Positions 1 through 64,000 of a DNA stretch of 64,000 nucleotides are shown here, in pieces. This DNA is from an uncultured delta proteobacterium. GTDB lineage: Bacteria > Desulfobacterota > Binatia > Binatales > Binataceae. The stretch is from positions 316,625 through 380,624 of the forward strand of contig CAWEEQ010000001.1 in the NCBI GenBank assembly GCA_963808235.1, read 5' to 3'. Under the pieces are notes generated by a model. It saw only the letters and a list, made by a program, of their open reading frames with translations, had not been told where the DNA came from and made no database searches. Each line of letters opens with the position of its first letter. Within the stretch, counting starts at the first letter, position 1. The translations under genes and the position numbers were made by a program.

Positions 1-241
1 CGAGCGACTTCTCTGTTTCCAGTATCGACGTACGGACTTGCGAGTCGTCAATCGCGTCCGCGCGCAGCACCACCGCCTTCACGCCCGCTGCCCTTGCCGC
101 AGAAGCGCTCGCTTCGGCCGAATCGCGCGAGTTTCGATATGTCAGTGCGAGTGAGCATCCACGAGCAGCGAGCGCATCCGCGACGACTTGGCCGATACGC
201 GCGCCGCCCGTGATCAGCGCTACTTTACCTCTGGGATCCAT
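1..241 (-). CDS. SDR family oxidoreductase, 5' part (runs off the window edge)
   Basis: Manual translation from ATG at 241: MDPRGKVALITGGARIGQVVADALAARGCSLALTYRNS..., an SDR Rossmann N-terminus. Not in the ORF track. Confidence 0.85.
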   Translation of the reverse strand, partial: MDPRGKVALITGGARIGQVVADALAARGCSLALTYRNSRDSAEASASAARAAGVKAVVLRADAIDDSQVRTSILETEKSL

Positions 242-259
242 GTTTCTTCTCGATGACGG

Positions 260-3200
260 CTACCAGATAGCCCTGTAGATACGGTGGGTTCCCGCAAGCC
301 CTTTGAGTCGCACCTCGCCGACCTCCGTGAACCGGAGATCGCCGGCGCTGTCCGTCAAGTCATGCAACGTCGCGGAGACGAGAATCTCGCCGCCATGCGC
401 CAACGCCGCGATTCTGGCTGCGAGAATTACCGCCTTGCCGAAGAAATCGTCAGATTCGTTTATGGTCTCGCCGACATGCAACCCTATCCTTACCCGGATC
501 GGAGTGGCGGCGTGTTGTTGGCAGTAAGACGCGAAGGCCCGCTGAATCGCGATCGCGCATAGAAGAGCGCGCCGCGCGCCGGAAAACGCGATCATGAAGC
601 CATCGCCCATCGATTTGACTTCGTAACCTTTGTGAAGAGCGACCTGCTCGCGCACCATGGCGTTATGCGCGCGCAGTATTTCCTGGGCGCGGAGATCGCC
701 AAGCCGCTCGAAAAGCGCCGAAGAGTTTTCCATATCGGTGAACAAGATCGTCGCCGTTCCATCGGGCGCCGCATGGGCGCTCAAGTCGCCCGGCTCGGCC
801 ACCGCTGCCGCCGCTACCGCATCGATCGAGCTCGAATCCGCGTTATCAACGGGCGCGTGGGCTGCGAGCGCAGCGTCTTCCGCCGAGCCGGTATCCGGAC
901 CATACGAGCAGAAGGTTCCGGTCCTGATGCTCTTCGCGAGATGCTTTCCCATCGAGGCGTTGCTCGCGGCGATTCTCTGGATCGTGGATTTGATCGCGCG
1001 CGTTATATTTACCCGCGCCCGCTCGGTGATCGCGGCCGCTCGCCGATCGCGCCCTGACAGCCCGGTCGCGCGCGCGAGTTCTTTTGTTATCGCGTCTGAT
1101 TCGTCCTCCGCCTTCTGAGCGCGAGTCTCCTGGCCCAGGCGGCGGGCCTCTGCGATCTCCTCGCGAAGCTCCGCCACGCGTTTTTTGTAAGACGCTTTTG
1201 CGCGCGCGTCGAGCATCTCGCCGGCATCGCCAAACGCGTTTTGCCGATACCCTTCGTCAAATCCGCGGGACCGCGGCGGAGTTGCCTCCTCGCCGTCGCC
1301 CGAGAATTCGCCCAACTGCTCACCGGCGTAATCACCCGGCGAGACCAGGTCGAGCACGTGAAATTCCTGCCCGGGATATCGGATCAGATGCGCCAAATAG
1401 CCGAGACCCTTTGAGTCCTTCAGCCGTGACGTTTTGCCGTTCCATTCGATCGTCCAGACCTCGCCCTCTCTTCTCAGAATGTTCGAGCTATCGGTCTGAA
1501 TTGAGCGCGGCGCCTCGGCGAGCGGACTGGTCCCGGGAAGCACGGCCAGCGAATTTCGAAGGGCGAGCGCCTTTTCTCCGAGCGACTTCAGCCCGCTGGC
1601 TGACGCGTCTTTGATCGCGGTATCGAGGTGCTCGAGCGCAAGCGCCCGATCTTCGCGGTTGCCGCGCCTGAGCAGCATCGAAGCGTAGTCAAACAAGCTG
1701 TGCGCGAGCCACAGACGCGCGCCCATTCGGCTCGCGCTTTCGATCGCCGCCTCAAAGTGTCCCTGAGCCTGGTCGAAGTGCGACCCTACTGCCGCCAACC
1801 CGCCGAGATGACGTGCAACGGGTCCGTAACAGACGTGCACGTCGAGCAGCGCGTTGCGCTCAGCATAAGGCGCAAGCAGGTTGTACAAAATCCCGGCACG
1901 CTTCGTATCGTCCAGGTAAACGCAAACCTCGCTCAGAAGAACCATGGTCGCGTACCAGGCGTTATTGCGGGGAATCGATTCGAGATCATTACTCGTGATG
2001 TAGTCGAATATGAGCGATGTTTCGCGGCGCTGATTCATCTCGGCCCGGCAGAAGGCGAGCCCGCAGTTCGCCAGCACATGCGACGGCCGTCGCGCTACGG
2101 CAGTGCGATAAATGGGCTCCACCTCCGCGATCCGTCCTTGTTCGCCGCGCAAAATCAGGGACAGGCTGTTGAACGCTTGCCTGATCGTGCGAAAGCGGCG
2201 TTCCATGCGGCGGCCAATCTCGAGGGCCTGGAAAGCGAACCTGTCCGCATCGTCCAGGCGCCCATCCATCAATGCCCGTTCCGAGAGTGCCAGCTGTTTC
2301 CATCCGAACGGCAAGCGAAGCTCGTCCGTCAATTCCGCGAAGCGCGCGAGGTCCGCATCCGCTCGAAGCACGTCGCATTTTTCGAGCAGACTCAGAAATC
2401 GCATGTAGCGGGTCTTCAGGATCCAGAGTTTATTCCCGATACTCTCGGCGAGCTCGACCGCTTCGCTAAGATACGAGATCCGCTGCTCGAGGTTGTCCAC
2501 TGACCAGGTCGCGACGTTGCCCCAGTAAAATACGTAGATCCTGGTCAGCGGGTCGCCGCTCTGTTTGGCGAGCTCGAGTGCCTCAGCCATCAGCGAATGC
2601 ACGCGCGCATCGCGGCTCCATTGGAGTTCCGATCCTAGCCGCGCCAGCATCTTTGCCCGAATCCGAATATCCTGAGTTCCGCCCGAGGAAAGTGCGTCGT
2701 CCAGCATACTGACCAGAGTCTGGTCGACTTCGTTCTCGCTTGGCGTCCCGGCTCGACCGAGCGCCGCGCGAGCCAACTTGTTGCCATCCTCGAGCTTGCG
2801 CGCGAGCCGGCCTGCTTCTTCGGATGCCTGCCTCGCCTGGCTGATCAAGCCGGAGGCCGAGAGTGCTTCGCTTGCCTCCATCAATAGATCGTATTGAAGT
2901 TCTACCGACGCGATGCCGCTGTTCTCCGCGGTCCGAAGAGCAGCCTGAAGCAGCCGGATAGCCTCCTCATAAGCAAAGGAATCCATCGCCTGACTCGCGG
3001 CGCGCCGCAGATAGTCGATCGTCTTTGCGGATTCTCCAGGCGTATGTGCCGAGGCGTAGTGTCGCGCGATCTCGGCAAGATGTGGCCCGGGGTTTGACTC
3101 ATAGAGGCGCTCCATCGCCGATGCGGTTTTCTGATGCATCGCCGATCGCTCGCCTGGCTCAAGATCGCGATAGATCGTTTCCGCGGTTAGCGAATGCACG

Positions 3201-4324
3201 AAACGATAGGAGCCGAGTGCGGTTGCTTGTTCGCTAAGAAGTTCAGCCGCGATTCCCTGCCCGACGATATCGTGCAACGGACCCGAGTCGAGTTCGGTGA
3301 CCCGCTGCAAAAGCGCGAAGTCGAATTCGACGCCGATTACGGCGCCGATCCGTAGCGCATCTCGAACCGCGGGCGGAACCAGTGCAATTCGCCTTCTGAT
3401 CGCGGCGCGAACCGTGTCCGGTATCGCGATCTTCCGTATCGACTCATGGCCCATGTTTGCGAGGTTCTGCTCGGCGAGCACGAGTCTCAGCGTTTCATTG
3501 AGAAAGAACGGATTGCCGCCGGTCGTGCGATAGAGCACCTCGAGGGTCTCTTTGCCAAAGCCGCCTCCGCCGCTCGCGCGGACAAACTCGCCCACGTCCT
3601 TTCGGCCCAGACCGTGCAGCTTGATCGTGCGTGCATCGCGCGAGATATCGGCCAGGATTGCGCCCAGTTGCGGTGTCGTTTTGATTTCGACGTCGCGATA
3701 GGTGCCGATCAAAAAAATCGACGAACCCCTCAAACTGTGCGCCACAAACCGCAACAGCTGGAGCGAAGCCGCATCGGCGGCATGCAAATCGTCGAGCACG
3801 ACCAGCAACGGGCAGGATTCGGCGGTTCTCTTCAAGAGCCGCGTGGTCGCCTCGTAAAGGGCGAACCGCCCGAGGTCGGACTCTTCGGGAGCGATCGACG
3901 CGCGCACTCCTTCGCTTGTGCACGGAGAGCTTTCCGTTGGCCTCTCGATACCCAGAATCGCGACGGGATCCAAAGCTGAGTCGGGGGCGCGATCGCCGAT
4001 ACATTCGCGCAATACTTCTATCCACGGCCAATAGGGAGGCGAGTCTCCAGCTTCCCAACATCGCCCCCACAGCACTCGCATCCCGCGCGCTCGCGCGATT
4101 TCGGACACCTCGTCCGCGATTCGGGTCTTGCCGATACCGGGTTCGCCGCAGACTAGAAATACCTGTCCTTGTCCCCGCAGAGTCGACGCGAGCCCAGCCA
4201 CCAGTTCTTCGCTTTCCTGAGAGCGGCCCACGAACGCCGCGGACGAGCGGGCGAGAAAATGCGACGACTCATGGCTGAGCTCAGAGCCAGGAGCGGTCGT
4301 TCCGGATGAGTCGCGGCTACTCAT
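260..4324 (-). CDS. STAND-type AAA ATPase / TPR-like transcriptional regulator with C-terminal class III adenylate/guanylate cyclase domain
   Basis: Walker A GEPGIGKT, Walker B LVVLDDLH, GGNPFF motif, helical repeats, a regulator-type module ending IRTGTFCSY, then cyclase motifs LFTD, VKSMGDG, RIGLHVG, DFFG, LAARI. Confidence 0.88.
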   Translation of the reverse strand: MSSRDSSGTTAPGSELSHESSHFLARSSAAFVGRSQESEELVAGLASTLRGQGQVFLVCGEPGIGKTRIADEVSEIARARGMRVLWGRCWEAGDSPPYWPWIEVLRECIGDRAPDSALDPVAILGIERPTESSPCTSEGVRASIAPEESDLGRFALYEATTRLLKRTAESCPLLVVLDDLHAADAASLQLLRFVAHSLRGSSIFLIGTYRDVEIKTTPQLGAILADISRDARTIKLHGLGRKDVGEFVRASGGGGFGKETLEVLYRTTGGNPFFLNETLRLVLAEQNLANMGHESIRKIAIPDTVRAAIRRRIALVPPAVRDALRIGAVIGVEFDFALLQRVTELDSGPLHDIVGQGIAAELLSEQATALGSYRFVHSLTAETIYRDLEPGERSAMHQKTASAMERLYESNPGPHLAEIARHYASAHTPGESAKTIDYLRRAASQAMDSFAYEEAIRLLQAALRTAENSGIASVELQYDLLMEASEALSASGLISQARQASEEAGRLARKLEDGNKLARAALGRAGTPSENEVDQTLVSMLDDALSSGGTQDIRIRAKMLARLGSELQWSRDARVHSLMAEALELAKQSGDPLTRIYVFYWGNVATWSVDNLEQRISYLSEAVELAESIGNKLWILKTRYMRFLSLLEKCDVLRADADLARFAELTDELRLPFGWKQLALSERALMDGRLDDADRFAFQALEIGRRMERRFRTIRQAFNSLSLILRGEQGRIAEVEPIYRTAVARRPSHVLANCGLAFCRAEMNQRRETSLIFDYITSNDLESIPRNNAWYATMVLLSEVCVYLDDTKRAGILYNLLAPYAERNALLDVHVCYGPVARHLGGLAAVGSHFDQAQGHFEAAIESASRMGARLWLAHSLFDYASMLLRRGNREDRALALEHLDTAIKDASASGLKSLGEKALALRNSLAVLPGTSPLAEAPRSIQTDSSNILRREGEVWTIEWNGKTSRLKDSKGLGYLAHLIRYPGQEFHVLDLVSPGDYAGEQLGEFSGDGEEATPPRSRGFDEGYRQNAFGDAGEMLDARAKASYKKRVAELREEIAEARRLGQETRAQKAEDESDAITKELARATGLSGRDRRAAAITERARVNITRAIKSTIQRIAASNASMGKHLAKSIRTGTFCSYGPDTGSAEDAALAAHAPVDNADSSSIDAVAAAAVAEPGDLSAHAAPDGTATILFTDMENSSALFERLGDLRAQEILRAHNAMVREQVALHKGYEVKSMGDGFMIAFSGARRALLCAIAIQRAFASYCQQHAATPIRVRIGLHVGETINESDDFFGKAVILAARIAALAHGGEILVSATLHDLTDSAGDLRFTEVGEVRLKGLAGTHRIYRAIW

Positions 4325-4494
4325 ATCTCTACAGCATGTCTATTACGCCAATTGCCTACGGCGAATCGACCACGCGAGATAGAATCGAGACTCGATTGAA
4401 AACGGATCGACAAGCGCTTCGCGGCCAGGGCCGCAGCACGGCGCAGAACCAGTGGCGCTGAAATTCAGTTCATCTGAGCAAGCGATCGATTCTT

Positions 4495-5001
4495 TTATTT
4501 GCGTCGACGAGATTTGCCCGCTCGCTTGGCACCGCGCGCGCCCGATTGAGCCTTGCGCCGAGCATCCTGCTCCTGTTTGTCGGTGTATTGGAAGAAGCGC
4601 TCGAGCTTTTTCAGCCGGCCGCCACTCTCTCGCATCGTGCGGGCCAGCGCCTCAAGTTCGGCAAGATTGCTGTTGTGGTACTTGATGATCGCCTGAAGAC
4701 TGGAACGATAGAACTTCACATGCTCGGGCGGCATCAGACCGCGCGGTACGCTGAGTGTCTGGATAATCGTTTTGATCGGGACCAGGACGGGATCTTCATT
4801 CTCCATTCCCGCTCCGTAGGACAGCTTGCCCTGATCCGCGGCGTGCTTCGCAACCGCTTCGTTCTTGTTGTGTATCTCGAGGAAGTTCGCATTGATCTTC
4901 GCCAAGGATTTTGCCGTGCGTTTTGTTAGCGGCAGGAACGACCGATGCAGATTGTCAAAATCCTTAACCGACTTTCCCCAGACTTCGAGATACCCAGCCA
5001 T
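4495..5001 (-). CDS. Hypothetical protein with basic C-terminal tail
   Basis: 168-aa ORF with ATG, a GGGGA RBS-like sequence and protein-like composition. No family recognised. Confidence 0.7.
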   Translation of the reverse strand: MAGYLEVWGKSVKDFDNLHRSFLPLTKRTAKSLAKINANFLEIHNKNEAVAKHAADQGKLSYGAGMENEDPVLVPIKTIIQTLSVPRGLMPPEHVKFYRSSLQAIIKYHNSNLAELEALARTMRESGGRLKKLERFFQYTDKQEQDARRKAQSGARGAKRAGKSRRRK

Positions 5002-5147
5002 AGTAAATCCCCCAGGAGATGGTCTACATGTTTTCCGAATTCACTTAGACATACTTTTCGCGCGGACGTGGCGCAACTGTCGGTTTGGCAACTTGGTGGT
5101 TACGTGCTGAGCGTGTACGTTTTAGCGAACACTCGTATGTGAACGTC

Positions 5148-5411
5148 ATGTCTGAGTTACACACCACACACCTGGTTCTGAGGGAATTCAGAGACTCCGA
5201 CGTCGATCCGCTGTATGAAATTCAGGGCAACCCGGATTACATGAGGTTCACATTCTGCGCGGAATCCCGCGCCGCGTGTGAGAGTTGGCTTCGTCGATAT
5301 GCAGATGCTGGGCGGGTGGATGGCTTCGCTCCATGGACGATCGTGCACAGGTTGGACAATCGGGTGATCGGATGGGGAGGGTTAAACATCGACCCCAATG
5401 CTCCGTTTTAG
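5148..5411 (+). pseudogene. Truncated RimJ/RimL-type GNAT acetyltransferase
   Basis: MSELHTTHLVLREFRDSDVDPLYEIQG...VIGWGGL is a GNAT N-terminal half. It stops after 87 aa, before the acetyl-CoA-binding motif. Confidence 0.65.
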
Positions 5412-5493
5412 TAACAAATGCTATACGGGTCTGACACGGGCTGTCGCCGAAGAAGCGCTCAGAATAATTTCTCGCCATGGTCCGGCCTAGGTC

Positions 5494-5509
5494 TGGCACC
5501 GCATTAGCA
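5494..5509 (+). promoter_or_regulatory. Sigma54-type (-24/-12) promoter upstream of the VPELD-CTERM/exosortase pair
   Basis: TGGCAC-CGCAT-TAGCA against consensus TGGCAC-N5-TTGCW, with correct GG/GC spacing. An imperfect inverted repeat TGACA-N5-TGTCG at 5432-5446 could be an activator site. Confidence 0.6.
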
Positions 5510-5616
5510 CCAACTCGCCCTATTATAGAACTGAATTTGGGCCCTTGTGACGAAGTTTGCGCAAGAAATTGCAAAGTGCTAGCGTTCGCCCAATTAATCG
5601 TTTGAAGGAGCAGTTC

Positions 5617-5805
5617 ATGAATCTTCGATTCGTATCAAATTTGACATGGACTCTTGGGACCTGCGCCTTGCTCTTGTTGGCGGGAATCGGGACCGCGTCG
5701 GCTTCTGCTGTTCCCGAGTTGGATCCCGGCTCAGCCGCCAGCGGAATCGCACTTGCGGTAGGAGCCGCTCTGCTACTCGCCGAGCGCTATCGTCGACGCA
5801 ATTAA
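5617..5805 (+). CDS. VPEID-CTERM-type (VPELD) sorting-signal microprotein, 62 aa
   Basis: AAGGAG RBS at 5605-5610. Signal peptide ending ASA, then VPELDPGSAASGIALAVGAALLLAERYRRRN (motif + TM helix + Arg cluster). Lies directly upstream of an exosortase. Confidence 0.88.
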   Translation: MNLRFVSNLTWTLGTCALLLLAGIGTASASAVPELDPGSAASGIALAVGAALLLAERYRRRN

Positions 5806-5824
5806 CTTCTGCGCTTAGAGTCGG

Positions 5825-7504
5825 GTGGGAGTAAGGGCGCCCGTGAGCTACGAATCCCTCCCCGGCACTGATGCGACCTTCGACCAAGCCCGTCGAATCA
5901 ACTGGGGTGCGACTGTTCGCATTCTGATCGCCGCGCTGATCATTCCCGAGCTCATTTGTTTTTCCCGCCCGATTGACATAGTCGCCGTCGACGGCTCTCG
6001 CGGATGGTGGCTTTTCCTGCTTCAGTACCATCGAGCTTTCGCCGCTGTTTTCTCCACCGCAGCAATCGCAGCAGTCGTCTTCGGTTGGGAATCCTTCCGT
6101 GGGTCGATTGGCGAAGAGTTACGCGGACCAGTAGAGGATCCCATGACGCGCGCGGCTTTTTTCGTGCTGCACCTGGCAGCAGTTGCGTGCGTTATCGCGT
6201 GGGTCATAACGATCGTACTGAGCAAACGGCTGTATCCTCCCGGAGGCCTCGGGTGGTTCTTCGTCGGCGCGGGACTGTCCGCAGTCGCGCTGCTAAGCTG
6301 GTTCGTGGCGTTGCTGCCGGCGAGACTTTGGCTGCGATACGTCCGTCTTAACCAGGGTGTGCTGCTTGCCGCGATCGCGGTTGCAATCTTCGCGCGAATC
6401 GTTGCGTATACCCTCAACCTTTGGCAGCCGCTGATCGCATCGACGTTTTGGGCGGTTGACTTGCTCCTGCGGGTGCTCGGACAAACCACCTTCGTTGACT
6501 TCGACACTGCTCGAATCGGAACGACTCACTTCATGGTCGCGATCGGGGGCAGCTGCTCCGGGGTGGAAGGGATCGGCCTGATGTCCGTGTTTGTCGCGGG
6601 TTACCTGTGGTTCTGCAAGCGCGAGCTTCTCTTTCCCGCGGCATTGATTCTGTTGCCGGCCGGGGTGGTCTCGATCTGGTTTCTGAACGTAGTTCGAATT
6701 ACCGCGCTGCTATTGATCGGCGGATGGTCCGAGAAGGTGGCGATGGACGGATTTCACACGGTTGCCGGTTGGCTTCTTTACACCGTCGCGGCGTGCGGAA
6801 TCGTCGTCGTCAGCCGGCGCTCGCCGATATTCAGCCGGGCCGAGCCCGAGCCGCGTCGACTCGCCGAGCCGAATCCGGCGTCGGTGTATCTGACCCCGAT
6901 GCTGACGCTCGTGTTGATCGCGATGCTGACCCGGATCGCGGGCGGAGGCTTTGACTTCCTCTATCCGCTCAAAGTAATTGGCGCGGCTGCGGTGCTCTGG
7001 TTTTATCGCGATCGGCTGGCCGAGTTTCGCCGCGATTTCTCATGGTTCGCGGTGATGCTCGGTGCTGTGGTCTTCATCGAATGGATCGTTCTGCAGCGGC
7101 GCTCGGATGTCGCCGTCGAGGACCTCAACTTCGCGGCTCAGCTCGGCAGTCTTCCGGTGTTGATCGCATCGTTGTGGCTTCTGTTTCGCCTGATCGGCGC
7201 CGTCCTCATCGTGCCGCTCGCCGAGGAGCTTGCGTTTCGCGGGTATCTGCTCCGCAAGCTGGTCAGTGCGGATTTCGCTCAGGTCGATTTTCGGCGCTTC
7301 ACATTGCTCTCGTTTGTGGTGTCATCGACGCTTTTCGGACTGTTGCATCAGCAATGGCTTGCCGGCGTAATCGCCGGAATGCTGTTCGCGCTGGCGATGT
7401 ATCGGCGGGGCGCGCTCTTCGACGCGGTCATCGCACATTCGACCGCCAACGCGATGCTGGCGGCGTATGTCCTAACGACACATCGCTGGTCGTTATGGAG
7501 TTGA
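5825..7504 (+). CDS. xrtE: Exosortase E / CAAX (CPBP) protease fusion
   Basis: Multi-TM protein with exosortase catalytic motifs SCSG (Cys), NVVRI (Arg) and GFHT (His), plus CPBP motifs EELAFRG, FGLLH and HSTAN. The start could be GTG 5843. Confidence 0.9.
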   Translation: MGVRAPVSYESLPGTDATFDQARRINWGATVRILIAALIIPELICFSRPIDIVAVDGSRGWWLFLLQYHRAFAAVFSTAAIAAVVFGWESFRGSIGEELRGPVEDPMTRAAFFVLHLAAVACVIAWVITIVLSKRLYPPGGLGWFFVGAGLSAVALLSWFVALLPARLWLRYVRLNQGVLLAAIAVAIFARIVAYTLNLWQPLIASTFWAVDLLLRVLGQTTFVDFDTARIGTTHFMVAIGGSCSGVEGIGLMSVFVAGYLWFCKRELLFPAALILLPAGVVSIWFLNVVRITALLLIGGWSEKVAMDGFHTVAGWLLYTVAACGIVVVSRRSPIFSRAEPEPRRLAEPNPASVYLTPMLTLVLIAMLTRIAGGGFDFLYPLKVIGAAAVLWFYRDRLAEFRRDFSWFAVMLGAVVFIEWIVLQRRSDVAVEDLNFAAQLGSLPVLIASLWLLFRLIGAVLIVPLAEELAFRGYLLRKLVSADFAQVDFRRFTLLSFVVSSTLFGLLHQQWLAGVIAGMLFALAMYRRGALFDAVIAHSTANAMLAAYVLTTHRWSLWS

Positions 7505-7548
7505 TGCCAGCGGGCGGCCGAAAATGCCGCGGATTCTATTAAGGATTT

Positions 7549-7624
7549 TGGAGCCACCCGCCGGAGTCGAACCGGCGACCTGCTGATTACGAATCAGCTG
7601 CTCTACCAACTGAGCTAGGGTGGC
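7549..7624 (-). tRNA. tRNA-Thr (anticodon CGT), CCA encoded
   Basis: Reverse complement folds as a cloverleaf: GCCACCC acceptor stem, GCTGA-TT-CGT-AA-TCAGC anticodon arm, TTCGA T-loop, 3' TCCA. Confidence 0.97.
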
Positions 7625-7729
7625 GCGCTGTCGCGTCTGCAACCTTAATCGGACTAGCAGATTAGCGAAGCTTGCGATGCCGAGGAAGCCTTTCGGACGC
7701 TGAAAACCTGGACGCGTGACAGTTCTGCG

Positions 7730-9010
7730 CTACGGAGCGAAGCGATCCCGCGTCCAATCGGTCAGCACTTTCATCAGGCGCGGGCGTGGATCGCCGAGGT
7801 CGCCCTTCGTGCCGCCGGCCCGCATGAAGTGATCGGCGCCCTCGATAAATGCGAGCGTTTTGTCGCTCGCGCCCGAGGCTCCGAATTCTCCGTGCACGTC
7901 GGAAATGAAAATGTCCTGGTCCCCGTTGGCGCCAACGACCAGCGTCGGAACGATCACTTTGGGCAAGTTTGACGCCATCTTCGCGTATGATGAGAGTCCC
8001 GACCAGGTCGATAGCCACGCGTCGGGCGTGACGACTCGGCCAAGGCCGAACGCCGAGTAGTTTGCGAGATCCGGCCGCGGCGAAATGATCGAACCGACTG
8101 CGCGCTCCGACTTATCGATCGAAAGGTCAAGGTAATTTGGATTGGCCTGAGTGCGATAGACGATCATGTAACGCGGCGCCATCGCACGCCGCGAAATATA
8201 GTTGCGTGTCTCAGCACTCGACGAGGCGAAGTCTTGCGCGCGCATCGCCGCGCGAGCGTGGCTGGCTTCCTCTATATGTCGGCGAGCGATCGCGTCGATT
8301 CGAGCGCATCGCGCACGCTGCGCGGTGCGATATCGCTCCACGAAGTCGGGCGCATACCGGCTCTCGGCGGGCGGAGTCTTGAACCCTTTGCGCTCGTCGT
8401 AAATGTCGAGCGTCGGATCGCTCGCGAGCGGATCCGATTCGTCGACCACCGACGCGTCGAGACACGACATCAGAACCATCCCCTGTCCCGGATGCGCCGC
8501 GAGCGCGATGTATCCATCGGTAACGGGGAGATCGAACTTGTTGAGATCAGGCGGGCCGCCACCTGGAGGCGATGCGACTCGTCCGCCTTTCGCGGTTCGC
8601 GCTTGCGAGTCGTAGTAAGCGAACAGCGAGCCGCCGCCCGAATTTCCCAGCATCACGATTTTCTCGAATCCCTCCTCATCGCGCAGGAACCTGATTCCCG
8701 CGGCGAGATCGAGGAGCAGGTTTTCGTGAATCATCATGGCGTCGTTGTTGAGGTAGCGGGTGTTGAAACCGAACGCTGCGAATCCCGCATCGACCCAAAA
8801 TGGAATCGAGTAGTGAGTGGAAAAGTCGGCGCGCGGATGCGCCATGATCACGACGGTGCGCGGTTTTCCCCGCGCGGGAGTGTAAAGGATGCCGCGCGAT
8901 TTCCCGAAGTCGGCCGCATATAGATGTACGGGCCGCTGGTGGATGGACGAATCGATATCTCCGAAATCGATCGGATAACGCGCCTGGTAGTCTGTTGGAG
9001 CCTTGGGCAT
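7730..9010 (-). CDS. Alpha/beta hydrolase
   Basis: Nucleophile elbow GNSGG, C-terminal DQD and GADH. ATG at 9010 (MPKAPTDY) preferred over the longer ORF start. Confidence 0.85.
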   Translation of the reverse strand: MPKAPTDYQARYPIDFGDIDSSIHQRPVHLYAADFGKSRGILYTPARGKPRTVVIMAHPRADFSTHYSIPFWVDAGFAAFGFNTRYLNNDAMMIHENLLLDLAAGIRFLRDEEGFEKIVMLGNSGGGSLFAYYDSQARTAKGGRVASPPGGGPPDLNKFDLPVTDGYIALAAHPGQGMVLMSCLDASVVDESDPLASDPTLDIYDERKGFKTPPAESRYAPDFVERYRTAQRARCARIDAIARRHIEEASHARAAMRAQDFASSSAETRNYISRRAMAPRYMIVYRTQANPNYLDLSIDKSERAVGSIISPRPDLANYSAFGLGRVVTPDAWLSTWSGLSSYAKMASNLPKVIVPTLVVGANGDQDIFISDVHGEFGASGASDKTLAFIEGADHFMRAGGTKGDLGDPRPRLMKVLTDWTRDRFAP

Positions 9011-9314
9011 AGCCGGATTTCGCGCACTAGCGCGGGAAAAAATCAATCTTGACCCATCGGGTTTCAGAAGCTCCCGCGAGTGTAGGCACATTCCGAGTCG
9101 AATGCAGGGATAAATTTAAAATTTCTTTAACAATCATTTTAACGCTGGAATCGACAGATTTCGGCGATGACGAACAAACTTAGTCTTCATGGGTTTACCT
9201 TTGCTACGTACAAAACGTTAAAAAAGTTGACACAACTCTGGCCAAAGAAGAATCTATTCAGCGAGCTATTCGGAAACGGTGAGGTTTTTTGGCGATCACG
9301 CCTCGGGGCTTGCG

Positions 9315-9605
9315 ATGGGTCGGGTTAACCATCTGCTGGCAGCATTGACTGTGAGTCTTCTCCCAATGCTGACAAGTTCGTCCTGCACCGCCGATTCCAC
9401 TGAATCGGGCAAGGGTGTTTCCGTTGACGCGGGTGCGTCGAGCGCGGACGCGCCGGTTTCGGATCCGTCGGTGATCGTTGGCGAAGCGCCGACCCCGGTC
9501 GCCACTCCGTCAGCATCGGTACTATCGCAGCCACGAGCGGGAAACTTTCCGGCCGACAGGCCCGACTATTCGAAACCGGCAAACCCCGGCCCGAGGACAC
9601 CATAG
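9315..9605 (+). CDS. Small putative exported Pro/Ser-rich protein
   Basis: Hydrophobic N-terminus ending SSSC (weak lipobox) and a low-complexity body. Follows an AT-rich intergenic region with TTGACA at 9227-9232. Confidence 0.4.
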   Translation: MGRVNHLLAALTVSLLPMLTSSSCTADSTESGKGVSVDAGASSADAPVSDPSVIVGEAPTPVATPSASVLSQPRAGNFPADRPDYSKPANPGPRTP

Positions 9606-9787
9606 TTACAATCGCGCGGGCGAAGCGGTTTGAGGAGACCGCCTCGCTGCGACTCCGAAACTTTCGATTGAAAACAGGAGATAGACGGGCTTGAGAGCCG
9701 AGCCCGGAACAAGAAGCGGAAATCGTTAAAGGCATCGTAAAAACGGAGGAGCGAGGATCAAACAAGCGGTCCTCGCGGGGGTGAACA

Positions 9788-12709
9788 ATGTTCAGACGAA
9801 ACCTATTCGTCGTCGTAGTGTTGCTCGGTCTGATTCTTTCGGCAGCATTCACATCGTGGACTCAGGATACTTCTGGCGCGGGTGATAGCTCGCTGGCGGC
9901 GGCCGTAAGGAGCTTTCCGCCCGATTTCACGAAGTATGCGCGCCCGGCAATCCCGGGCGACATAATGTCAAAAGTCAAAGGCAGTTCGGCGCCGGGTTTT
10001 TTTATAGTCGACGTCCCCAACTCCTCTGGCGGCGAACCCGACCTCGCGATCAATCCACTGAACCTCAATCAGATCGTGGTTCATGCCGGATTCGGTGGAT
10101 GGAATGGAAACGCTCCCAATGAAGTTTCCAACGACGGCGGCCTGACCTGGACGCAGGTGTTCCAGGTTCCGCCTCCACCGGGTGCGCCCAACACCGTCGG
10201 CTGTCCATGCGACATCACGCATGACTATGGAATAGACGGCAACGTGTACGGGGCGTACCTGACCGGCGGAAGCGGGTCTCCCCCGGTTGACATCTTCTCG
10301 GCATCGAACACCAACCCGATTTTGGGCGGTATCTTCAATTACTTCCTGGTCGGCCCCAACGCACAGCTGACCGACTTCGGCAGCTCGCTCGGGAACTCCG
10401 ATCAGCCATGGCTGCTGACCAACCGCGACCCTGTGACTGCAACCCAGAACAACGTCTACGTGATGTACAGTGACTTCTTCGACGGAGGCACAGTCAACGA
10501 GAGGGTTTCGGCGGCACTTGGCACGCAGCCGCCAAATTTCACGACCGACAATCTCGCAGGGGTCTCCACGGGCGGCGGTATCGACCCCGGCCCTCGGCTG
10601 GCAACCGATCCCCGCACCGGTATCATATACAGCCTCTACCAAATCTGTACCTCCAACTGCGGGTCGAGTCCCAAGACGATCGGGTACAAACTCAATCGCT
10701 CGACCGACGCGGGCACTACCTGGACCCTCAATGGTTCTTCTACCGGCCTCCAGGTTGCGTCGGGTGTCACGGTTCAGCCGACGCCCAAGTTCGGTACCGT
10801 CAATGCGCTTCTGGGCGGTATCGATCATGCGGCGGTCGATCCAACCACCGGCAACGTGTTCGTGGTGTACGGAGGCTCTAATGGAGCCGGGGGCAACGCG
10901 ATTTTCATCGTAGAGATCACGTTCGACGGCTCGACTCCCTCAAACGCCATCATCGGAACACCTCACCAGGTCTCGGTGCCCGGTGTGGGTAGTGCGCCAT
11001 CAGCGGCACTCCCCTCAGTCGCAGTCGCGGCCAACGGGACCGTCGGCGTTCTCTACACCTCATTTGACGGATTCTCGGTCGACAGCTTTCCGATCTTTAC
11101 GGCACATTTCGCATCCAGCACCGACCAAGGCGCGACTTTTACCGACCAGACACTGCTGACCTTCCTGTCGCCGGTGGTTTCCGATGACCCACCACTTAAC
11201 AACGACCGGCAGCGAGTGCTGGGCGACTACCAGCAGTTGAAGGTGGTAAACGACCTTCCGCCGTCCACTGCCGGGTCCACTTTCTACGGCGTCTTCACCG
11301 GCAACAACGCGGCCCTGGGCGGACCCACGGCCAACGACGATGCGATTTTCTTCAAGGTGACGCTGGCACCGCAGATCAACCTCGGCCAGAGCACGCTTGC
11401 TATCGGTAACGTCTGCAAGGGCTCAACCGGCACCGCTCAGCTCGAGGTGTCGGACACCGGCGCGGATAACCTGCTCATCAGCAGTATCACGCAGACGTCG
11501 GGCAGCACGGACATTTCGCTGGAGCCGGGTCCGACCTTCCCGGTGAATATCAGTCCGGATGCCAATTTCAACTTCACCTTCGCCTGTACGCCGACCACGT
11601 TCCTGCCCAAGACGGCGACGTTTGCGATCGCGAGCAACGATCCTGCGAGTCCTTCTACGCCGGTCACCGTGACCTGCACGACTGGGTCGGGAACGGCAGT
11701 GGTCACCGGTACCGGCAATTTCGGGACCTCGGTATGCGGTGGAACCACGCCGGCGCAGACAATCACTGTGGACAACGTCGGCACGTGCAACCTGAACCTG
11801 CTCAGCGCGGTCATTTCGTGCACTGATTTCACGTTGGTCAATCCACCGACGTTTCCGGTGCCAATCAGCCCCGACTCGGGTTTTGGGCTGACTGTTCAAT
11901 TCACCCCGACTTCGGCGGGACCGAAATCATGCAACTTGACGATCACGACCGACGACCCGAACAATCCCACGATCGTTGTTCCGCTTACCGGGAACACACC
12001 GACGGGGACCGCGTCGCTGACCTTCCCGGCCGGCCTCACGTTACCACCGACGGTGATCCAGCCGCGGCAAACATGTTCTTCGCAGTTGGGCGTTCCGATC
12101 GCCAATTCGGGCACCTGTCCGGTGCAGATCACCGCCGTCGGGCTCACCCAGGTTAGCTCACCACCGGACTATTCGTTGACTGGACTTCCCGGATTGCCGG
12201 TGACGATTCCGGCGGGTGGTCAACTTGGCTCGGGAGACCTGGACCTTCTTTTCGCGCCGAATACGGTAGCCCGCACCAGCACGGGAACGGTGGATGTGAC
12301 GTTCGTTAATGACCCGATCACCATGACTACGACCACCAGCCACGTGCCGTTCTGCGGAGAGGCAGTCCATCGCGGCGTCCGAGTGCTGGTCACGCAAGGA
12401 GGAGTACCGGTGTCGACGGTGAAGAGAATCGCGCTACAGAGAGCGGTTTCACCGGAACAGCCGCTCGAACCCACGAATATCAAGATCGTGCAACACGCGA
12501 GCCTGCAGACGGTAACCGGAACGGCGCCGTGCCCGACCTTCTCGTTCCACGCGGAATTTGGCGGCGCAAGTGACCCGTTCCAGCTCAAGGACGGCACCTA
12601 CCGGATCAGGGCGTCGATCGTGTCCGGCGGCAAGACGATCCACCATACCGTGAGGTTCATCGAAGACGACTGCACCTTCAATGCGACGATCGTAGTGGCG
12701 TTCCCGTAG
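9788..12709 (+). CDS. Large secreted protein: Asp-box (BNR) beta-propeller plus about three ASH/choice-of-anchor-D-like Ig domains
   Basis: Signal peptide; Asp-boxes SNDGGLTW, STDAGTTW and STDQGATF; repeated Ig modules (DTGADNL/NVGTCNL/NSGTCPV; FPVNISPD/FPVPISPD/LPVTIPAG). Confidence 0.85.
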   Translation: MFRRNLFVVVVLLGLILSAAFTSWTQDTSGAGDSSLAAAVRSFPPDFTKYARPAIPGDIMSKVKGSSAPGFFIVDVPNSSGGEPDLAINPLNLNQIVVHAGFGGWNGNAPNEVSNDGGLTWTQVFQVPPPPGAPNTVGCPCDITHDYGIDGNVYGAYLTGGSGSPPVDIFSASNTNPILGGIFNYFLVGPNAQLTDFGSSLGNSDQPWLLTNRDPVTATQNNVYVMYSDFFDGGTVNERVSAALGTQPPNFTTDNLAGVSTGGGIDPGPRLATDPRTGIIYSLYQICTSNCGSSPKTIGYKLNRSTDAGTTWTLNGSSTGLQVASGVTVQPTPKFGTVNALLGGIDHAAVDPTTGNVFVVYGGSNGAGGNAIFIVEITFDGSTPSNAIIGTPHQVSVPGVGSAPSAALPSVAVAANGTVGVLYTSFDGFSVDSFPIFTAHFASSTDQGATFTDQTLLTFLSPVVSDDPPLNNDRQRVLGDYQQLKVVNDLPPSTAGSTFYGVFTGNNAALGGPTANDDAIFFKVTLAPQINLGQSTLAIGNVCKGSTGTAQLEVSDTGADNLLISSITQTSGSTDISLEPGPTFPVNISPDANFNFTFACTPTTFLPKTATFAIASNDPASPSTPVTVTCTTGSGTAVVTGTGNFGTSVCGGTTPAQTITVDNVGTCNLNLLSAVISCTDFTLVNPPTFPVPISPDSGFGLTVQFTPTSAGPKSCNLTITTDDPNNPTIVVPLTGNTPTGTASLTFPAGLTLPPTVIQPRQTCSSQLGVPIANSGTCPVQITAVGLTQVSSPPDYSLTGLPGLPVTIPAGGQLGSGDLDLLFAPNTVARTSTGTVDVTFVNDPITMTTTTSHVPFCGEAVHRGVRVLVTQGGVPVSTVKRIALQRAVSPEQPLEPTNIKIVQHASLQTVTGTAPCPTFSFHAEFGGASDPFQLKDGTYRIRASIVSGGKTIHHTVRFIEDDCTFNATIVVAFP

Positions 12710-12720
12710 TGTAAGTGACC

Positions 12721-12752
12721 TGGCGGCCGCGAGTCCTGTCTCGCGGCCGCCA
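12721..12752 (+). terminator. 13-bp GC stem-loop after the secreted-protein gene
   Basis: TGGCGGCCGCGAG-tcctgt-CTCGCGGCCGCCA, with no strong U-tract. Confidence 0.55.
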
Positions 12753-12905
12753 CGAATCTTCGTCCCGACAACCCCATAATCTTTTTCCAGGATCGCCGCG
12801 CGATAGTCGCGACGAGTCTCTCCTATGTCCGACGGGCGTGGGCGCGCGGATGCTTACTCTCGAATTCCGGTAGTATAGAATCCCTGAAGATCGAGGTGGC
12901 GGGAA

Positions 12906-13949
12906 TTGAGAACCGGGATCATCGGTGCGCGAGGCGCCGGCAAATCGACTGTCTTTCACGCGCTGACCGGACTTGGACCGATCCCAGGCACGGCCGAGGG
13001 CAAAAATCGCGCGCGTCCCGGGCAGATCAAGGTCGCCGATCCGCGCCTGGACTTTCTGGAATCGGCGTACGGATCGAAAAAGAAGATCCCGGTCGAACTC
13101 ACGATCATCGATTTCGCGCCCAATCCGAAAGAACAGAAGGAGGGCGCCGCGCTCGATGCGAGCCTGCTGCCGCTGGTTCGCGACATGGACGCGCTGCTGA
13201 TCGTGATCCCGCAGTTTGCGGCGATGGAAAAAGACCTGGTCGCGACGCTCGAAAGTATCGAGGGCGAGCTCGTGTTCGCGGACTTCGATCAGGCCGAGCG
13301 GCGGCTTGAGCGCCTCAAGAAGGAGAAGGGCAGCGATTTCGAGCGCGCGGCGCTGGAGAAAGTGATCGCATGGCTTGGCGACGGCAAGCCGCTCAGGTTG
13401 TTCGAACTGACCGCGCAGGAGACGCAGGCATTTTCGAGTTTCGGGTTTTTGTCGCGAAAGCCCGCGCTGGTCACGGTCAATTGCGAGATGGATCGCGCCT
13501 CTGCCGAGGTAACTACTGTGGAACGCGATGCCGTACATGCCCATGGACTCGAGGTATTCAGGCTTGCCGCCGCGTTCGAGTCGGAGTTGTGGGAACTCGA
13601 CGAGAGCGGGCGAGGGGAGATGCTCAAAGACGCGGGACTCGAAGCGCCCGCGCGCGATCGGTTGATTGGCGCACTCCACCAGCACTTGGGACTCATCACC
13701 TTTTACACCGCCGGAGAGCCCGAGGCGCACGCATGGTCGCTAAGACGCGGAGAATCGGTGCTGGAGGCCGCCGCGGTCATTCACAGCGATATAGCGCGCG
13801 GATTTATCCGCGCCGAGGTTGTGAGCTACGAGGATTTTGCGACCCACAAATCCGACGCCAAAGTGAAAGAGGCCGGTAAGCTCAGGCTCGAAGGCCGCGA
13901 CTACGTGATGCGCGACGGCGACATGATCCACGTCCGCTTCAAAGTCTGA
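12906..13949 (+). CDS. ychF: YchF-like Obg-family ATPase (DUF933/TGS C-terminus), divergent
   Basis: GxxxxGKST, VADPRLD, ITFYTAG, IHSDIARGFIRAEV and EGRDYVMRDGD motifs. TTG start. Confidence 0.85.
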   Translation: MRTGIIGARGAGKSTVFHALTGLGPIPGTAEGKNRARPGQIKVADPRLDFLESAYGSKKKIPVELTIIDFAPNPKEQKEGAALDASLLPLVRDMDALLIVIPQFAAMEKDLVATLESIEGELVFADFDQAERRLERLKKEKGSDFERAALEKVIAWLGDGKPLRLFELTAQETQAFSSFGFLSRKPALVTVNCEMDRASAEVTTVERDAVHAHGLEVFRLAAAFESELWELDESGRGEMLKDAGLEAPARDRLIGALHQHLGLITFYTAGEPEAHAWSLRRGESVLEAAAVIHSDIARGFIRAEVVSYEDFATHKSDAKVKEAGKLRLEGRDYVMRDGDMIHVRFKV

Positions 13950-13954
13950 CGCGG

Positions 13955-15091
13955 CTACGCGCGGATGCGCCCGAAGAAGCGGAGCGCGTTGTCGGCGAGG
14001 ATTGCACGCTTTTCTTCGGCTGCGAGGCGCGGATTGTTGACCACGAGTTCGGCGGCGTCGGGGAACTCCGCGTCGAAGTGCGGATAGTCAGACGCCCACA
14101 TCAGCCGAGACGCGCCTATGAGATGCATCGCCTCGGGCAGCATCGCTTCGTCGGGATCGAAGGTGTAAAAGCATCGCTCGCCACGCATGTGCTCGGACGG
14201 TTTGCGCGTGAGATGCGGCGTGTGCCGCGCGAAATGTTTGTAGTGACCGTCCATCCGTTCCGCCCACCACGGAACCCATGAAATTCCGCCCTCGAAGAAT
14301 CCCAAGGTGAGTTTCGGATAGCGCTCGAACAGCCCGCCGCCAACCACCGCGGCCATCGCGCGCATCTGATGCCACACATGGCCGGTCAGATGCATCATGA
14401 ACATGTTGTTGCCCACGTCCTCGCGGCCCGGCGCGAACGGGGGCCGGTCGGTGCCGCCGTGAAAACAGATCGGCAACGCCGCGTCCTGGGCGATTTTATA
14501 GAAAGGATCGAAGTAAGGATGATCGGGGAGCATCCCGTCGAGATTGCCGAAGGTCATGATGCCGACTGCCCACGGCTCGCTCTCGAGGTACGCGACCTCG
14601 GCGACGCATCGTTCCATATCGCGCTGCGGAACAATTCCGACCGCTTTGATTCGCGCCGGGAACGCGCCGCAATACTCGCCCACCCATCGGTTGTATGCGC
14701 GCGCCAGTGCCGCCTCCATGTGAGGATCGGCCGCTCCGCAAACCGAAGTTGCGACGGTCGCGAAGCAGACCGCAACGTCGATACCTTCCTTGTCCATGTC
14801 GTGAATTCGCTCCGCGGGATCATAGCCGCCGGCCGGTGACGCGAGCGGATGGTTGCGGCCCGAGGGGAATTTGCCGAGGCCAGGAATTTCGTCCGCCTCG
14901 CCAAGCGGTCTCTCCGCCGAGCGCCACTTCGGATACAGCGCCGGCACGATGCCGAGATTACCGGCACCCAGCCGCGACAGCAGGTCGTCCGACCCGGCGC
15001 GAAACTTGGGATCGATATGCGTGTTGTAGAGCGTCGCGGGCTCGGTGACGTGCCCGTCCGCGTCGACGATCTTGAATCCTGCAAGCGCCAT
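13955..15091 (-). CDS. Amidohydrolase family 2 protein
   Basis: IVDADGH N-terminus, DMDKEGID, AYNRW and WASDYPHFD motifs. ATG at 15091. Confidence 0.9.
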   Translation of the reverse strand: MALAGFKIVDADGHVTEPATLYNTHIDPKFRAGSDDLLSRLGAGNLGIVPALYPKWRSAERPLGEADEIPGLGKFPSGRNHPLASPAGGYDPAERIHDMDKEGIDVAVCFATVATSVCGAADPHMEAALARAYNRWVGEYCGAFPARIKAVGIVPQRDMERCVAEVAYLESEPWAVGIMTFGNLDGMLPDHPYFDPFYKIAQDAALPICFHGGTDRPPFAPGREDVGNNMFMMHLTGHVWHQMRAMAAVVGGGLFERYPKLTLGFFEGGISWVPWWAERMDGHYKHFARHTPHLTRKPSEHMRGERCFYTFDPDEAMLPEAMHLIGASRLMWASDYPHFDAEFPDAAELVVNNPRLAAEEKRAILADNALRFFGRIRA

Positions 15092-15267
15092 GGCTGAGTT
15101 GCGCCGATTGTGGTCGCTACCACGCGCCGCTGTCAACGCGGTCGCCGGCTTGAACTCCTCCTTTGACTCTTTGTCAGGTGGTAAAATGTGCGGGTTGCGC
15201 AGGTCGAGGTTCGCTGAAACAATGCATCGGAACGCGCCGGTCCCCTGGCTGGCGACTACCCACCCGA

Positions 15268-16320
15268 ATGCGCCGCGTCGAGACATTCCTGATCGCAATT
15301 GCGATCGCCTTTTACGTCTGGTTCCTTGCTCACTACGGTCTCGGACAGGTGCTCGGTTACGTTCGTCTGGTCGGGTGGGGTCTCGCATTGACGATTGCCC
15401 TCGAGTCGCTATCGCGCATCGCAAACACGCTTGGCTGGCGCGTCACGATCGAGCACTGTCCGCCCAGGCTCGGATTTTTCGAGCTGTTCGCGGTGCGAAT
15501 CGGCGGCGAAGCCGTGGATTACGTGACGCCGTCGGCGCAGCTGGGCGGGCAGTTCGTGATGGCGGTCGAGGTGCGCGACAAACTGCCGATGCCGACCGGG
15601 CTTGCGACCGTTATCGTCGCGTCGCTGGCTGAAGCAGTTGGACAAATCGCATTCATTTCGATCGCGCTGGTTATTTCGCTCCGCCTTATACCTATCGCCG
15701 CCGATCTTTACTGGTCGATCGTAGGCGGCTTCGCATTGGCAGTCGCGCTGGCGGGCGGCTTTTTCTTTGTCCAGATGAAGCGGCCGTTCTCGCATCTGTG
15801 GCGTGTAGCCGCGAAGCTCGATCTCGGACGAATCAACACCGATGAAATTCGGGCCTCCGCCGACGAGGCCGACGCGATACTGATCGACTTCTACGCGCGC
15901 CATCGCGCACGGCTTCTGGTCTCGTTCCTGTGCTACGCGGCGGCGTGGAGCTTCGGGCCGCTCGAAATCTATATCCTGCTCCGCCTGCTGCATCAGCCGG
16001 CCACGTTCCAGGTGGCGTTGCTGGTCGAGGCGGTCGGATTGCTGATCGAGCGCGCGACGTTTCTGATCCCGGCCAAGCTGGTCAGCCAGGAAGGCGGCAA
16101 GGCGCTGATTCTCGGGATGCTCGGTTATCCGGCGGGAATTGGCTTCGCAGTCGGGTTTCTCCGCCGAATCAAGGAAATGGTATGGGTGTTGTTCGGGCTG
16201 CTCAGCCTGATGATCCATAGGACGATCACACGGTCGGAGCGGCGCGGGGTTGGCGCCGGCGCAAAATCGCCGGACTCAGTTTTGAAAATGCAACGAGTAC
16301 AAGGAGAGCAATCGCTATGA
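15268..16320 (+). CDS. Lysylphosphatidylglycerol-synthase TM / flippase-like membrane protein
   Basis: Multi-TM protein with GEAVDYVTPSAQLGG, IPAKLVSQEGG and RRIKE motifs. ATG at 15268. Confidence 0.8.
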   Translation: MRRVETFLIAIAIAFYVWFLAHYGLGQVLGYVRLVGWGLALTIALESLSRIANTLGWRVTIEHCPPRLGFFELFAVRIGGEAVDYVTPSAQLGGQFVMAVEVRDKLPMPTGLATVIVASLAEAVGQIAFISIALVISLRLIPIAADLYWSIVGGFALAVALAGGFFFVQMKRPFSHLWRVAAKLDLGRINTDEIRASADEADAILIDFYARHRARLLVSFLCYAAAWSFGPLEIYILLRLLHQPATFQVALLVEAVGLLIERATFLIPAKLVSQEGGKALILGMLGYPAGIGFAVGFLRRIKEMVWVLFGLLSLMIHRTITRSERRGVGAGAKSPDSVLKMQRVQGEQSL

Positions 16321-17177
16321 GGAAACTAACCGCCCTGTTTGCCGGGATGACGCTCGCGTTAGGCGCACTTCCCGCCGCTGCCGGGGTAGTGATCACGCAG
16401 AAGCAGCACGTGACCAACGGGCAGAACTCGCGTGACTCGAAGCAGGTAATTTCGGTACAAGGCAACAAGCAGAAGGTGGTGGCTTATGACATCGCCAACG
16501 CGACGGACGTTGAGCGCCACGCGATCATCACCGACCTCGATAAGGGGATGATCTACATCATCGATCCGATTCAGAAGACCTACTTCGAGATGGAATTTCC
16601 CCCCAAGGGAGAGGCTGAGCGCAAGATGATGGCAACGAACGCCAAGGCGCAGATGAACTTCAAGAAGGCCGGTACTTCGCGCGAGATCGCAGGCTACAAG
16701 TGCAATGACTATGACGGCGGCGGGCACATCATGGCCGGCGATTATACCGTCAAGGAATGCTTCTCGAAGGACGCGCCCGGCGCCAAAGAATTTTCAGCTT
16801 TCGAACGGAAGATGGCGGCCAAGCTGGCGGCCGAATCCGGCGGCGGCGAAGTCCCGGAGGGAGTGCCGCTAGCGCTGGATGCGTCGACGAAGATGGGCAA
16901 TGTTTCGATTCCCGGGATGGCGCCTGACCAGGCCGCCAAGATCAACCAGATGATGAAGAATCGGCCGCCTGTTCAGACCAGCACGATCGTCCAGAAGATC
17001 GAAGTGGAGAACTTGGCGAGCGATCTGTTCACCGTCCCCGCCGGCTTCACCAAAAGAGAACTTCCTGCCGGACCCGGTGGTGGCATGGGATCGATACGGA
17101 TGCCGCCAGGCGGAATCAAGCCGGGCGCGATGCCGGGGGCGATGCCGAGCGCAGCCGCCTCTCCAGCGGCGCAGTAA
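16317..17177 (+). CDS. DUF4412-like exported protein
   Basis: Signal peptide, IAGYKC and LFTVPAGF motifs. ATGA overlap with the upstream gene. Confidence 0.8.
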   Translation: MRKLTALFAGMTLALGALPAAAGVVITQKQHVTNGQNSRDSKQVISVQGNKQKVVAYDIANATDVERHAIITDLDKGMIYIIDPIQKTYFEMEFPPKGEAERKMMATNAKAQMNFKKAGTSREIAGYKCNDYDGGGHIMAGDYTVKECFSKDAPGAKEFSAFERKMAAKLAAESGGGEVPEGVPLALDASTKMGNVSIPGMAPDQAAKINQMMKNRPPVQTSTIVQKIEVENLASDLFTVPAGFTKRELPAGPGGGMGSIRMPPGGIKPGAMPGAMPSAAASPAAQ

Positions 17178-17214
17178 GCCCGCGTAAAATCCGCGCACCA
17201 GCGCGAACCCGAGC

Positions 17215-17247
17215 AAAAAAGAGCGGGGTCCATCACGGACCCCGCTC
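17215..17247 (-). terminator. Intrinsic terminator between convergent genes
   Basis: GAGCGGGGTCC-atcac-GGACCCCGCTC hairpin with an A6 tract on the left, which is a U-tract on the minus strand. Confidence 0.8.
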
Positions 17248-17270
17248 GACGTTTCAGCGAATGCCAGTAA

Positions 17271-17918
17271 TTACATCGTCGCCGTCGCGGCCGTTTCCTT
17301 CTTCGGCGCATTGAGCGCGGCGCATGAATCCCACAGCCACTTCGCCGTCGAGAGTTCATCTTCGGCGAACAGCCGCAGAGCCTCCTTGGTCGACAGGTCC
17401 TCTTTCAGCAACTCGGCGAACTCGCAAATCGGTCTAATCGCGTCTTCCGGCTTTCCGACTCGAGAGGTAAATCGGAGCAGCTTTTCATTGTCGGGAATCG
17501 ACGGATTTCCGAAATAAGCGGTGGACTTCCGTCCTTCCTCGCTGCTCATCGCGCGGTGTTCCCCGCCAAGCTCTGACAGGCGCTGTGCGAAGACGCGCGA
17601 ATGGTAGGCCTCACGCTCTGCGATGATTCTAATCCCGGTGCGAATGCAATCGGTCTTGCAGACCTCGGCCCACGCCGTGAATGCCTCGCCGCCGCCGGCC
17701 TCGCCCACGCGAACTTTGTCGAGAAAGCTGATCACCGCTGCGCGCTCCGATTTGTAGGTGCGGCCGAATGCCTTGAAGCCGGCGCCACTGCCGTTGCCGT
17801 TGGCCGCATGAGGAGCGTCGGCCTCCATGCACGCCATCTCGCCTTCGAAGGTCTCTTTAGAAATGATTCCACTGCGATAGGCTCGCAGCAGTTGCTTGAA
17901 TTCAAAATCACGATTCAT
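17271..17918 (-). CDS. Ferritin-like protein with SHOCT-like N-terminal segment
   Basis: N-terminal LLRAYRSGIISKETFE segment; helical body with EREAYH and AEDE. GGAGG RBS. Confidence 0.7.
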   Translation of the reverse strand: MNRDFEFKQLLRAYRSGIISKETFEGEMACMEADAPHAANGNGSGAGFKAFGRTYKSERAAVISFLDKVRVGEAGGGEAFTAWAEVCKTDCIRTGIRIIAEREAYHSRVFAQRLSELGGEHRAMSSEEGRKSTAYFGNPSIPDNEKLLRFTSRVGKPEDAIRPICEFAELLKEDLSTKEALRLFAEDELSTAKWLWDSCAALNAPKKETAATATM

Positions 17919-18130
17919 AGGCGTTCCTCCACCTCTTTGTAAAAGGAGCTTTCTATTAAACGAGCGTTCAGTGATTCAGGTTTTTGAGCATAAAGCGGCC
18001 TTCGCTCAGTTGTCAATTGCACATTTCGTCCTGGAAACGCACTGGCATCGCGGAGCTTATTACCGGATGATTCGCGAAGCGCAGGCTCCCTTAAATCGTC
18101 GGCGCGACATCCTGCCGAGGTGTACGCTCT

Positions 18131-19093
18131 ATGGCTGAGATCAAGCACAGTTTTATTAAAGCCAACGGGATCAAGATGCACGTGGCGGAGAGCGGAGCGG
18201 GCTTTCCAGTCGTGCTATGCCATGGCTTTCCCGAGATGTGGTACTCGTGGCGTCATCAAATGAAGGCGCTCGCGGAGGCGGGCTTTCGTGCGATCGCGCC
18301 GGATCAGCGCGGATACGGGGAGACAGAATGCCCCGAGCCGATCGAAGCGTACACTCAGCGCAAGCTGGTGCGCGATATCGTCGGAATGCTCGACGCCCTA
18401 GGGATCGGCAGATGCGTGATCGTGGGTCACGACTGGGGCGGCATGGTCGCGTGGAATACCGCCTTGATGGCGCGCGACAGCGTTGAGCGGGTGATTGGGG
18501 TCAACACGCCGTTCATGCCACGTTCGCCAATGAAGCCGACCGACGCGATGCGCGCGATGGCCGTCGGCGGGTTCCACTATATTTTGTACTTTCAGACTCC
18601 AGGCGTTGCGGAGGCGGAACTCGAGCGCGATGTGGCACGCTCGCTGCGCGGCTTCTACCAGGATCCGCCCGAGGTCGATCCGACTGAGGTTCGCAAAGCT
18701 GCGCCCGGAGTGTTCGGAGAGGCCGGTGGCGGATTGCTCGACCGGCTTTCCGATCGGCCCCACGGCAAATTTCTCTCCGACGAAGACTTCGAAGTCTTCG
18801 TGCGCGCCTTCAAGAAGACGGGATTTCGCGGCGGACTAAACTGGTACCGATGCATCGATCGTAGCTGGGAGGAAAGCGCGGGTCAGACCGATCGCATCGA
18901 ACAACCCGCGCTGATGATCACCGCGGAACGCGACGTTGTGCTCAGGCCCGAGATGGCCGCAGGGATGGAGACCTGGGTACCGAACTTGCGCAAGACCGTG
19001 CTGATCAAGGGCTCGGGGCATTGGACGCAGCAGGAGAAACCGGCGGAAGTGAATGCTGCGATCCTTGAATTTCTCGCCGACTTGAAGAAGTGA
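18131..19093 (+). CDS. Epoxide-hydrolase-like alpha/beta hydrolase
   Basis: HGFPE, DQRGYG, GHDWGG, LNWYR and GHWTQQE motifs. Confidence 0.92.
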   Translation: MAEIKHSFIKANGIKMHVAESGAGFPVVLCHGFPEMWYSWRHQMKALAEAGFRAIAPDQRGYGETECPEPIEAYTQRKLVRDIVGMLDALGIGRCVIVGHDWGGMVAWNTALMARDSVERVIGVNTPFMPRSPMKPTDAMRAMAVGGFHYILYFQTPGVAEAELERDVARSLRGFYQDPPEVDPTEVRKAAPGVFGEAGGGLLDRLSDRPHGKFLSDEDFEVFVRAFKKTGFRGGLNWYRCIDRSWEESAGQTDRIEQPALMITAERDVVLRPEMAAGMETWVPNLRKTVLIKGSGHWTQQEKPAEVNAAILEFLADLKK

Positions 19094-19094
19094 G

Positions 19095-19940
19095 CTAGTC
19101 GATCGGCGGCGGTGATACGCGCTGGCCATTTTTCAGGATCAGGTACTGGCGCTCGGGCGCGTCGCATAGCGCGCCGGTTTGTACGACTCGTGCACCGTCG
19201 GGCGCGTATTGGAGAATGTATGACTTCCGCACTCCAGTGGTGACATTCGGTCCAGTCCGATGCGGCATCAGCGAGGAAAAGACGACGATACTTCCCGCTC
19301 CGACTGGAACCGCGAGCGCGTCGGAGCCATCGTCCTCGCGGCATACATAACCAAGCTCGGAGGGGCGATGCGCCATCGTTCCGCGCAAGTGGCCACCCGG
19401 AATTACCCACGGACATCCGTTGTCAACGGTCGCGTCGTTGAGGGCGAGCCAGCAGGTCAGGTAGGCCTGCGGTTCGATGTAGGTATAGCCGTTGTCCTGA
19501 TGCCACGGGAACGGTTTCGGATATTCGGGTTTCTTGTAAACCGCCTGGTCCCAGTAGAGACGCGCGTTTGGTCCGATCAAATCTTGGCAGAGATCCTGAA
19601 AGACTCCGCTTGCGGAAAAATCGCGGATCAGCTTCGAGTGTTTGACCAGATGCACCGTGAAGCTGATTCCGTCCGCCTCCGCGATAAACATCCTGCGGTC
19701 AGGCCGTGAGCGCAGAAACTCTTCGGTTTTCGCCTCGAAGGGATCGATCGCGTTGCGGACCCGCTCGATAGTCGCGCGATCGAATGCGTCTTCGAGTACG
19801 AAAAAGCCGCGCTCGTTGAAAGATCGCGCCTGCTCGTCACTGATCAGACGAAACGGCCCTCGCACCGGCGTCCAACTGAATCCATGATTCAGGGGATGCA
19901 GACCGGAGCCGGAATCACCTATCGATGGAAGTGTGCTCAT
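19095..19940 (-). CDS. Phytanoyl-CoA dioxygenase (PhyH) family Fe/2OG oxygenase
   Basis: WHQD (HxD), NGCPWVIPGGH and PHRTGPN...R motifs. Confidence 0.9.
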   Translation of the reverse strand: MSTLPSIGDSGSGLHPLNHGFSWTPVRGPFRLISDEQARSFNERGFFVLEDAFDRATIERVRNAIDPFEAKTEEFLRSRPDRRMFIAEADGISFTVHLVKHSKLIRDFSASGVFQDLCQDLIGPNARLYWDQAVYKKPEYPKPFPWHQDNGYTYIEPQAYLTCWLALNDATVDNGCPWVIPGGHLRGTMAHRPSELGYVCREDDGSDALAVPVGAGSIVVFSSLMPHRTGPNVTTGVRKSYILQYAPDGARVVQTGALCDAPERQYLILKNGQRVSPPPID

Positions 19941-20172
19941 AGCTCCGGAATTATTCCTCTGCCAGAGTGCGATTCGCAGCCAGCACGAAACCGGCCGCTC
20001 CCGTCAGATCACCCCGAGCCACACTCAAGGTACGCCCTTGCATCTTCGTCATGTCAAGAGCCCGATCTGCTCTGCGGTTGACAGGAACTCTCGCGTTGGG
20101 TTCGTATACTGCGTCGATGTTCCAACGAGGCTGCACGATCGGCCGCGCCAGCGGTGCGGCGGGAGAATGAAC

Positions 20173-20475
20173 ATGAAACGGATCACAATTGCTCTGCTGG
20201 CCTGCGTTGTCCTGGCCGGTTGCGGTCACAAAACCCTCAGCGGCACCTATTTGCCGAAGGGCGGCGGGGTCGGCAATGGCATCACCATGGAAAAGATGGA
20301 ATTCGAGGGTGACCAAGTTACCCTGACCATGTTGGAGCAGAAATTCCAGGTCAGCTACAAGATCGACGGCAAGCACCTGCTGCTCAGCATGAACGGGCAG
20401 CAACTGGTCTTCGACATTCTCGATGACGGCTGCCTCGACGGGGGCGGCAACTTCGGCAAGTTCTGCAAATCTTGA
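20173..20475 (+). CDS. Small lipoprotein
   Basis: MKRITIALLACVVLAGC lipobox, GGGAG RBS, C-terminal Cys pair. Confidence 0.75.
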   Translation: MKRITIALLACVVLAGCGHKTLSGTYLPKGGGVGNGITMEKMEFEGDQVTLTMLEQKFQVSYKIDGKHLLLSMNGQQLVFDILDDGCLDGGGNFGKFCKS

Positions 20476-20497
20476 TCGGCGGTAGCGGTATTGGTTG

Positions 20498-20662
20498 ATG
20501 GCGCAAAAACTCTGCATGGTGAAATCTCTTGAGACCAGCGACATGGAACAGCAACTCCGCTACGAGCTGTCCAATATTCGGATCGCCTTCAGTAGCGAGG
20601 ACGCCCAGGAAGCCCGCAAAGCCTTCTTCGAGAAACGCCACCCCGTCTTCAAGGGAAGATAA
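20498..20662 (+). pseudogene. C-terminal remnant of an enoyl-CoA hydratase/crotonase gene
   Basis: Manual translation ...SEDAQEARKAFFEKRHPVFKGR* is the typical crotonase C-terminus. The upstream part is missing. Confidence 0.75.
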
Positions 20663-20751
20663 AAACAAGCAGAGAACTCAGACAACCTGGGCGCGGCCTT
20701 CCCGCCGGCTTTTGACACATCACGAGCGGATCAAACGAAAGGAAGGAAGCA

Positions 20752-21258
20752 ATGTATTACCAAACCATTTCGCAGTGCACGCAGATGCTGAAGAATCTCG
20801 AAAGCTGGCTCGACAAGGCTGAGCAGTATGCGGGCGCCAAGACGTTTGATGTCGGCGTCCTGATGACCGGCCGCCTCGCGCCCGACATGAAGCCATTCAT
20901 CTACCAAGTTCAAAGCGCATGCGACTACGTCAAGGCGGCGGCGGCTTGGCTCTCAGGGCAGACGCCGCCCAAGCACGAGGATAACGAGCAGTCGATCGAT
21001 GAGGTGCGCGCCCGCATCCGGAAGACCGTCGCATTCGCGGAGAGCGTGACGGAAGCGCAGTACGCCGGTGCCGCCGAGCGGAAGGTCGGCCTCTCCTGGG
21101 CGCCCGGCAAGGTCCTTGGCGGCGAGGACTACCTCCTGCAGATGACGATCCCGAACGTCTATTTCCATATCGTGATGGCCTTCGCGATCCTCCGCCACAA
21201 CGGCGTCGATATCGGCAAGATGAACTTCCTTGGTCCGATCCGTTGGATCGAGGCCTGA
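20752..21258 (+). CDS. DUF1993 family protein
   Basis: RLAPDM.PF..QVQ and PNVYFH...AILRHNGV.IGK..FLG motifs. Confidence 0.9.
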   Translation: MYYQTISQCTQMLKNLESWLDKAEQYAGAKTFDVGVLMTGRLAPDMKPFIYQVQSACDYVKAAAAWLSGQTPPKHEDNEQSIDEVRARIRKTVAFAESVTEAQYAGAAERKVGLSWAPGKVLGGEDYLLQMTIPNVYFHIVMAFAILRHNGVDIGKMNFLGPIRWIEA

Positions 21259-21331
21259 CTTGTACTTTAGAGGCCGCACGAAGACGCGGCGTTTAACGTA
21301 GCACCGGGCCGACGATTGATCTCGTCGACGA

Positions 21332-21871
21332 TCATACCAACCTGGGCATCCGCTTCGCCGAACTGCCGGGCAGCGCCGTCCGAAACTCGGAATACGCCGC
21401 CACCAGAGCATCAAGCGAGAAACTCCTATTGAGCCCACTCGGATTGGGAAGAACCCAGGCCATCGTGCTTGCAAATCCCGTCGCGTGCTGGCCCCACTCG
21501 ACATCTGGCTGGCCGATCATGGTTGAGAAGGCGCGCTTTCCGAGAAAGGCGATCGAACGAGGAGCATAACGCCGAATCTTGGTTTCAAACCCGACTCGAG
21601 CCTTGAGGAATTCTCCCGACAACACCTCATCCGCCCGCTTGGTCGGCCGGCCGACGACCGCGGTAATGCCGCAGCTATATTCGAGCAGACGACGCTCGTC
21701 TTGTGGCTGGAGCCGAATATCCGTGAAACCGGCCAGATGCAGCACCGTCCAGAAGCGATTGCTTCGATTAGAGAAGTTGTGACCGGCTCTTACGGCACTC
21801 GCGGCCGGATTCAGACCGCAGAAAATCACGTCGAGGCCTCTGCCGAGGATATCCGCTTCATATCTGAGCAA
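21332..21871 (-). CDS. mug: G/U mismatch-specific DNA glycosylase
   Basis: DILGRGLDVIFCGLNP, NRFW and LPNPSGLN motifs. Start uncertain; TTG at 21871 assumed. Confidence 0.85.
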   Translation of the reverse strand: MLRYEADILGRGLDVIFCGLNPAASAVRAGHNFSNRSNRFWTVLHLAGFTDIRLQPQDERRLLEYSCGITAVVGRPTKRADEVLSGEFLKARVGFETKIRRYAPRSIAFLGKRAFSTMIGQPDVEWGQHATGFASTMAWVLPNPSGLNRSFSLDALVAAYSEFRTALPGSSAKRMPRLV

Positions 21872-22213
21872 GCTACACGCCCGTCCGCCGGCCCGGCGAG
21901 TCGCTACGCAGCGAGCGACCGGCAACTCAGCACGAGTTTCATCCAAAAGTTGCGGTCGGTAAACTGCTCTGTCGTCACCAGCGAAATATTCGCCACGCTC
22001 TGTGACCCGTCGCTTCACATGCTGAATCCGCAGGCGAATCTTCGGCGATGATCGGTGGACCTAGGTAAATCGCGCCCGGAGAGGAATTGGCCGATCTGCG
22101 CAAATCGGAGCAGAGCGAGAGTTCTCCGGGTCAGCGGGTCATCGCAAATCGCGCGCACACGCGCTGATTTCGATCGATTCTCTAAGATGGGTGCGCCCCT
22201 TGAGACTGAACGA

Positions 22214-22287
22214 TTGCGGGGGAAGGATTTGAACCTTCGACCTCCGGGTTATGAGCCCGGCGAGCTACCAGACTGCTCCACCCCGCT
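22214..22287 (-). tRNA. Initiator tRNA-Met (CAT), CCA not encoded
   Basis: Reverse complement AGCGGGGTGGAGCAGTCTGGTAGCTCGCCGGGCTCATAACCCGG...CCCCGCAA, with GGG/CCC anticodon-stem pairs and an unpaired 1:72 position. Confidence 0.95.
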
Positions 22288-22397
22288 TTGGCAGTGTATC
22301 TGCGGGTTGGTAAGGCGGTCAACATCGAGTGCGTGAAATGCGCGCGGGCGTGTGAAAGCGACGATCTTGCGCGCATCGCTTTTCATGACGGCTCCGC

Positions 22398-22577
22398 TCA
22401 CCCCGCGAGAATTCGGATGTTGCATTCGCGATGCTTTTTGCCGAACTCAATGATCTCTTTTTCGGCGGCGGTGGCGTCCGGTTTCGTGTCAATAAGCATC
22501 AGATGCTTGGCGGCCGCATTGTCGATCCCGTCGGCTTCGACATCCAGGTTGTGGTCGTCACAAATGATAAATGCCAT
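22398..22577 (-). CDS. 59-aa small protein with CxxH...HxxC motif
   Basis: GAGGAG RBS, then MAFIICDDHNL...KKHRECNIRILAG. Confidence 0.75.
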   Translation of the reverse strand: MAFIICDDHNLDVEADGIDNAAAKHLMLIDTKPDATAAEKEIIEFGKKHRECNIRILAG

Positions 22578-22710
22578 TTCGAAATAGCTCCTCGAACCCC
22601 TCACCGTATCCCATCTTTTCAGTGAATTGAATCGCGCGCGCCGCCTTTCACGCTTCGCGCGGGATTTGTGGTAATCGTCACTCAGCAACGAAAACCTGGG
22701 AGTTGATTCG

Positions 22711-23868
22711 ATGAGTCTCAAGGGGAAAGCGGCCGCGATTGGAATCGGCGAACTCAAACCGGTCAAGGAACCCGGCGAGCTGACCGCGCTCGGTTTGATG
22801 GCCAAAGTAGCCGCCGAAGCGATCGCGGACGCCGGCCTCGAAAAAAAAGATATCGACGGCTTCCTGGTCGGCGTGCCGTTTTCCGATCCCGGGATGATCT
22901 ATCCGGCGGCGGCGGCCGAAGTGCTGGGGCTGAATGTCCGGATGCTGAACCAGGTTGATATCGGCGGCGCCAGTCCGGCCGGGATGATTTGGCGGGCGGC
23001 GGCGGCGATCGATGCGGGCATGTGCAACGCCGTGTTGTGCATCGTTGCTGATCTGAACAAGGCGGGCGATCAGCGTCCGCCGGTGATTTCGGTGCAGCGC
23101 GAGTTCGAGGCGCCCTACGGAAATATCGGGGCGAACTGCGGCTACGCGATGATCGCGCATCGCCATATGCACGAATACGGCACCACAGCGCGGCAAATGG
23201 CAAAGGTGGCGGTCGATCAGCGGACCAACGCGCTCAAAAACCCGCTCGCGACTTTCAACGACAAGGCGCTCACAATCGAGGAAGTGTTGAGCTCGAGGAT
23301 GATCGTCGATCCCCTGCATCTTTATGAAATCGTAAGCCCGGTCAGCGGCGGTGCCGCGATAATCGTCGCATCGCCGGAAGTGGCGAAGCGCGCAAAAAAT
23401 CCCCCGATATGGCTGCTCGGCGCCGGCGAGTACGCCAATCATTCGAGCATCACCTACGCGCCGTCGATCACCGAGTCGCCGATCAAGCCGGCCGCCGCGG
23501 CCGCGTTCAAGATGGCGGGACTGCTGCCCAAAGACATGGATCTCGTCTGCCCATACGACTGCTACACGATCACCGTTATAGTCACGCTCGAGGATGCGGG
23601 CTTCTGCGCGAAGGGGCGCGGCGGCCCGTTCGTGATGGAGCACGATCTCACCTACGCTGGAGATTTTCCCTGCAACACGCATGGTGGACAGCTGTCGTTC
23701 GGGCAGCCGGGCTTGGCTGGCGGCATGAGTCACGTGACCGAAGGAATCAGACAGTTGATGGGCCGCGGCGGCGAGCGTCAGGTAAAAAATGCGGCGCTCG
23801 GCTACGTCAATGGTAATGGCGGAATCATGAGCGAGCAGGCAAGCCTCGTGCTGGAGCGCAGATCATGA
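22711..23868 (+). CDS. Thiolase-superfamily (SCP-x/Ltp2-like) protein
   Basis: YDCY and NTHGGQLS motifs. The nucleophilic Cys position reads GGASP. Confidence 0.9.
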   Translation: MSLKGKAAAIGIGELKPVKEPGELTALGLMAKVAAEAIADAGLEKKDIDGFLVGVPFSDPGMIYPAAAAEVLGLNVRMLNQVDIGGASPAGMIWRAAAAIDAGMCNAVLCIVADLNKAGDQRPPVISVQREFEAPYGNIGANCGYAMIAHRHMHEYGTTARQMAKVAVDQRTNALKNPLATFNDKALTIEEVLSSRMIVDPLHLYEIVSPVSGGAAIIVASPEVAKRAKNPPIWLLGAGEYANHSSITYAPSITESPIKPAAAAAFKMAGLLPKDMDLVCPYDCYTITVIVTLEDAGFCAKGRGGPFVMEHDLTYAGDFPCNTHGGQLSFGQPGLAGGMSHVTEGIRQLMGRGGERQVKNAALGYVNGNGGIMSEQASLVLERRS

Positions 23869-24263
23869 GCGAGTATTACAAACCGCTTCCGAAGCCATCG
23901 CCAACCAGCCGTCCCTTCTGGGAAGCTGCCCGGCGTCACGAGCTGCAGATTCAACGCTGCGCTGCGTGCCGCGAATACATCTACTACCCGCGCAACCGAT
24001 GCCCGAAGTGCTTCTCGGACCAGCTTTCATGGGAGCGCGTGAGCGGACGAGGCAAAGTTTACAGCTACACGATCGTGCGGCGAGCCTCGAGTCGCGCATT
24101 CTCCGATCCGTACGTTCTAGCGATTGTGGAATTGGCCGAGGGCCCGCGAATGACCTCCAACATCGTCGCGCCGCTGGACCAGGTCCGGGTCGAAATGCCG
24201 GTCGAGGTATTCTTCGACGACGTGACTCCTGAAGTTACGCTAGTGAAGTTCAAACCCGCGTAG
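23865..24263 (+). CDS. DUF35 Zn-ribbon/OB-fold protein
   Basis: PFWEAA, CxxC...CxxC and GKVYSYT motifs. ATGA-coupled to the thiolase-like gene. Confidence 0.92.
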   Translation: MSEYYKPLPKPSPTSRPFWEAARRHELQIQRCAACREYIYYPRNRCPKCFSDQLSWERVSGRGKVYSYTIVRRASSRAFSDPYVLAIVELAEGPRMTSNIVAPLDQVRVEMPVEVFFDDVTPEVTLVKFKPA

Positions 24264-24270
24264 CGCGCGA

Positions 24271-24951
24271 TCACGCGAGCAGAACGGCCACGATTCCGGT
24301 CAGAAATATTCCGTCGAACGTGCCCGCTCCGCCGATCGATGCGACTGGTGCGCCCAAATCCCGGAGCCGGCCAAGGTTCAGCAGATCCGCGCCGACTAGC
24401 GTGCCCATCACGCCGCTGATGAATGCCACCGCGTCGCGATGATAGTCCGACCCGCCGCCGAGGAAGTACCCGCATAGGGCGGCCGCGATCGGCGGAATCA
24501 GCATCGGGGTCGCGATTCCCAAACCGGGAATGGGCCGCGCGAAACGATGAACGATCGCGCTGACGATTGCGATTCCAATCAAAGCGGGAATGACTATCCC
24601 CGGCCAGTGCATCAGCAGATACACCGAGATCAGCACCGGAACGATCGCGCCGCCGACATTCACCGCAACGATCGTCGATCCGGGCGCATATGCGATCGGC
24701 ACCTGGTAGCGAACGCCAAAGCTGCTAATCACATTGGCGGGATGAGGGTTGCTGCTCGCGATGCGCGTGATGGGAATATTGATGTAACTGCCGATCAAGC
24801 TTGCGAGCAGCGCCGCAAAGGCCGCCTCCGGCGGTAGCCCGATCATCATGAATGCGTAGTTGATTACATGAATCTCGACCAGGATGAAGAAGAACGCGAG
24901 CAGGAAGAAGAACAGGATCGCGTAGAAGAACAGAAACGGCGCGAAAAACAC
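24271..24951 (-). CDS. DUF1614 family membrane protein
   Basis: GSYINIP, AVNVGGAIVP, GADLLN and SIGGAGTFDGIFLTG motifs. Confidence 0.88.
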   Translation of the reverse strand: MFFAPFLFFYAILFFFLLAFFFILVEIHVINYAFMMIGLPPEAAFAALLASLIGSYINIPITRIASSNPHPANVISSFGVRYQVPIAYAPGSTIVAVNVGGAIVPVLISVYLLMHWPGIVIPALIGIAIVSAIVHRFARPIPGLGIATPMLIPPIAAALCGYFLGGGSDYHRDAVAFISGVMGTLVGADLLNLGRLRDLGAPVASIGGAGTFDGIFLTGIVAVLLA

Positions 24952-24983
24952 GGCGCGATGATAGCAGGGCGCCCGCGGGCAAA

Positions 24984-25553
24984 CTATCCGTTCCTGAGCC
25001 CGGGGATGAAGCGCCGGCGCGAGCCGAGTGCGTCCGCATATTGTCCGCCCATCGCACGTTCCTCGGCGGGGATTCGAATCGCGAGAATCAGCGCGTTGCC
25101 GATCGAGAATGCGATCGCGGTGAAAATCGCACCGCCGATCATCGGCACCGCGGCTATCTCGATCACTACCGCGAGGTAGTTGGGATGACGCATGAAACGA
25201 TATGGGCCGGTCGTCACGGGCGCCCGCTCAGGAGTGACGACGATTCGTGTGTTCCAGCGCTCGCCCAAGGTGGAGACCGCCCAGTAGCGGAGTGCTTGCG
25301 CGCAGGCCTCCGCGGTCAAAGCGATCCACGCGACTGCGCTCGGAAAGGAATGCGGCAAAACGATCGCCTCCGCCGCACATGAAACGATGAACAGCGAATG
25401 AAAGGCGACCATGACCCGGTAGTGAGCCTGGCCGACTTCGACTGCGCCGCGCTCAAACGCACGCCGGGCATTGCGCCGCGCAAGATCGAGCTCGAAAATT
25501 CGCTCGACCACCAGCATCGCGAGGATAATCAGATAAGTGCGGAGCGAGATCAC
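24984..25553 (-). CDS. Isoprenylcysteine carboxyl methyltransferase family (SrsB/BpsB-like)
   Basis: LGERWNTRI, GPYRFMRHPNY and RIPAEE motifs. GTG start overlaps the PKS stop codon. Confidence 0.9.
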   Translation of the reverse strand: MISLRTYLIILAMLVVERIFELDLARRNARRAFERGAVEVGQAHYRVMVAFHSLFIVSCAAEAIVLPHSFPSAVAWIALTAEACAQALRYWAVSTLGERWNTRIVVTPERAPVTTGPYRFMRHPNYLAVVIEIAAVPMIGGAIFTAIAFSIGNALILAIRIPAEERAMGGQYADALGSRRRFIPGLRNG

Positions 25554-26632
25554 CACTTCAGCAGAACCAGCTCGACCGAAAACCCCGGGCCCATCCCGAT
25601 CATCATCCCGTAGTCGCCTGGCTCGGGTATGTGATCTTTCAGCAATTCGTCGAGGATGAATATCACCGAGGCTGACGACAGGTTTCCGACCGAGCGCAGC
25701 GAACGCCATGAGCGCGCGAGCGCGTCCTCGGGGAGATTGAGCGCCGATTCGAGCGTCTCGAGAACCTTCGGACCGCCGGCATGCGCAATCCAGTGGCGGA
25801 TTGCGCCGCGATCGATATCCTGCGTCGCCAGGAACGAATCCACCTCGCCGAGGATGTGCTTGTTTACCAGGTCGGTGAGTTTCGACGACAACACGATCTT
25901 GAATCCGGTGTCCACGATCTCCCAGCCGAGGATCTGCTCGGTGTTGGGAAAGACCAGCGAACGAGTCGCGACGATTTGCGGCCCCGCGGTTCCGGGGCGA
26001 TCGCCCGCGCCGATCAGCATCGCGGCCGCGCCGTCTCCGAAAAGTCCCGACGCGATAATGTTTGCGATCGACAGATCCTCGCGCTGCAACGTGAGCGAGC
26101 ACAACTCGATCGATAGCAGCATCGCGACTTCTCCCGGGAACGCGCGAATATAATCCGCGGCGCGAGCAGTTCCGGCCGCTCCCGCAACGCATCCGAGCCC
26201 GAAGATAGGCGTGCGTTTGATCTCCTTGCGCATCCCGAGCGCGCTTATCACGCGAGTGTCGATACTCGGCACCGCGATTCCGGTCACCGTCACGAAGAAC
26301 AGATGATCAACGTCGCGCGGCTTTAAGCCCGCCTGCTCGAGCGCCGCGTGCGCAGCCCGCGTGCCGACCTCGGGCGCCACCCGCATCCACGCGTCATTGG
26401 TCTTCGCGAAGGTGTCGAGCGGAATGTATTGCTCGATCGGCAACGCGAGATGACGTCCGGTGATTCCGAGTGCGCCCTGGATTTTGTCGAATCGGCGCAG
26501 ATCCGTATACCGACGCTCCCACAACTCTCGCAGCCGCGCGCTCAGCTGCTCCTGGTCGACATAGTTACCCGGCAACGCGGTGCCGGTTCCAATTACGCTG
26601 GGTACATTTTGACTAATCACTTCTGGTTGCAT
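25550..26632 (-). CDS. Type III polyketide synthase (SrsA/BpsA-like)
   Basis: Catalytic triad LGCVAG, HAGG and GNLSSAS; also ELCSL, FGDGAAA and GPGF. Confidence 0.93.
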   Translation of the reverse strand: MQPEVISQNVPSVIGTGTALPGNYVDQEQLSARLRELWERRYTDLRRFDKIQGALGITGRHLALPIEQYIPLDTFAKTNDAWMRVAPEVGTRAAHAALEQAGLKPRDVDHLFFVTVTGIAVPSIDTRVISALGMRKEIKRTPIFGLGCVAGAAGTARAADYIRAFPGEVAMLLSIELCSLTLQREDLSIANIIASGLFGDGAAAMLIGAGDRPGTAGPQIVATRSLVFPNTEQILGWEIVDTGFKIVLSSKLTDLVNKHILGEVDSFLATQDIDRGAIRHWIAHAGGPKVLETLESALNLPEDALARSWRSLRSVGNLSSASVIFILDELLKDHIPEPGDYGMMIGMGPGFSVELVLLKW

Positions 26633-26825
26633 GCCGTCCGAAAGCGGTAATCGTGGCGGACTTGGCGAGCTTCTCCTTCCCCTTCCCGGTCTGTTTATAG
26701 GTTAACGTTATCTGCCGGCAATTCACACCACCATCGAATCCGCTTCGCTTTGCGATAATGCCCGGCAACCGCCACTATATCGCTCTTGTGCCCAGTGCTG
26801 CATCAGTTAAGATCACCCTCCAATT

Positions 26826-27392
26826 ATGAATTCTGAACAACGCGCTGAATTATTGGTGATGCTCGCCCGGGAATCGTATTTCGAACGCGAACTCACCCTC
26901 GCGTCGGGACGTGCATCCAACTATTACGTGGACTGCAAACGCACGCTGTATCTGCCGCGCGGCGCTTTTTTGGCCGGCGAGCTCGTGTTCGAGCTCGTGA
27001 TGAACGCGGGTGTGGAACAGCTTGGCGGCATGGCCGCGGGAGCGTTGCCGGTAACGGACGCCGTCATTGCGGCGGCGCATCGCCACGGCGCCAACTTGCG
27101 CGGTTTCTTCGTGCGCAAGGAGACCAAGCAGCACGGGCTGCAGCAAATGGTCGAGGGCGCATTCAAGTCGGGACTCAAGACCGCTGTGATCGACGATACG
27201 ATTACCACCGGCGGTTCGAGTCTGCAGGCGGTGACCGCGATGCGCGAAGCGGGCGGGGTCGTGACCACGGCGCTCGCGCTGGTCGAACGCGGCGAGGGGG
27301 CGGTCGAGGCGTTCGCGCGTGCGGGTCTGAAATACAGCTGGGTGTTCACCGCGGAAGAAGTGCGCGCGGAGCGCGCCGGGCATTCTGCTTAA
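26826..27392 (+). CDS. pyrE: Orotate phosphoribosyltransferase
   Basis: LASGRASNYYVD, VRKETKQHG and VIDDTITTGGS motifs. Confidence 0.95.
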   Translation: MNSEQRAELLVMLARESYFERELTLASGRASNYYVDCKRTLYLPRGAFLAGELVFELVMNAGVEQLGGMAAGALPVTDAVIAAAHRHGANLRGFFVRKETKQHGLQQMVEGAFKSGLKTAVIDDTITTGGSSLQAVTAMREAGGVVTTALALVERGEGAVEAFARAGLKYSWVFTAEEVRAERAGHSA

Positions 27393-27420
27393 TCTGACCG
27401 CCTGATTTCGCTTTTCTCCC

Positions 27421-28302
27421 ATGAGGTTTTCAGGAATCAGTGGCGACATTGCAGTCGCGGCGATTTTTGGCGATCCGATAGGACAATCCAAATCGCCAGT
27501 GATGCACAACGCTGCTTACGCGTCGCTCGGGATGAACCGAACCTACGCGGCGTTTCGCGTCACGCCTCAGAATCTCGCATCGGCGCTTCGCGCGATTGCT
27601 CCGCTCGGAATCATCGGCGTAAATCTGACCGTGCCGCACAAGGAAGCCGCAGCCAGACTCATCAAGGATCTCAGCGGCGAGGCGCGAATGCTCGGCGCGG
27701 TCAATTGCGTAGTGAATCGGCGGGGCACGCTCCGCGGCGACAATACCGATGCGCGCGGTCTCGAGCGGGACTTGCGCGATCTCGGATGCGAGTTGCGCGG
27801 CGGCCTCGCGATCGTGATCGGCGCGGGCGGCGGTGCGGCGGCGTCGGTGCTGGCATGCGTCCGCCTCGGTGCGAACCGGGTCGTGATCGCAAATCGCACG
27901 CCTGCTCGCGCCGCGGCGCTCGCCCGCCGCTTTACGTCGAAACATGTGACCCGCGCGGCTGAGGGTGAGCCTCGCGGTCTCGACGCGCTTGTTGACGCCG
28001 AGCTTCTTGCCGGCGCGCGATTGATCGTCAACGCGACGTCGATGGGGCTCAAGGCGGATCGATTCGCACGTATCGATTACGACGCGACCCCGGCGGATTG
28101 TCTGTTTTACGATCTTATTTATTCGCGGGAGCCGACCGCATTCCTGAAGCCGGCGCACGCGGCCGGGCGCCGCGCGATTGATGGCGCCGGGATGCTGGTA
28201 AACCAGGGCGAACTCGCATTCAAGCTGTTCAATCGCATCGCACCGCCGGCAGGCGTGATGCGCTCGGCTCTGCTGACTTCGCTCGGCCGCCAGGTCGAGT
28301 AG
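27421..28302 (+). CDS. aroE: Shikimate dehydrogenase
   Basis: SKSPVMHN, NLTVPHK, GAVN, NTD, GAGGGA and DGAGML motifs. Confidence 0.95.
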   Translation: MRFSGISGDIAVAAIFGDPIGQSKSPVMHNAAYASLGMNRTYAAFRVTPQNLASALRAIAPLGIIGVNLTVPHKEAAARLIKDLSGEARMLGAVNCVVNRRGTLRGDNTDARGLERDLRDLGCELRGGLAIVIGAGGGAAASVLACVRLGANRVVIANRTPARAAALARRFTSKHVTRAAEGEPRGLDALVDAELLAGARLIVNATSMGLKADRFARIDYDATPADCLFYDLIYSREPTAFLKPAHAAGRRAIDGAGMLVNQGELAFKLFNRIAPPAGVMRSALLTSLGRQVE

Positions 28303-28309
28303 TGCCGCG

Positions 28310-29545
28310 TCAGAAGACGTCTATCGTCGGGAATTTTCCATTTCCGTCGATGCAGTCCCACAGATATACGGCCAGGCCAAGATCGCCTGTCCACAGCGAA
28401 TATTTGCGCTGACCGTACTTCTCGAACCAGCTATCAGCCTGACCTATCGCATGCGTCGCGAATTTGCGCGCCCGGTCGAGCCACTTGTCGTCACGGGTCC
28501 GATTGAAGAGCTTCAGGAAGGCGTAACCACTTCCCGCTGCGCCATGACACAAACTCGGAAATTTGATCGTCGGTCCGGCAGCCCAGATCAGCTCACCGCC
28601 GCCTTCGAGCAACGCATCAACGGGCCATCGCGGATCTTTCGGAAATTCAGCAAGGCAGCTGATCACTCCCGGCGCGCCGTTGCAGTGCTGGACGACCACG
28701 GGCAGCGGCTTCGACCGGGTTGTCGATCCGATGTTGTTCGGCCAGTTTGCGTACGAACCTTCTATCAATGCGGTCGCATTAACAGTCTCATGGATTCGCC
28801 GCAATATTTCGTCCTGACGATCCTGCGGGAGCAGATGACGTCCGTGAATCAGTGTAAGCGCGTTGGCGAAAAAACCGTGCAGCGCCCCGAGGCGCTTTTC
28901 GGAAACGCCGTAAAGATCGTGCGTCCACAGATGGCAGCGGAGTTCGTCCACATACTCCCACTCGTCCCATAGCGCCTCAAAATTGCTGAGAAACAGGTCC
29001 TTCCAGCGCGACTCACCCGTTTGTTCATGCATGAACAGCGCGACCAGCATCGCGCCGGCCGTTCCCCAAGCCAACCCGCGCATGTCGCCAATCTTTGCTT
29101 CTATAGCGGCATGGAGCTGCCGCGCGAGATCTTCGGACGGCGCCAGTTTCCATTCGAGGAGAAGAATTCCGGTCTCGCCGAGCAGGTACGACCAGGTCTC
29201 ACCACCCATGTATTTGCGCATGTCTTCGTATTTGCGGATATCTTCGCGATAACGCGGAATCAGCTCGCGCACTGTCGGCAGGTAGTCGCGCTCAAGCGTT
29301 ATAGTTCCAGCCTCGCTCAGACAATTGAGCGCCCAGATAACTCCGGCTGCACCATAGTAGATAGGCTTCAGCGAATCGGGAGGGCGTTCTGCCGACCGGT
29401 CAAACGGATGCACAGGCCAAAGCTCTTCGTCGTCAAAGTTTTGCTGCGCGTCAGCGACGATTCGCTCGATAGCGGAGCGCGCCCGCCCTTCGTCCCAACG
29501 CTCGTCGCTTATTTTTTCGTGTCTCGTGGGATCGTAAAGGAGCAT
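28310..29545 (-). CDS. Stand-alone LanC-like protein
   Basis: GALHG, QHCNGAPG and SLCHGAAG motifs; C-terminal SLWTGDLG. Confidence 0.88.
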   Translation of the reverse strand: MLLYDPTRHEKISDERWDEGRARSAIERIVADAQQNFDDEELWPVHPFDRSAERPPDSLKPIYYGAAGVIWALNCLSEAGTITLERDYLPTVRELIPRYREDIRKYEDMRKYMGGETWSYLLGETGILLLEWKLAPSEDLARQLHAAIEAKIGDMRGLAWGTAGAMLVALFMHEQTGESRWKDLFLSNFEALWDEWEYVDELRCHLWTHDLYGVSEKRLGALHGFFANALTLIHGRHLLPQDRQDEILRRIHETVNATALIEGSYANWPNNIGSTTRSKPLPVVVQHCNGAPGVISCLAEFPKDPRWPVDALLEGGGELIWAAGPTIKFPSLCHGAAGSGYAFLKLFNRTRDDKWLDRARKFATHAIGQADSWFEKYGQRKYSLWTGDLGLAVYLWDCIDGNGKFPTIDVF

Positions 29546-29610
29546 GCCGTTCTCCTTCGAGAATTGACCGAGCGAAGTACGCGGTCCTATGGTACCTGAG
29601 AGGTATCACT

Positions 29611-30021
29611 ATGCATGCGGGGGTCGACCATATCATCGTCAACGTGAACGACTACCCGGCGGCGAAGCGGTTCTACGCATGGCTGATGCCGCAAATTGGT
29701 TATCCGAACGTGATGTCCTACGATCGGCCGGGAGCAGACGTCACCACCGGATATTTCGGCGAGCATGGTTCGATGTGGCTTCGGCCGTCGGATCAGGAAT
29801 TTCGCGCCGACCAGTTCCATCGTCATCGGGTGGGACTCTGCGAGATCGCGTTTTCAGCAGAAAGCCGAAAGCAGATCGATGACTTGGCAAAGCAGATTCC
29901 ATCCAACGGCGGAATTGTCACCGACTCGCCAAAAGAATATGACTACGTCCCCGGATACTACGCCGTCTTCTTCACCGATCCGGACGGGATCAAGCTGGAA
30001 CTGGTGCACGTGCCGAGTTAA
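29611..30021 (+). CDS. VOC/glyoxalase family protein
   Basis: VDHI and YYAVFFTDPDGIKLELV motifs. Confidence 0.9.
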   Translation: MHAGVDHIIVNVNDYPAAKRFYAWLMPQIGYPNVMSYDRPGADVTTGYFGEHGSMWLRPSDQEFRADQFHRHRVGLCEIAFSAESRKQIDDLAKQIPSNGGIVTDSPKEYDYVPGYYAVFFTDPDGIKLELVHVPS

Positions 30022-30042
30022 TCTGAAAGTCGAGTGTTCGGC

Positions 30043-31176
30043 TTAGCCGAACATCTCTTTGAGCTTGTCGACGAAGCCCTTCGAGAGCGGATGGTTGACC
30101 GCCTTGCCGTCGAGCTTGGCGAATTCCTCGAGCAGTTCCCGCTGACGCGCGGTGAGGCTGCGCGGCGTTTCCACGATCACCTTGATCAACTGATCGCCGC
30201 GCCCGTATCCGTGCAAATCGACGATGCCCTTACCCTTGAGGCGCAGGATTTTTCCCGACTGCGTGCCCGACGGAATCTTGAACTTTACCTTGCCTTCGAG
30301 CGTCGGCACTTCGATCTCGGTCCCGACCGCGGCTTGCGGGAAGCTGATCGGCACTTCGATGATCACGTCGTTGTCCTGGCGCACGAACAGCTCATGCTCC
30401 TTGACGTGAATCACGACGTATAAGTCGCCTTGCGGACCGCCGCCGTAGCCAGCCTCGCCCTCGCCGCGCAGCTTAAGCCGCGACCCATTGTCGACGCCCG
30501 GCGGAATTTTCACCGACAATGATTCATGCTTGCGAATTCGGCCCTGTCCCTGGCACTTGGGGCACGGGTCGGAGATGATCATTCCCTCGCCGCGGCATTG
30601 GCCGCAGGTGGTGGAGATCGAAAAAAATCCCTGCTGAGTGCGTACCTGGCCGGTGCCGCGGCAGTTCGGGCATTGACGCGCGCCGCTCGAGCCGCCTCGT
30701 GCGCGAGTGCCGTTGCATGCCTCGCATTGGGTCAGGCGCTGGAACTTGACGACCTTCTCGATCCCTTTTGCGGCTTCTTCGAATTCAATTTCCAGATCGT
30801 AGCGGAGATCGTCGCCGCGCCGGGTCCGAGAGCGCGAACGCCCGCGCCCGGTGCCGAAAAAATCGCCAAAAATGTCGGAGAAGACTTCCTCGAAACCCTG
30901 GCTGAAGTCGAAGCCGCCGAATCCGCCCGGACCCTGCGGACCCTGGAAGGCGGCGTGGCCGAAACGATCGTATTGCGCGCGCCGTTCCGGCTCGGAGAGG
31001 ACCTGGTAGGCTTCGTTGAGTTCCTTGAAGCGCTCCTCGGCGTCCTTGTTGCCGGGGTTGCGATCGGGATGAAACTGAATCGCAAGCCGCCGATAAGCCT
31101 TCTTCAGCTCGTCTTCACCAGCGCCGCGATTGACGCCGAGAACTTCGTAGTAATCGCGTTTGTTGGCTGGCGGCAT
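30043..31176 (-). CDS. dnaJ: Chaperone DnaJ
   Basis: J-domain with HPD, G/F region and four CxxCxGxG-type repeats. Confidence 0.98.
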
Positions 31177-31272
31177 CGCGCAAAAATTCTATGCCATCAG
31201 CCGAGCCGACGCCATTGTCCCCGGCGAAACGATCGGGGCGTCGAGTCCGCCCGGTCGGTTTCTCCCAGTCCG

Positions 31273-33219
31273 TTATTGATCTTTGACTTCTTTGTAGTCC
31301 GCATCGACAACGTCTTCTTTCGCCCCGGCACCGCCATTACCGCTCTGGGAGCCACTTTGCGCATCGCCGCTCGCGCCACCCGCACTGTCCTGCGGACCAG
31401 CTCCCGCTCCCTGCCGAGTCTTGCTGTACATCGCTTCCGCGAGCTTGTGCGACGCCGCCGCGAGTTTCTCGGCCGCTTGATCGATCTCGCCGGCGTCCTT
31501 CGACTCGAGCTTGGTCTTGGCCTCGGCCAAAGCTTCTTCGACCTGCTTGCGTCCCGCCTCATCAACGTCCGCGCCGTGATCCTTGAGAGTCTTCTCGGTC
31601 GTGTAGATCAAGTTGTCGAGCTTGTTGCGCGCCTCGGCCTGCTGGCGCCGCGAATGATCCTCGGCCGCATGCGCCTCGGCCTCCCGCACCATCTTCTTGA
31701 TCTCATCTTCGCTGAGTCCTGACGACGCAGTGATTTTGATCGACTGTTCCTTGTTGGTACCCAGGTCCTTGGCATGGACATTCACGATCCCGTTCGCGTC
31801 GATGTCGAATGTAACCTCGACCTGCGGCAGTCCACGCGGCGCGGGCGGAATTCCAATCAGATCGAATTGCCCGAGCAGCTTGTTGTCAGACGCCATCTCG
31901 CGCTCGCCCTGGAAGACGCGAATCGTGACCGCAGTCTGATTGTCCTGCGCGGTCGAGAACACCTGGCTCTTGCGAGTCGGGATGGTCGTGTTCTTGTCGA
32001 TAAGTTTGGTGAACACGCCGCCGAGCGTTTCGATTCCGAGCGACAGCGGAGTTACGTCCAGCAGCAGGACGTCTTTGACTTCGCCTTTCAGCACGCCCGC
32101 CTGGATCGCCGCGCCTATCGCGACGACTTCATCCGGGTTGACGCCCTTATGTCCTTCCTTGCCGAACAGACGCTTCACCCGTTCCTGCACCGCGGGCATG
32201 CGCGTCATGCCGCCGACCAGCACGATCTCATTGATCTCGCTGGCCTTCAGCCCCGCGTCACGAAGCGCCGTTATGCATGGCGCGTCGAGCCGATCGAGCA
32301 GGTCGGCGCACAGCGCCTCGAGCTTTGCACGGCTCAACTTGATGTTGAGGTGCTTCGGTCCCGACTGATCCGCTGTGATGAACGGCAGATTGATGTCCGT
32401 CTCGGTGACCGTGGACAACTCGGTCTTCGCTTTTTCCGCGGCTTCCTTCAGCCGCTGCAGCGCCATCCGATCGTTGCGCAGATCGATTCCCTGGTCCTTG
32501 CGGAATTCGTCGGCCAGGTAGTCGATTACCCGCTGATCGAAATCCTCGCCGCCGAGGAACGTGTCGCCGTTGGTCGCCTTGACCTCGAACACGCCCTCGC
32601 CGAGCTCGAGAATCGATATATCAAATGTACCGCCGCCGAGATCGAACACGGCGATCTTCTCGTCTTTCTTTTTGTCGAGCCCATAGGCGAGTGACGCCGC
32701 AGTCGGCTCGTTGATGATGCGCAAAACGTTCAGCCCGGCGATGCGGCCCGCGTCTTTGGTCGCCTGGCGCTGGCTGTCGTTGAAATACGCAGGCACCGTG
32801 ATCACCGCCTCGGTGACTTTCTCGCCAAGATAGTCCTCGGCGGTCTGCTTCATCTTCTGCAGCACGAACGCCGAAATTTCCGCCGGACTATATTTCTTGC
32901 CCCGGATTTCCACCCATGCCGCGCCGTCGTCATTCTTGACGACTTTGTAAGGCAGCACCTTGAGCGCCTTCTGCACTTCGGCGTCTTCGTAGCGCCGGCC
33001 CATCAGGCGTTTGATCGCGAAGACCGTGTTGTTCGGATTGGTGATCGACTGGCGCCGGGCGATTTGCCCTACCAGCCGTTCGCCGGCCTCGGTAAACGCC
33101 ACCACCGACGGCGTCGTGCGACTACCTTCGGAGTTGGCGATAACGATCGGATCGCCACCCTCCATGATCGCGACGCAACTGTTGGTCGTCCCCAAGTCGA
33201 TACCGATAACTTTTGCCAT
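31273..33219 (-). CDS. dnaK: Chaperone DnaK
   Basis: [25 protein letters not shown] and full-length Hsp70 architecture. Confidence 0.99.
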
Positions 33220-33243
33220 TTTCCTAAAGATCCTCTGATAGAG

Positions 33244-33270
33244 AGATAATCACGCTTTAATTCTTTTCAA
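33244..33270 (-). promoter_or_regulatory. Possible RpoH-like promoter immediately upstream of dnaK
   Basis: Minus strand TTGAAA-N14-ATTATCT. The -35 element and spacing fit sigma32; the -10 element is only partial. Confidence 0.3.
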
Positions 33271-33273
33271 TGC

Positions 33274-33921
33274 TCAATTTTCTTTTAGATCGGATGCGTC
33301 GTTTTCGCTTCCGCTTCGCCCATTGGAATCGGTCGCGGTCTCCTTCGACACCGAGACCCGCGCGGGCCGCAGGATGCGCTCGCCGATCTGGTACCCGCGA
33401 TGGTACTCATCGACCACCGTATTGGGCCGATGCTGGTCCGACGCGACGTGATCGACCGCCTCATGCCGAGTCGGATCGAACGTCTGCCCGACCGAGGCCA
33501 CCGGGGTCACGCCATGCGCGCGCAGAAAATCGAGCAGCGCCCGCACCGTCATTTCGACCCCGGCGAGTATCGTCCTGGCGTCGGTGCCTTCGCGAGCCGC
33601 TGCGAGCGCGCGCTCCAGGTTGTCGATAATCGGCAGCAGGTCGCGCAGGATACTCTCGCGCTGAATCCGCACGGATTCCTCGCTTTGCTGGCGAATTCGC
33701 TTGCGCGCATTCTCGGAGTCCGCGAGCGTGCGCAGATACTTGTCCTTCAGCTCAGCGATTTCCCTGTCTTTTTCCGCTATCTGAGCGCGTAGCGAATCCG
33801 GGTCCCCGCCCGCCGACGCCTCTTTGTTCTCGCCATCTGATTGAGCGCCGGCATCCGCCCGAGGAAACCCATCGTCGATAGCCGGATTTCCGTCCTCTGG
33901 ATGCTTATGTCGCCTGTTCAT
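33274..33921 (-). CDS. grpE: Nucleotide exchange factor GrpE
   Basis: ADSENARKR, LLPIIDNLERAL, FDPTRHEAV and GY...RILRPARV motifs. Confidence 0.97.
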   Translation of the reverse strand: MNRRHKHPEDGNPAIDDGFPRADAGAQSDGENKEASAGGDPDSLRAQIAEKDREIAELKDKYLRTLADSENARKRIRQQSEESVRIQRESILRDLLPIIDNLERALAAAREGTDARTILAGVEMTVRALLDFLRAHGVTPVASVGQTFDPTRHEAVDHVASDQHRPNTVVDEYHRGYQIGERILRPARVSVSKETATDSNGRSGSENDASDLKEN

Positions 33922-34011
33922 CTTAAGAGCCCGCCGAACCTAAAAAATTTAAGCATGATTTACGCTCGCGCCAGTGCCGGCGACGGCAGAATCGTTGGAT
34001 TTTCTCGATTA

Positions 34012-34150
34012 TGGGCCTTCGAGGGGAGGACCCTCAGCCAGTATTTCCACTATCCGCACCTTGCGACTGTCGAGGCCATCTTCAACCTGGGTACGCTCGG
34101 ACGGAACGATACCTCCGCCATCTCGATGTCGGACCTGTTGAAGCGCCGAA
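34012..34150 (+). pseudogene. Possible C-terminal remnant of a phosphoesterase-family gene
   Basis: Frame reads SQYFHYPHLATVEAIFNLGTLGRNDTSAISMSDLL, resembling the HYS.L.TIE..F.L..LGRND C-terminus of phosphoesterases. Recognised by eye only. Confidence 0.4.
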
Positions 34151-34154
34151 TTCC

Positions 34155-34574
34155 TTACGATTTCGCCCTCTTCGAAGGTTTCGACCTGCCAGAACTGTTG
34201 AGGGCGACCGCTTGGCGAACGAGCCCCTTGAAGGCGGACTCGCTGACTTTTTCTTCTTGGCGGATGTCGATCGCGCGGCGTACGTTGCCGTCGAGACTCG
34301 AGTTGAAGAGACGGGCCGGATCCTTCAGAGACGCGCCCTTCGCGAAGGTAAGCTTCACGACATTCTTGTAGGATTCGCCAGTGCAGATGATTCCGTTGTG
34401 CGACCAAACCGGAGTGCCCATCCACTTCCACTCCTCGACGACCTCCGGGTCTGCTTCCTTGATGAGCTTGCGCATTCTGCTGAGGGTTTCCCCGCGCCAG
34501 TCCCCGAGTTCGGCGATTCTTTTCGAAATGAGCGCCGATGCCGACTGGCCTTCGCTCGCGCCCGACTTTTTCAT
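34155..34574 (-). CDS. DUF1801 (YdhG-like) protein
   Basis: LGDWRGETL, EEWKW.GTPVW and LFNSSLDGNVRRAID motifs. ATG at 34574. Confidence 0.9.
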   Translation of the reverse strand: MKKSGASEGQSASALISKRIAELGDWRGETLSRMRKLIKEADPEVVEEWKWMGTPVWSHNGIICTGESYKNVVKLTFAKGASLKDPARLFNSSLDGNVRRAIDIRQEEKVSESAFKGLVRQAVALNSSGRSKPSKRAKS

Positions 34575-34650
34575 GTTGTCACCTAGTTGCCGGAGTGTCA
34601 TTTCCGCTGAAGGTGGTGTTGGTGATGATAAGGAGAACCAGGCGGGAGAC

Positions 34651-35697
34651 TCAGGACTCCATCAGGCGGGAGAGAGTGCGGGCGGTGTACTCGACCAGCG
34701 GAATTACGCGGTCGTAGTCCATCCGGACCGGGCCTACGATTGCGAGACTGCCGAGCATCGCGCCGCCGCTCGCGTACGACGCCGCGACCACGCTCAGCGA
34801 TGCAAGGCGCGGGTCGTAGTTCTCCGATCCGATCGACACAGTCAGGCCGGCGTGAGTCAGGCTACGCTCGAGCAATTCGAGGAGCGCGGACTTGTCGTCG
34901 AGCGCGCGCAGCAGCTCGCGCATCTTGCCGCGATCGGAAAACTCCGGCTGCTCGAGCGCCTGCAGGCTGCCTTCGACGTACAGTTCCTGGCGCCCGATAT
35001 AATCCGCGATCGCCTCGCCGAGCGAGAGCGCGTCACGCATGAAGCGATCGTAGTTGGCGCGCTCTTCGCGCAGTTGCGCCTCGATCCATTTGCGCGCCTC
35101 GTCGAGCGTGCGCCCTTCGAGCGATTCGTTCAGATATCGCGCCATCCGATCGAGCTCGTCTTGAGAATGGTCGCGGTCGGTATCGACAATCCGATTCTGC
35201 ATCGCGCCCTTCTCCGCGACGAACACGGCGAGCACCTGCTTGTCGCGCAGCCGCACGAAATTCACCCGCTCCAGGATCGAGGCCTCCAGGCGCGGCGACA
35301 TCACCAGCGCCGCCTGTCCCGTCAGGATCGAAAGCAGGCGCGGAGTATCGCGCAGCACCTCGCCGAGATCGCGCGCGGCGGTCGAGTAATGCAGCTCGAT
35401 CTGCGCGCGATCCTCGAAGCCGATTCGCGCCTGCGCCGCAAGATGATCGACGTAGTAGCGAAACGCCTTCTCGGTTGGAACCCGGCCCGCCGACGTATGC
35501 GGTTGATGCAGATAGCCGCCATCTTCCAGCTCGCCCATCATGTTGCGGACCATCGCGGAGCGCACACCGAGCTGATGATGCGCGACGATCTGCGCCGACC
35601 CTACTGGCGCCGCAGTCGAGATAAACTCCTGCACCGTCGCGAGCAGCAACGCATGACGCCGGTTGGAAAGCGGGCCATTTGCGGAGTCGATGGTCAT
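34651..35697 (-). CDS. hrcA: Heat-inducible transcription repressor HrcA
   Basis: PVGS, QPHTSAGRVPT...FRYYVD and GPVRMDY motifs. Confidence 0.97.
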   Translation of the reverse strand: MTIDSANGPLSNRRHALLLATVQEFISTAAPVGSAQIVAHHQLGVRSAMVRNMMGELEDGGYLHQPHTSAGRVPTEKAFRYYVDHLAAQARIGFEDRAQIELHYSTAARDLGEVLRDTPRLLSILTGQAALVMSPRLEASILERVNFVRLRDKQVLAVFVAEKGAMQNRIVDTDRDHSQDELDRMARYLNESLEGRTLDEARKWIEAQLREERANYDRFMRDALSLGEAIADYIGRQELYVEGSLQALEQPEFSDRGKMRELLRALDDKSALLELLERSLTHAGLTVSIGSENYDPRLASLSVVAASYASGGAMLGSLAIVGPVRMDYDRVIPLVEYTARTLSRLMES

Positions 35698-35811
35698 CTA
35701 ACCAATTCTGTTCCCCTACGAGCGATACATTCAAGCCGCTGTGTGAAGCAATATCCGCAACGCGAGCGCGGAGATAGCAGCGCGGTATCCGGTGAAATAA
35801 GATCGATCGCG

Positions 35812-37407
35812 ATGGCGCGCAAGGCAAAGACTATCAAGCCGCGACGCCTCTACGTTCCGGTTGTCCCCGCCGGCGCGTCGATTGTCGAGAGCGACAGCTA
35901 CGATCGGCGCACTTGGAACGAGATCGTCGCCGATGCGCCCGCGATTGCCGAGCTCACCGAATCGGGCGAGCGGCTGGTCCCTCATTTCGCCGCGCTGGTG
36001 CAGGATCTGTTTCTTTCGCTGTTCAAGATGAACCCGGTGATGCGCAAATCTGACGACGTTCGGCACGCCGCCGCGCTCAACCGCACCATCCTCGAGCAAC
36101 TTGTCCCGTCGGCGCCATTTCAGGCGCTGCGTTCGCGAACCGCGCTCGAGCAAGATAAGGCCGCGATTGCGGCGATCGTGATGAGCGAGCACGCGCTCGA
36201 GATGATGAAGTCCGAGAAGCTCATCAATCGCAGCGAGATGCTCGACCTGTGGGACCTCGCGCGGCAGGAGGAAGACCTCGAGGCGCGCGCGCAGGCGGTG
36301 AAGAACGCAATCGAGGTTGCCGAACCCAAAACAGGCGAACCGGCGACCGACGATGCGGCCGCCAAGGAAATCGCCGAGATGGCGGACGCGGCCGAGCGAG
36401 CCGCCAAGGTCTCGGAGGCGCGGCTAAATCAAAAGGCGCGGCAATTCGAAACGCAGCATAAGGGCACCGATCAAAGCGCGCTCAAGCGGATGCAACTCAG
36501 AACCGCGGAGCTGGCCGACGAAATCGATCGCGCCGCCGAAGACAGTCACGACTTCAGCCGCGAGTTCGGGCAGGGTGGCCGGGTGGGTGCCGGCGCGCGA
36601 CTGGAACTCGGCCGACGCCTCGCGCGCAACAAGAAACTCGGCGAGTTGGCCCGGATGGTCGGGCGGTTCAAGCAGGACGCGCGCGCGATGAAGCGCAAGA
36701 CGCTCGAGCGCGGCGTCGCCGAGGCCTACGACATCGAGCTCGGCGCCGAAGTCGGGCGCCTGATTCCCGCCGAGCTGCTCGCGATGCATCATCCGGTGCT
36801 GAAGCGCGACTTCCATCGCCGCATCCTCGAAGGCAGCGTCCTTCAATATCGGCTCCGCGACGACGAGCAGAAGGGCAAAGGCCCGATGGTCGTGTGTATC
36901 GACGTGAGCTCTTCGATGGAAGGCGAAAAGGAGATGTGGTCGAAGGCGGTCGCGCTGACCCTGATGGACATCGCGCGGCGCCAGCGCCGGCTGTTCCGCG
37001 CCGTGATGTTTTCCTCGGGCGATCGCAGCCTCAAGGTGCTCGACCTGAATCGCGAGCGGCGCTACCAGCCGGATTTGAACAAGGTCGTCGAGATGGCCGA
37101 ATATTTTCCCGGCGGTGGAACTGATTTCGAGGCGCCAATCGACGCCGCGATCGAATTGCTCGGCGAAAAGAAACTCAAACGCGGCGATATAGTGATAATC
37201 ACCGACGGCGAATCGCGCGTCAGTCCCGAGTGGCTCACGTCGATGCGCGCGCGCAAGGACGAACTGGACTTCTCGATCTTCGCGGTGCTGGTTGACGTGG
37301 GATCCGCGGAGACATCGTCGCTCGCGCAATTCGCCGATCGAATCACATCGGTCAAGCGCATCAGCGACGAGCACGCACGCGACATCTTCCTGCGAGTGCA
37401 ATCATGA
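35812..37407 (+). CDS. ViaA-like VWA-domain protein
   Basis: C-terminal VWA with MIDAS DVSSS, GGTDF and ITDGE. True start is ATG 35812; the 1008-aa ORF is extended by antisense overlap with hrcA. Confidence 0.88.
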   Translation: MARKAKTIKPRRLYVPVVPAGASIVESDSYDRRTWNEIVADAPAIAELTESGERLVPHFAALVQDLFLSLFKMNPVMRKSDDVRHAAALNRTILEQLVPSAPFQALRSRTALEQDKAAIAAIVMSEHALEMMKSEKLINRSEMLDLWDLARQEEDLEARAQAVKNAIEVAEPKTGEPATDDAAAKEIAEMADAAERAAKVSEARLNQKARQFETQHKGTDQSALKRMQLRTAELADEIDRAAEDSHDFSREFGQGGRVGAGARLELGRRLARNKKLGELARMVGRFKQDARAMKRKTLERGVAEAYDIELGAEVGRLIPAELLAMHHPVLKRDFHRRILEGSVLQYRLRDDEQKGKGPMVVCIDVSSSMEGEKEMWSKAVALTLMDIARRQRRLFRAVMFSSGDRSLKVLDLNRERRYQPDLNKVVEMAEYFPGGGTDFEAPIDAAIELLGEKKLKRGDIVIITDGESRVSPEWLTSMRARKDELDFSIFAVLVDVGSAETSSLAQFADRITSVKRISDEHARDIFLRVQS

Positions 37408-37910
37408 GGCAGGCCGATCTCAACGTAGTTCTCGAGCGTGTCGATCGGAGCAACTACCGCAAGTTGTTCATGATGCAGCTTCGGCCTGAGCAGACCAAGT
37501 TCGTCACTCCGCCGCGATGGACGCTGGCGCGATGCTACGTCCGGCAGTTTGGTGACAATTTCGAGCACCTGCCGCATCTAATCCGCGCCGGCGAAGAGGT
37601 GGTCGGCTACTGCACCACCGCATGCGATTCAAACAGCAGCGATGACTATTGGATCGACGACATCATGATCGACACGGAGCATCAGGGGAAAGGCTACGGA
37701 CGCGCCGCGATGAAGGAAACGATCAAGATGATCGTCGCGCGCTACCTTCGATGCCGTGCGGTGCAGCTAACCTGCTTTCGCTCCAACACCAACGCCGCGG
37801 CGCTGTACGTGAGCCTCGGCTTTGAGCCGACAGGCGGTGTGGATGAGGAATTCGGCGAGCCTAACTATCGGCTCGCAGGCACGGCGCTCGACAAGTTCCG
37901 CACATCATAA
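37404..37910 (+). CDS. GNAT N-acetyltransferase (spermidine acetyltransferase-like)
   Basis: MIDTEHQGKGYG and NTNAAALYVSLGF motifs. ATGA-coupled to the VWA gene. Confidence 0.9.
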   Translation: MRQADLNVVLERVDRSNYRKLFMMQLRPEQTKFVTPPRWTLARCYVRQFGDNFEHLPHLIRAGEEVVGYCTTACDSNSSDDYWIDDIMIDTEHQGKGYGRAAMKETIKMIVARYLRCRAVQLTCFRSNTNAAALYVSLGFEPTGGVDEEFGEPNYRLAGTALDKFRTS

Positions 37911-37914
37911 AGAG

Positions 37915-37943
37915 AGGGCCGGTCGTTTTTTGACCGGCCCCTT
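37915..37943. terminator. Hairpin between convergent genes (probably bidirectional terminator)
   Basis: GGGCCGGTC-gtttttt-GACCGGCCC. Confidence 0.65.
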
Positions 37944-37968
37944 CATGAGCATGCTGTGGTTGCTGAGT

Positions 37969-38967
37969 TTAGGCGGCTGAGGCCATCTGCATTACGCCTA
38001 GCTGCTGGTACCACGACTCGGTGCGGTCGTTGATCAGGTCGATTTGGCGCAGGCATGGGATGATCGTGTCGACGAACAGGAATGAGTTGAACTGCTTTTC
38101 CATGTCATTTTCTGCCGCTGCCCACGCCGGGTTGCGATGCATCTCGTCTTCGATGTCCCTGATCGAGATACCTACCTCATCGAACACCTGGATGCCGGAA
38201 AGGAAACCATCCTTGGGCTGGCCGTCGACGACCTTCGTCACCATCATGTCGCAGGCGGCAAACGCGAAGTCCTCGAGGTCCTTCTTGTCCTTGCCCTTCA
38301 GCTTGGCGCATGCGTCGCGCAGCGCGAGCATCCCGAATCCGACATGTCGCGCCTCGTCCTTCATGATGTACTCAAGCAGTTCCTTGAGCAGCTCGTCCTT
38401 GGTCTCGCGCTGCATGAAGCGGAACGCCGCGATTGCGAGGCCCTCGGCGACGATCTGCATCCCGACGTATTTGGGCTCCCATCGATCGTTCTCCATGATC
38501 CCGCGCAGCAGGCGTTCCAGCGTGGGATCGATCGGGTAGATGCGATCGAGTTTGGTGATGTACTTGCGGAAGCCTTCGACGTGGCGGGCTTCGTCGAACA
38601 CCTGCGCCGCCGCATTCATCTTGGCGTCGAGGTCGGGGACCGCGTCGACCAGCTGGCCGCATACCATCAGCGCGCCCTGTTCGCCATGCAGGAACTGCGA
38701 GAGTCGCCACGCTGCGAACTTGCGCCCGAGTTGAAGCTTGTTTTCCTCGCTGAGCGATCGATAAAGCTCGGTCTGAAACATCGGCATCATCGACATGTCC
38801 AGGACTTCCTTTTCGATCGGGCGGTCCCAGTTAATCGTAGTCGAGACGTTCCACTGATCGCGCTTGGCGTTCTCGTAGAGCTTGTCCATCTGGGGGAACT
38901 TCACGCTGTAGTCCCAATGGAAAATGCTTTCGAGGGGGGTGTTTACGACGGTGCGTTCGTGACTCAT
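37969..38967 (-). CDS. Ferritin-like diiron protein (AurF/desaturase-like fold)
   Basis: Diiron ligand pattern GEQG...DEARH...EGLA...DEARH. Confidence 0.85.
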   Translation of the reverse strand: MSHERTVVNTPLESIFHWDYSVKFPQMDKLYENAKRDQWNVSTTINWDRPIEKEVLDMSMMPMFQTELYRSLSEENKLQLGRKFAAWRLSQFLHGEQGALMVCGQLVDAVPDLDAKMNAAAQVFDEARHVEGFRKYITKLDRIYPIDPTLERLLRGIMENDRWEPKYVGMQIVAEGLAIAAFRFMQRETKDELLKELLEYIMKDEARHVGFGMLALRDACAKLKGKDKKDLEDFAFAACDMMVTKVVDGQPKDGFLSGIQVFDEVGISIRDIEDEMHRNPAWAAAENDMEKQFNSFLFVDTIIPCLRQIDLINDRTESWYQQLGVMQMASAA

Positions 38968-39001
38968 GAGTGCGAATCCTCCAGATTCAAATTTTCACTT
39001 T

Positions 39002-39613
39002 TCACTTGGTGCCGAGCCGTGCCGCGCGCTCGAGTCCGCCCAAGGCAAAATTTACAGTGATGTTTTTCAGTTCCGCGTGAGAGAGGCCGCCGCTCGCGAG
39101 CAGCCATGAGATTGTTTGGGAAAGCATCCCGACCGTGAGATGCGCGATCGCGTCGGCGTGTTCGCCGACAGCGGGAGCGAGGTCGTCGCGCAAGTCGCCG
39201 ATGAAAATCTCGTGAACGCGAACCATCAGATCGAGAAAAGCCGGGCTGTGACCGAAAACGATCCGGAACAGTTCCGGCGCTTCGGCGGCCGCGTCGAGGA
39301 TCGTGTCGATCGTGATCTTGAGTTTCTCGGCGGGGGTGTGAACGCCTGACTTGGCCTCGGCAAGCACGCGCCTGAGTTCGCCAGCGCCATGCTCGATCAG
39401 TTCGATAAAGATTTCGTTCTTGGTTTTGAAGTGAAGATAGAAAGTGCCGAGCCCGACGTCGGCCTCGGTCGCGATATCGGCGATTCGCGTCTGATGGTAG
39501 CCCTTGCTCGAGATGACGCGCTCGGCAGCCTGGATCAGATCCAGACGCGTCTTCTCGCGCCGTCGATCGAAGCGATTTGGAACCTCGTTAATTTGTCGCG
39601 CAGTCTCTGCCAC
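39002..39613 (-). CDS. TetR/AcrR family regulator
   Basis: HTH motif IADIATEADVGLGTFYLHFKTK. Confidence 0.93.
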   Translation of the reverse strand: MAETARQINEVPNRFDRRREKTRLDLIQAAERVISSKGYHQTRIADIATEADVGLGTFYLHFKTKNEIFIELIEHGAGELRRVLAEAKSGVHTPAEKLKITIDTILDAAAEAPELFRIVFGHSPAFLDLMVRVHEIFIGDLRDDLAPAVGEHADAIAHLTVGMLSQTISWLLASGGLSHAELKNITVNFALGGLERAARLGTK

Positions 39614-39634
39614 GACGATATTTCTAAGCGATTA

Positions 39635-39684
39635 TGAATCATGTGTCAATTACGATCTGAACTTCATAACTGAATATATATTCA
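39635..39684. promoter_or_regulatory. Candidate TetR operators
   Basis: Perfect palindrome TGAATATATATTCA (39671-39684) and the related TGAATCATGTGTCA (39635-39648) in the AT-rich region upstream of tetR. Confidence 0.6.
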
Positions 39685-39755
39685 ATGATGAAGCCGGTCT
39701 CTCACTATGAAGATCCCTAAATTCATTGGGAAAATCGAAAGAGAAACAGGAATCG

Positions 39756-40553
39756 CTAGGGTTGAGGAGCGTTAGGATCGACAGCGTTTGGTGGAGGGCC
39801 TGACGCCGCAGGGGCGCCATTTTCGTCCGGAGGCTCATCGGTAGGAGCGTTCTCGGTTCCAGCGTCAACGCTTGGCTCGGGCAGAACGACTGGTTCGGGG
39901 AATTCGGCGGCGAGATTGCAGCAGAGCAGGTAGCTGCTACCGGCGCGCGGCTGTGCGTTGTAGGCCTGCAAAGAACCGTCGGCGAGCACCTTCACGGCCT
40001 GGTAGCTGGTGGAGCCCGACTGTCGCTCGATCTGGAAGACGTAGTATGAGCCGCGATCGAGCGGCTCGGGCGGCCCCTCTTCCGGAATCACTTGCGTGAA
40101 ATGGGTCGGCACCTTCGAATATTCGATACTCTTGACCGCGTATTTGGCCGCCCCGACGCCGGTGATGGAGCCGAAAGTGCTTTCGTCGGCCTTGAACTCC
40201 CAAATCGGAACACCGCCGTCGAATCGCACCACAGAGTCGGTATGCGCCGCGTCGCGCGGATGGTTGGCAATCACTTCGGCGCCGAAGAACTTGATCACGG
40301 TCGCGCGCACGAGTGCGTCACCGGGACGCTTGTAGCTGACCGCGACATTGGCGACCGGCGGAGGCAGCGGCTCGCCCTGGTCGGTATCGTCGCTGAGATC
40401 GGTGTCGTCGCCCGAACCCCATAGCGACTTGACCTGCTCGGTGACAGACGCGCATCCGTGAACGCCGAGCGCGATCGCCATCACCAGCACGATCGGCGCG
40501 AGGAGCCGTCGCCGTTCACGCGCCTTCGCGGAATCGGGAATTCTCATCGCCAT
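39756..40553 (-). CDS. Hypothetical lipoprotein
   Basis: Basic N-terminus, hydrophobic stretch and VHGC lipobox; acidic/Pro-rich tail. Confidence 0.7.
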   Translation of the reverse strand: MAMRIPDSAKARERRRLLAPIVLVMAIALGVHGCASVTEQVKSLWGSGDDTDLSDDTDQGEPLPPPVANVAVSYKRPGDALVRATVIKFFGAEVIANHPRDAAHTDSVVRFDGGVPIWEFKADESTFGSITGVGAAKYAVKSIEYSKVPTHFTQVIPEEGPPEPLDRGSYYVFQIERQSGSTSYQAVKVLADGSLQAYNAQPRAGSSYLLCCNLAAEFPEPVVLPEPSVDAGTENAPTDEPPDENGAPAASGPPPNAVDPNAPQP

Positions 40554-40628
40554 CGCGATACTCGCGCGCAACCGGAAATCGTAATCGCTTTGTATATGGG
40601 CGTCTCTATCAAGTAGTCTCTGCGGCCT

Positions 40629-41999
40629 GTGGCAAATCGGGATTTGAGCGAAAAGATCGGCCTTCGTCCCCTGCTAATCTACGCGCAGGCGCAGACTGGC
40701 CTCAACCTGTGCCTGACACTGCTCGGACTTCATCTTCTTTATTTCTATACCGATCGCAAGGGGCTCTCTCCATCGCTGGCCGGGCTTGCATTTTTTCTGG
40801 CGCTGGTGATCGACGCGCTGACCGACCCGCTGGTCGGGAATATTTCCGATCGCGCGCGTTTCAAATCGGGCCGGCGGCGGCCGTTTTTCATCGCCGCGAT
40901 CCCGATGGCGCTTTGCTACTACCTGCTGCTGTCGCCGCCGGATCTCGGCGCGGGACTGTTCGCATGGTTTTTGGGCTTCTACTTCCTGATGCTCACGTCG
41001 CGAAAATTTTACGAGACCGCGTACGGCGCGCTGATGCCGGAACTGACCCTCGACTACGACGAGCGGACCAAACTATCCACTTTCCGCCAGCTGCTGGGCA
41101 CGGTCGGCGATATCAGCGGAGCGCTGCTGCCATTTGCGGCGTCGTACCTGTTCGCGCGCGGCCTCGATTTCAAAATCACCGGCGCGATCTGTGGGCTCGT
41201 CGTCGCCGGCGGCGCGATGATCGCGTATGCGGGCCTGCGCGAACGATCTGAATTTTCCACCCGCGAGCGCTCCAAGCTGCTCGAATCGCTCAAATCGGTC
41301 GCGGGCAACCGGCCATTCGTCATTCTGCTGATCGCCACCACGCTGGCCATCATGGCCATCAATATCCCGACCGTGCTGCTGCGCTTCCTGGCCAAGTACT
41401 GGTATCACGACGAGAACGCGGCGGCGCGATGGTTGATTGCGTACTTCGCCGGATCGGCGATCTCATATCCGTTCTGGTTCAGGATCACGGTCAGGATTGA
41501 AAAGAAGCCGGCCTTCGTGGTTGCGATGATCTGCAATGCGGTCGGCTCGATCCTGTTCATGCTGATGACCCCGCAGAGCAGTTTTGGACTTTATTTTCTG
41601 ATGGCGTTCAGCGGATTCTCGGCAATCGGAATCTGGGTTACGCAAATGTCGGCGGCGGCGGACGTGATCGAGTGGGACGAGGAGCGTACCGGCCAGCGCC
41701 AGGAGGGCGCATACGGCGGAATCACCTCGATGTCGATCAAGATGGCGACCGCGGTCTCGTTGCTATTGGTCGGGCCGGTGCTGAATTGGGTTGGCTACAA
41801 GCCCGGCGGAGCGATCACGCAGCAGGCGGGCGAAAATCTGCGCATGCTTTTCGCGCTCGGCCCCGCGTCGATCTACCTGATGAGTGCACTAGTCTTCTCG
41901 CGCTACCCGATCACTCGCGAAAGCCATCGCGCGATGCGCGATCGGCTGGCCGCGCGCAGCGCCGCCGAAGAAGAAGAGAAAGCAAAGTCGATCGCTTAG
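40629..41999 (+). CDS. MFS transporter, GPH/MelB-like family
   Basis: DALTDPLVGNISDR...GRRRPF, ELTLDYDERT and ADVIEWDEERTGQRQEG motifs. Confidence 0.92.
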   Translation: MANRDLSEKIGLRPLLIYAQAQTGLNLCLTLLGLHLLYFYTDRKGLSPSLAGLAFFLALVIDALTDPLVGNISDRARFKSGRRRPFFIAAIPMALCYYLLLSPPDLGAGLFAWFLGFYFLMLTSRKFYETAYGALMPELTLDYDERTKLSTFRQLLGTVGDISGALLPFAASYLFARGLDFKITGAICGLVVAGGAMIAYAGLRERSEFSTRERSKLLESLKSVAGNRPFVILLIATTLAIMAINIPTVLLRFLAKYWYHDENAAARWLIAYFAGSAISYPFWFRITVRIEKKPAFVVAMICNAVGSILFMLMTPQSSFGLYFLMAFSGFSAIGIWVTQMSAAADVIEWDEERTGQRQEGAYGGITSMSIKMATAVSLLLVGPVLNWVGYKPGGAITQQAGENLRMLFALGPASIYLMSALVFSRYPITRESHRAMRDRLAARSAAEEEEKAKSIA

Positions 42000-42016
42000 C
42001 AGGCAGCTTCGATCGA

Positions 42017-42865
42017 TCAGAGCAGCGATCTTTGGCCACCAGGAGCGATCTTCTTGATGTTCTTCCAAATGGTTAGTCCGGCTCGATCATGAGAAAAGTA
42101 CAGCAAATGGTACATTTGTGCGTTTTTCGTATTCGTGAAAGGAAGAACCTCGTCATCCTGAAATTCAAATCCAGCATTCCCGACCTTCTTTCGGAACGCT
42201 GACACGAACGATTGTATTACCTTTTCGGCTGGTTCTTCAGAAAATTTACCCGCCGCCTCTTTCGCCGCCGGGAGATCACGCCAATCAGTTCCTCCCCACC
42301 ACCTATCCAAACGGCTTTTCGCAACAGAAAGTGCACTTGGCAAATTACGGCGAACGCCGATTCCGCTCGCGAAGAGATACAGCAAGTCGACTCTCTTTTT
42401 TGCCAGTTTCGCCAAGGTCGCGAAATCAACCTCGAAACCCTCGGGGTCAATGAACGCGAGGGCCAGCGTGCGACTCGAGATTTTTTTCAAGACCTCGTCA
42501 ACTAGGATGTTGCAGTCGCCTCTACTGAATGTCACGCGATCGGCATCGTGGGCAGAAACCCTTCTCTTAAGGGCGGCTATGTTTTCGGGACTCCGATCCG
42601 AGAAGTAAAGGTGATCAAAGGCCGGTTTGATCTTCAATGCGATTAAGGGCGAGCCGTCGAATTCCTCTTTCGTCTCGCTAACAATGCTAAGTCCAGGTCC
42701 GGATAGCAGGTCGATATATTCAAGGCGATCCCACTTTCCTTGCGAACGCTTCGGCGCCATCGCCGTCATAAATGCTTGCGCGTACTTCTGCAGGTATCTG
42801 AGTTTTTCGCGAGTCCAAATCCTTGCCGGACGCGCGAGCAGTCCATCACTTGCAAGAAGTTTCAC
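42017..42865 (-). CDS. tcmP: Three-Cys-motif partner protein (SAM-dependent methyltransferase-like fold)
   Basis: WT.EKL..L..Y, YIDLLSGPG, GSPLIAL, GDCN and AFIDPEG motifs. GTG start at 42865 overlaps the DUF5131 stop (GTGA). Confidence 0.85.
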   Translation of the reverse strand: MKLLASDGLLARPARIWTREKLRYLQKYAQAFMTAMAPKRSQGKWDRLEYIDLLSGPGLSIVSETKEEFDGSPLIALKIKPAFDHLYFSDRSPENIAALKRRVSAHDADRVTFSRGDCNILVDEVLKKISSRTLALAFIDPEGFEVDFATLAKLAKKRVDLLYLFASGIGVRRNLPSALSVAKSRLDRWWGGTDWRDLPAAKEAAGKFSEEPAEKVIQSFVSAFRKKVGNAGFEFQDDEVLPFTNTKNAQMYHLLYFSHDRAGLTIWKNIKKIAPGGQRSLL

Positions 42866-43623
42866 GGAGCGGTGTAGGACACGGCTGGATTGTAGGCCGA
42901 AGACTTGGGCATTCCGTTCCATTCTCGGCCGTGCAGCATGCGACCGAGTTGCTTAGGACTGCGTCCTCCCCATTGTTTGAAGAAGAACGGTACTCGCGCC
43001 TCAAGACACTGATCACGAATTCTCTCAACCCAAGCAGCTGACATGCTTCGGAAATGGGGGCCGCTTTCGCCGCCTACGATTACCCAATCGATTCTCGACA
43101 GATTGATCTCACCGATATCTTCCAGGAGCGGCTCGATGGACAAGAACCGGAGACGAGCGTTTGTCGATCGGAGCGAGTGGATTCTTGGTAGGCCGTGTTC
43201 TCGGTCTTCTACGCTCACGCCCCACCAAACGTTCGAAAGTGAACCCATCCACTGGAGTTCGCCGTTCAACAATGACAGGAGTCGTTCGTGGCGTTTCGTC
43301 AGAACTTGAAACGTATGCCACTCCGCGGCCTGCATGATGCGGCCAACCCGGGCTATGAATTTTGTCGGTACGCGATCATGGAACAGATCGCTCATTGAAT
43401 TTACGAAAATCCTGCGAGGCGAACGCCATCGAAGCGGTTGGTCCAGCTTCTCGGGCACCAGCCGGATGTCGAAGCCCTGTTCGAATGGATGTCCCGGGAC
43501 GCCGCGGAATCGTTCGGCGAATCTCTCCGCGTAACAGTGCTTGCAACCTGGGCTTATCTTGCTACAGCCGCGCACCGGGTTCCACGTGGCGTCAGTCCAC
43601 TCGATAGCACTTCGATCACTCAC
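42862..43623 (-). CDS. DUF5131 / phage Gp37-Gp68 family protein (three-Cys motif)
   Basis: SAIEWTDATWNP, C-x6-C-x2-C (GCSKISPGCKHCYA), FVNSMSDLFH, LTKR, SIEPLL, GGESG and FFKQWGG motifs. Confidence 0.93.
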   Translation of the reverse strand: MSDRSAIEWTDATWNPVRGCSKISPGCKHCYAERFAERFRGVPGHPFEQGFDIRLVPEKLDQPLRWRSPRRIFVNSMSDLFHDRVPTKFIARVGRIMQAAEWHTFQVLTKRHERLLSLLNGELQWMGSLSNVWWGVSVEDREHGLPRIHSLRSTNARLRFLSIEPLLEDIGEINLSRIDWVIVGGESGPHFRSMSAAWVERIRDQCLEARVPFFFKQWGGRSPKQLGRMLHGREWNGMPKSSAYNPAVSYTAP

Positions 43624-43647
43624 GGTGCTCTCCCCCACTCATAGGCG

Positions 43648-43677
43648 AATATAAAGCGAAAATGAACGGTCGGTCAA
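43648..43677 (-). promoter_or_regulatory. Sigma70-like promoter of the DUF5131-tcmP cassette
   Basis: Minus strand TTGACC-N18-TATATT, overlapped by the imperfect palindrome TGAACGGTCGGTCA (43663-43676). Confidence 0.55.
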
Positions 43678-43691
43678 CAGGAGCCCGTTCC

Positions 43692-43728
43692 GAAACAGAA
43701 GAGCCGCATTCGCATTGCGGCTCTTCTG
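43692..43728 (-). terminator. Intrinsic terminator after the acyl-CoA dehydrogenase gene
   Basis: 13-bp stem CAGAAGAGCCGCA/TGCGGCTCTTCTG followed by TTTC on the minus strand. Confidence 0.7.
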
Positions 43729-43754
43729 CTCTCCAATTCAATTCGCAGAGCGTG

Positions 43755-44882
43755 CTACCCGAGCAGAGACTTCGCCACTGTCTCGCGGTGCACTGGGGCG
43801 TTGCCGAAGTTTGCTTCGCCGGCCAGCGCGCGGCGATGGTACAGATGCATGTCGTGCTCCCAGGTGAAGCCGATTCCGCCGTGCACCTGGATCGCTTCGG
43901 AGGTTACGTTCTTCGCCATGTCGGACGCGTATGCCTTCGCCATCGGAACCGCTGTCGCGGCCTCGGCGCCCTTGGTGTCGACGGTCCAGCAGGCGTAGTA
44001 GGTCAGCGAGCGCGAATTCTCGACCGCGACCATCATGTCGACGCACTTGTGCTTGACGGCCTGGAACGATCCGATCGGCTTGCCGAACTGCACGCGCGTC
44101 TTCGCGTATTCGACTGACATGTCGAGCGCGCGCTGCGCGGTTCCGACCATCTCGGCGGCGAGACCTGCGGTCGCGATGTCGAGCGTGCGGCGCAGGATCG
44201 GCCATCCCTCGCCTTCTTTGCCGACAACTTCAGAGGTCTTCACATTGTCGAACTTCACGTGGCATAGCCGCCGCGTCATGTCGACGGTCTTCAGTTGAGT
44301 GATTGTGATGCCCTTCGCGTTCGCGGGCATCGCCACGATGGTGATTCCCTTCTCGCCGCTGCCACCGGTGCGGACCGCGACCGCCATTCCGTTGGCGACG
44401 TGCGCATCGGGCACGAAAAACTTCTCGCCGGTAATCGTATACTCGTTGCCGCTCTTGGTCGCCTTGAGCTGGATTCCCTCGGCGTCGAATCGTCCCGCGG
44501 CCTCGGCGATCGCAACGGTACCGATAAATTCGCCCTTGGCCATCCGCGGCAGCAGATCTTTCTTTTGCTGGTCCGAGCCGCCTTCAATCAGCAGCGGCGC
44601 CGCGAGCAGCGCCGAGGTGAAGAATGGTCCCGGCACGAGTGCCTTGCCGGCTTCCTCGACGACCACCGTCATGTCGAGAAAGCTGCCGCCTTGGCCGCCG
44701 TAGCTCTCCGGGATCAGCAATCCGGGCCATCCGAGATCGACCAGCTTTTTCCAGAAAGCAGGATCGTGAGCGGTCGCGTCCGCCATCATCTGGCGCACAA
44801 ACTTGGTCGGGCAATTGTCGGCCAGAAAGCGCTTGGCCGCGTCCCGAAGCATCTCTTGTTCTTCAGAAAATCCGAAATCCAA
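43755..44882 (-). CDS. Acyl-CoA dehydrogenase (resembles the beta subunit of heterotetrameric ACADs)
   Basis: (L)DFGFSEEQEML start (TTG, GGAGG RBS), RVQFGKPIGSFQAVKH and QVHGGIGFTWEHD motifs. Confidence 0.92.
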   Translation of the reverse strand: MDFGFSEEQEMLRDAAKRFLADNCPTKFVRQMMADATAHDPAFWKKLVDLGWPGLLIPESYGGQGGSFLDMTVVVEEAGKALVPGPFFTSALLAAPLLIEGGSDQQKKDLLPRMAKGEFIGTVAIAEAAGRFDAEGIQLKATKSGNEYTITGEKFFVPDAHVANGMAVAVRTGGSGEKGITIVAMPANAKGITITQLKTVDMTRRLCHVKFDNVKTSEVVGKEGEGWPILRRTLDIATAGLAAEMVGTAQRALDMSVEYAKTRVQFGKPIGSFQAVKHKCVDMMVAVENSRSLTYYACWTVDTKGAEAATAVPMAKAYASDMAKNVTSEAIQVHGGIGFTWEHDMHLYHRRALAGEANFGNAPVHRETVAKSLLG

Positions 44883-45069
44883 CTTCGTTCCTCCGTTTTG
44901 TCGATGGGAATCCTGCGGTTTGAACCCGCTTGGATCCATGTTTCAGGTACCACTAAGGCTTTCGCGCGTGCAAGCGGCGCGAAGCTGCCGAGCGGTCTGT
45001 CTGCTCGCTTGATTCGCACGCCGGAACGGCGACAATGGCTGAATCGGAATCCGCAACCGAACAATTAAA

Positions 45070-45873
45070 ATGGAAAATAAAGATCTGTCGAAGCATAAAG
45101 ATCTGGTCCGCGAGGAATTCACTCGACAGGCGCCGGCATATGCAGAGTCGCCGGTGATCAAGGACCAGCTTCATCTGGATAAATTGGTCGAGGCAGTCCG
45201 GCCCGCTCCGGAAGCCCGCGTGCTCGAGATCGCAACTGGCCCCGGCCATGTCGCACTCGCATTCGCGCGGGTATCTCGCGAGGTGGTCGGCGTCGATCTG
45301 ACCGAGGCGCCACTGAAAATCGCGGAGAGAATGCGGGCGGAACGGGGCCTCACCAACGTCCGCTTCCAGATGGGCGACGTCGAGGAGCGGTTGCAGTTCA
45401 GCGACGGTCATTTCGACGTCGTCGTATGCCGATTCGCGATGCATCATTTCGAGCATCCGCGGATTGTCATCGCCGAGATGAGTCGGCTATGCCGGGACGG
45501 AGGAACCGTCGCGGTCGAGGATCTGATCGCGAGTGAGCATCCCGATCGCGCCGAGTATCACAACCGCTTCGAGCGGCTGCGCGACTCGTCGCACACGCGC
45601 GCGCTTGCGCTGAGCGAGTTGGTGCTGATGCTTGCGTCGGCGGGACTCGAGCTGGTGCGGTTCAGCTCCGACGGAATCCCCAATCCGGTCGCGCGATGGT
45701 TCGATAGCGCCAAGACTCCCGCCGACAAGCGCGCGCAAGCACTCGCGATGATCGAGCGGGACATGCTCGAAGATCTCAGCGGTACGAATCCGAGGCGCGT
45801 CGATGGCGAACTGTTTTTCACGCATCGCACCGCAATCCTGGTCTCACGCAAGCTGAAGCCGGCCGCGGTATAA
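45070..45873 (+). CDS. Class I SAM-dependent methyltransferase
   Basis: VLEIATGPG, GVDLT and FDVVVCRFAMHH motifs. Confidence 0.92.
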   Translation: MENKDLSKHKDLVREEFTRQAPAYAESPVIKDQLHLDKLVEAVRPAPEARVLEIATGPGHVALAFARVSREVVGVDLTEAPLKIAERMRAERGLTNVRFQMGDVEERLQFSDGHFDVVVCRFAMHHFEHPRIVIAEMSRLCRDGGTVAVEDLIASEHPDRAEYHNRFERLRDSSHTRALALSELVLMLASAGLELVRFSSDGIPNPVARWFDSAKTPADKRAQALAMIERDMLEDLSGTNPRRVDGELFFTHRTAILVSRKLKPAAV

Positions 45874-45904
45874 GCGTTCCGATGGCGCTCTTCGGCGCGG
45901 AGCC

Positions 45905-45935
45905 TTGACACGCCATAAATACTTGCACATACAAT
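45905..45935 (+). promoter_or_regulatory. marR promoter with degenerate operator
   Basis: TTGACA at 45905. CTTGCACATACAAT (45922-45935) is a variant of CTTGTATATACAAG and ends 5 nt before the ATG. Confidence 0.6.
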
Positions 45936-45940
45936 TGTCT

Positions 45941-46366
45941 ATGACCGAAGTTACCAGAAGAATCGAGCGGGAATGCGTTGGAGGCGGAGTCCGGAAGCTG
46001 AATCGGATGGTCACGGCAATCTATGATGGCGCCCTGGCAGACGCGGGATTGAAAACCAGCCAGTTCAGTGTGCTCGTAGCGGTCTCCAACCGAAAACAGG
46101 TCAGGCCTGCGGAATTGATCAAACTGCTTCAGATGGACGAATCGACGCTAAGCCGCAATGTTGAGCGAATGTGCGCCAGGGGTTGGCTGCGGCTTGAGCC
46201 GGACGAAGACCGCCGAAGCCATCTGATCGAATTGACGGGCAAGGGTCAGGCGTTGCTTCGCAAGTCTCTTCCAGCCTGGCAGCGAGCCCAGGAAGAAGTC
46301 AGTCAGTGCCTGGGAGCGGACAATGTTGCCGCGTTGAGGTCCGCGCTTCGCAATCTGAGCGCCTGA
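45941..46366 (+). CDS. MarR family regulator
   Basis: C...VRKLNR.VTAIYD, QFSVL, MDESTLSRN, DRRS and LTGKG motifs. Confidence 0.93.
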   Translation: MTEVTRRIERECVGGGVRKLNRMVTAIYDGALADAGLKTSQFSVLVAVSNRKQVRPAELIKLLQMDESTLSRNVERMCARGWLRLEPDEDRRSHLIELTGKGQALLRKSLPAWQRAQEEVSQCLGADNVAALRSALRNLSA

Positions 46367-46399
46367 AATTTTTCTTTTGATTGCCGCGAATATGGCGCG

Positions 46400-46921
46400 C
46401 TACCTGTGGAACAGTGCGCGGAGGATCGAGGGCAGGACTTCGGTGTCATGGCGCTCGACGTGCGAGTCGAGCATCGCGACCAGGGCAAGGAGCGTATGCG
46501 CGAAGTCGGCGCGGCCCTGGGCGGTTTGCGCTTCACGATCCGCACCCGACGACGACGCACGCAGAGCAGCCATCAACTTGCCCATCTCTTGCCGTTCGTT
46601 TTTAAGAGTCTCGAACAACGGCGGAGAGATCGCGTGATGCGCCTCGCCCCACTCGAACACCAACTCTTCTTCGATTTGCAGATGCGACCATAGATCGTGG
46701 CGTATCTCGTCCCATAGCTGCTGGGCCCGTTGATTCGCTGCATCGTCGCCGCGATCACTGGCGAGCCTGGTGGCAGCGAAAGCCAACTGCACAACAAGGT
46801 AGTTCAATTTTCTGTGTTCGGCTCCCAGACACGTCACCATGGTATTGATCATCGGAATCTCGAGCTCGGGTAGGGGAGCGCGGCAAATCGTCATCTGAGT
46901 CGTAACCTCCAGAGCTTCCAT
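46400..46921 (-). CDS. Hemerythrin-like (HHE) protein
   Basis: EHRKL, HLQIEEELVF and HVERHDTEVLP motifs. GGAGG RBS. Confidence 0.78.
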   Translation of the reverse strand: MEALEVTTQMTICRAPLPELEIPMINTMVTCLGAEHRKLNYLVVQLAFAATRLASDRGDDAANQRAQQLWDEIRHDLWSHLQIEEELVFEWGEAHHAISPPLFETLKNERQEMGKLMAALRASSSGADREAQTAQGRADFAHTLLALVAMLDSHVERHDTEVLPSILRALFHR

Positions 46922-46952
46922 GTTGTTCGCCTCCAGCAGTTACAGGGGGAAG

Positions 46953-46968
46953 AGCAATCGCGATGCCA
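46953..46968 (-). promoter_or_regulatory. Sigma54-type promoter for the hemerythrin-like gene
   Basis: Minus strand TGGCAT-CGCGA-TTGCT, about 30 nt upstream of the ATG. Confidence 0.7.
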
Positions 46969-47087
46969 CGAATTGGAATCGGCATACTTGAGGAACTGCG
47001 TAGCGCGGGCTGTTCTGCTTCTGCGAATTAATCGCGAAATGCGGGTTGCCGGCCGTTCGACTCGCAAAAAAATTCTCGTGGTCCAAC

Positions 47088-47189
47088 TCTTGTATATACA
47101 AGAATTCACGGCAAAAAGAATGAAAAACATTGTTGAAAATAATGACGAAGGGCAATTCGCGAACGGCCAAAACCGTCGCGATTTGCGAG
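47088..47189 (+). repeat. Duplicated leader, copy 1 (operator palindrome + hairpin)
   Basis: Perfect 16-bp palindrome TCTTGTATATACAAGA, then CAATTCGCGAACGGCCAAAACCGTCGCGATTTGCGAG. Homologous to 50084-50185. Confidence 0.85.
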
Positions 47190-47194
47190 TCAGA

Positions 47195-48349
47195 ATGGAC
47201 GCCGCGGAACTCGAGACTCAGCTCGATATAAGACGACATCTGCGCGGGCGCACAGATTCGACCGATCGGTTGGTAGCGCTGCGCAAAGGTCCCAGCGAGG
47301 ATCTCGACCGGCGCATCGAATTGCCCGGCGGCGCCGAGCCAGAGTTCGGCTCATCGGGTGGAGGCTCATGGTTCCGTCGCATATCTAAGCGAGTCGTATT
47401 GGCAGTGTTGCTGGTGGTCGCGTTGGGAGCGGTCTCGCCGTTTGTATGGAACTACCTGCAATCCTACGAATCCACGGACGACGCACAGATCGATGGCCAT
47501 ATCGATCCATTGAGCTCGCGGATCAACGGGACTGTCATCCGGGTTCACGCCGAGAATAACGATCGTGTGAAAGCCGGCGAACTGCTGGTCGAGATCGACC
47601 CGCGCGACTTCGAAGTCGCGGTGGCGCAGGCAAAGGCTCGGCTTGAGCTTGCAATCGCCCAGGTCGCGTCGGCGAAACAGGACTACGCTGCAGCGCTCGC
47701 GAACGTTCGGGAAGACGACGCGGCTAATTTCAAGGCGCAGAGGGATGCGCAGCGTTTCACCGTCCTGCTCAGCAAGCAGGTGGTGGCGCAGAACGAATAC
47801 GATCAGTACAACGCGACCGCGCGCGTCGAGGCGGCCAAAGTCGATTCCTCGCGCGAGGCCGCGGGCAGTGCGCTCAAGACGATCGCCGCGCGCCAGGCGG
47901 ACGCCGACGGGGCACAGGCGGCGCTCGATCAGGCTCTGCTGAACCTCAGCTACACGAAGATCTACGCTCCGGCCAACGGCATCGCCGGCAGACGCACCGT
48001 CGAGCTCGGTTCTCGAATCGAACCCGGACAGACGCTGATGTTCGTAACCGAGACCGACGAGATCTGGGTGACCGCGGATTTCAAGGAGACGCAACTCGCG
48101 CGGATGCATCGCGGCGAGAAAGTCACCATCCACGTGGATACCTTCGGCCGCGATTATCGTGGCTACGTGAGGAACCTGCCCGGCGCGAGCGGCGATCGCT
48201 TCAGCCTGCTGCCCGCCGAGAATGCGACCGGCAATTACGTAAAGGTGGTGCAGCGCCTGCCGGTGCGAATCGAGTTCGACGCCGGCCAGGATCCTGAGCA
48301 TCGCTTGCATCCCGGAATGTCGGTGGAGCCCAAAGTATGGCTGCGTTAA
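47195..48349 (+). CDS. EmrA/HlyD-family efflux membrane fusion protein
   Basis: ESTDDAQIDG, ADFKETQL and FSLLPAENATGNYVKVVQRLPVRI motifs. Start uncertain (ATG 47195 or 47120). Confidence 0.92.
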   Translation: MDAAELETQLDIRRHLRGRTDSTDRLVALRKGPSEDLDRRIELPGGAEPEFGSSGGGSWFRRISKRVVLAVLLVVALGAVSPFVWNYLQSYESTDDAQIDGHIDPLSSRINGTVIRVHAENNDRVKAGELLVEIDPRDFEVAVAQAKARLELAIAQVASAKQDYAAALANVREDDAANFKAQRDAQRFTVLLSKQVVAQNEYDQYNATARVEAAKVDSSREAAGSALKTIAARQADADGAQAALDQALLNLSYTKIYAPANGIAGRRTVELGSRIEPGQTLMFVTETDEIWVTADFKETQLARMHRGEKVTIHVDTFGRDYRGYVRNLPGASGDRFSLLPAENATGNYVKVVQRLPVRIEFDAGQDPEHRLHPGMSVEPKVWLR

Positions 48350-49938
48350 GCGCAGTGCAGGCGCCCGCCGCGAGGCGGGCGCACAATGAATGGGCGATCG
48401 CGCTTACGGTTACGATGGCGACGTTCATGGAGCTGCTCGATACGAGTATCTCGAACGTCTCGCTGCCGCACATCGCCGGCGGTCTCGGCACCAGCTACGA
48501 CGAAAGCACCTGGGTGCTGACCAGCTACCTGGTCGCCAACGCGGTGATCCTGCCGATGAGCGCGTGGCTCAGCCGGGTCTTCGGGCGCAAGCGTTACTAC
48601 ATGATGTGCGTCGCGCTATTCACCGTGAGTTCGTTTCTATGCGGCGTCGCTCCGAGCCTGGCGTTGCTGATCGTGTTTCGCGTGATGCAGGGAATCGGCG
48701 GCGGCGGCCTCGCGCCGGTCGAACAGGCAATCCTGGTCGATACTTTCCCCAAGGAAAAACTCGGCGGAGCATTCGCACTCTACAGCATGGCGATCACCGC
48801 GGCGCCGGCGATTGGGCCGCCGCTCGGAGGATGGATCACCGACAGCTTCTCGTGGCGATGGGTATTCTTCATCAACGTCCCGATCGGAATTCTGTCGCTG
48901 ATCCTTTCGAGCCGGCTGGTGCACGACCCGGTCGAATTCACCGAGGAACGCAAGCAGGCGCGGCGCAGTGGCCGTCTTCGAATTGACTATGTCGGAATCG
49001 TACTAATCGCAGTCGGCTTCGCCTGCCTGGAAGTCGTGCTCGATCGCGGTGAGCGCGACGACTGGCTGGAAAGCCATTTCATCGCCACCTTTCTCGCGAT
49101 TGCCGTCGTCGCGATCGCGATCGCGATTTGGTGGGAATGGCGCCACGACGATCCGGTAGTCGAGCTGACTCTGCTCCGCGAGCGCAACTTCGCGATCGCC
49201 AACGTCTACTACTTTCTCTTCGCATTCGGGCTTTTCGGCAGCACGGTGCTGATTCCCGAAATGCTCCAGACGTTGTTCGGATACACGGCCACCGATGCGG
49301 GCCTCGCGCTCGGACCCGGCGCCGCGCTGGTCGTGCTGCTGGCGCCGTTCGTGGTGCGGATCGTCCCACGAATCGGCGCGAAACGCCTGCTCGCCTTCAG
49401 CTTCACCATCGCCGCGCTGTCCTTTTTCTACTACAGCGGGATGACGACTCAGACTGACTATTTACATTTCGCGCTAGCCCGATGCTTTCAGGGTTTCGGC
49501 TATGCCTTCATGTTCGTGCCGGTGACCCAGCTCGCTTACTCGTATCTGCCCAAAAACAAGAACAACAAGGGATCCAGTCTGACTAACCTCTGCCGCAACT
49601 GGGGCGCCAGTTTCGGGATCTCCTTCGTCACCACGATGCTCGAGCGGCGGACGCAGTATCACCAGAGCGTGCTGGTCTGCAATCTCACCTCCGCCGATGC
49701 AAGCGTGCAGCAGTTCGTCAAGACCTCGAGCCATTTCCTGGTGACGCGCGGCTCGAGCACTCCCGACGCAATTCATCAGGCATATGGAATGGTCGGGAGC
49801 ATGATGACCCAGCAGGCGGCGATGCTTGCGTTCATGGATTGTTTTCATCTGCTCGCGATTGTCGTGATTGCGGGCCTGCCGCTGGCGTTCCTTGCCCGGC
49901 GTTTCGAAATAGGCAAGGCGGCCGGTGGTGCGCACTGA
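48337..49938 (+). CDS. DHA2 (EmrB/QacA) MFS efflux permease
   Basis: ELLDTSISNVSLPHI, WVLTSYL and WRWVFFINVPIG motifs. Confidence 0.94.
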   Translation: MAALSAVQAPAARRAHNEWAIALTVTMATFMELLDTSISNVSLPHIAGGLGTSYDESTWVLTSYLVANAVILPMSAWLSRVFGRKRYYMMCVALFTVSSFLCGVAPSLALLIVFRVMQGIGGGGLAPVEQAILVDTFPKEKLGGAFALYSMAITAAPAIGPPLGGWITDSFSWRWVFFINVPIGILSLILSSRLVHDPVEFTEERKQARRSGRLRIDYVGIVLIAVGFACLEVVLDRGERDDWLESHFIATFLAIAVVAIAIAIWWEWRHDDPVVELTLLRERNFAIANVYYFLFAFGLFGSTVLIPEMLQTLFGYTATDAGLALGPGAALVVLLAPFVVRIVPRIGAKRLLAFSFTIAALSFFYYSGMTTQTDYLHFALARCFQGFGYAFMFVPVTQLAYSYLPKNKNNKGSSLTNLCRNWGASFGISFVTTMLERRTQYHQSVLVCNLTSADASVQQFVKTSSHFLVTRGSSTPDAIHQAYGMVGSMMTQQAAMLAFMDCFHLLAIVVIAGLPLAFLARRFEIGKAAGGAH

Positions 49939-49951
49939 ACAGGTGACAAAT

Positions 49952-50059
49952 ATGGACGACCAGATCAGCCAGTTGTTGTTGCTCGCAATTTTCTTCGTCG
50001 CGGCAATAGTCCTCGCGGATTGGGCGACGCAGCCACGCGATCGCAACGACGACGATTGA
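49952..50059 (+). CDS. Putative 35-aa single-pass membrane microprotein
   Basis: AGGTGA RBS, then MDDQISQLLLLAIFFVAAIVLADWATQPRDRNDDD*, starting 13 nt after the permease stop. Below the ORF-track cutoff. Confidence 0.6.
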   Translation: MDDQISQLLLLAIFFVAAIVLADWATQPRDRNDDD

Positions 50060-50083
50060 CTTCAAAAGTTTTCTGGCCCGGGT

Positions 50084-50185
50084 CTTGTATATACAAGCGC
50101 TGACGGCCGATACATGAGCGCCCTTATTTGAGCATAAAGGCGAAAAACCAATTCGCGAACAGCTAAAGCCGTCGCGATTTGCGAG
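50084..50185 (+). repeat. Duplicated leader, copy 2
   Basis: CTTGTATATACAAG, then after 51 nt CAATTCGCGAACAGCTAAAGCCGTCGCGATTTGCGAG. Confidence 0.85.
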
Positions 50186-50195
50186 GTTAGCTAAA

Positions 50196-51050
50196 ATGGA
50201 AACAAGCATCGAGGAACAAGCGGACGCAGGAATCAAAGTCGTTAACGCAAAGCTGAATTACCTCGCAGAGGCGACACCGAAGCCGGTCAACTATGCCTAC
50301 GATCCGCCTGCCGGAGTCCCGCGCGGGTCTGGAAGATACGTCGCGCAAACCGTCGCTATCCGCAACGGCCGCGAGGTAGGCGGTGAACTCTCGCTCGACA
50401 CCAACGGTTTCATGCTCACGCCGCACGAAACTGCGGTCAAGGATTTCTACGATCCCGAAGAGGTCAAGGCCGCGTACTATCCCGAAGTCGAGCGCCTCGT
50501 GAAGCGAGTGACCGGCGCCGAGCGCGTGCTGGTTTTCGATCACATCGTGCGTAATCCGGTGCTCGCGAAACTCGGAGAGAAGGGCGCGCGCCCGCCTGCC
50601 AAGATCGTGCACAACGATTACAGCTTCAAATCCGCACCACGCCGCGTCCGCGACCATCTACCCGATGAAGCAGAGCGGCTGCTGAGGAATCGCTTCGCCG
50701 AGATTAACGTCTGGCGCGCGATTCGCGGCCCGATCGAAAGCTCGCCGCTCGCGCTCTGCGACGCCCGCAGCCTCGGCGCGGAAGATATCGTGCCGACCGA
50801 CCTGGTTTATCGCGACCGTGTCGGCGAAATCCTCGGCTTCCTCTACAACCCGAAGCATCGCTGGTACTACTTCCCGCGCCTGGAACGTGATGAAGCAATC
50901 TTGCTGAAGTGCTACGACTCCAAGGACGATGGCCGCGCGCGCTTTACGGCGCACACCTCGTTCGACGATCCGAATAGCCCGCCCAACGCGGCGCCGCGCG
51001 AGAGCATCGAAGTGCGAGCGCTGGTTTTCTGGGCGCCCGAGGCCGCTTAA
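50196..51050 (+). CDS. CmcJ/NvfI-family oxidoreductase (Fe/2OG-type)
   Basis: LDTNGF, FDHIVR, VHNDY, INVWR, PLALCDARS, HTSF and RESIEVR motifs. Confidence 0.88.
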   Translation: METSIEEQADAGIKVVNAKLNYLAEATPKPVNYAYDPPAGVPRGSGRYVAQTVAIRNGREVGGELSLDTNGFMLTPHETAVKDFYDPEEVKAAYYPEVERLVKRVTGAERVLVFDHIVRNPVLAKLGEKGARPPAKIVHNDYSFKSAPRRVRDHLPDEAERLLRNRFAEINVWRAIRGPIESSPLALCDARSLGAEDIVPTDLVYRDRVGEILGFLYNPKHRWYYFPRLERDEAILLKCYDSKDDGRARFTAHTSFDDPNSPPNAAPRESIEVRALVFWAPEAA

Positions 51051-51079
51051 GCGACCGCCATAACCAAGGAGATATCAAG

Positions 51080-52057
51080 ATGCACGCTGTTCAGCTCACA
51101 GCTTATGGCAACCCTGTCGAAGGTCTGAAGTATGTCGACATTCCCGCGCCCGAGGCTCCCGGCCCGAACCAGGTCCTCATCGGCGTGGAGTTTTCGCCGC
51201 TCAACCAGAGCGACCTCTTGCTCGCACGGGGCATCTACGGATCGCGCCCCGCGCTGCCAACTGTCATCGGCAATGAAGGCGTCGGCCGCGTTCTCGCCGT
51301 GGGAGCAGGAGTAGAGACCGTCAAGGTCTGTGACCGCGTCCTGGCGCCACTGTCCAGCTTCACCTGGAGAGAGCGAATGGTCATTTCGGCGAAAGGTCTT
51401 TTCGCTTTGCCCGCCGGCGCGGACCCGCAGCAGTTGTCGATGCTGGCGATCAATCCCCCGACCGCGGCGCTGCTGCTGAGCGAGTACGTCGAGCTGAAGC
51501 CGGGTGATTGGGTGGTGCAGAACTCCGCCAATTCCGGGGTCGGGCGATGGGTGATCGCGTTCGCGAAAAAGCGTGGCCTGAAGACCGTCAACATCGTGCG
51601 GCGGCCGGAGCTTGTGGCCGAGCTCAAGGCGATCGGCGCAGACGTCATCGTCATCGACTCTCCCAATCTATCGAAAGAGATCAAAGACGCTGTTGGTCGG
51701 GCTGATCTCCGCCTCGCGCTTGACGGTGTCAGCGGCCCGGCGTCGGGCGTGCTCGCGTCGACGCTCTCGCCTCATGGCACGCTCGTCTCGTATGCGGCGA
51801 TGAGCACCGGTCCGATGTCGATCAGCCCGCTGGACGTTATCTTCAAGCCGCTCACGGTGCGAGGCTTCTGGCTGGGCCATCCGGAGTCCGAGGCCAAAAG
51901 TGCGCCGGCAATAGCACAGGCGGCGGAGATGATCGCGTCCGCCAAGGTACACATTCCGGTGACCGCGACCTACCCCCTGTCGTCGATCAAGGAGGCCGTC
52001 GCGCATGCGCAACGCGGCGGAAAGGTTCTTCTGGACGTAAGCGAATCATCCAGATGA
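51080..52057 (+). CDS. MDR-family reductase (trans-2-enoyl reductase-like)
   Basis: SPLNQSD, GNEGVG, INPPTA and QNSANSGVG motifs. Confidence 0.9.
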   Translation: MHAVQLTAYGNPVEGLKYVDIPAPEAPGPNQVLIGVEFSPLNQSDLLLARGIYGSRPALPTVIGNEGVGRVLAVGAGVETVKVCDRVLAPLSSFTWRERMVISAKGLFALPAGADPQQLSMLAINPPTAALLLSEYVELKPGDWVVQNSANSGVGRWVIAFAKKRGLKTVNIVRRPELVAELKAIGADVIVIDSPNLSKEIKDAVGRADLRLALDGVSGPASGVLASTLSPHGTLVSYAAMSTGPMSISPLDVIFKPLTVRGFWLGHPESEAKSAPAIAQAAEMIASAKVHIPVTATYPLSSIKEAVAHAQRGGKVLLDVSESSR

Positions 52058-52102
52058 CCTCGGAATATTATTTTCGACACAACCAACTATGGAGCAATCA
52101 AA

Positions 52103-52852
52103 ATGAGCGGAAAACTCGAAGGCAAGGTGGCGCTGGTTACCGGAGGTAATAGTGGTATCGGCCTGGCCACGGCGAAGCGATTCGTCGCAGAGGGCGCGTA
52201 CGTCTTCATAACCGGTCGCCGTCAGCGCGAACTCGATGCGGCGGTGAAGGAGATCGGAAGGAATGTAACCGGAGTTCAGGGAGACGTGACGAACCTGGGC
52301 GATCTTGATCGCCTGTTCGCGCAAATCCAGCGCGAGAAGGGCAAGCTCGACATTGTGTTCGCGAATTCCAGTTTTGCGGTGTATGCCCCCCTGGGCGCGA
52401 TCACTGAGGAGCACTTCGACACCCACTTCAACGTCAATGTGAAAGGCGTCCTTTTCACGGTGCAGAAGGCCCTTCCGCTGCTGCCGGATGGAGCCTCGAT
52501 CATCCTCAATGCGTCGATCGTCGGCAGCAAAGGCTTTGCTTCGAACAGTGTCTACAGCGCGACGAAAGCCGCCCTGCGTTCGTTCGCGCGGACTTGGACA
52601 ATGGACTTGAAGGATCGCCACATTCGCGTGAACGCTGTCAGCCCCGGTCCCATCGAGACGCCCGGACTCAAAAGTCTGGTGGCCTCATCAGGAGGCGAGG
52701 GACGCTTGAAGGAGCTCTCCAGCGGTGTGCCGCTCGGCAGGCTCGGCACGCCCGATGAGATCGGAAAGGCGGTAGTGTTTCTCGCATCCGACGACAGCAG
52801 CTTTGTCACGGGAGCCGAACTGTTTGTGGATGGCGGCTTAGCGCAAGTCTGA
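52103..52852 (+). CDS. SDR family oxidoreductase
   Basis: [13 protein letters not shown] and RVNAVSPG motifs. Confidence 0.95.
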
Positions 52853-52897
52853 GTCTCAGTTCGGCTTTTATCCAGTCGCCGGCTCAAGCACCGCTTG

Positions 52898-54076
52898 CTA
52901 ATTCCGGTTCGAAATTAGCGCGAGGACGCCCGAGTATTGCAGTAGCGACGTGTTTTCGCCGAGCGCGCCAATTTCGAAGCCGGTGAAAAATCCGGCGACG
53001 GGTACCGGCCCGAGGTAGCGCCTGATGTACGCGGAATCGTGGCCCGGGATGTTGTAGAGACTCGCGCCGCGCGACACGCAATCGAAGTAGAGGCCGAACG
53101 CGGGCGGTGATTCGAGGCGCTCGGTCAATTCTTCCAGCGTCAGTTTCAAATCCTGGCGCGAGCGTTCCGCGTCGCGGAGCACGAAACCGATCGTGTCGCC
53201 AACCGCGGGCTGAAAGGCCACGGCGATGACGCCATGTTCTTCGCTGGCGCCCACGATATTGCGCACCACGAATTGTCCGCGCTCGATCGTCGTAGCGCCT
53301 TCGTATATCGGGACCGCAACGAACACGTAAGCAAGTGCGCGGCGCAAGTCCGCGGCCAGCGGGCCGGCGGCCTCGGCGAAAACTTCGTAGGCCGGGCGTC
53401 CGTCGAGTTCGAGCAATATATTGTCGCGCACCGCCGTAACTCGTCGCGCCGGGCCAATCGGCGTGCATGCGATCGAGCTCGCGAGCGTGAGATCGAAATC
53501 GCCGGATAGCAACATCCCCGACACTGCGTTCGAGCTGACCGTGTCTCCGCAGAAGACGAAGGTCTCGCCAACGGAGCCATCTTCGCTCGCGCCGCCGCCG
53601 GCGATCGCCACCTTGGGCAATTCTTTTGCCAGCGCGCCGAGCGTGGCCTCCGCTTCGAAGTTGTAACTGTCGGCGAGGAGGATGAGCAGATTCGATTTGC
53701 CGAGATGCGGGCGCACTGCCGATGCGATCTCGGTTGCGACTCCGGCCGCGCGTCCGCGCAGGGTCGGCACGAAGAACCGCGTGGCATGCAGTTCGTCGCC
53801 GCCGAAGACCAGCACTGCGAGCGCGTTGCCATGCTCGATCTCTTTCTCGCCCGCGATCACGCCCGTCCCGGAGCATCCTACGACTTCGTGCGTATTGGCT
53901 TCCGAAGCCACCGTGCGCAGGATCATGGGATAGGCGGCGCCGTAGGCCGGAGTCGCAAAGCATAGCGCCCCGGTGGCGCGATGGAGTCCCGCCTGCGCGA
54001 GTGCGGCCGCGGTAGCCTCGCTGGCGGCGTTGCGCGGATTGTGCGCGCTCGAAAAGCCCACTCCGGCGCGAATCAT
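52898..54076 (-). CDS. FIST N/C domain protein
   Basis: VVGCSGTG, GGGAS, LELDGRPA, CVSRG and GFFTGFEI motifs. Confidence 0.9.
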   Translation of the reverse strand: MIRAGVGFSSAHNPRNAASEATAAALAQAGLHRATGALCFATPAYGAAYPMILRTVASEANTHEVVGCSGTGVIAGEKEIEHGNALAVLVFGGDELHATRFFVPTLRGRAAGVATEIASAVRPHLGKSNLLILLADSYNFEAEATLGALAKELPKVAIAGGGASEDGSVGETFVFCGDTVSSNAVSGMLLSGDFDLTLASSIACTPIGPARRVTAVRDNILLELDGRPAYEVFAEAAGPLAADLRRALAYVFVAVPIYEGATTIERGQFVVRNIVGASEEHGVIAVAFQPAVGDTIGFVLRDAERSRQDLKLTLEELTERLESPPAFGLYFDCVSRGASLYNIPGHDSAYIRRYLGPVPVAGFFTGFEIGALGENTSLLQYSGVLALISNRN

Positions 54077-55587
54077 TTTGACACCTGTTGCCGTGCCCCG
54101 AATGTTTTCAACAGCTCGACCATCCGCTGAATCCCGTCAGTGAGTTCCTTGACGCCGATCCGTTCGTTCACTCCGTGGACGCCTTTTGCTTCCGCGGGAT
54201 TCACATCAACCGGAATGAAACCGTAGGAGACGATTTTTTTCTGCCGGAAGTAATGGCTGTCGGTGAAGCCGATGATCATCGAGGGCACCACCTGACCCTT
54301 GTCGCGGGTGGTGGCAAGGGTTTGAATCGCGGTCATCAGGGGTGAGCGCGATGGCGACGAGATTGGCGGGAAGTTCAGGATCACGTCAATCTTGATCGAG
54401 TTGTCACCGATCGCATTTTTGATGTCTTTCATCACCACCTTGGGATCGCTGCCCGGTAGCAGGCGGCAATCGACTTCCGCGTAGGCCGTTTCGGAAATCA
54501 CGTTGGTCTTCTGACTCGCGGAGAGCACCGTCGGCGTGATCGTATCGCGAACGTGCGCGTTCTGGCTGGGATCGGACAGGAACTTCTGCAGATAAGCTGA
54601 ATCCTTCAGCGAGGTCTGAAGATTCAACAGTTGCGACGGCCCATGATCGGCCTCGGCCATCGCATGGTAGTAGTCCTGGACCGGTCCGATCACATGCACT
54701 GGGGTTTTGTACTCACCGAGTTTTCCGAGCGCGCGCACGAGCCGCGTGACGGCCGTTTCCGCCGGCGGATCGGAGGCGTGCCCGGCCGGACCCGACGCCG
54801 TGAGCCGCAGCCACAGCGGGGTCTTCTCGGTGACCGATACCACGTACACCCTTCGCCCATCGGGCTGCACGCGAATCCCGCCGCCCTCGTTGAGCAGAAA
54901 GCCGGCGTCGGAGAAAACGTCACTGGCGTGATCGACGAACCATCCCGCGCCGATCTTGCCGCCTTCTTCCTCGTCGCCGGTTGCGATGAATATCACGTCG
55001 CGATCGAGCAGGATTCCCGCCCGCTTGATCGCGAGCATCGCCATCAGCTCGATCACGCCGGCACCTTTGTCGTCGATCGAGCCGCGCCCCCAGATCTCGC
55101 CGCCTTTTACCGTCCCCGAGAACGGCGCGACTTCCCATTCCTTCGGGTTGGCGGGCACCACGTCCATGTGGCTGAGAAGGATTATGGATTTGGTATGTTT
55201 GCCGATTCCGCGCAGCCGCGCCGCGACAATCCCGCGCCCATGCTCCGGCTCCCAGGTCGTGGCGGGGATTCCGTCGGTAAGAAATTTCTCCTTGAGCATC
55301 CGCGCCGCGCCGATTTCGTTGCCGGGTGGGTTGGTCGTATTGATCTGGATGTACTTCGAGAGCAGGTCGGTTGCTTCCTGCGTAACCTTGTCCCAATTGA
55401 TCGGCTGCGGAGGCGGCGCCTCGGACACTCCTCTCGATTCGGTGTTGGAAGGTCCGACGATCTGCGCGCTCGGAGAGGAGGCCCGTGCGACGGATCCGAT
55501 CGCGAAGGCAATCAAGAAAAACGCAGTGATCGCTGCGGCGATTGCAGCGCCTGGTTTGAAGAATTCAGCCTTTCGGAAATTCATCAA
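54073..55587 (-). CDS. Exported M20/M25/M40 metallohydrolase
   Basis: Signal peptide; SHMDVVP, GRGSIDDK, GDEE, NEGG and HGVNER motifs. Confidence 0.93.
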   Translation of the reverse strand: MMNFRKAEFFKPGAAIAAAITAFFLIAFAIGSVARASSPSAQIVGPSNTESRGVSEAPPPQPINWDKVTQEATDLLSKYIQINTTNPPGNEIGAARMLKEKFLTDGIPATTWEPEHGRGIVAARLRGIGKHTKSIILLSHMDVVPANPKEWEVAPFSGTVKGGEIWGRGSIDDKGAGVIELMAMLAIKRAGILLDRDVIFIATGDEEEGGKIGAGWFVDHASDVFSDAGFLLNEGGGIRVQPDGRRVYVVSVTEKTPLWLRLTASGPAGHASDPPAETAVTRLVRALGKLGEYKTPVHVIGPVQDYYHAMAEADHGPSQLLNLQTSLKDSAYLQKFLSDPSQNAHVRDTITPTVLSASQKTNVISETAYAEVDCRLLPGSDPKVVMKDIKNAIGDNSIKIDVILNFPPISSPSRSPLMTAIQTLATTRDKGQVVPSMIIGFTDSHYFRQKKIVSYGFIPVDVNPAEAKGVHGVNERIGVKELTDGIQRMVELLKTFGARQQVSK

Positions 55588-55745
55588 TTATCCAACCATA
55601 CCAATGATCATGAGTCAGACGGGCGCGAGCGTCCCCGGCGTCGGAAAAGCTATTCCCAAGCGCCGCAACCCGTCAAATGAGAGAGTCTCAAAGTCAGTTC
55701 GCGGGATTCTCGCACGCATGATAAATCGGCTCGATAAATCGACGA

Positions 55746-56447
55746 ATGCTATCAGTGAAGAAAAGAGTATCGAATCGGGCGCCGAACAATCTCGATGCGC
55801 GCCGAGTCGGCCGCGCGCTCTCGATCCTGAGGCGCGAGGCGCCTGGGTGGAATGCACCGATCGTGAGTTTCATCGCGATGCAGAGTCGCGATCCGTTCAA
55901 GACGCTCATCAGTTGCATCCTGAGTCTTCGGACTAAAGATCAGACGACCGCTATCGCCTCGGCGCGATTGTTCGCGCGCGCCGACACGCCGGCGAAGATG
56001 CTTGCGCTCTCGGCCAGAACGCTCGAACGGCTCATCTATCCGGTCGGCTTCTATCGCACCAAGGCGCGGGTGATTCGCGGAATTTGCCGCGACTTGATCA
56101 ACAAATTCCACGGACGCGTGCCCGATGAGATCGATCTGCTGATGACTCTTAAGGGCGTGGGCCGCAAGACCGCCAACCTGGTCGTCACCGAGGCATACGG
56201 GAAGCCGGGAATCTGCGTCGATACTCACGTCCATCGAATTTCCAATCGATGGGGCCTGGTGAAAACCACGACGCCGGACAAGACTGAAATTGCACTGCGC
56301 GAAGTGCTGCCGCGGCGTCACTGGATCGAATACAACGGAATTCTTGTCGCGTTCGGTCAGACGATTTGCCATCCGACCTCGCCGTGGTGCTCGCGATGCA
56401 AAATCGCCGCGTTATGCCCGCAAATCGGCGTCGTGCGCTCGCGGTGA
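55746..56447 (+). CDS. nth: Endonuclease III
   Basis: LSLRTKD, GVGRKTANLV, VDTHVHR and C-x6-C-x2-C-x5-C motifs. Confidence 0.95.
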   Translation: MLSVKKRVSNRAPNNLDARRVGRALSILRREAPGWNAPIVSFIAMQSRDPFKTLISCILSLRTKDQTTAIASARLFARADTPAKMLALSARTLERLIYPVGFYRTKARVIRGICRDLINKFHGRVPDEIDLLMTLKGVGRKTANLVVTEAYGKPGICVDTHVHRISNRWGLVKTTTPDKTEIALREVLPRRHWIEYNGILVAFGQTICHPTSPWCSRCKIAALCPQIGVVRSR

Positions 56448-56455
56448 CACGAGTC

Positions 56456-58177
56456 TTATCTTGTTTCTGCCCCTCGTCCATTCGCGGCCACTTTGAGGAC
56501 TGGCTCATCGCGGTCCGCTGTCTTGGCGGGCTTACCCTTTGCCGGCCGAGTCTTGGCTCCCGGACCGGGGAGAACGCGGATGATCGCCATCATTCCCTGA
56601 TCCTCGTGATTGAGAATGTGGCAATGGTAGACGAAGTCTCCGATATCGGGTCCGCGAAAATCCATACGAAGGGTAACGCTGGGGAACGGATGGGATTTTT
56701 TTCCGTCCCAGAAGGGAATATCAATCATGTCCATCAATTGCCCTTGCAGGGCATCGACCGGATGGCTGCCGTTGATCTGGAAATTATCCTGCGCCAGCAC
56801 CATGAAATGAATTTGATGGAAGTGGAATTCGTGGTTTTCCAGCGCCCGGTTCTGGATCGTCCAGTCCTCCACTGATCCCTGCGTGGTCGTGACTGCGGGA
56901 GGATTGTCGGGCGAGAAAACCACCGGCGTCTGTCCATCGACGGTAATGAAGAATTGCGTTTGATCGGCGTTCTCGGAGAAGTAGAGCAGGCGCTTGGTCA
57001 TTACCGGCGCGGTCGCCAATCCTTCGAACCTCTGCCGCCAGGGCTTCAAGACCTTGGTGTTGGCTTTTGCCTCGAGTGCCTCAGGACTGGAAACCGGCAC
57101 TATGGTGGCCAGAGTGCGCTGCGTATCGTTGTCGCCGTTCGGACCGGTTTCGATCGCTTGGGTAATGAACCGCGCGTTCTTCACGTTTTGCGACGGCCCG
57201 GTAACGATGAATTCCATTCGCGATGCTGGCGGCAAGCGGAGGTTCGTGACTGAAATCAGCTTGCCCTGCTCGGTGCCATCTTGCGATCCGACTGGCACAC
57301 CATCGAGCGCCACCAGCTGGATTTTCTGCTGCGCTCCATTGAAGAGCACCTGCAAGTCTAAAATGGTGTCCGCGCAAGCGTTCACCACCCGCCAGAACTG
57401 CTTCTCGCCGGGCGCCATTTGGATCACCGCCGGGGTCAGCGCTGGATACGCGATCGGCACGTAGTTGAGGGTCAGGTCCCAGGAAGGCACCGCGCCACCG
57501 GGGGTCGGATTGCCGGCGACGTTCTGATCGCGAATCACGAACACTCTCTCCGGCAGACCCGCGACGGCGGGCTGGATGGCCTCGATTCCGTCGACGATTA
57601 TCGCGCCTGACGCGCCGCCCAGAACGGCCGGCTCGGCGATTCCATGAACGTGCGGATGGTACCAGTAGATGCCTGGCGGTTCGTCGGTCGGGAAGGCGAC
57701 GTTATAGGTAAATGTATCGCCGGAATTGATCAGCGTGTGAATCACTTCGTCCGAGTGGCAAGTCGGCGAAGTATTTGTTCCGTGATAGTGAACGTTCACC
57801 GACGAGGCGTCCATCGTAGCCGCGCCGCATAAGGTGGCGGCATTGGTCGACATTTTCATCGAACTCGCCGCAGCCGGCATCGGAAGATTATTCGTCACGT
57901 TCACAATGAGCGTATCTCCCGGACGGACATGGAGAGTCGGTGATTCGGTGCCGTCGGGTGTGGAGAAGCAGTACAGAGTTCGGCCGTCAGGGTCGGTCGC
58001 GGTGTTGTAGGATAGATTGACGGTCAGCGTGCCATTACTACTGAAGAGGGCGGGCGGGTTTGTGACCGTGCTGCCCGCGGCGAAGCGGGGGCACGGACCG
58101 CTGACCTGCGCGGTCGCCGTTATTGGCGTCAGGAAGAGCGCGAGTATCAGGAACCTATTGAGGCGCAGATAGTTCAC
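56456..58177 (-). CDS. Secreted multicopper oxidase
   Basis: HYHG, WYHPH, HEFHFH and HCHILNHEDQGM copper motifs. Confidence 0.94.
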   Translation of the reverse strand: MNYLRLNRFLILALFLTPITATAQVSGPCPRFAAGSTVTNPPALFSSNGTLTVNLSYNTATDPDGRTLYCFSTPDGTESPTLHVRPGDTLIVNVTNNLPMPAAASSMKMSTNAATLCGAATMDASSVNVHYHGTNTSPTCHSDEVIHTLINSGDTFTYNVAFPTDEPPGIYWYHPHVHGIAEPAVLGGASGAIIVDGIEAIQPAVAGLPERVFVIRDQNVAGNPTPGGAVPSWDLTLNYVPIAYPALTPAVIQMAPGEKQFWRVVNACADTILDLQVLFNGAQQKIQLVALDGVPVGSQDGTEQGKLISVTNLRLPPASRMEFIVTGPSQNVKNARFITQAIETGPNGDNDTQRTLATIVPVSSPEALEAKANTKVLKPWRQRFEGLATAPVMTKRLLYFSENADQTQFFITVDGQTPVVFSPDNPPAVTTTQGSVEDWTIQNRALENHEFHFHQIHFMVLAQDNFQINGSHPVDALQGQLMDMIDIPFWDGKKSHPFPSVTLRMDFRGPDIGDFVYHCHILNHEDQGMMAIIRVLPGPGAKTRPAKGKPAKTADRDEPVLKVAANGRGAETR

Positions 58178-58292
58178 GGTGCCCTCCAGAGAGTCGGGTC
58201 TTGCGCCAACCTGTATACGCTGTGGCGGGACCGCCGTCTACAGTTGACGAATTCTCAATTGCCACGACCATCAGGCGTGGTAGCGTAATCTA

Positions 58293-59201
58293 ATGACACC
58301 AAAGAGCGCACAGAAAATCGGATTCGTTGGACTCGGTGCGATGGGAATGCCGATGGCGTCAAACCTGGTCGCCGCCGGCTACCATCTCATCGTTTACAAT
58401 CGCACGGCGGCGAAGGCTGAGCCGCTTGTCGCCAAGGGAGCGCATCGCGCGGACCGCGCCGGCAACGTCGCGCATCCGGGCGGCGTCGTGGTCTCGATGC
58501 TTGCCGATGACGCGTCCCTCGACGCGTTGGTGACGGGCGAGGATGCGCTTGCCGAGCGCCTGGCGCCCGATGGTATTCACATCTCGATGACGACGGTGTC
58601 GCCGGCAATCACGCGCAAACTGTCCGCATATCACGCGGCGCGAGGCAGCGTGATGGTCGCGGCGCCGGTGTTCGGACGCCCGAACGCAGCGGCTGCGAAG
58701 CAATTGCGCATCTGCGTTTCGGGACCTGCCGACGCGAAGGCCGAGGTGCGGCCGATCCTCGACGCGATGGGGCAGGGCGTTTCCGATTTCGGAGAGCATC
58801 CCGACGCGGCGAACGTGGTCAAGCTGGCGGGCAACTTCATGATCGCGGCCGCGATGGAAGCGATGGGCGAGGCGCTTGCGATGGTTCGCAAGGCTGGCGT
58901 CGACCCGGTCGCCGCGATCGAGATGCTGACCAGCACGATCTTCGCCGCGCCGGTGTACCAGGGTTACGGTCCCGCGATCGCGAATCGGCGGTTCACACCC
59001 GCCGGCTTTCGCCTTCCGCTCGGCCTTAAGGATATCGACCTGGTGCTGATGACCGCGGCCGAGGCTCACGCGCCGATGCCCACTGCGAGCCTGCTGCACG
59101 ACCGCTTTATCTCCGCGATCGCAAAGGGCCGCGCCGACATGGATTGGTCCGCGATTGCGCTCGGCGCGAGTGACGATGCCGGCCTTAAGGATCCGCGCTG
59201 A
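58293..59201 (+). CDS. NAD(P)-dependent oxidoreductase (3-hydroxyisobutyrate/6PG dehydrogenase family)
   Basis: GFVGLGAMG, APVFG, KLAGN and LGLKD motifs. Confidence 0.93.
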   Translation: MTPKSAQKIGFVGLGAMGMPMASNLVAAGYHLIVYNRTAAKAEPLVAKGAHRADRAGNVAHPGGVVVSMLADDASLDALVTGEDALAERLAPDGIHISMTTVSPAITRKLSAYHAARGSVMVAAPVFGRPNAAAAKQLRICVSGPADAKAEVRPILDAMGQGVSDFGEHPDAANVVKLAGNFMIAAAMEAMGEALAMVRKAGVDPVAAIEMLTSTIFAAPVYQGYGPAIANRRFTPAGFRLPLGLKDIDLVLMTAAEAHAPMPTASLLHDRFISAIAKGRADMDWSAIALGASDDAGLKDPR

Positions 59202-59223
59202 GCAACGCCGTCGACTGAATGCG

Positions 59224-60003
59224 ATGGGACCTCGGCGCCGGATACTTGTGCTCTGCGTTTGCATAGTCGCGATCTTTGCCGATGCGCGTAGGTCGCACGC
59301 GATCGACTTCTATGAAATCCAGATTTATGACACCGACACCACGCCAGCCGGCCACTTGACGCTTGAACTCCATTCCAACACGACCTCGACCGCGACCGGA
59401 CAGTTGGCGAAGAGCCAAATCGACGTGCATCAGATTCACGAGACGCTCGAGGCTACGTACGGCGTGCTGCGATGGGTCGAGATCGGCCAGTATTTCGCGA
59501 CCGCCAAGCTCTCCAATGGCGAATACGAATACGCGGGCTCGCGCACCAAGATTCATTTCGGCATTCCGCAGACTTTCGAGTGGCCGGTGCAATTCGGCGG
59601 CAATATCGAGTTCGATTACATGCGGCGCGCGGCCGAGGAAAATCCGATGACGCTCGAGCTGCGCCCGATCGTCGGCGCGAACTATAAGAAATTTCGGCTG
59701 GTCGCGAACCTGGCTCTCGAAGATCCGTTCAGCGGCCCCGGGGCGCATCGCGGATTTCAATTCGAACCGTCGGGCGAGCTGATCTATGACTTGAACCGCT
59801 GGGTCTCACCGGCGCTCGAGTACTATGGCGACATGGGATCGATTCAGCCGCTGGCTGAAGTCCAGGAGCAACAGCACTTCGTTGTGCCGACTTTGAATTT
59901 TCATTTCATTCCGCAACTCGAGCTGAATCTCGGCGTTGGATTCGGAGTGACGCGCGCAAGCAACGGGGTATTTCTGAAATCAATCGTCGGCTGGACTTTC
60001 TAG
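59224..60003 (+). CDS. Putative outer-membrane beta-barrel protein
   Basis: Signal peptide, YEIQIY...LELHSN segment, amphipathic strands and C-terminal GWTF. Confidence 0.75.
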   Translation: MGPRRRILVLCVCIVAIFADARRSHAIDFYEIQIYDTDTTPAGHLTLELHSNTTSTATGQLAKSQIDVHQIHETLEATYGVLRWVEIGQYFATAKLSNGEYEYAGSRTKIHFGIPQTFEWPVQFGGNIEFDYMRRAAEENPMTLELRPIVGANYKKFRLVANLALEDPFSGPGAHRGFQFEPSGELIYDLNRWVSPALEYYGDMGSIQPLAEVQEQQHFVVPTLNFHFIPQLELNLGVGFGVTRASNGVFLKSIVGWTF

Positions 60004-60032
60004 GATCAGAAGTCCGCTGAATCGAAAACTCG

Positions 60033-60952
60033 CTAGTTTGAAAACTCGTCGTGTCGATTCAATGTCGCGTATTCGAGAAACCTGGTCGCGATCGGCCCGG
60101 AATGGACGATGAAATCGCAATTCACGAACCGCACATTGGTCAGCTCCACGGGGCCGCCAAAATATTCGATGCTGGTATCCACGAACGTAACATCCTTCCA
60201 TCGGATCCCGTCGAGCGGCTGCAGCGCGGGCTTGATAATCCTGACATCGGACACCAATACCGCGAGTTCTTTCGCCGGCCGCGGATTAGCGATCGCTGGG
60301 TTGCCACCCCGGATTGCCAGGTGAGAGATCTCGGCGGGCGTTCGTACCGGTTTGCCGCGAAAAGGAGCATCAAGATCCGAGCCGGCTCCAACGTCGACCG
60401 GTAGTTCGCGAGCAGCACGCGCAGATCGTTGATTACCGGTCCAGCGGCCATCATCGCCTCGGGCGTCTTTTTTTCGATCTCGTTGAGACTTTCGATTGCG
60501 GCCGCAAAAATATCGGGCGGTGCGTTGAGCTTGCGGTCTTGAGCGTCGCTGAACAGGGCTCGCGCCTTCTTCAGCAATTCATCCATTTCTGAGAAGTCGC
60601 CGTTGTCGGCCGCCTCCTGAGCTTCCTGAATTTTGAACACCGCCTCGAACTCCGGAAATTTGCCGGCTAGAAACTCTGCCATCGTGGAAAGCTGCGCTCG
60701 CGATCTTTCCGAATCTCGAGCAACCGCCTTGAGGCCGGTATTCAAATCGACAATTTCGTTCGACATGCGATACAGCAGCTGCCTCAACGTCCGCAAATAT
60801 CTCCAACCCGCGTAGAGCGGAGTCGCGATCAACGCAATCGCGACAATCGCCGTCAGCAGAGGATGAAGAGATGCGGAGAGTCGCCACCGTGCAAGCAGCT
60901 TGTGAAACTCACCAGGAGCAGGTTTTGGAGCTGCGGTCAGTTCGGGTGGCAT
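60033..60952 (-). pseudogene. Hypothetical membrane-anchored protein split by a 1-nt frameshift near 60380
   Basis: Frame 1 (TM + coiled coil) reads to STLEPA. The shifted frame continues DLDAPFRG...QPLDGIRWKDVTF...YFGGPVELTNVRFVNC to a stop at 60033. Confidence 0.6.
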
Positions 60953-61105
60953 CGAGCATTAATTAGAGACTGATCCCCTTTTGCCAGTCAAAACCAATTT
61001 AATGAACGGAGCGTCACGATTCAGTCATTAGCCGGGCGCCGGATGTGTCGTTGCGTGATCGGGCGTCCTTAACTATCCTCGAAACCACGCGCTCGGCGTG
61101 CCTAG

Positions 61106-62466
61106 ATGTCGTTCCCCTCACAAGACCGGCGAGCTGACGAGAAACTCGACGCGAAGCTCGGGCTGATCCTGGGCAGCGTGGGCTCGATCCGCACGCGGCT
61201 GAACTCGCTCGCATGGCAGCATGCGATCTTCTTCACGCTCGCGATTGTCATTGCGTCCGGCGCGGCCGTTTTCGCCGGCGCATACATACTCTCCCCGCTC
61301 GCTTTTTTGTTTTTCACTCCCGCGATCGCGATCGCCGCTGTGCTCGGAATCGTGAGCGCGATCCGTGTGGGATGGCGGATGCGGGTGGGCGGCGCCGGTG
61401 CGGCCATGATCGCCGACGATCGCGCCGAGCTTAAGGGCCGGCTCTCCACGATCGTCGCGCTCGCGCACAAATCCAAGCCGGGAACGCTATGGTCGTACCT
61501 GGTTGAAGATACTCTTGGCCACAAAGATCAATTCGTGTCAGCTCAGATCGAGCGCCGGCGCGTCTCGCTCGCCATTTACCCGTTCCTCGGCGCGATATTT
61601 CTAGCGGCGCTGGCATTACCTCTTTCGCGACTCAAGCACGCGTCGCCGATCGCGCCCGGCGACTCGGTGAACGACCTCACCGTCGATCTCGACGATCTTC
61701 ATCTGCGCGCCGCCGAACCCGGCGACGAATCCGCGATGCAGGTCAACGCCGATCCGGAGACCATGCGGCGCCTCCAGGAAAAGCTCGCTAGCGAGAATCC
61801 TGGTGCCGGCGATGGGTCGGGCAATTCGCTGCATCAACTTGTGAATCGCGCGCGCGATATGGCCGGTCATCTCCAGAGCAAGCTCACCGGACAGCAGCCG
61901 CCTGGCAAGCAGCGCCTGAATCTGCGCCTGGCCGACGCGGGCACCGATCAGCAGCAAGCTGTTCATCGCGCACCCGATGTGAAAAAAACCCGCCGCGGAG
62001 ATGTGGCCGGGCAATTCCAGCAGGATAAACCAAAATCCGAAAATGATTTGAACCTGCCACCGAGGGACGATTCGCGCCCGGAGAACAAGTGGCCCTCGCC
62101 TAACCCCAACGGCGCGAATACCGAACTCGGCGGCGGCAAGGACAATACCACCGATCAGGACGCGGCAGTCGATCGCAGCATCCAGCAGGGCAGCGAGAAT
62201 GGCAGCAACGGCGGTGAGGCGCATGGAATCGGCGCCGATCCTGACAGCCTGTTCGGCGCGCCAGCCACGTCGAAGCTCGGCACCGAAGGCTTCGAGATAG
62301 CGATCGAGGCGCGGCCCGTCGATCACGGCGCAAAAGGCGCCGGCCACGTCTATGTTCCGCCCAAGGTTCGCACCCCGCTCAATGCCACCCAGCAACCCGA
62401 CGAGCCGGTCGCGCGCGCCGCAGTGCCGGCCGAAGATCGAACAACCATCAAGCGAGTATTTGAAAG

Positions 62467-62470
<4 letters not shown>
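61106..62470 (+). CDS. Hypothetical membrane protein of the MoxR cluster
   Basis: N-terminal TMs, LKGRLST motif, low-complexity G/D/Q tail ending IKRVFER. ATGA-coupled to moxR. Confidence 0.75.
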
Positions 62471-63506
<1,036 letters not shown>

Positions 63507-63516
63507 GTCGAGAGCA

Positions 63517-64000
63517 ATGCTCGAGGCGCGCGCTTTCGAGCCCGAGTTTCTGCGCAAGCTCGACCGTTTGGTTCTCGGCATCAAGCGTGCCCGCACCGTT
63601 CGCGCCGGCCAGCGCGCGCTCGGCAGAGTCCAGGGACTCGGTATCGAACCTGAAAATTTCAAGGAGTACGCGCCCGGTGATGACCTGCGCTTTCTCGACT
63701 GGAACGCATTCGCTCGCCTTGACGATCTGACGATTCGCACGTACCGCGCCGATCGCCAGGTCGAAATTACTTCGCTCGTCGACGCGAGCGCGTCGATGGG
63801 ACTGCCGGAGCGCGACGATAAGCTCGGTCTCGCGCTGGCAATCGGCGCCGCCTTCGCCTACATCGGGATGGCCGACAACGACGCGGTCCGAATCGCCGCG
63901 TTCGCGATGCGTCGTGGTGCGATGAAGCTCGAGACCACGCCGTTCCATCGCCGCCGCGAGTCCTACCTCAACTTCAAGCCCTTCGTGATGTCGGTGAAAT
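63517..64000 (+). CDS. DUF58 family protein (runs off the window edge)
   Basis: Manual translation MLEARAFEPEFLRKLDRL...KEYAPGDDLRFLDWNAFAR...VDASASM. Confidence 0.88.
   Translation, partial: MLEARAFEPEFLRKLDRLVLGIKRARTVRAGQRALGRVQGLGIEPENFKEYAPGDDLRFLDWNAFARLDDLTIRTYRADRQVEITSLVDASASMGLPERDDKLGLALAIGAAFAYIGMADNDAVRIAAFAMRRGAMKLETTPFHRRRESYLNFKPFVMSVK

Follow-up and report, generated by a model that had tools for sequence, protein, structure and literature searches.

The duplicated leader found in the 64,000-nt stretch of DNA analysed here (the window) appears, from comparison with its homologues, to be a copy-and-paste promoter module that comes from the start of an emrA-like gene and has been placed before several detoxification operons. 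Both copies belong to a cassette of ~110-140 nt, which carries a palindrome and, downstream of it, a second element, block C, whose 34-base core resembles a DNA site for a protein more than it does a regulatory RNA. A preliminary description of the two copies had presented their shared hairpin as a candidate new cis-regulatory RNA. The duplication itself was confirmed: the exact palindrome CTTGTATATACAAG lies at 47089-47102 and 50084-50097 (three or more palindrome matches arose in 0 of 100 shuffles), and TTCGCGAAC-N9-CGTCGCGATTTGCGAG recurs with 0 mismatches at 47156-47189 and 50152-50185 (chance expectation 0.00). Pairwise alignment of the window copies likewise recovered a diverged spacer flanked by two conserved blocks, the second of which ends 5 nt before ATG 47195 in one copy and 10 nt before ATG 50196 in the other. 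The features of the locus are as follows.

45905..45940, + strand: promoter of the MarR gene, inferred from sequence, with TTGACA at 45905-45910, 17 nt, and CATACA at 45928-45933
45922-45935, + strand: half-degenerate operator-like palindrome CTTGCACATACAAT in the MarR gene promoter
45941..46366, + strand: MarR-family regulator (NCBIfam MarR-type matches; orthologue alignment)
46400..46921, - strand: hemerythrin (HHE) domain gene, divergent from cassette 1 (Pfam PF01814)
46953..46968, - strand: canonical -24/-12 motif TGGCATCGCGATTGCT before the hemerythrin gene, read from sequence
47018..47044, + strand: compacted block-C-like extra motif TTCTGCGAA-TTAA-TCGCGAAATGCGGG between the two divergent promoters
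47079..47094, + strand: -24/-12-like box TGGTCCAACTCTTGTA of cassette 1, with a T/A-rich run before it
47089..47102, + strand: perfect 14-bp palindrome of cassette 1, putative MarR operator
47120..48349, + strand: EmrA-like membrane-fusion protein gene (TIGR00998 EmrA/EmrK, 1.2e-70)
47153..47189, + strand: block C copy 1, CAATTCGCGAACGGCCAAAACCGTCGCGATTTGCGAG, emrA-like codons 12-23 (QFANGQxxRDLR)
47190..47228, + strand: block D, of weaker homology (..DAAELETQLD)
48337..49938, + strand: EmrB-like MFS efflux permease (Pfam MFS_1, 1.6e-62)
49952..50059, + strand: small ORF after emrB, 35 aa, ending ..NDDD (translation read from sequence)
50074..50089, + strand: -24/-12-like box TGGCCCGGGTCTTGTA of cassette 2
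50084..50097, + strand: palindrome of cassette 2
50114..50131, + strand: MSALI*, decayed remnant of the cassette ORF
50149..50185, + strand: block C copy 2, non-coding, with TAA and TAG in the old frame
50196..52852, + strand: cassette 2 operon of three genes
50196-51050, + strand: CmcJ/NvfI-family oxidoreductase (NF041278, 9.7e-103)
51080-52057, + strand: Zn-dependent dehydrogenase (Pfam ADH_zinc_N/ADH_N)
52103-52852, + strand: SDR (Pfam adh_short_C2)

The start of the MarR gene was placed at a Met that is invariant in the orthologue alignment, 7 nt past the -10 box of its promoter. The first gene had been given ATG 47195 as its start codon, which did not hold: the ORF is open from ATG 47120, and EmrA-like orthologues run for at least 130 codons from that ATG and have no ATG at the 47195 position, so that 47120 is the true start. 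Copy 1 is thus the 5' coding end of the emrA-like gene, and its block C therefore represents codons 12-23, not a leader. The mini-ORF MSALI* was found in copy 2 as described, with the in-frame ATG of copy 1 at 47120, and the last bases of block C in copy 2 (GAG) form, with the next G, the SD of the following gene. Block D is common to a third genomic copy and to many cassettes elsewhere, and the 3' end of the small ORF (recurrent ..ACGACGATTGA) directly precedes the second cassette in many genomes. The extra motif at 47018..47044 lies outside the predicted transcripts and is a single, post-hoc instance; the short block-C core occurs 48 times in the 4.59-Mb genome, and therefore ~0.002 occurrences are expected in the 170-bp divergent spacer.

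Copies of the cassette in this and related genomes proved far more numerous than the two of the preliminary description, and promoter duplication as the mode of spread was borne out by the family that they form. The source genome holds three to four cassettes (four palindromes, three copies of block C), and 66 copies were examined in the genus, where the palindrome is present in 23 of 47 genomes; the block C core is present in 38 of 151 genomes of the family. The order of parts is a T-run, the -24/-12-like box (consensus TGGyCCG-N4-TTGTA, spacing invariant), the palindrome, an SD-like stretch with an ATG, ~11 codons, and block C. Block C is found in 63 of 66 cassette-oriented copies, 62-67 nt from the palindrome core start TTGTATAT, except for one copy at 76 nt that carries a partial palindrome duplication. 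Conservation is highest in two places, the operator and block C, which are equally conserved, while spacer and block D fall to 30-70%; among the genus copies no conservation between cassette families was seen upstream of the T-run, and in several copies homology stops exactly at the 3' edge of block C. Different species share the same paralogous cassette types, which turn up in 12 of the 30 genera searched in the family, and this recurrence, together with spacers diverged to 30-70% identity, suggests that the cassette families are old.

Non-homologous genes stand behind near-identical cassettes, namely those for EmrA-like, CmcJ-like, two types of SDR and PaaI-like thioesterase proteins, as well as an MBL-like protein, a DUF-type protein and a small MNLVILI protein. 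The cassette creates in-frame N-terminal fusions in many copies, and in the PaaI-like, CmcJ-like and EmrA-like genes its ORF runs in frame into the protein; block C is in frame with the conserved ATG and its SD-like stretch in 44 of 63 copies. An unsystematic look beside cassette copies revealed neither a transposase nor terminal repeats. The preliminary description had allowed that the similarity might reflect the decayed 5' coding end of a duplicated gene; this was right as to origin, because block C is coding sequence in the emrA-like gene, and wrong as to decay, the cassette being no decaying remnant.

The palindrome is likely, from its distribution and placement, to be the operator of the neighbouring MarR gene product. 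An orthologue of the MarR gene occurs in 21 of 23 palindrome-positive genomes of the genus versus 0 of 24 palindrome-negative ones, and palindromic sites are found both at the promoter of this adjoining gene and at those of its putative targets. At orthologous MarR loci a TTGACA-17-TATACA promoter carries TTGCATATACAA across its -10 box. This promoter, of sigma-70 type, has the operator and lacks block C; it is thus the -24/-12 box, and not the operator, that block C accompanies. In cassette 1 the palindrome extends over the -12 region as well as the predicted transcription start.

The promoter box was examined in 109 cassettes from several genera, its likeness to -24/-12 promoters having been noted on copies from the window's genus before those of other genera were seen. 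Base counts were 106 for T(-11), 108 for G(-10), 106 for G(-9), 94 for C(-6) and 81 for G(-5); TTG was present in 109/109, and no cassette had an indel between TGG and TTG, so that GG at -25/-24 and TTG at -15 to -13 keep the fixed spacing of sigma-54 promoters. In such promoters C at -12 is near-invariant. The cassettes have T there, not the C of the GC doublet, in 109/109, and it is because of this T, which the palindrome forces (CTTGTAT), that the box is graded as -24/-12-like and not as a proven sigma-54 promoter; a box of this kind could serve another factor. Outside the genus it reads TGGCACG-N4-TTGTAT, which, the -12 base excepted, is the form of tested sigma-54 promoters in the table of PMC4428206, where the regular TTGGyA..-N-TTGC promoters have GC at that position in 12/12. 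The source genome encodes one copy of rpoN and has 19 matches to sigma-54 activators (bEBPs), one of which duplicates a tested gene at a contig end. The search for a cognate activator covered eight non-receiver bEBPs among these 19 matches (the other 11 represent 10 further genes) and identified none: only one of the eight fitted in two cassette-positive and three cassette-negative genomes. Genus-wide, this best candidate occurs in 11 of 23 positive versus 2 of 24 negative genomes. In the source genome no bEBP gene adjoins a cassette.

Constraint on block C acts on its nucleotides, which bears out the earlier suggestion of selection beyond the operator and is seen in the conservation profile, in frozen codons and in out-of-frame copies. 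In 19 of 63 copies block C is intact although it is read out of frame, comes after a stop codon or has no ATG. Several codons that the source genome uses rarely are fixed in the 44 in-frame copies, namely CAA (43/43; genome share 0.26), GAT (44/44; 0.41), TTG (43/44; 0.11) and CGA (44/44; 0.12), whereas the codons flanking block C drift synonymously. Conservation reaches at least 90% in the 'loop' GGCCAA and in the unpaired 3' tail CGAG, a pattern more in keeping with a protein-binding site than with a stem. The tail is accounted for by the 13-bp near-palindrome TCGCGATTTGCGA, and block C as a whole is readable as a pair of dyads (TCGC-N5-GCCA; TCGC-N5-GCGA) spaced 19 bp apart. It shows no likeness to the MarR palindrome.

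The explanation preferred here, offered tentatively as somewhat short of probable, is that the two 'leaders' are a portable regulatory cassette with a four-part control unit in which block C is a protein-binding DNA element. The cassette would have originated as the promoter and first 25-35 codons of an emrA-like efflux gene. Its four parts would be a promoter-like box of -24/-12 (sigma-54) type, a palindrome that serves as operator for the MarR-family repressor encoded next to it and covers the -12 region as well as the predicted transcription start, a translation start, and block C (34-37 nt) at about +50 to +85. A second DNA-binding site had been among the earlier suggestions and is favoured here. 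Observation directly supports the layout and spread of the cassette, the constraint on its nucleotides, its co-occurrence with MarR and the promoter-like motifs, whereas sigma-54 dependence, a role as enhancer, binding by MarR and the place of the transcription start are inferred. Block C would act at the level of DNA and neither through the peptide nor, probably, through the RNA; it would form a composite protein-binding site of two dyads, most likely an enhancer for a sigma-54 activator that loops back to the cassette's own promoter and also reaches, where present, the divergent canonical sigma-54 promoter of a hemerythrin gene. Because the putative enhancer is located past the promoter, among the emrA codons, every functional promoter duplication would have to carry the 5' coding piece.

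Distances to the divergent promoter are consistent with such a role. A divergent canonical TGGCAy-N5-TTGCT promoter lies upstream of 18 of 66 genus cassettes, and in 17 of these 18 loci the centre of block C is 127-162 nt upstream of its inferred start, so that dyad-symmetric sites stand at the ~80-150 bp expected of enhancers from a sigma-54 promoter. Between cassette families nothing is conserved upstream of the T-run, which leaves block C as the sole candidate enhancer that they share. Relative to the cassette's own promoter it lies downstream, at about +68, and a position such as +50 to +85, in sequence that is transcribed and translated, would be unusual for an enhancer; the 19-bp dyad separation, a non-integer number of helical turns, also counts against this role. 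The rocG DAS offers a precedent for a downstream bEBP site (Belitsky and Sonenshein, 1999, as cited in PMC4941409). A more specific form of the explanation, possible although doubtful, is an 'inside-out' portable sigma-54 region, MarR-gated and with an intragenic enhancer in the first 25 codons that is shared with a back-to-back promoter. The MarR repressor would then sit on a deliberately weakened -12 element (GT, not GC), duplications would drag coding sequence along because the enhancer is intragenic, and the outcome would be a family of detoxification proteins with one borrowed peptide at their start, read in any of three frames.

That block C works instead as a transcribed stem-loop in the mRNA, whether bound by a protein or small ligand or acting as a signal for stability or processing, is judged unlikely. 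It would lie inside the transcript because it is downstream of any plausible promoter, and its orientation and promoter distance are constant across copies. Stem tests used 62 distinct sequences, giving 744 pair cells, and 500 shuffles. The 6-bp core TCGCGA/TCGCGA is paired at four pairs in 62/62 sequences, but core pairs that never vary are therefore uninformative for covariation. The stem, which had been expected to show structure-preserving changes among homologues, lacked covariation support: 1 of 744 pair cells was compensatory, 415-484 of 500 shuffles reached the observed values, the covariation score was 0.106 versus 0.110 in shuffles (415/500 at least as high), and the RNAalifold covariation term was only -0.08 kcal/mol. 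One-sided changes in the outer stem are mostly wobble-compatible (UG 9, GU 17, GU 3, GU 8, versus 23 broken) and one copy carries a stem perfected by compensatory change (CATTTCGCGA/TCGCGAAATG), whereas the apical pairs fail to form in 21 and 36 of the 62 sequences, a G-to-A change in the 5' arm leaves an uncompensated A-C in 6 copies, and the 'loop' and 3' tail are conserved in sequence. The hairpin is the sole RNAalifold consensus structure of the leader, and each window copy folded alone can form the shared stem as first described, copy 1 well beyond shuffles (-19.6 kcal/mol, z -3.4). Copy 2 (-12.2 kcal/mol, z -1.4) and copy 3 (z -0.8, stem in a different register) fold no clearly better than shuffles, and in the minimum-energy folds of whole leaders the stem is missing from both, and from several leaders in all. 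The distance to the next start codon varies from 10 to >50 nt, so there is no consistent SD sequestration, and an Rfam 15 scan of 44000-54000 matched no family at E up to 1. That a DNA palindrome also folds when transcribed into RNA was counted against the DNA-site reading. Were the RNA reading true, block C would be a new 5' element, widespread among efflux and detoxification operons.

A low probability is also given to block C being a second operator with no tie to sigma-54, recognised by a repressor or some other transcription factor. Bound at +50 to +85, this protein would either obstruct elongation or act together with MarR, and the promoter would be an ordinary sigma-70 one with its -10 box within the palindrome. 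Nucleotide-level constraint and dyad symmetry would be explained equally, TATACA of the palindrome is the -10 box at the MarR gene's own promoter, and T at -12 speaks against sigma-54. The cassettes, however, have a T-run and no -35-like hexamer 17 nt upstream of TATACA, a sigma-70 scan of 46900-50300 gave 0 sites, and the invariant TGG at canonical -24 spacing is left without explanation. Moreover, block C is unlike the MarR palindrome, and no second conserved regulator gene was seen near cassettes, MarR being the only one within 8 kb in the window.

It is very improbable that block C is kept for the peptide QFANGQxxRDLR, as an EmrA N-terminal tail or a leader/arrest peptide, or that its copies are too young to have diverged. 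The 44 in-frame copies, the continuation of the ORF into PaaI-like, CmcJ-like and EmrA-like proteins, and the pattern F-A-x-x-Q...D-L-R retained in more divergent copies would all suit a peptide; the bases are nevertheless kept in the 19 copies with another frame or no reading, rare-codon synonymous sites are frozen while neighbouring codons drift, and the age of the cassette families opposes recent copying. Leader-peptide (uORF) attenuation was rejected, the ORF being interrupted or without ATG in 19 of 63 copies and synonymous sites being frozen.

If the cassette explanation is true, it shows a regulon expanding through duplication of an entire control unit, with its promoter, its sites for repressor and activator and its translation start, and not by evolving sites anew, which would account for donor coding pieces fused to unrelated proteins. 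It would also provide a natural intragenic, promoter-proximal sigma-54 enhancer with a MarR repressor acting on such a promoter, neither of which turned up in the literature searched. The 34-nt element and the operator together make a precise marker that predicts members of an efflux/detoxification regulon in 12 of the 30 genera searched, and the cassette corrects gene starts, as with 47120 instead of 47195.

Several known systems share parts of this arrangement. In E. coli emrRAB, the MarR-family protein EmrR/MprA represses the EmrAB efflux operon. Here too a MarR-family gene adjoins an EmrA/EmrB-type pump, with a palindromic site at the promoters of regulator and pump; unlike in emrRAB, the regulator forms a transcription unit of its own, the operator is common to several further detoxification operons, and the pump promoter is -24/-12-like with a second conserved element in the coding region. 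CIRCE/HrcA-type elements are inverted repeats with a 9-nt spacer that serve as DNA operators and also affect mRNA. Block C resembles them as an inverted repeat with a ~9-13 nt spacer, downstream of the promoter in every operon of the regulon, and differs in having no sequence likeness, in its one-sided spacer conservation and in its location in coding sequence. With sigma-54/bEBP systems the cassettes share TGG at -24 and TTG at -14 at fixed spacing, rpoN and bEBPs in the genome, and a dyad-rich element at enhancer distance from a canonical divergent -24/-12 promoter; unlike in sigma-54 promoters, the -12 base is T and a repressor operator overlaps it. As at B. subtilis rocG, an enhancer could act from downstream of the promoter, although the DAS described for rocG is 1.5 kb away, beyond the gene, and the putative enhancer here is ~85 bp downstream, in translated sequence. 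Reused ('mobile') promoters are described as highly similar regions before unrelated genes, within and across related genomes, that rewire regulation (Nijveen, Matus-Garcia and van Passel, 'Promoter reuse in prokaryotes', PMC3575422). The cassette behaves in this way before EmrA-like, CmcJ-like, SDR and PaaI-like genes. It departs from reused promoters as characterised there in that the unit extends ~100 nt past the promoter into donor coding sequence, yields in-frame N-terminal fusions and holds an internal element under selection.

The duplicated stretch belongs to a module of about 110-140 nt, here called the cassette, which comprises a T-run, a -24/-12-like box, a palindrome likely bound by a MarR-family regulator, a Shine-Dalgarno (SD)-like stretch with an ATG, about 11 codons and a conserved inner element, block C. 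The preliminary description of two homologous leader copies, with conserved blocks around a diverged spacer, was accurate, and the search for further copies extended the family greatly. Pairwise alignment places the divergence between the two window copies in the palindrome-to-block C spacer, and at least three palindrome matches were found in none of 100 shuffles.

Features of the window (plus strand unless stated)
45905-45943: promoter and start of the MarR gene, TTGACA-17-CATACA, then ATG 7 nt downstream
45922: third palindrome-like site, 3 mismatches to CTTGTATATACAAG
45941-46366: MarR-family regulator gene, upstream of copy 1
46400-46921, minus strand: hemerythrin-domain gene, divergent from cassette 1
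46953-46968, minus strand: canonical -24/-12 motif TGGCATCGCGATTGCT, before the hemerythrin gene
47018-47044: compacted block-C-like motif TTCTGCGAA-TTAA-TCGCGAAATGCGGG, between the divergent promoters and outside either predicted transcript
47089-47102 and 50084-50097: palindrome CTTGTATATACAAG, 14 bp, two exact copies
47153-47189 and 50149-50185: block C, the extended element CAA..GAG
47156-47189 and 50152-50185: TTCGCGAAC-N9-CGTCGCGATTTGCGAG, chance expectation 0.00
3' of copy 1: genes for an EmrA-like membrane-fusion protein, then an EmrB-like MFS pump
3' of copy 2: genes for a CmcJ/NvfI-family oxidoreductase, a zinc-type dehydrogenase and an SDR

A scan of 46900-50300 for sigma-70 promoters returned 0 sites, and terminator-like sites there were at chance level. 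Immediately 3' of emrB lies an ORF of 35 codons whose product has a hydrophobic core (49952-50059). Its 3' end (..ACGACGATTGA) recurs ahead of the second cassette in many genomes, so the ORF probably encodes a genuine small membrane protein belonging to the pump operon. Elsewhere in the window, a three-Cys-motif partner protein (TcmP, TIGR04474) is encoded beside a weak match to the radical-SAM 'mobile pair protein A' (42017-43638, minus strand), and the two may form a mobile gene pair.

The emrA ORF is open from 46973, with the ATG at 47120 in frame. In a third genomic copy, on the minus strand of contig C4 ahead of an SDR gene, homology continues past the equivalent of 47195, where there is no ATG, while the upstream ATG is common to both. 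Across the genus, emrA-type copies have at least 130 in-frame codons from the upstream ATG, which GGAG/GGA-like stretches precede, and most lack a Met at the 47195 position. These long reading frames and the usual absence of the downstream Met assign the start of the emrA-like gene to 47120, with block C as codons 12-23 (QFANGQNRRDLR). The 'leader' thus originated as the promoter of an emrA-like gene together with the 5' end of its coding sequence. In copy 2, the equivalent ATG opens just MSALI*, with old-frame stops inside block C.

Among genus copies, alignment columns of the palindrome and block C show 90-100% identity, against 40-80% for the spacer with the first 11 codons and 30-70% for the stretch 3' of block C. 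Block C is in frame with the ATG in 44 of 63 copies; in the remaining 19, where a stop precedes it, the frame is shifted or the ATG is missing, it would read DSRTAKxVAICE or SIRERPKLSRFA, with its bases nonetheless unchanged. Synonymous sites of the 44 in-frame copies are frozen on codons that the genome avoids: CAA is fixed in 43/43 (0.26 of the genome's Gln codons), GAT in 44/44 (genome share 0.41) and CGA in 44/44 (0.12), and TTG occurs in 43/44 (0.11). Adjacent conserved residues have mixed codons (e.g. AAC 18, AAT 9; GCC 8, GCT 7, GCA 2), and downstream Gln is CAG in 19 of 21 cases. The same bases in any frame, together with these frozen rare codons, show that block C is selected as nucleic acid and is not a decaying remnant. 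The possibility raised earlier, that the similarity reflects the decayed 5' coding end of a duplicated gene, therefore holds for the origin of the sequence (coding codons 12-23) and fails for its decay, the bases having been kept.

Copies in the genus were gathered by the palindrome alone, as a guard against ascertainment bias. The palindrome form TTGTATATRCAA is present in 23 of 47 genus genomes, and fetched flanks define 66 distinct cassette-oriented sites in the genus, 63 with block C and three without (L001, L067 and L079, L numbers denoting fetched loci). A covariance model built from block C was searched in the class and then in the family. Real matches in the class-level search were confined to the window's own family, where 38 of 151 genomes, from 12 of 30 genera, have block C at E <=1e-4; these counts include the unpublished genome G237 (37 of 150 and 11 of 30 without it). 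The palindrome lies upstream in 43 of the fetched matches (45 in loci of other genera and one in a window-genus locus). Weak matches outside the family (E >=0.001) were judged spurious on inspection, as were L160 and L121:1055, all lacking the palindrome and lying in coding context.

In several copies, window copy 2 included, minimal homology stops at the 3' edge of block C. The borrowed emrA piece forms an in-frame N-terminal extension in PaaI-like thioesterases and in other proteins, among them some of the CmcJ-like type; other copies are short uORFs or dead remnants. At nine loci (L024, L028, L037, L040, L047, L057, L070, L078 and L080), PaaI-like (hotdog) thioesterases are translated from the cassette ATG and carry a 35-55-residue N-terminal extension from EmrA, with no internal Met as an alternative start. 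A fourth palindrome in the window's genome, outside the window (L001, C1:69132-69145), retains the TGG box and conserved ATG ahead of a GMC-oxidoreductase-like gene; its block C is decayed, and it seems to be a cassette that lost its inner element. At L012 (genome G015, contig C2, about 233503), the palindrome is partially duplicated in tandem (CTTGTATATACAAGGTATATACAAG), placing block C 11 nt farther from the first copy.

Of the 23 genus genomes with the palindrome, 21 also have a MarR orthologue, and no orthologue was found in the 24 genomes that lack the palindrome. The orthologue always adjoins a cassette of the emrA type: the two are no more than about 1 kb apart in the genus, and in another genus it directly precedes the cassette. 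The promoter of the MarR gene is of a good sigma-70 type (TTGACA-17-TATACA), with a palindrome copy over the -10 box and only 7 nt between that box and the ATG. Given the invariant Met at 45941, the listed TTG start at 45905 is too early, and the transcript seems to have little or no leader. This promoter carries the operator and lacks block C, which indicates that block C travels with the -24/-12-like box and not with the operator.

In that box, all copies have TGG(T/C)C(C/T)(G/A) preceded by a T-run, at a fixed distance upstream of the palindrome; the spacing is that of a sigma-54 promoter (TGGCAC-N5-TTGC), a likeness noted before the family search. The TGG-to-TTG interval has zero indels in 109 cassettes, in which the box positions are T -11 in 106, G -10 in 108, G -9 in 106, C -6 in 94 and G -5 in 81. 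With TGGCACG-N4-TTGTAT as its box, one other genus has the canonical -24 element, and the tested sigma-54 promoters tabulated in one source share the form TTGGCACG-N4-TTGCA/T (PMC4428206). The -12 base is T in 109/109 cassettes, where the rule is C, and belongs to the palindrome; because of this T the box is labelled only '-24/-12-like', a candidate short of a proven sigma-54 promoter.

Alignment of block C revealed two units, TCGCGAACGGCCA and TCGCGATTTGCGA, that resemble each other and are spaced by 19 bp; both fit TCGC-N5-GC(C/G)A. The conserved tail is accounted for by the second unit, a near-palindrome of 13 bp, and the whole has the look of a composite protein-binding site. We consider it rather likely that block C is a DNA-level protein site of some kind; that it is specifically a sigma-54 enhancer is a tentative proposal, somewhat less than an even chance overall. 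Under the latter proposal, the cassette would be a complete control unit, in which a -24/-12-like promoter is overlain at -12 and the start site by the MarR operator and followed by the translation start, an AT-rich stretch (CATCATTGAAAAT) and, at about +50 to +85, block C as an activator-binding enhancer. Such an enhancer would explain why block C is kept as DNA whatever its frame, why cassette families have nothing in common upstream of the T-run, why minimal homology ends where it does, and why every promoter duplication took about 100 nt of emrA coding sequence along. A downstream-acting enhancer has a precedent in Bacillus subtilis rocG (Belitsky and Sonenshein, 1999, as cited in PMC4941409).

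The divergent hemerythrin gene bears on the same proposal. Canonical TGGCA(C/T)-N5-TTGCT lies back to back before this gene in 18 of 66 genus cassettes, the paralogues and orthologues beside them having TGGCAyCyGGATTGCT, and the gene is predicted to be sigma-54-dependent, back to back with the efflux cassette. The block C centre lies 127-162 nt upstream of the inferred hemerythrin start, the usual enhancer position, in 17 of 18 loci (229 nt in the window), and compact divergent loci have no other non-coding DNA able to hold an enhancer. The short core of the motif at 47018-47044, which lies in the window's longer spacer, has 48 genome occurrences, with about 0.002 expected in that spacer, a single post-hoc instance that is weighted lightly. 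Elsewhere in the genome, TCGCGA-N13-TCGCGA-type pairs gave 40 strand-wise matches, with no link to -24/-12 motifs seen.

Against the sigma-54 proposal stand the -12 T, the site within translated sequence and the 19-bp spacing of the two units; the weightiest point is that no cognate activator was found among the sigma-54 activators (bEBPs) examined. The genome has one copy of rpoN and 19 bEBP matches, none near its cassettes, and tblastn of these 19 against all fetched loci returned only PAS-domain fragments beside two cassettes (L066 and L119, the latter a broken gene). A phyletic test covered eight of the 19 matches, all non-receiver bEBPs, in two cassette-positive and three cassette-negative genomes; the remaining 11 matches comprise 10 other genes and a contig-end duplicate of a tested gene. 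The presence of four short PspF-like bEBPs, a MEDS bEBP and a GAF-PAS bEBP was unlinked to the cassette in these five genomes. The sole fit was a PAS-PAS bEBP, and this did not hold up genus-wide: 11 of the 23 positive genomes have it, as do 2 of the 24 negative ones, so that it is enriched and not required. Its gene appears twice in the window's genome, at one contig end (C4:3847361-3849286) and one contig start (C2:441-2129), with 100% identity over 553 residues, probably because contigs overlap in the assembly or a repeat lies where they break. In C4:65648-96660, four strict -24/-12 motif matches cluster around the gene of a receiver-type bEBP (C4:79501-80859), at a distance of 13-44 kb from cassette 3.

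An RNA element is an unlikely identity for block C. RNAalifold returns the hairpin as the sole consensus structure of the leader (-7.92 kcal/mol, covariation share -0.08), and 88.7% of cells in the proposed 12-pair stem are paired across 63 copies, with four core pairs invariant. Compensatory cells, however, number 1 of 744, the covariation score (0.106) does not exceed that of shuffles (0.110), and each covariation measure is equalled or exceeded in 415-484 of 500 shuffles; block C is too conserved for covariation to test, and nothing specific supports the RNA reading. Of 62 distinct sequences, 21 have one of the two apical pairs broken and 36 the other, and a 5'-arm G-to-A change leaves A-C in six copies. 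Conservation reaches 90% or more in the 'loop' GGCCAA and in the tail CGAG, which is unpaired; the stem leaves this unexplained. Single-sequence folds of the leader contain the hairpin in some cases and lack it in others, including window copy 2, and isolated folds of the genome's three copies gave z values of -3.4, -1.4 and -0.8, the third in another register. An Rfam search of 44000-54000 gave no match at E up to 1. The headline of the preliminary description, a candidate new cis-regulatory RNA, is thus not supported, and its alternative, a second DNA site spread by promoter duplication, is the better reading.

More specific candidates were rejected: SD sequestration by the stem (the next start codon is a variable 10 to >50 nt away), an intrinsic attenuator (no U-run), an integron attC-like site (core sites misfit), an ECF-type or sigma-70 internal promoter within block C (spacings misfit), and programmed frameshifting at the A-runs before it (no slippery heptamer; frames vary among orthologues). 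To our knowledge, LexA, NorR and CIRCE boxes do not match block C. A peptide function or mere inheritance of block C is very improbable, in view of its frame-independent bases and codon choice.

The pairing of regulator and pump resembles emrRAB. Literature string searches gave no match for the block C strings and, for the palindrome, one match, in a review on Bacillus licheniformis promoters; by title, no system combining MarR, sigma-54 and emrA was among the matches listed. The spread of the cassette matches promoter reuse as presented in PMC3575422, whereas the cassette differs from the reuse presented there in carrying coding sequence together with an internal selected element.
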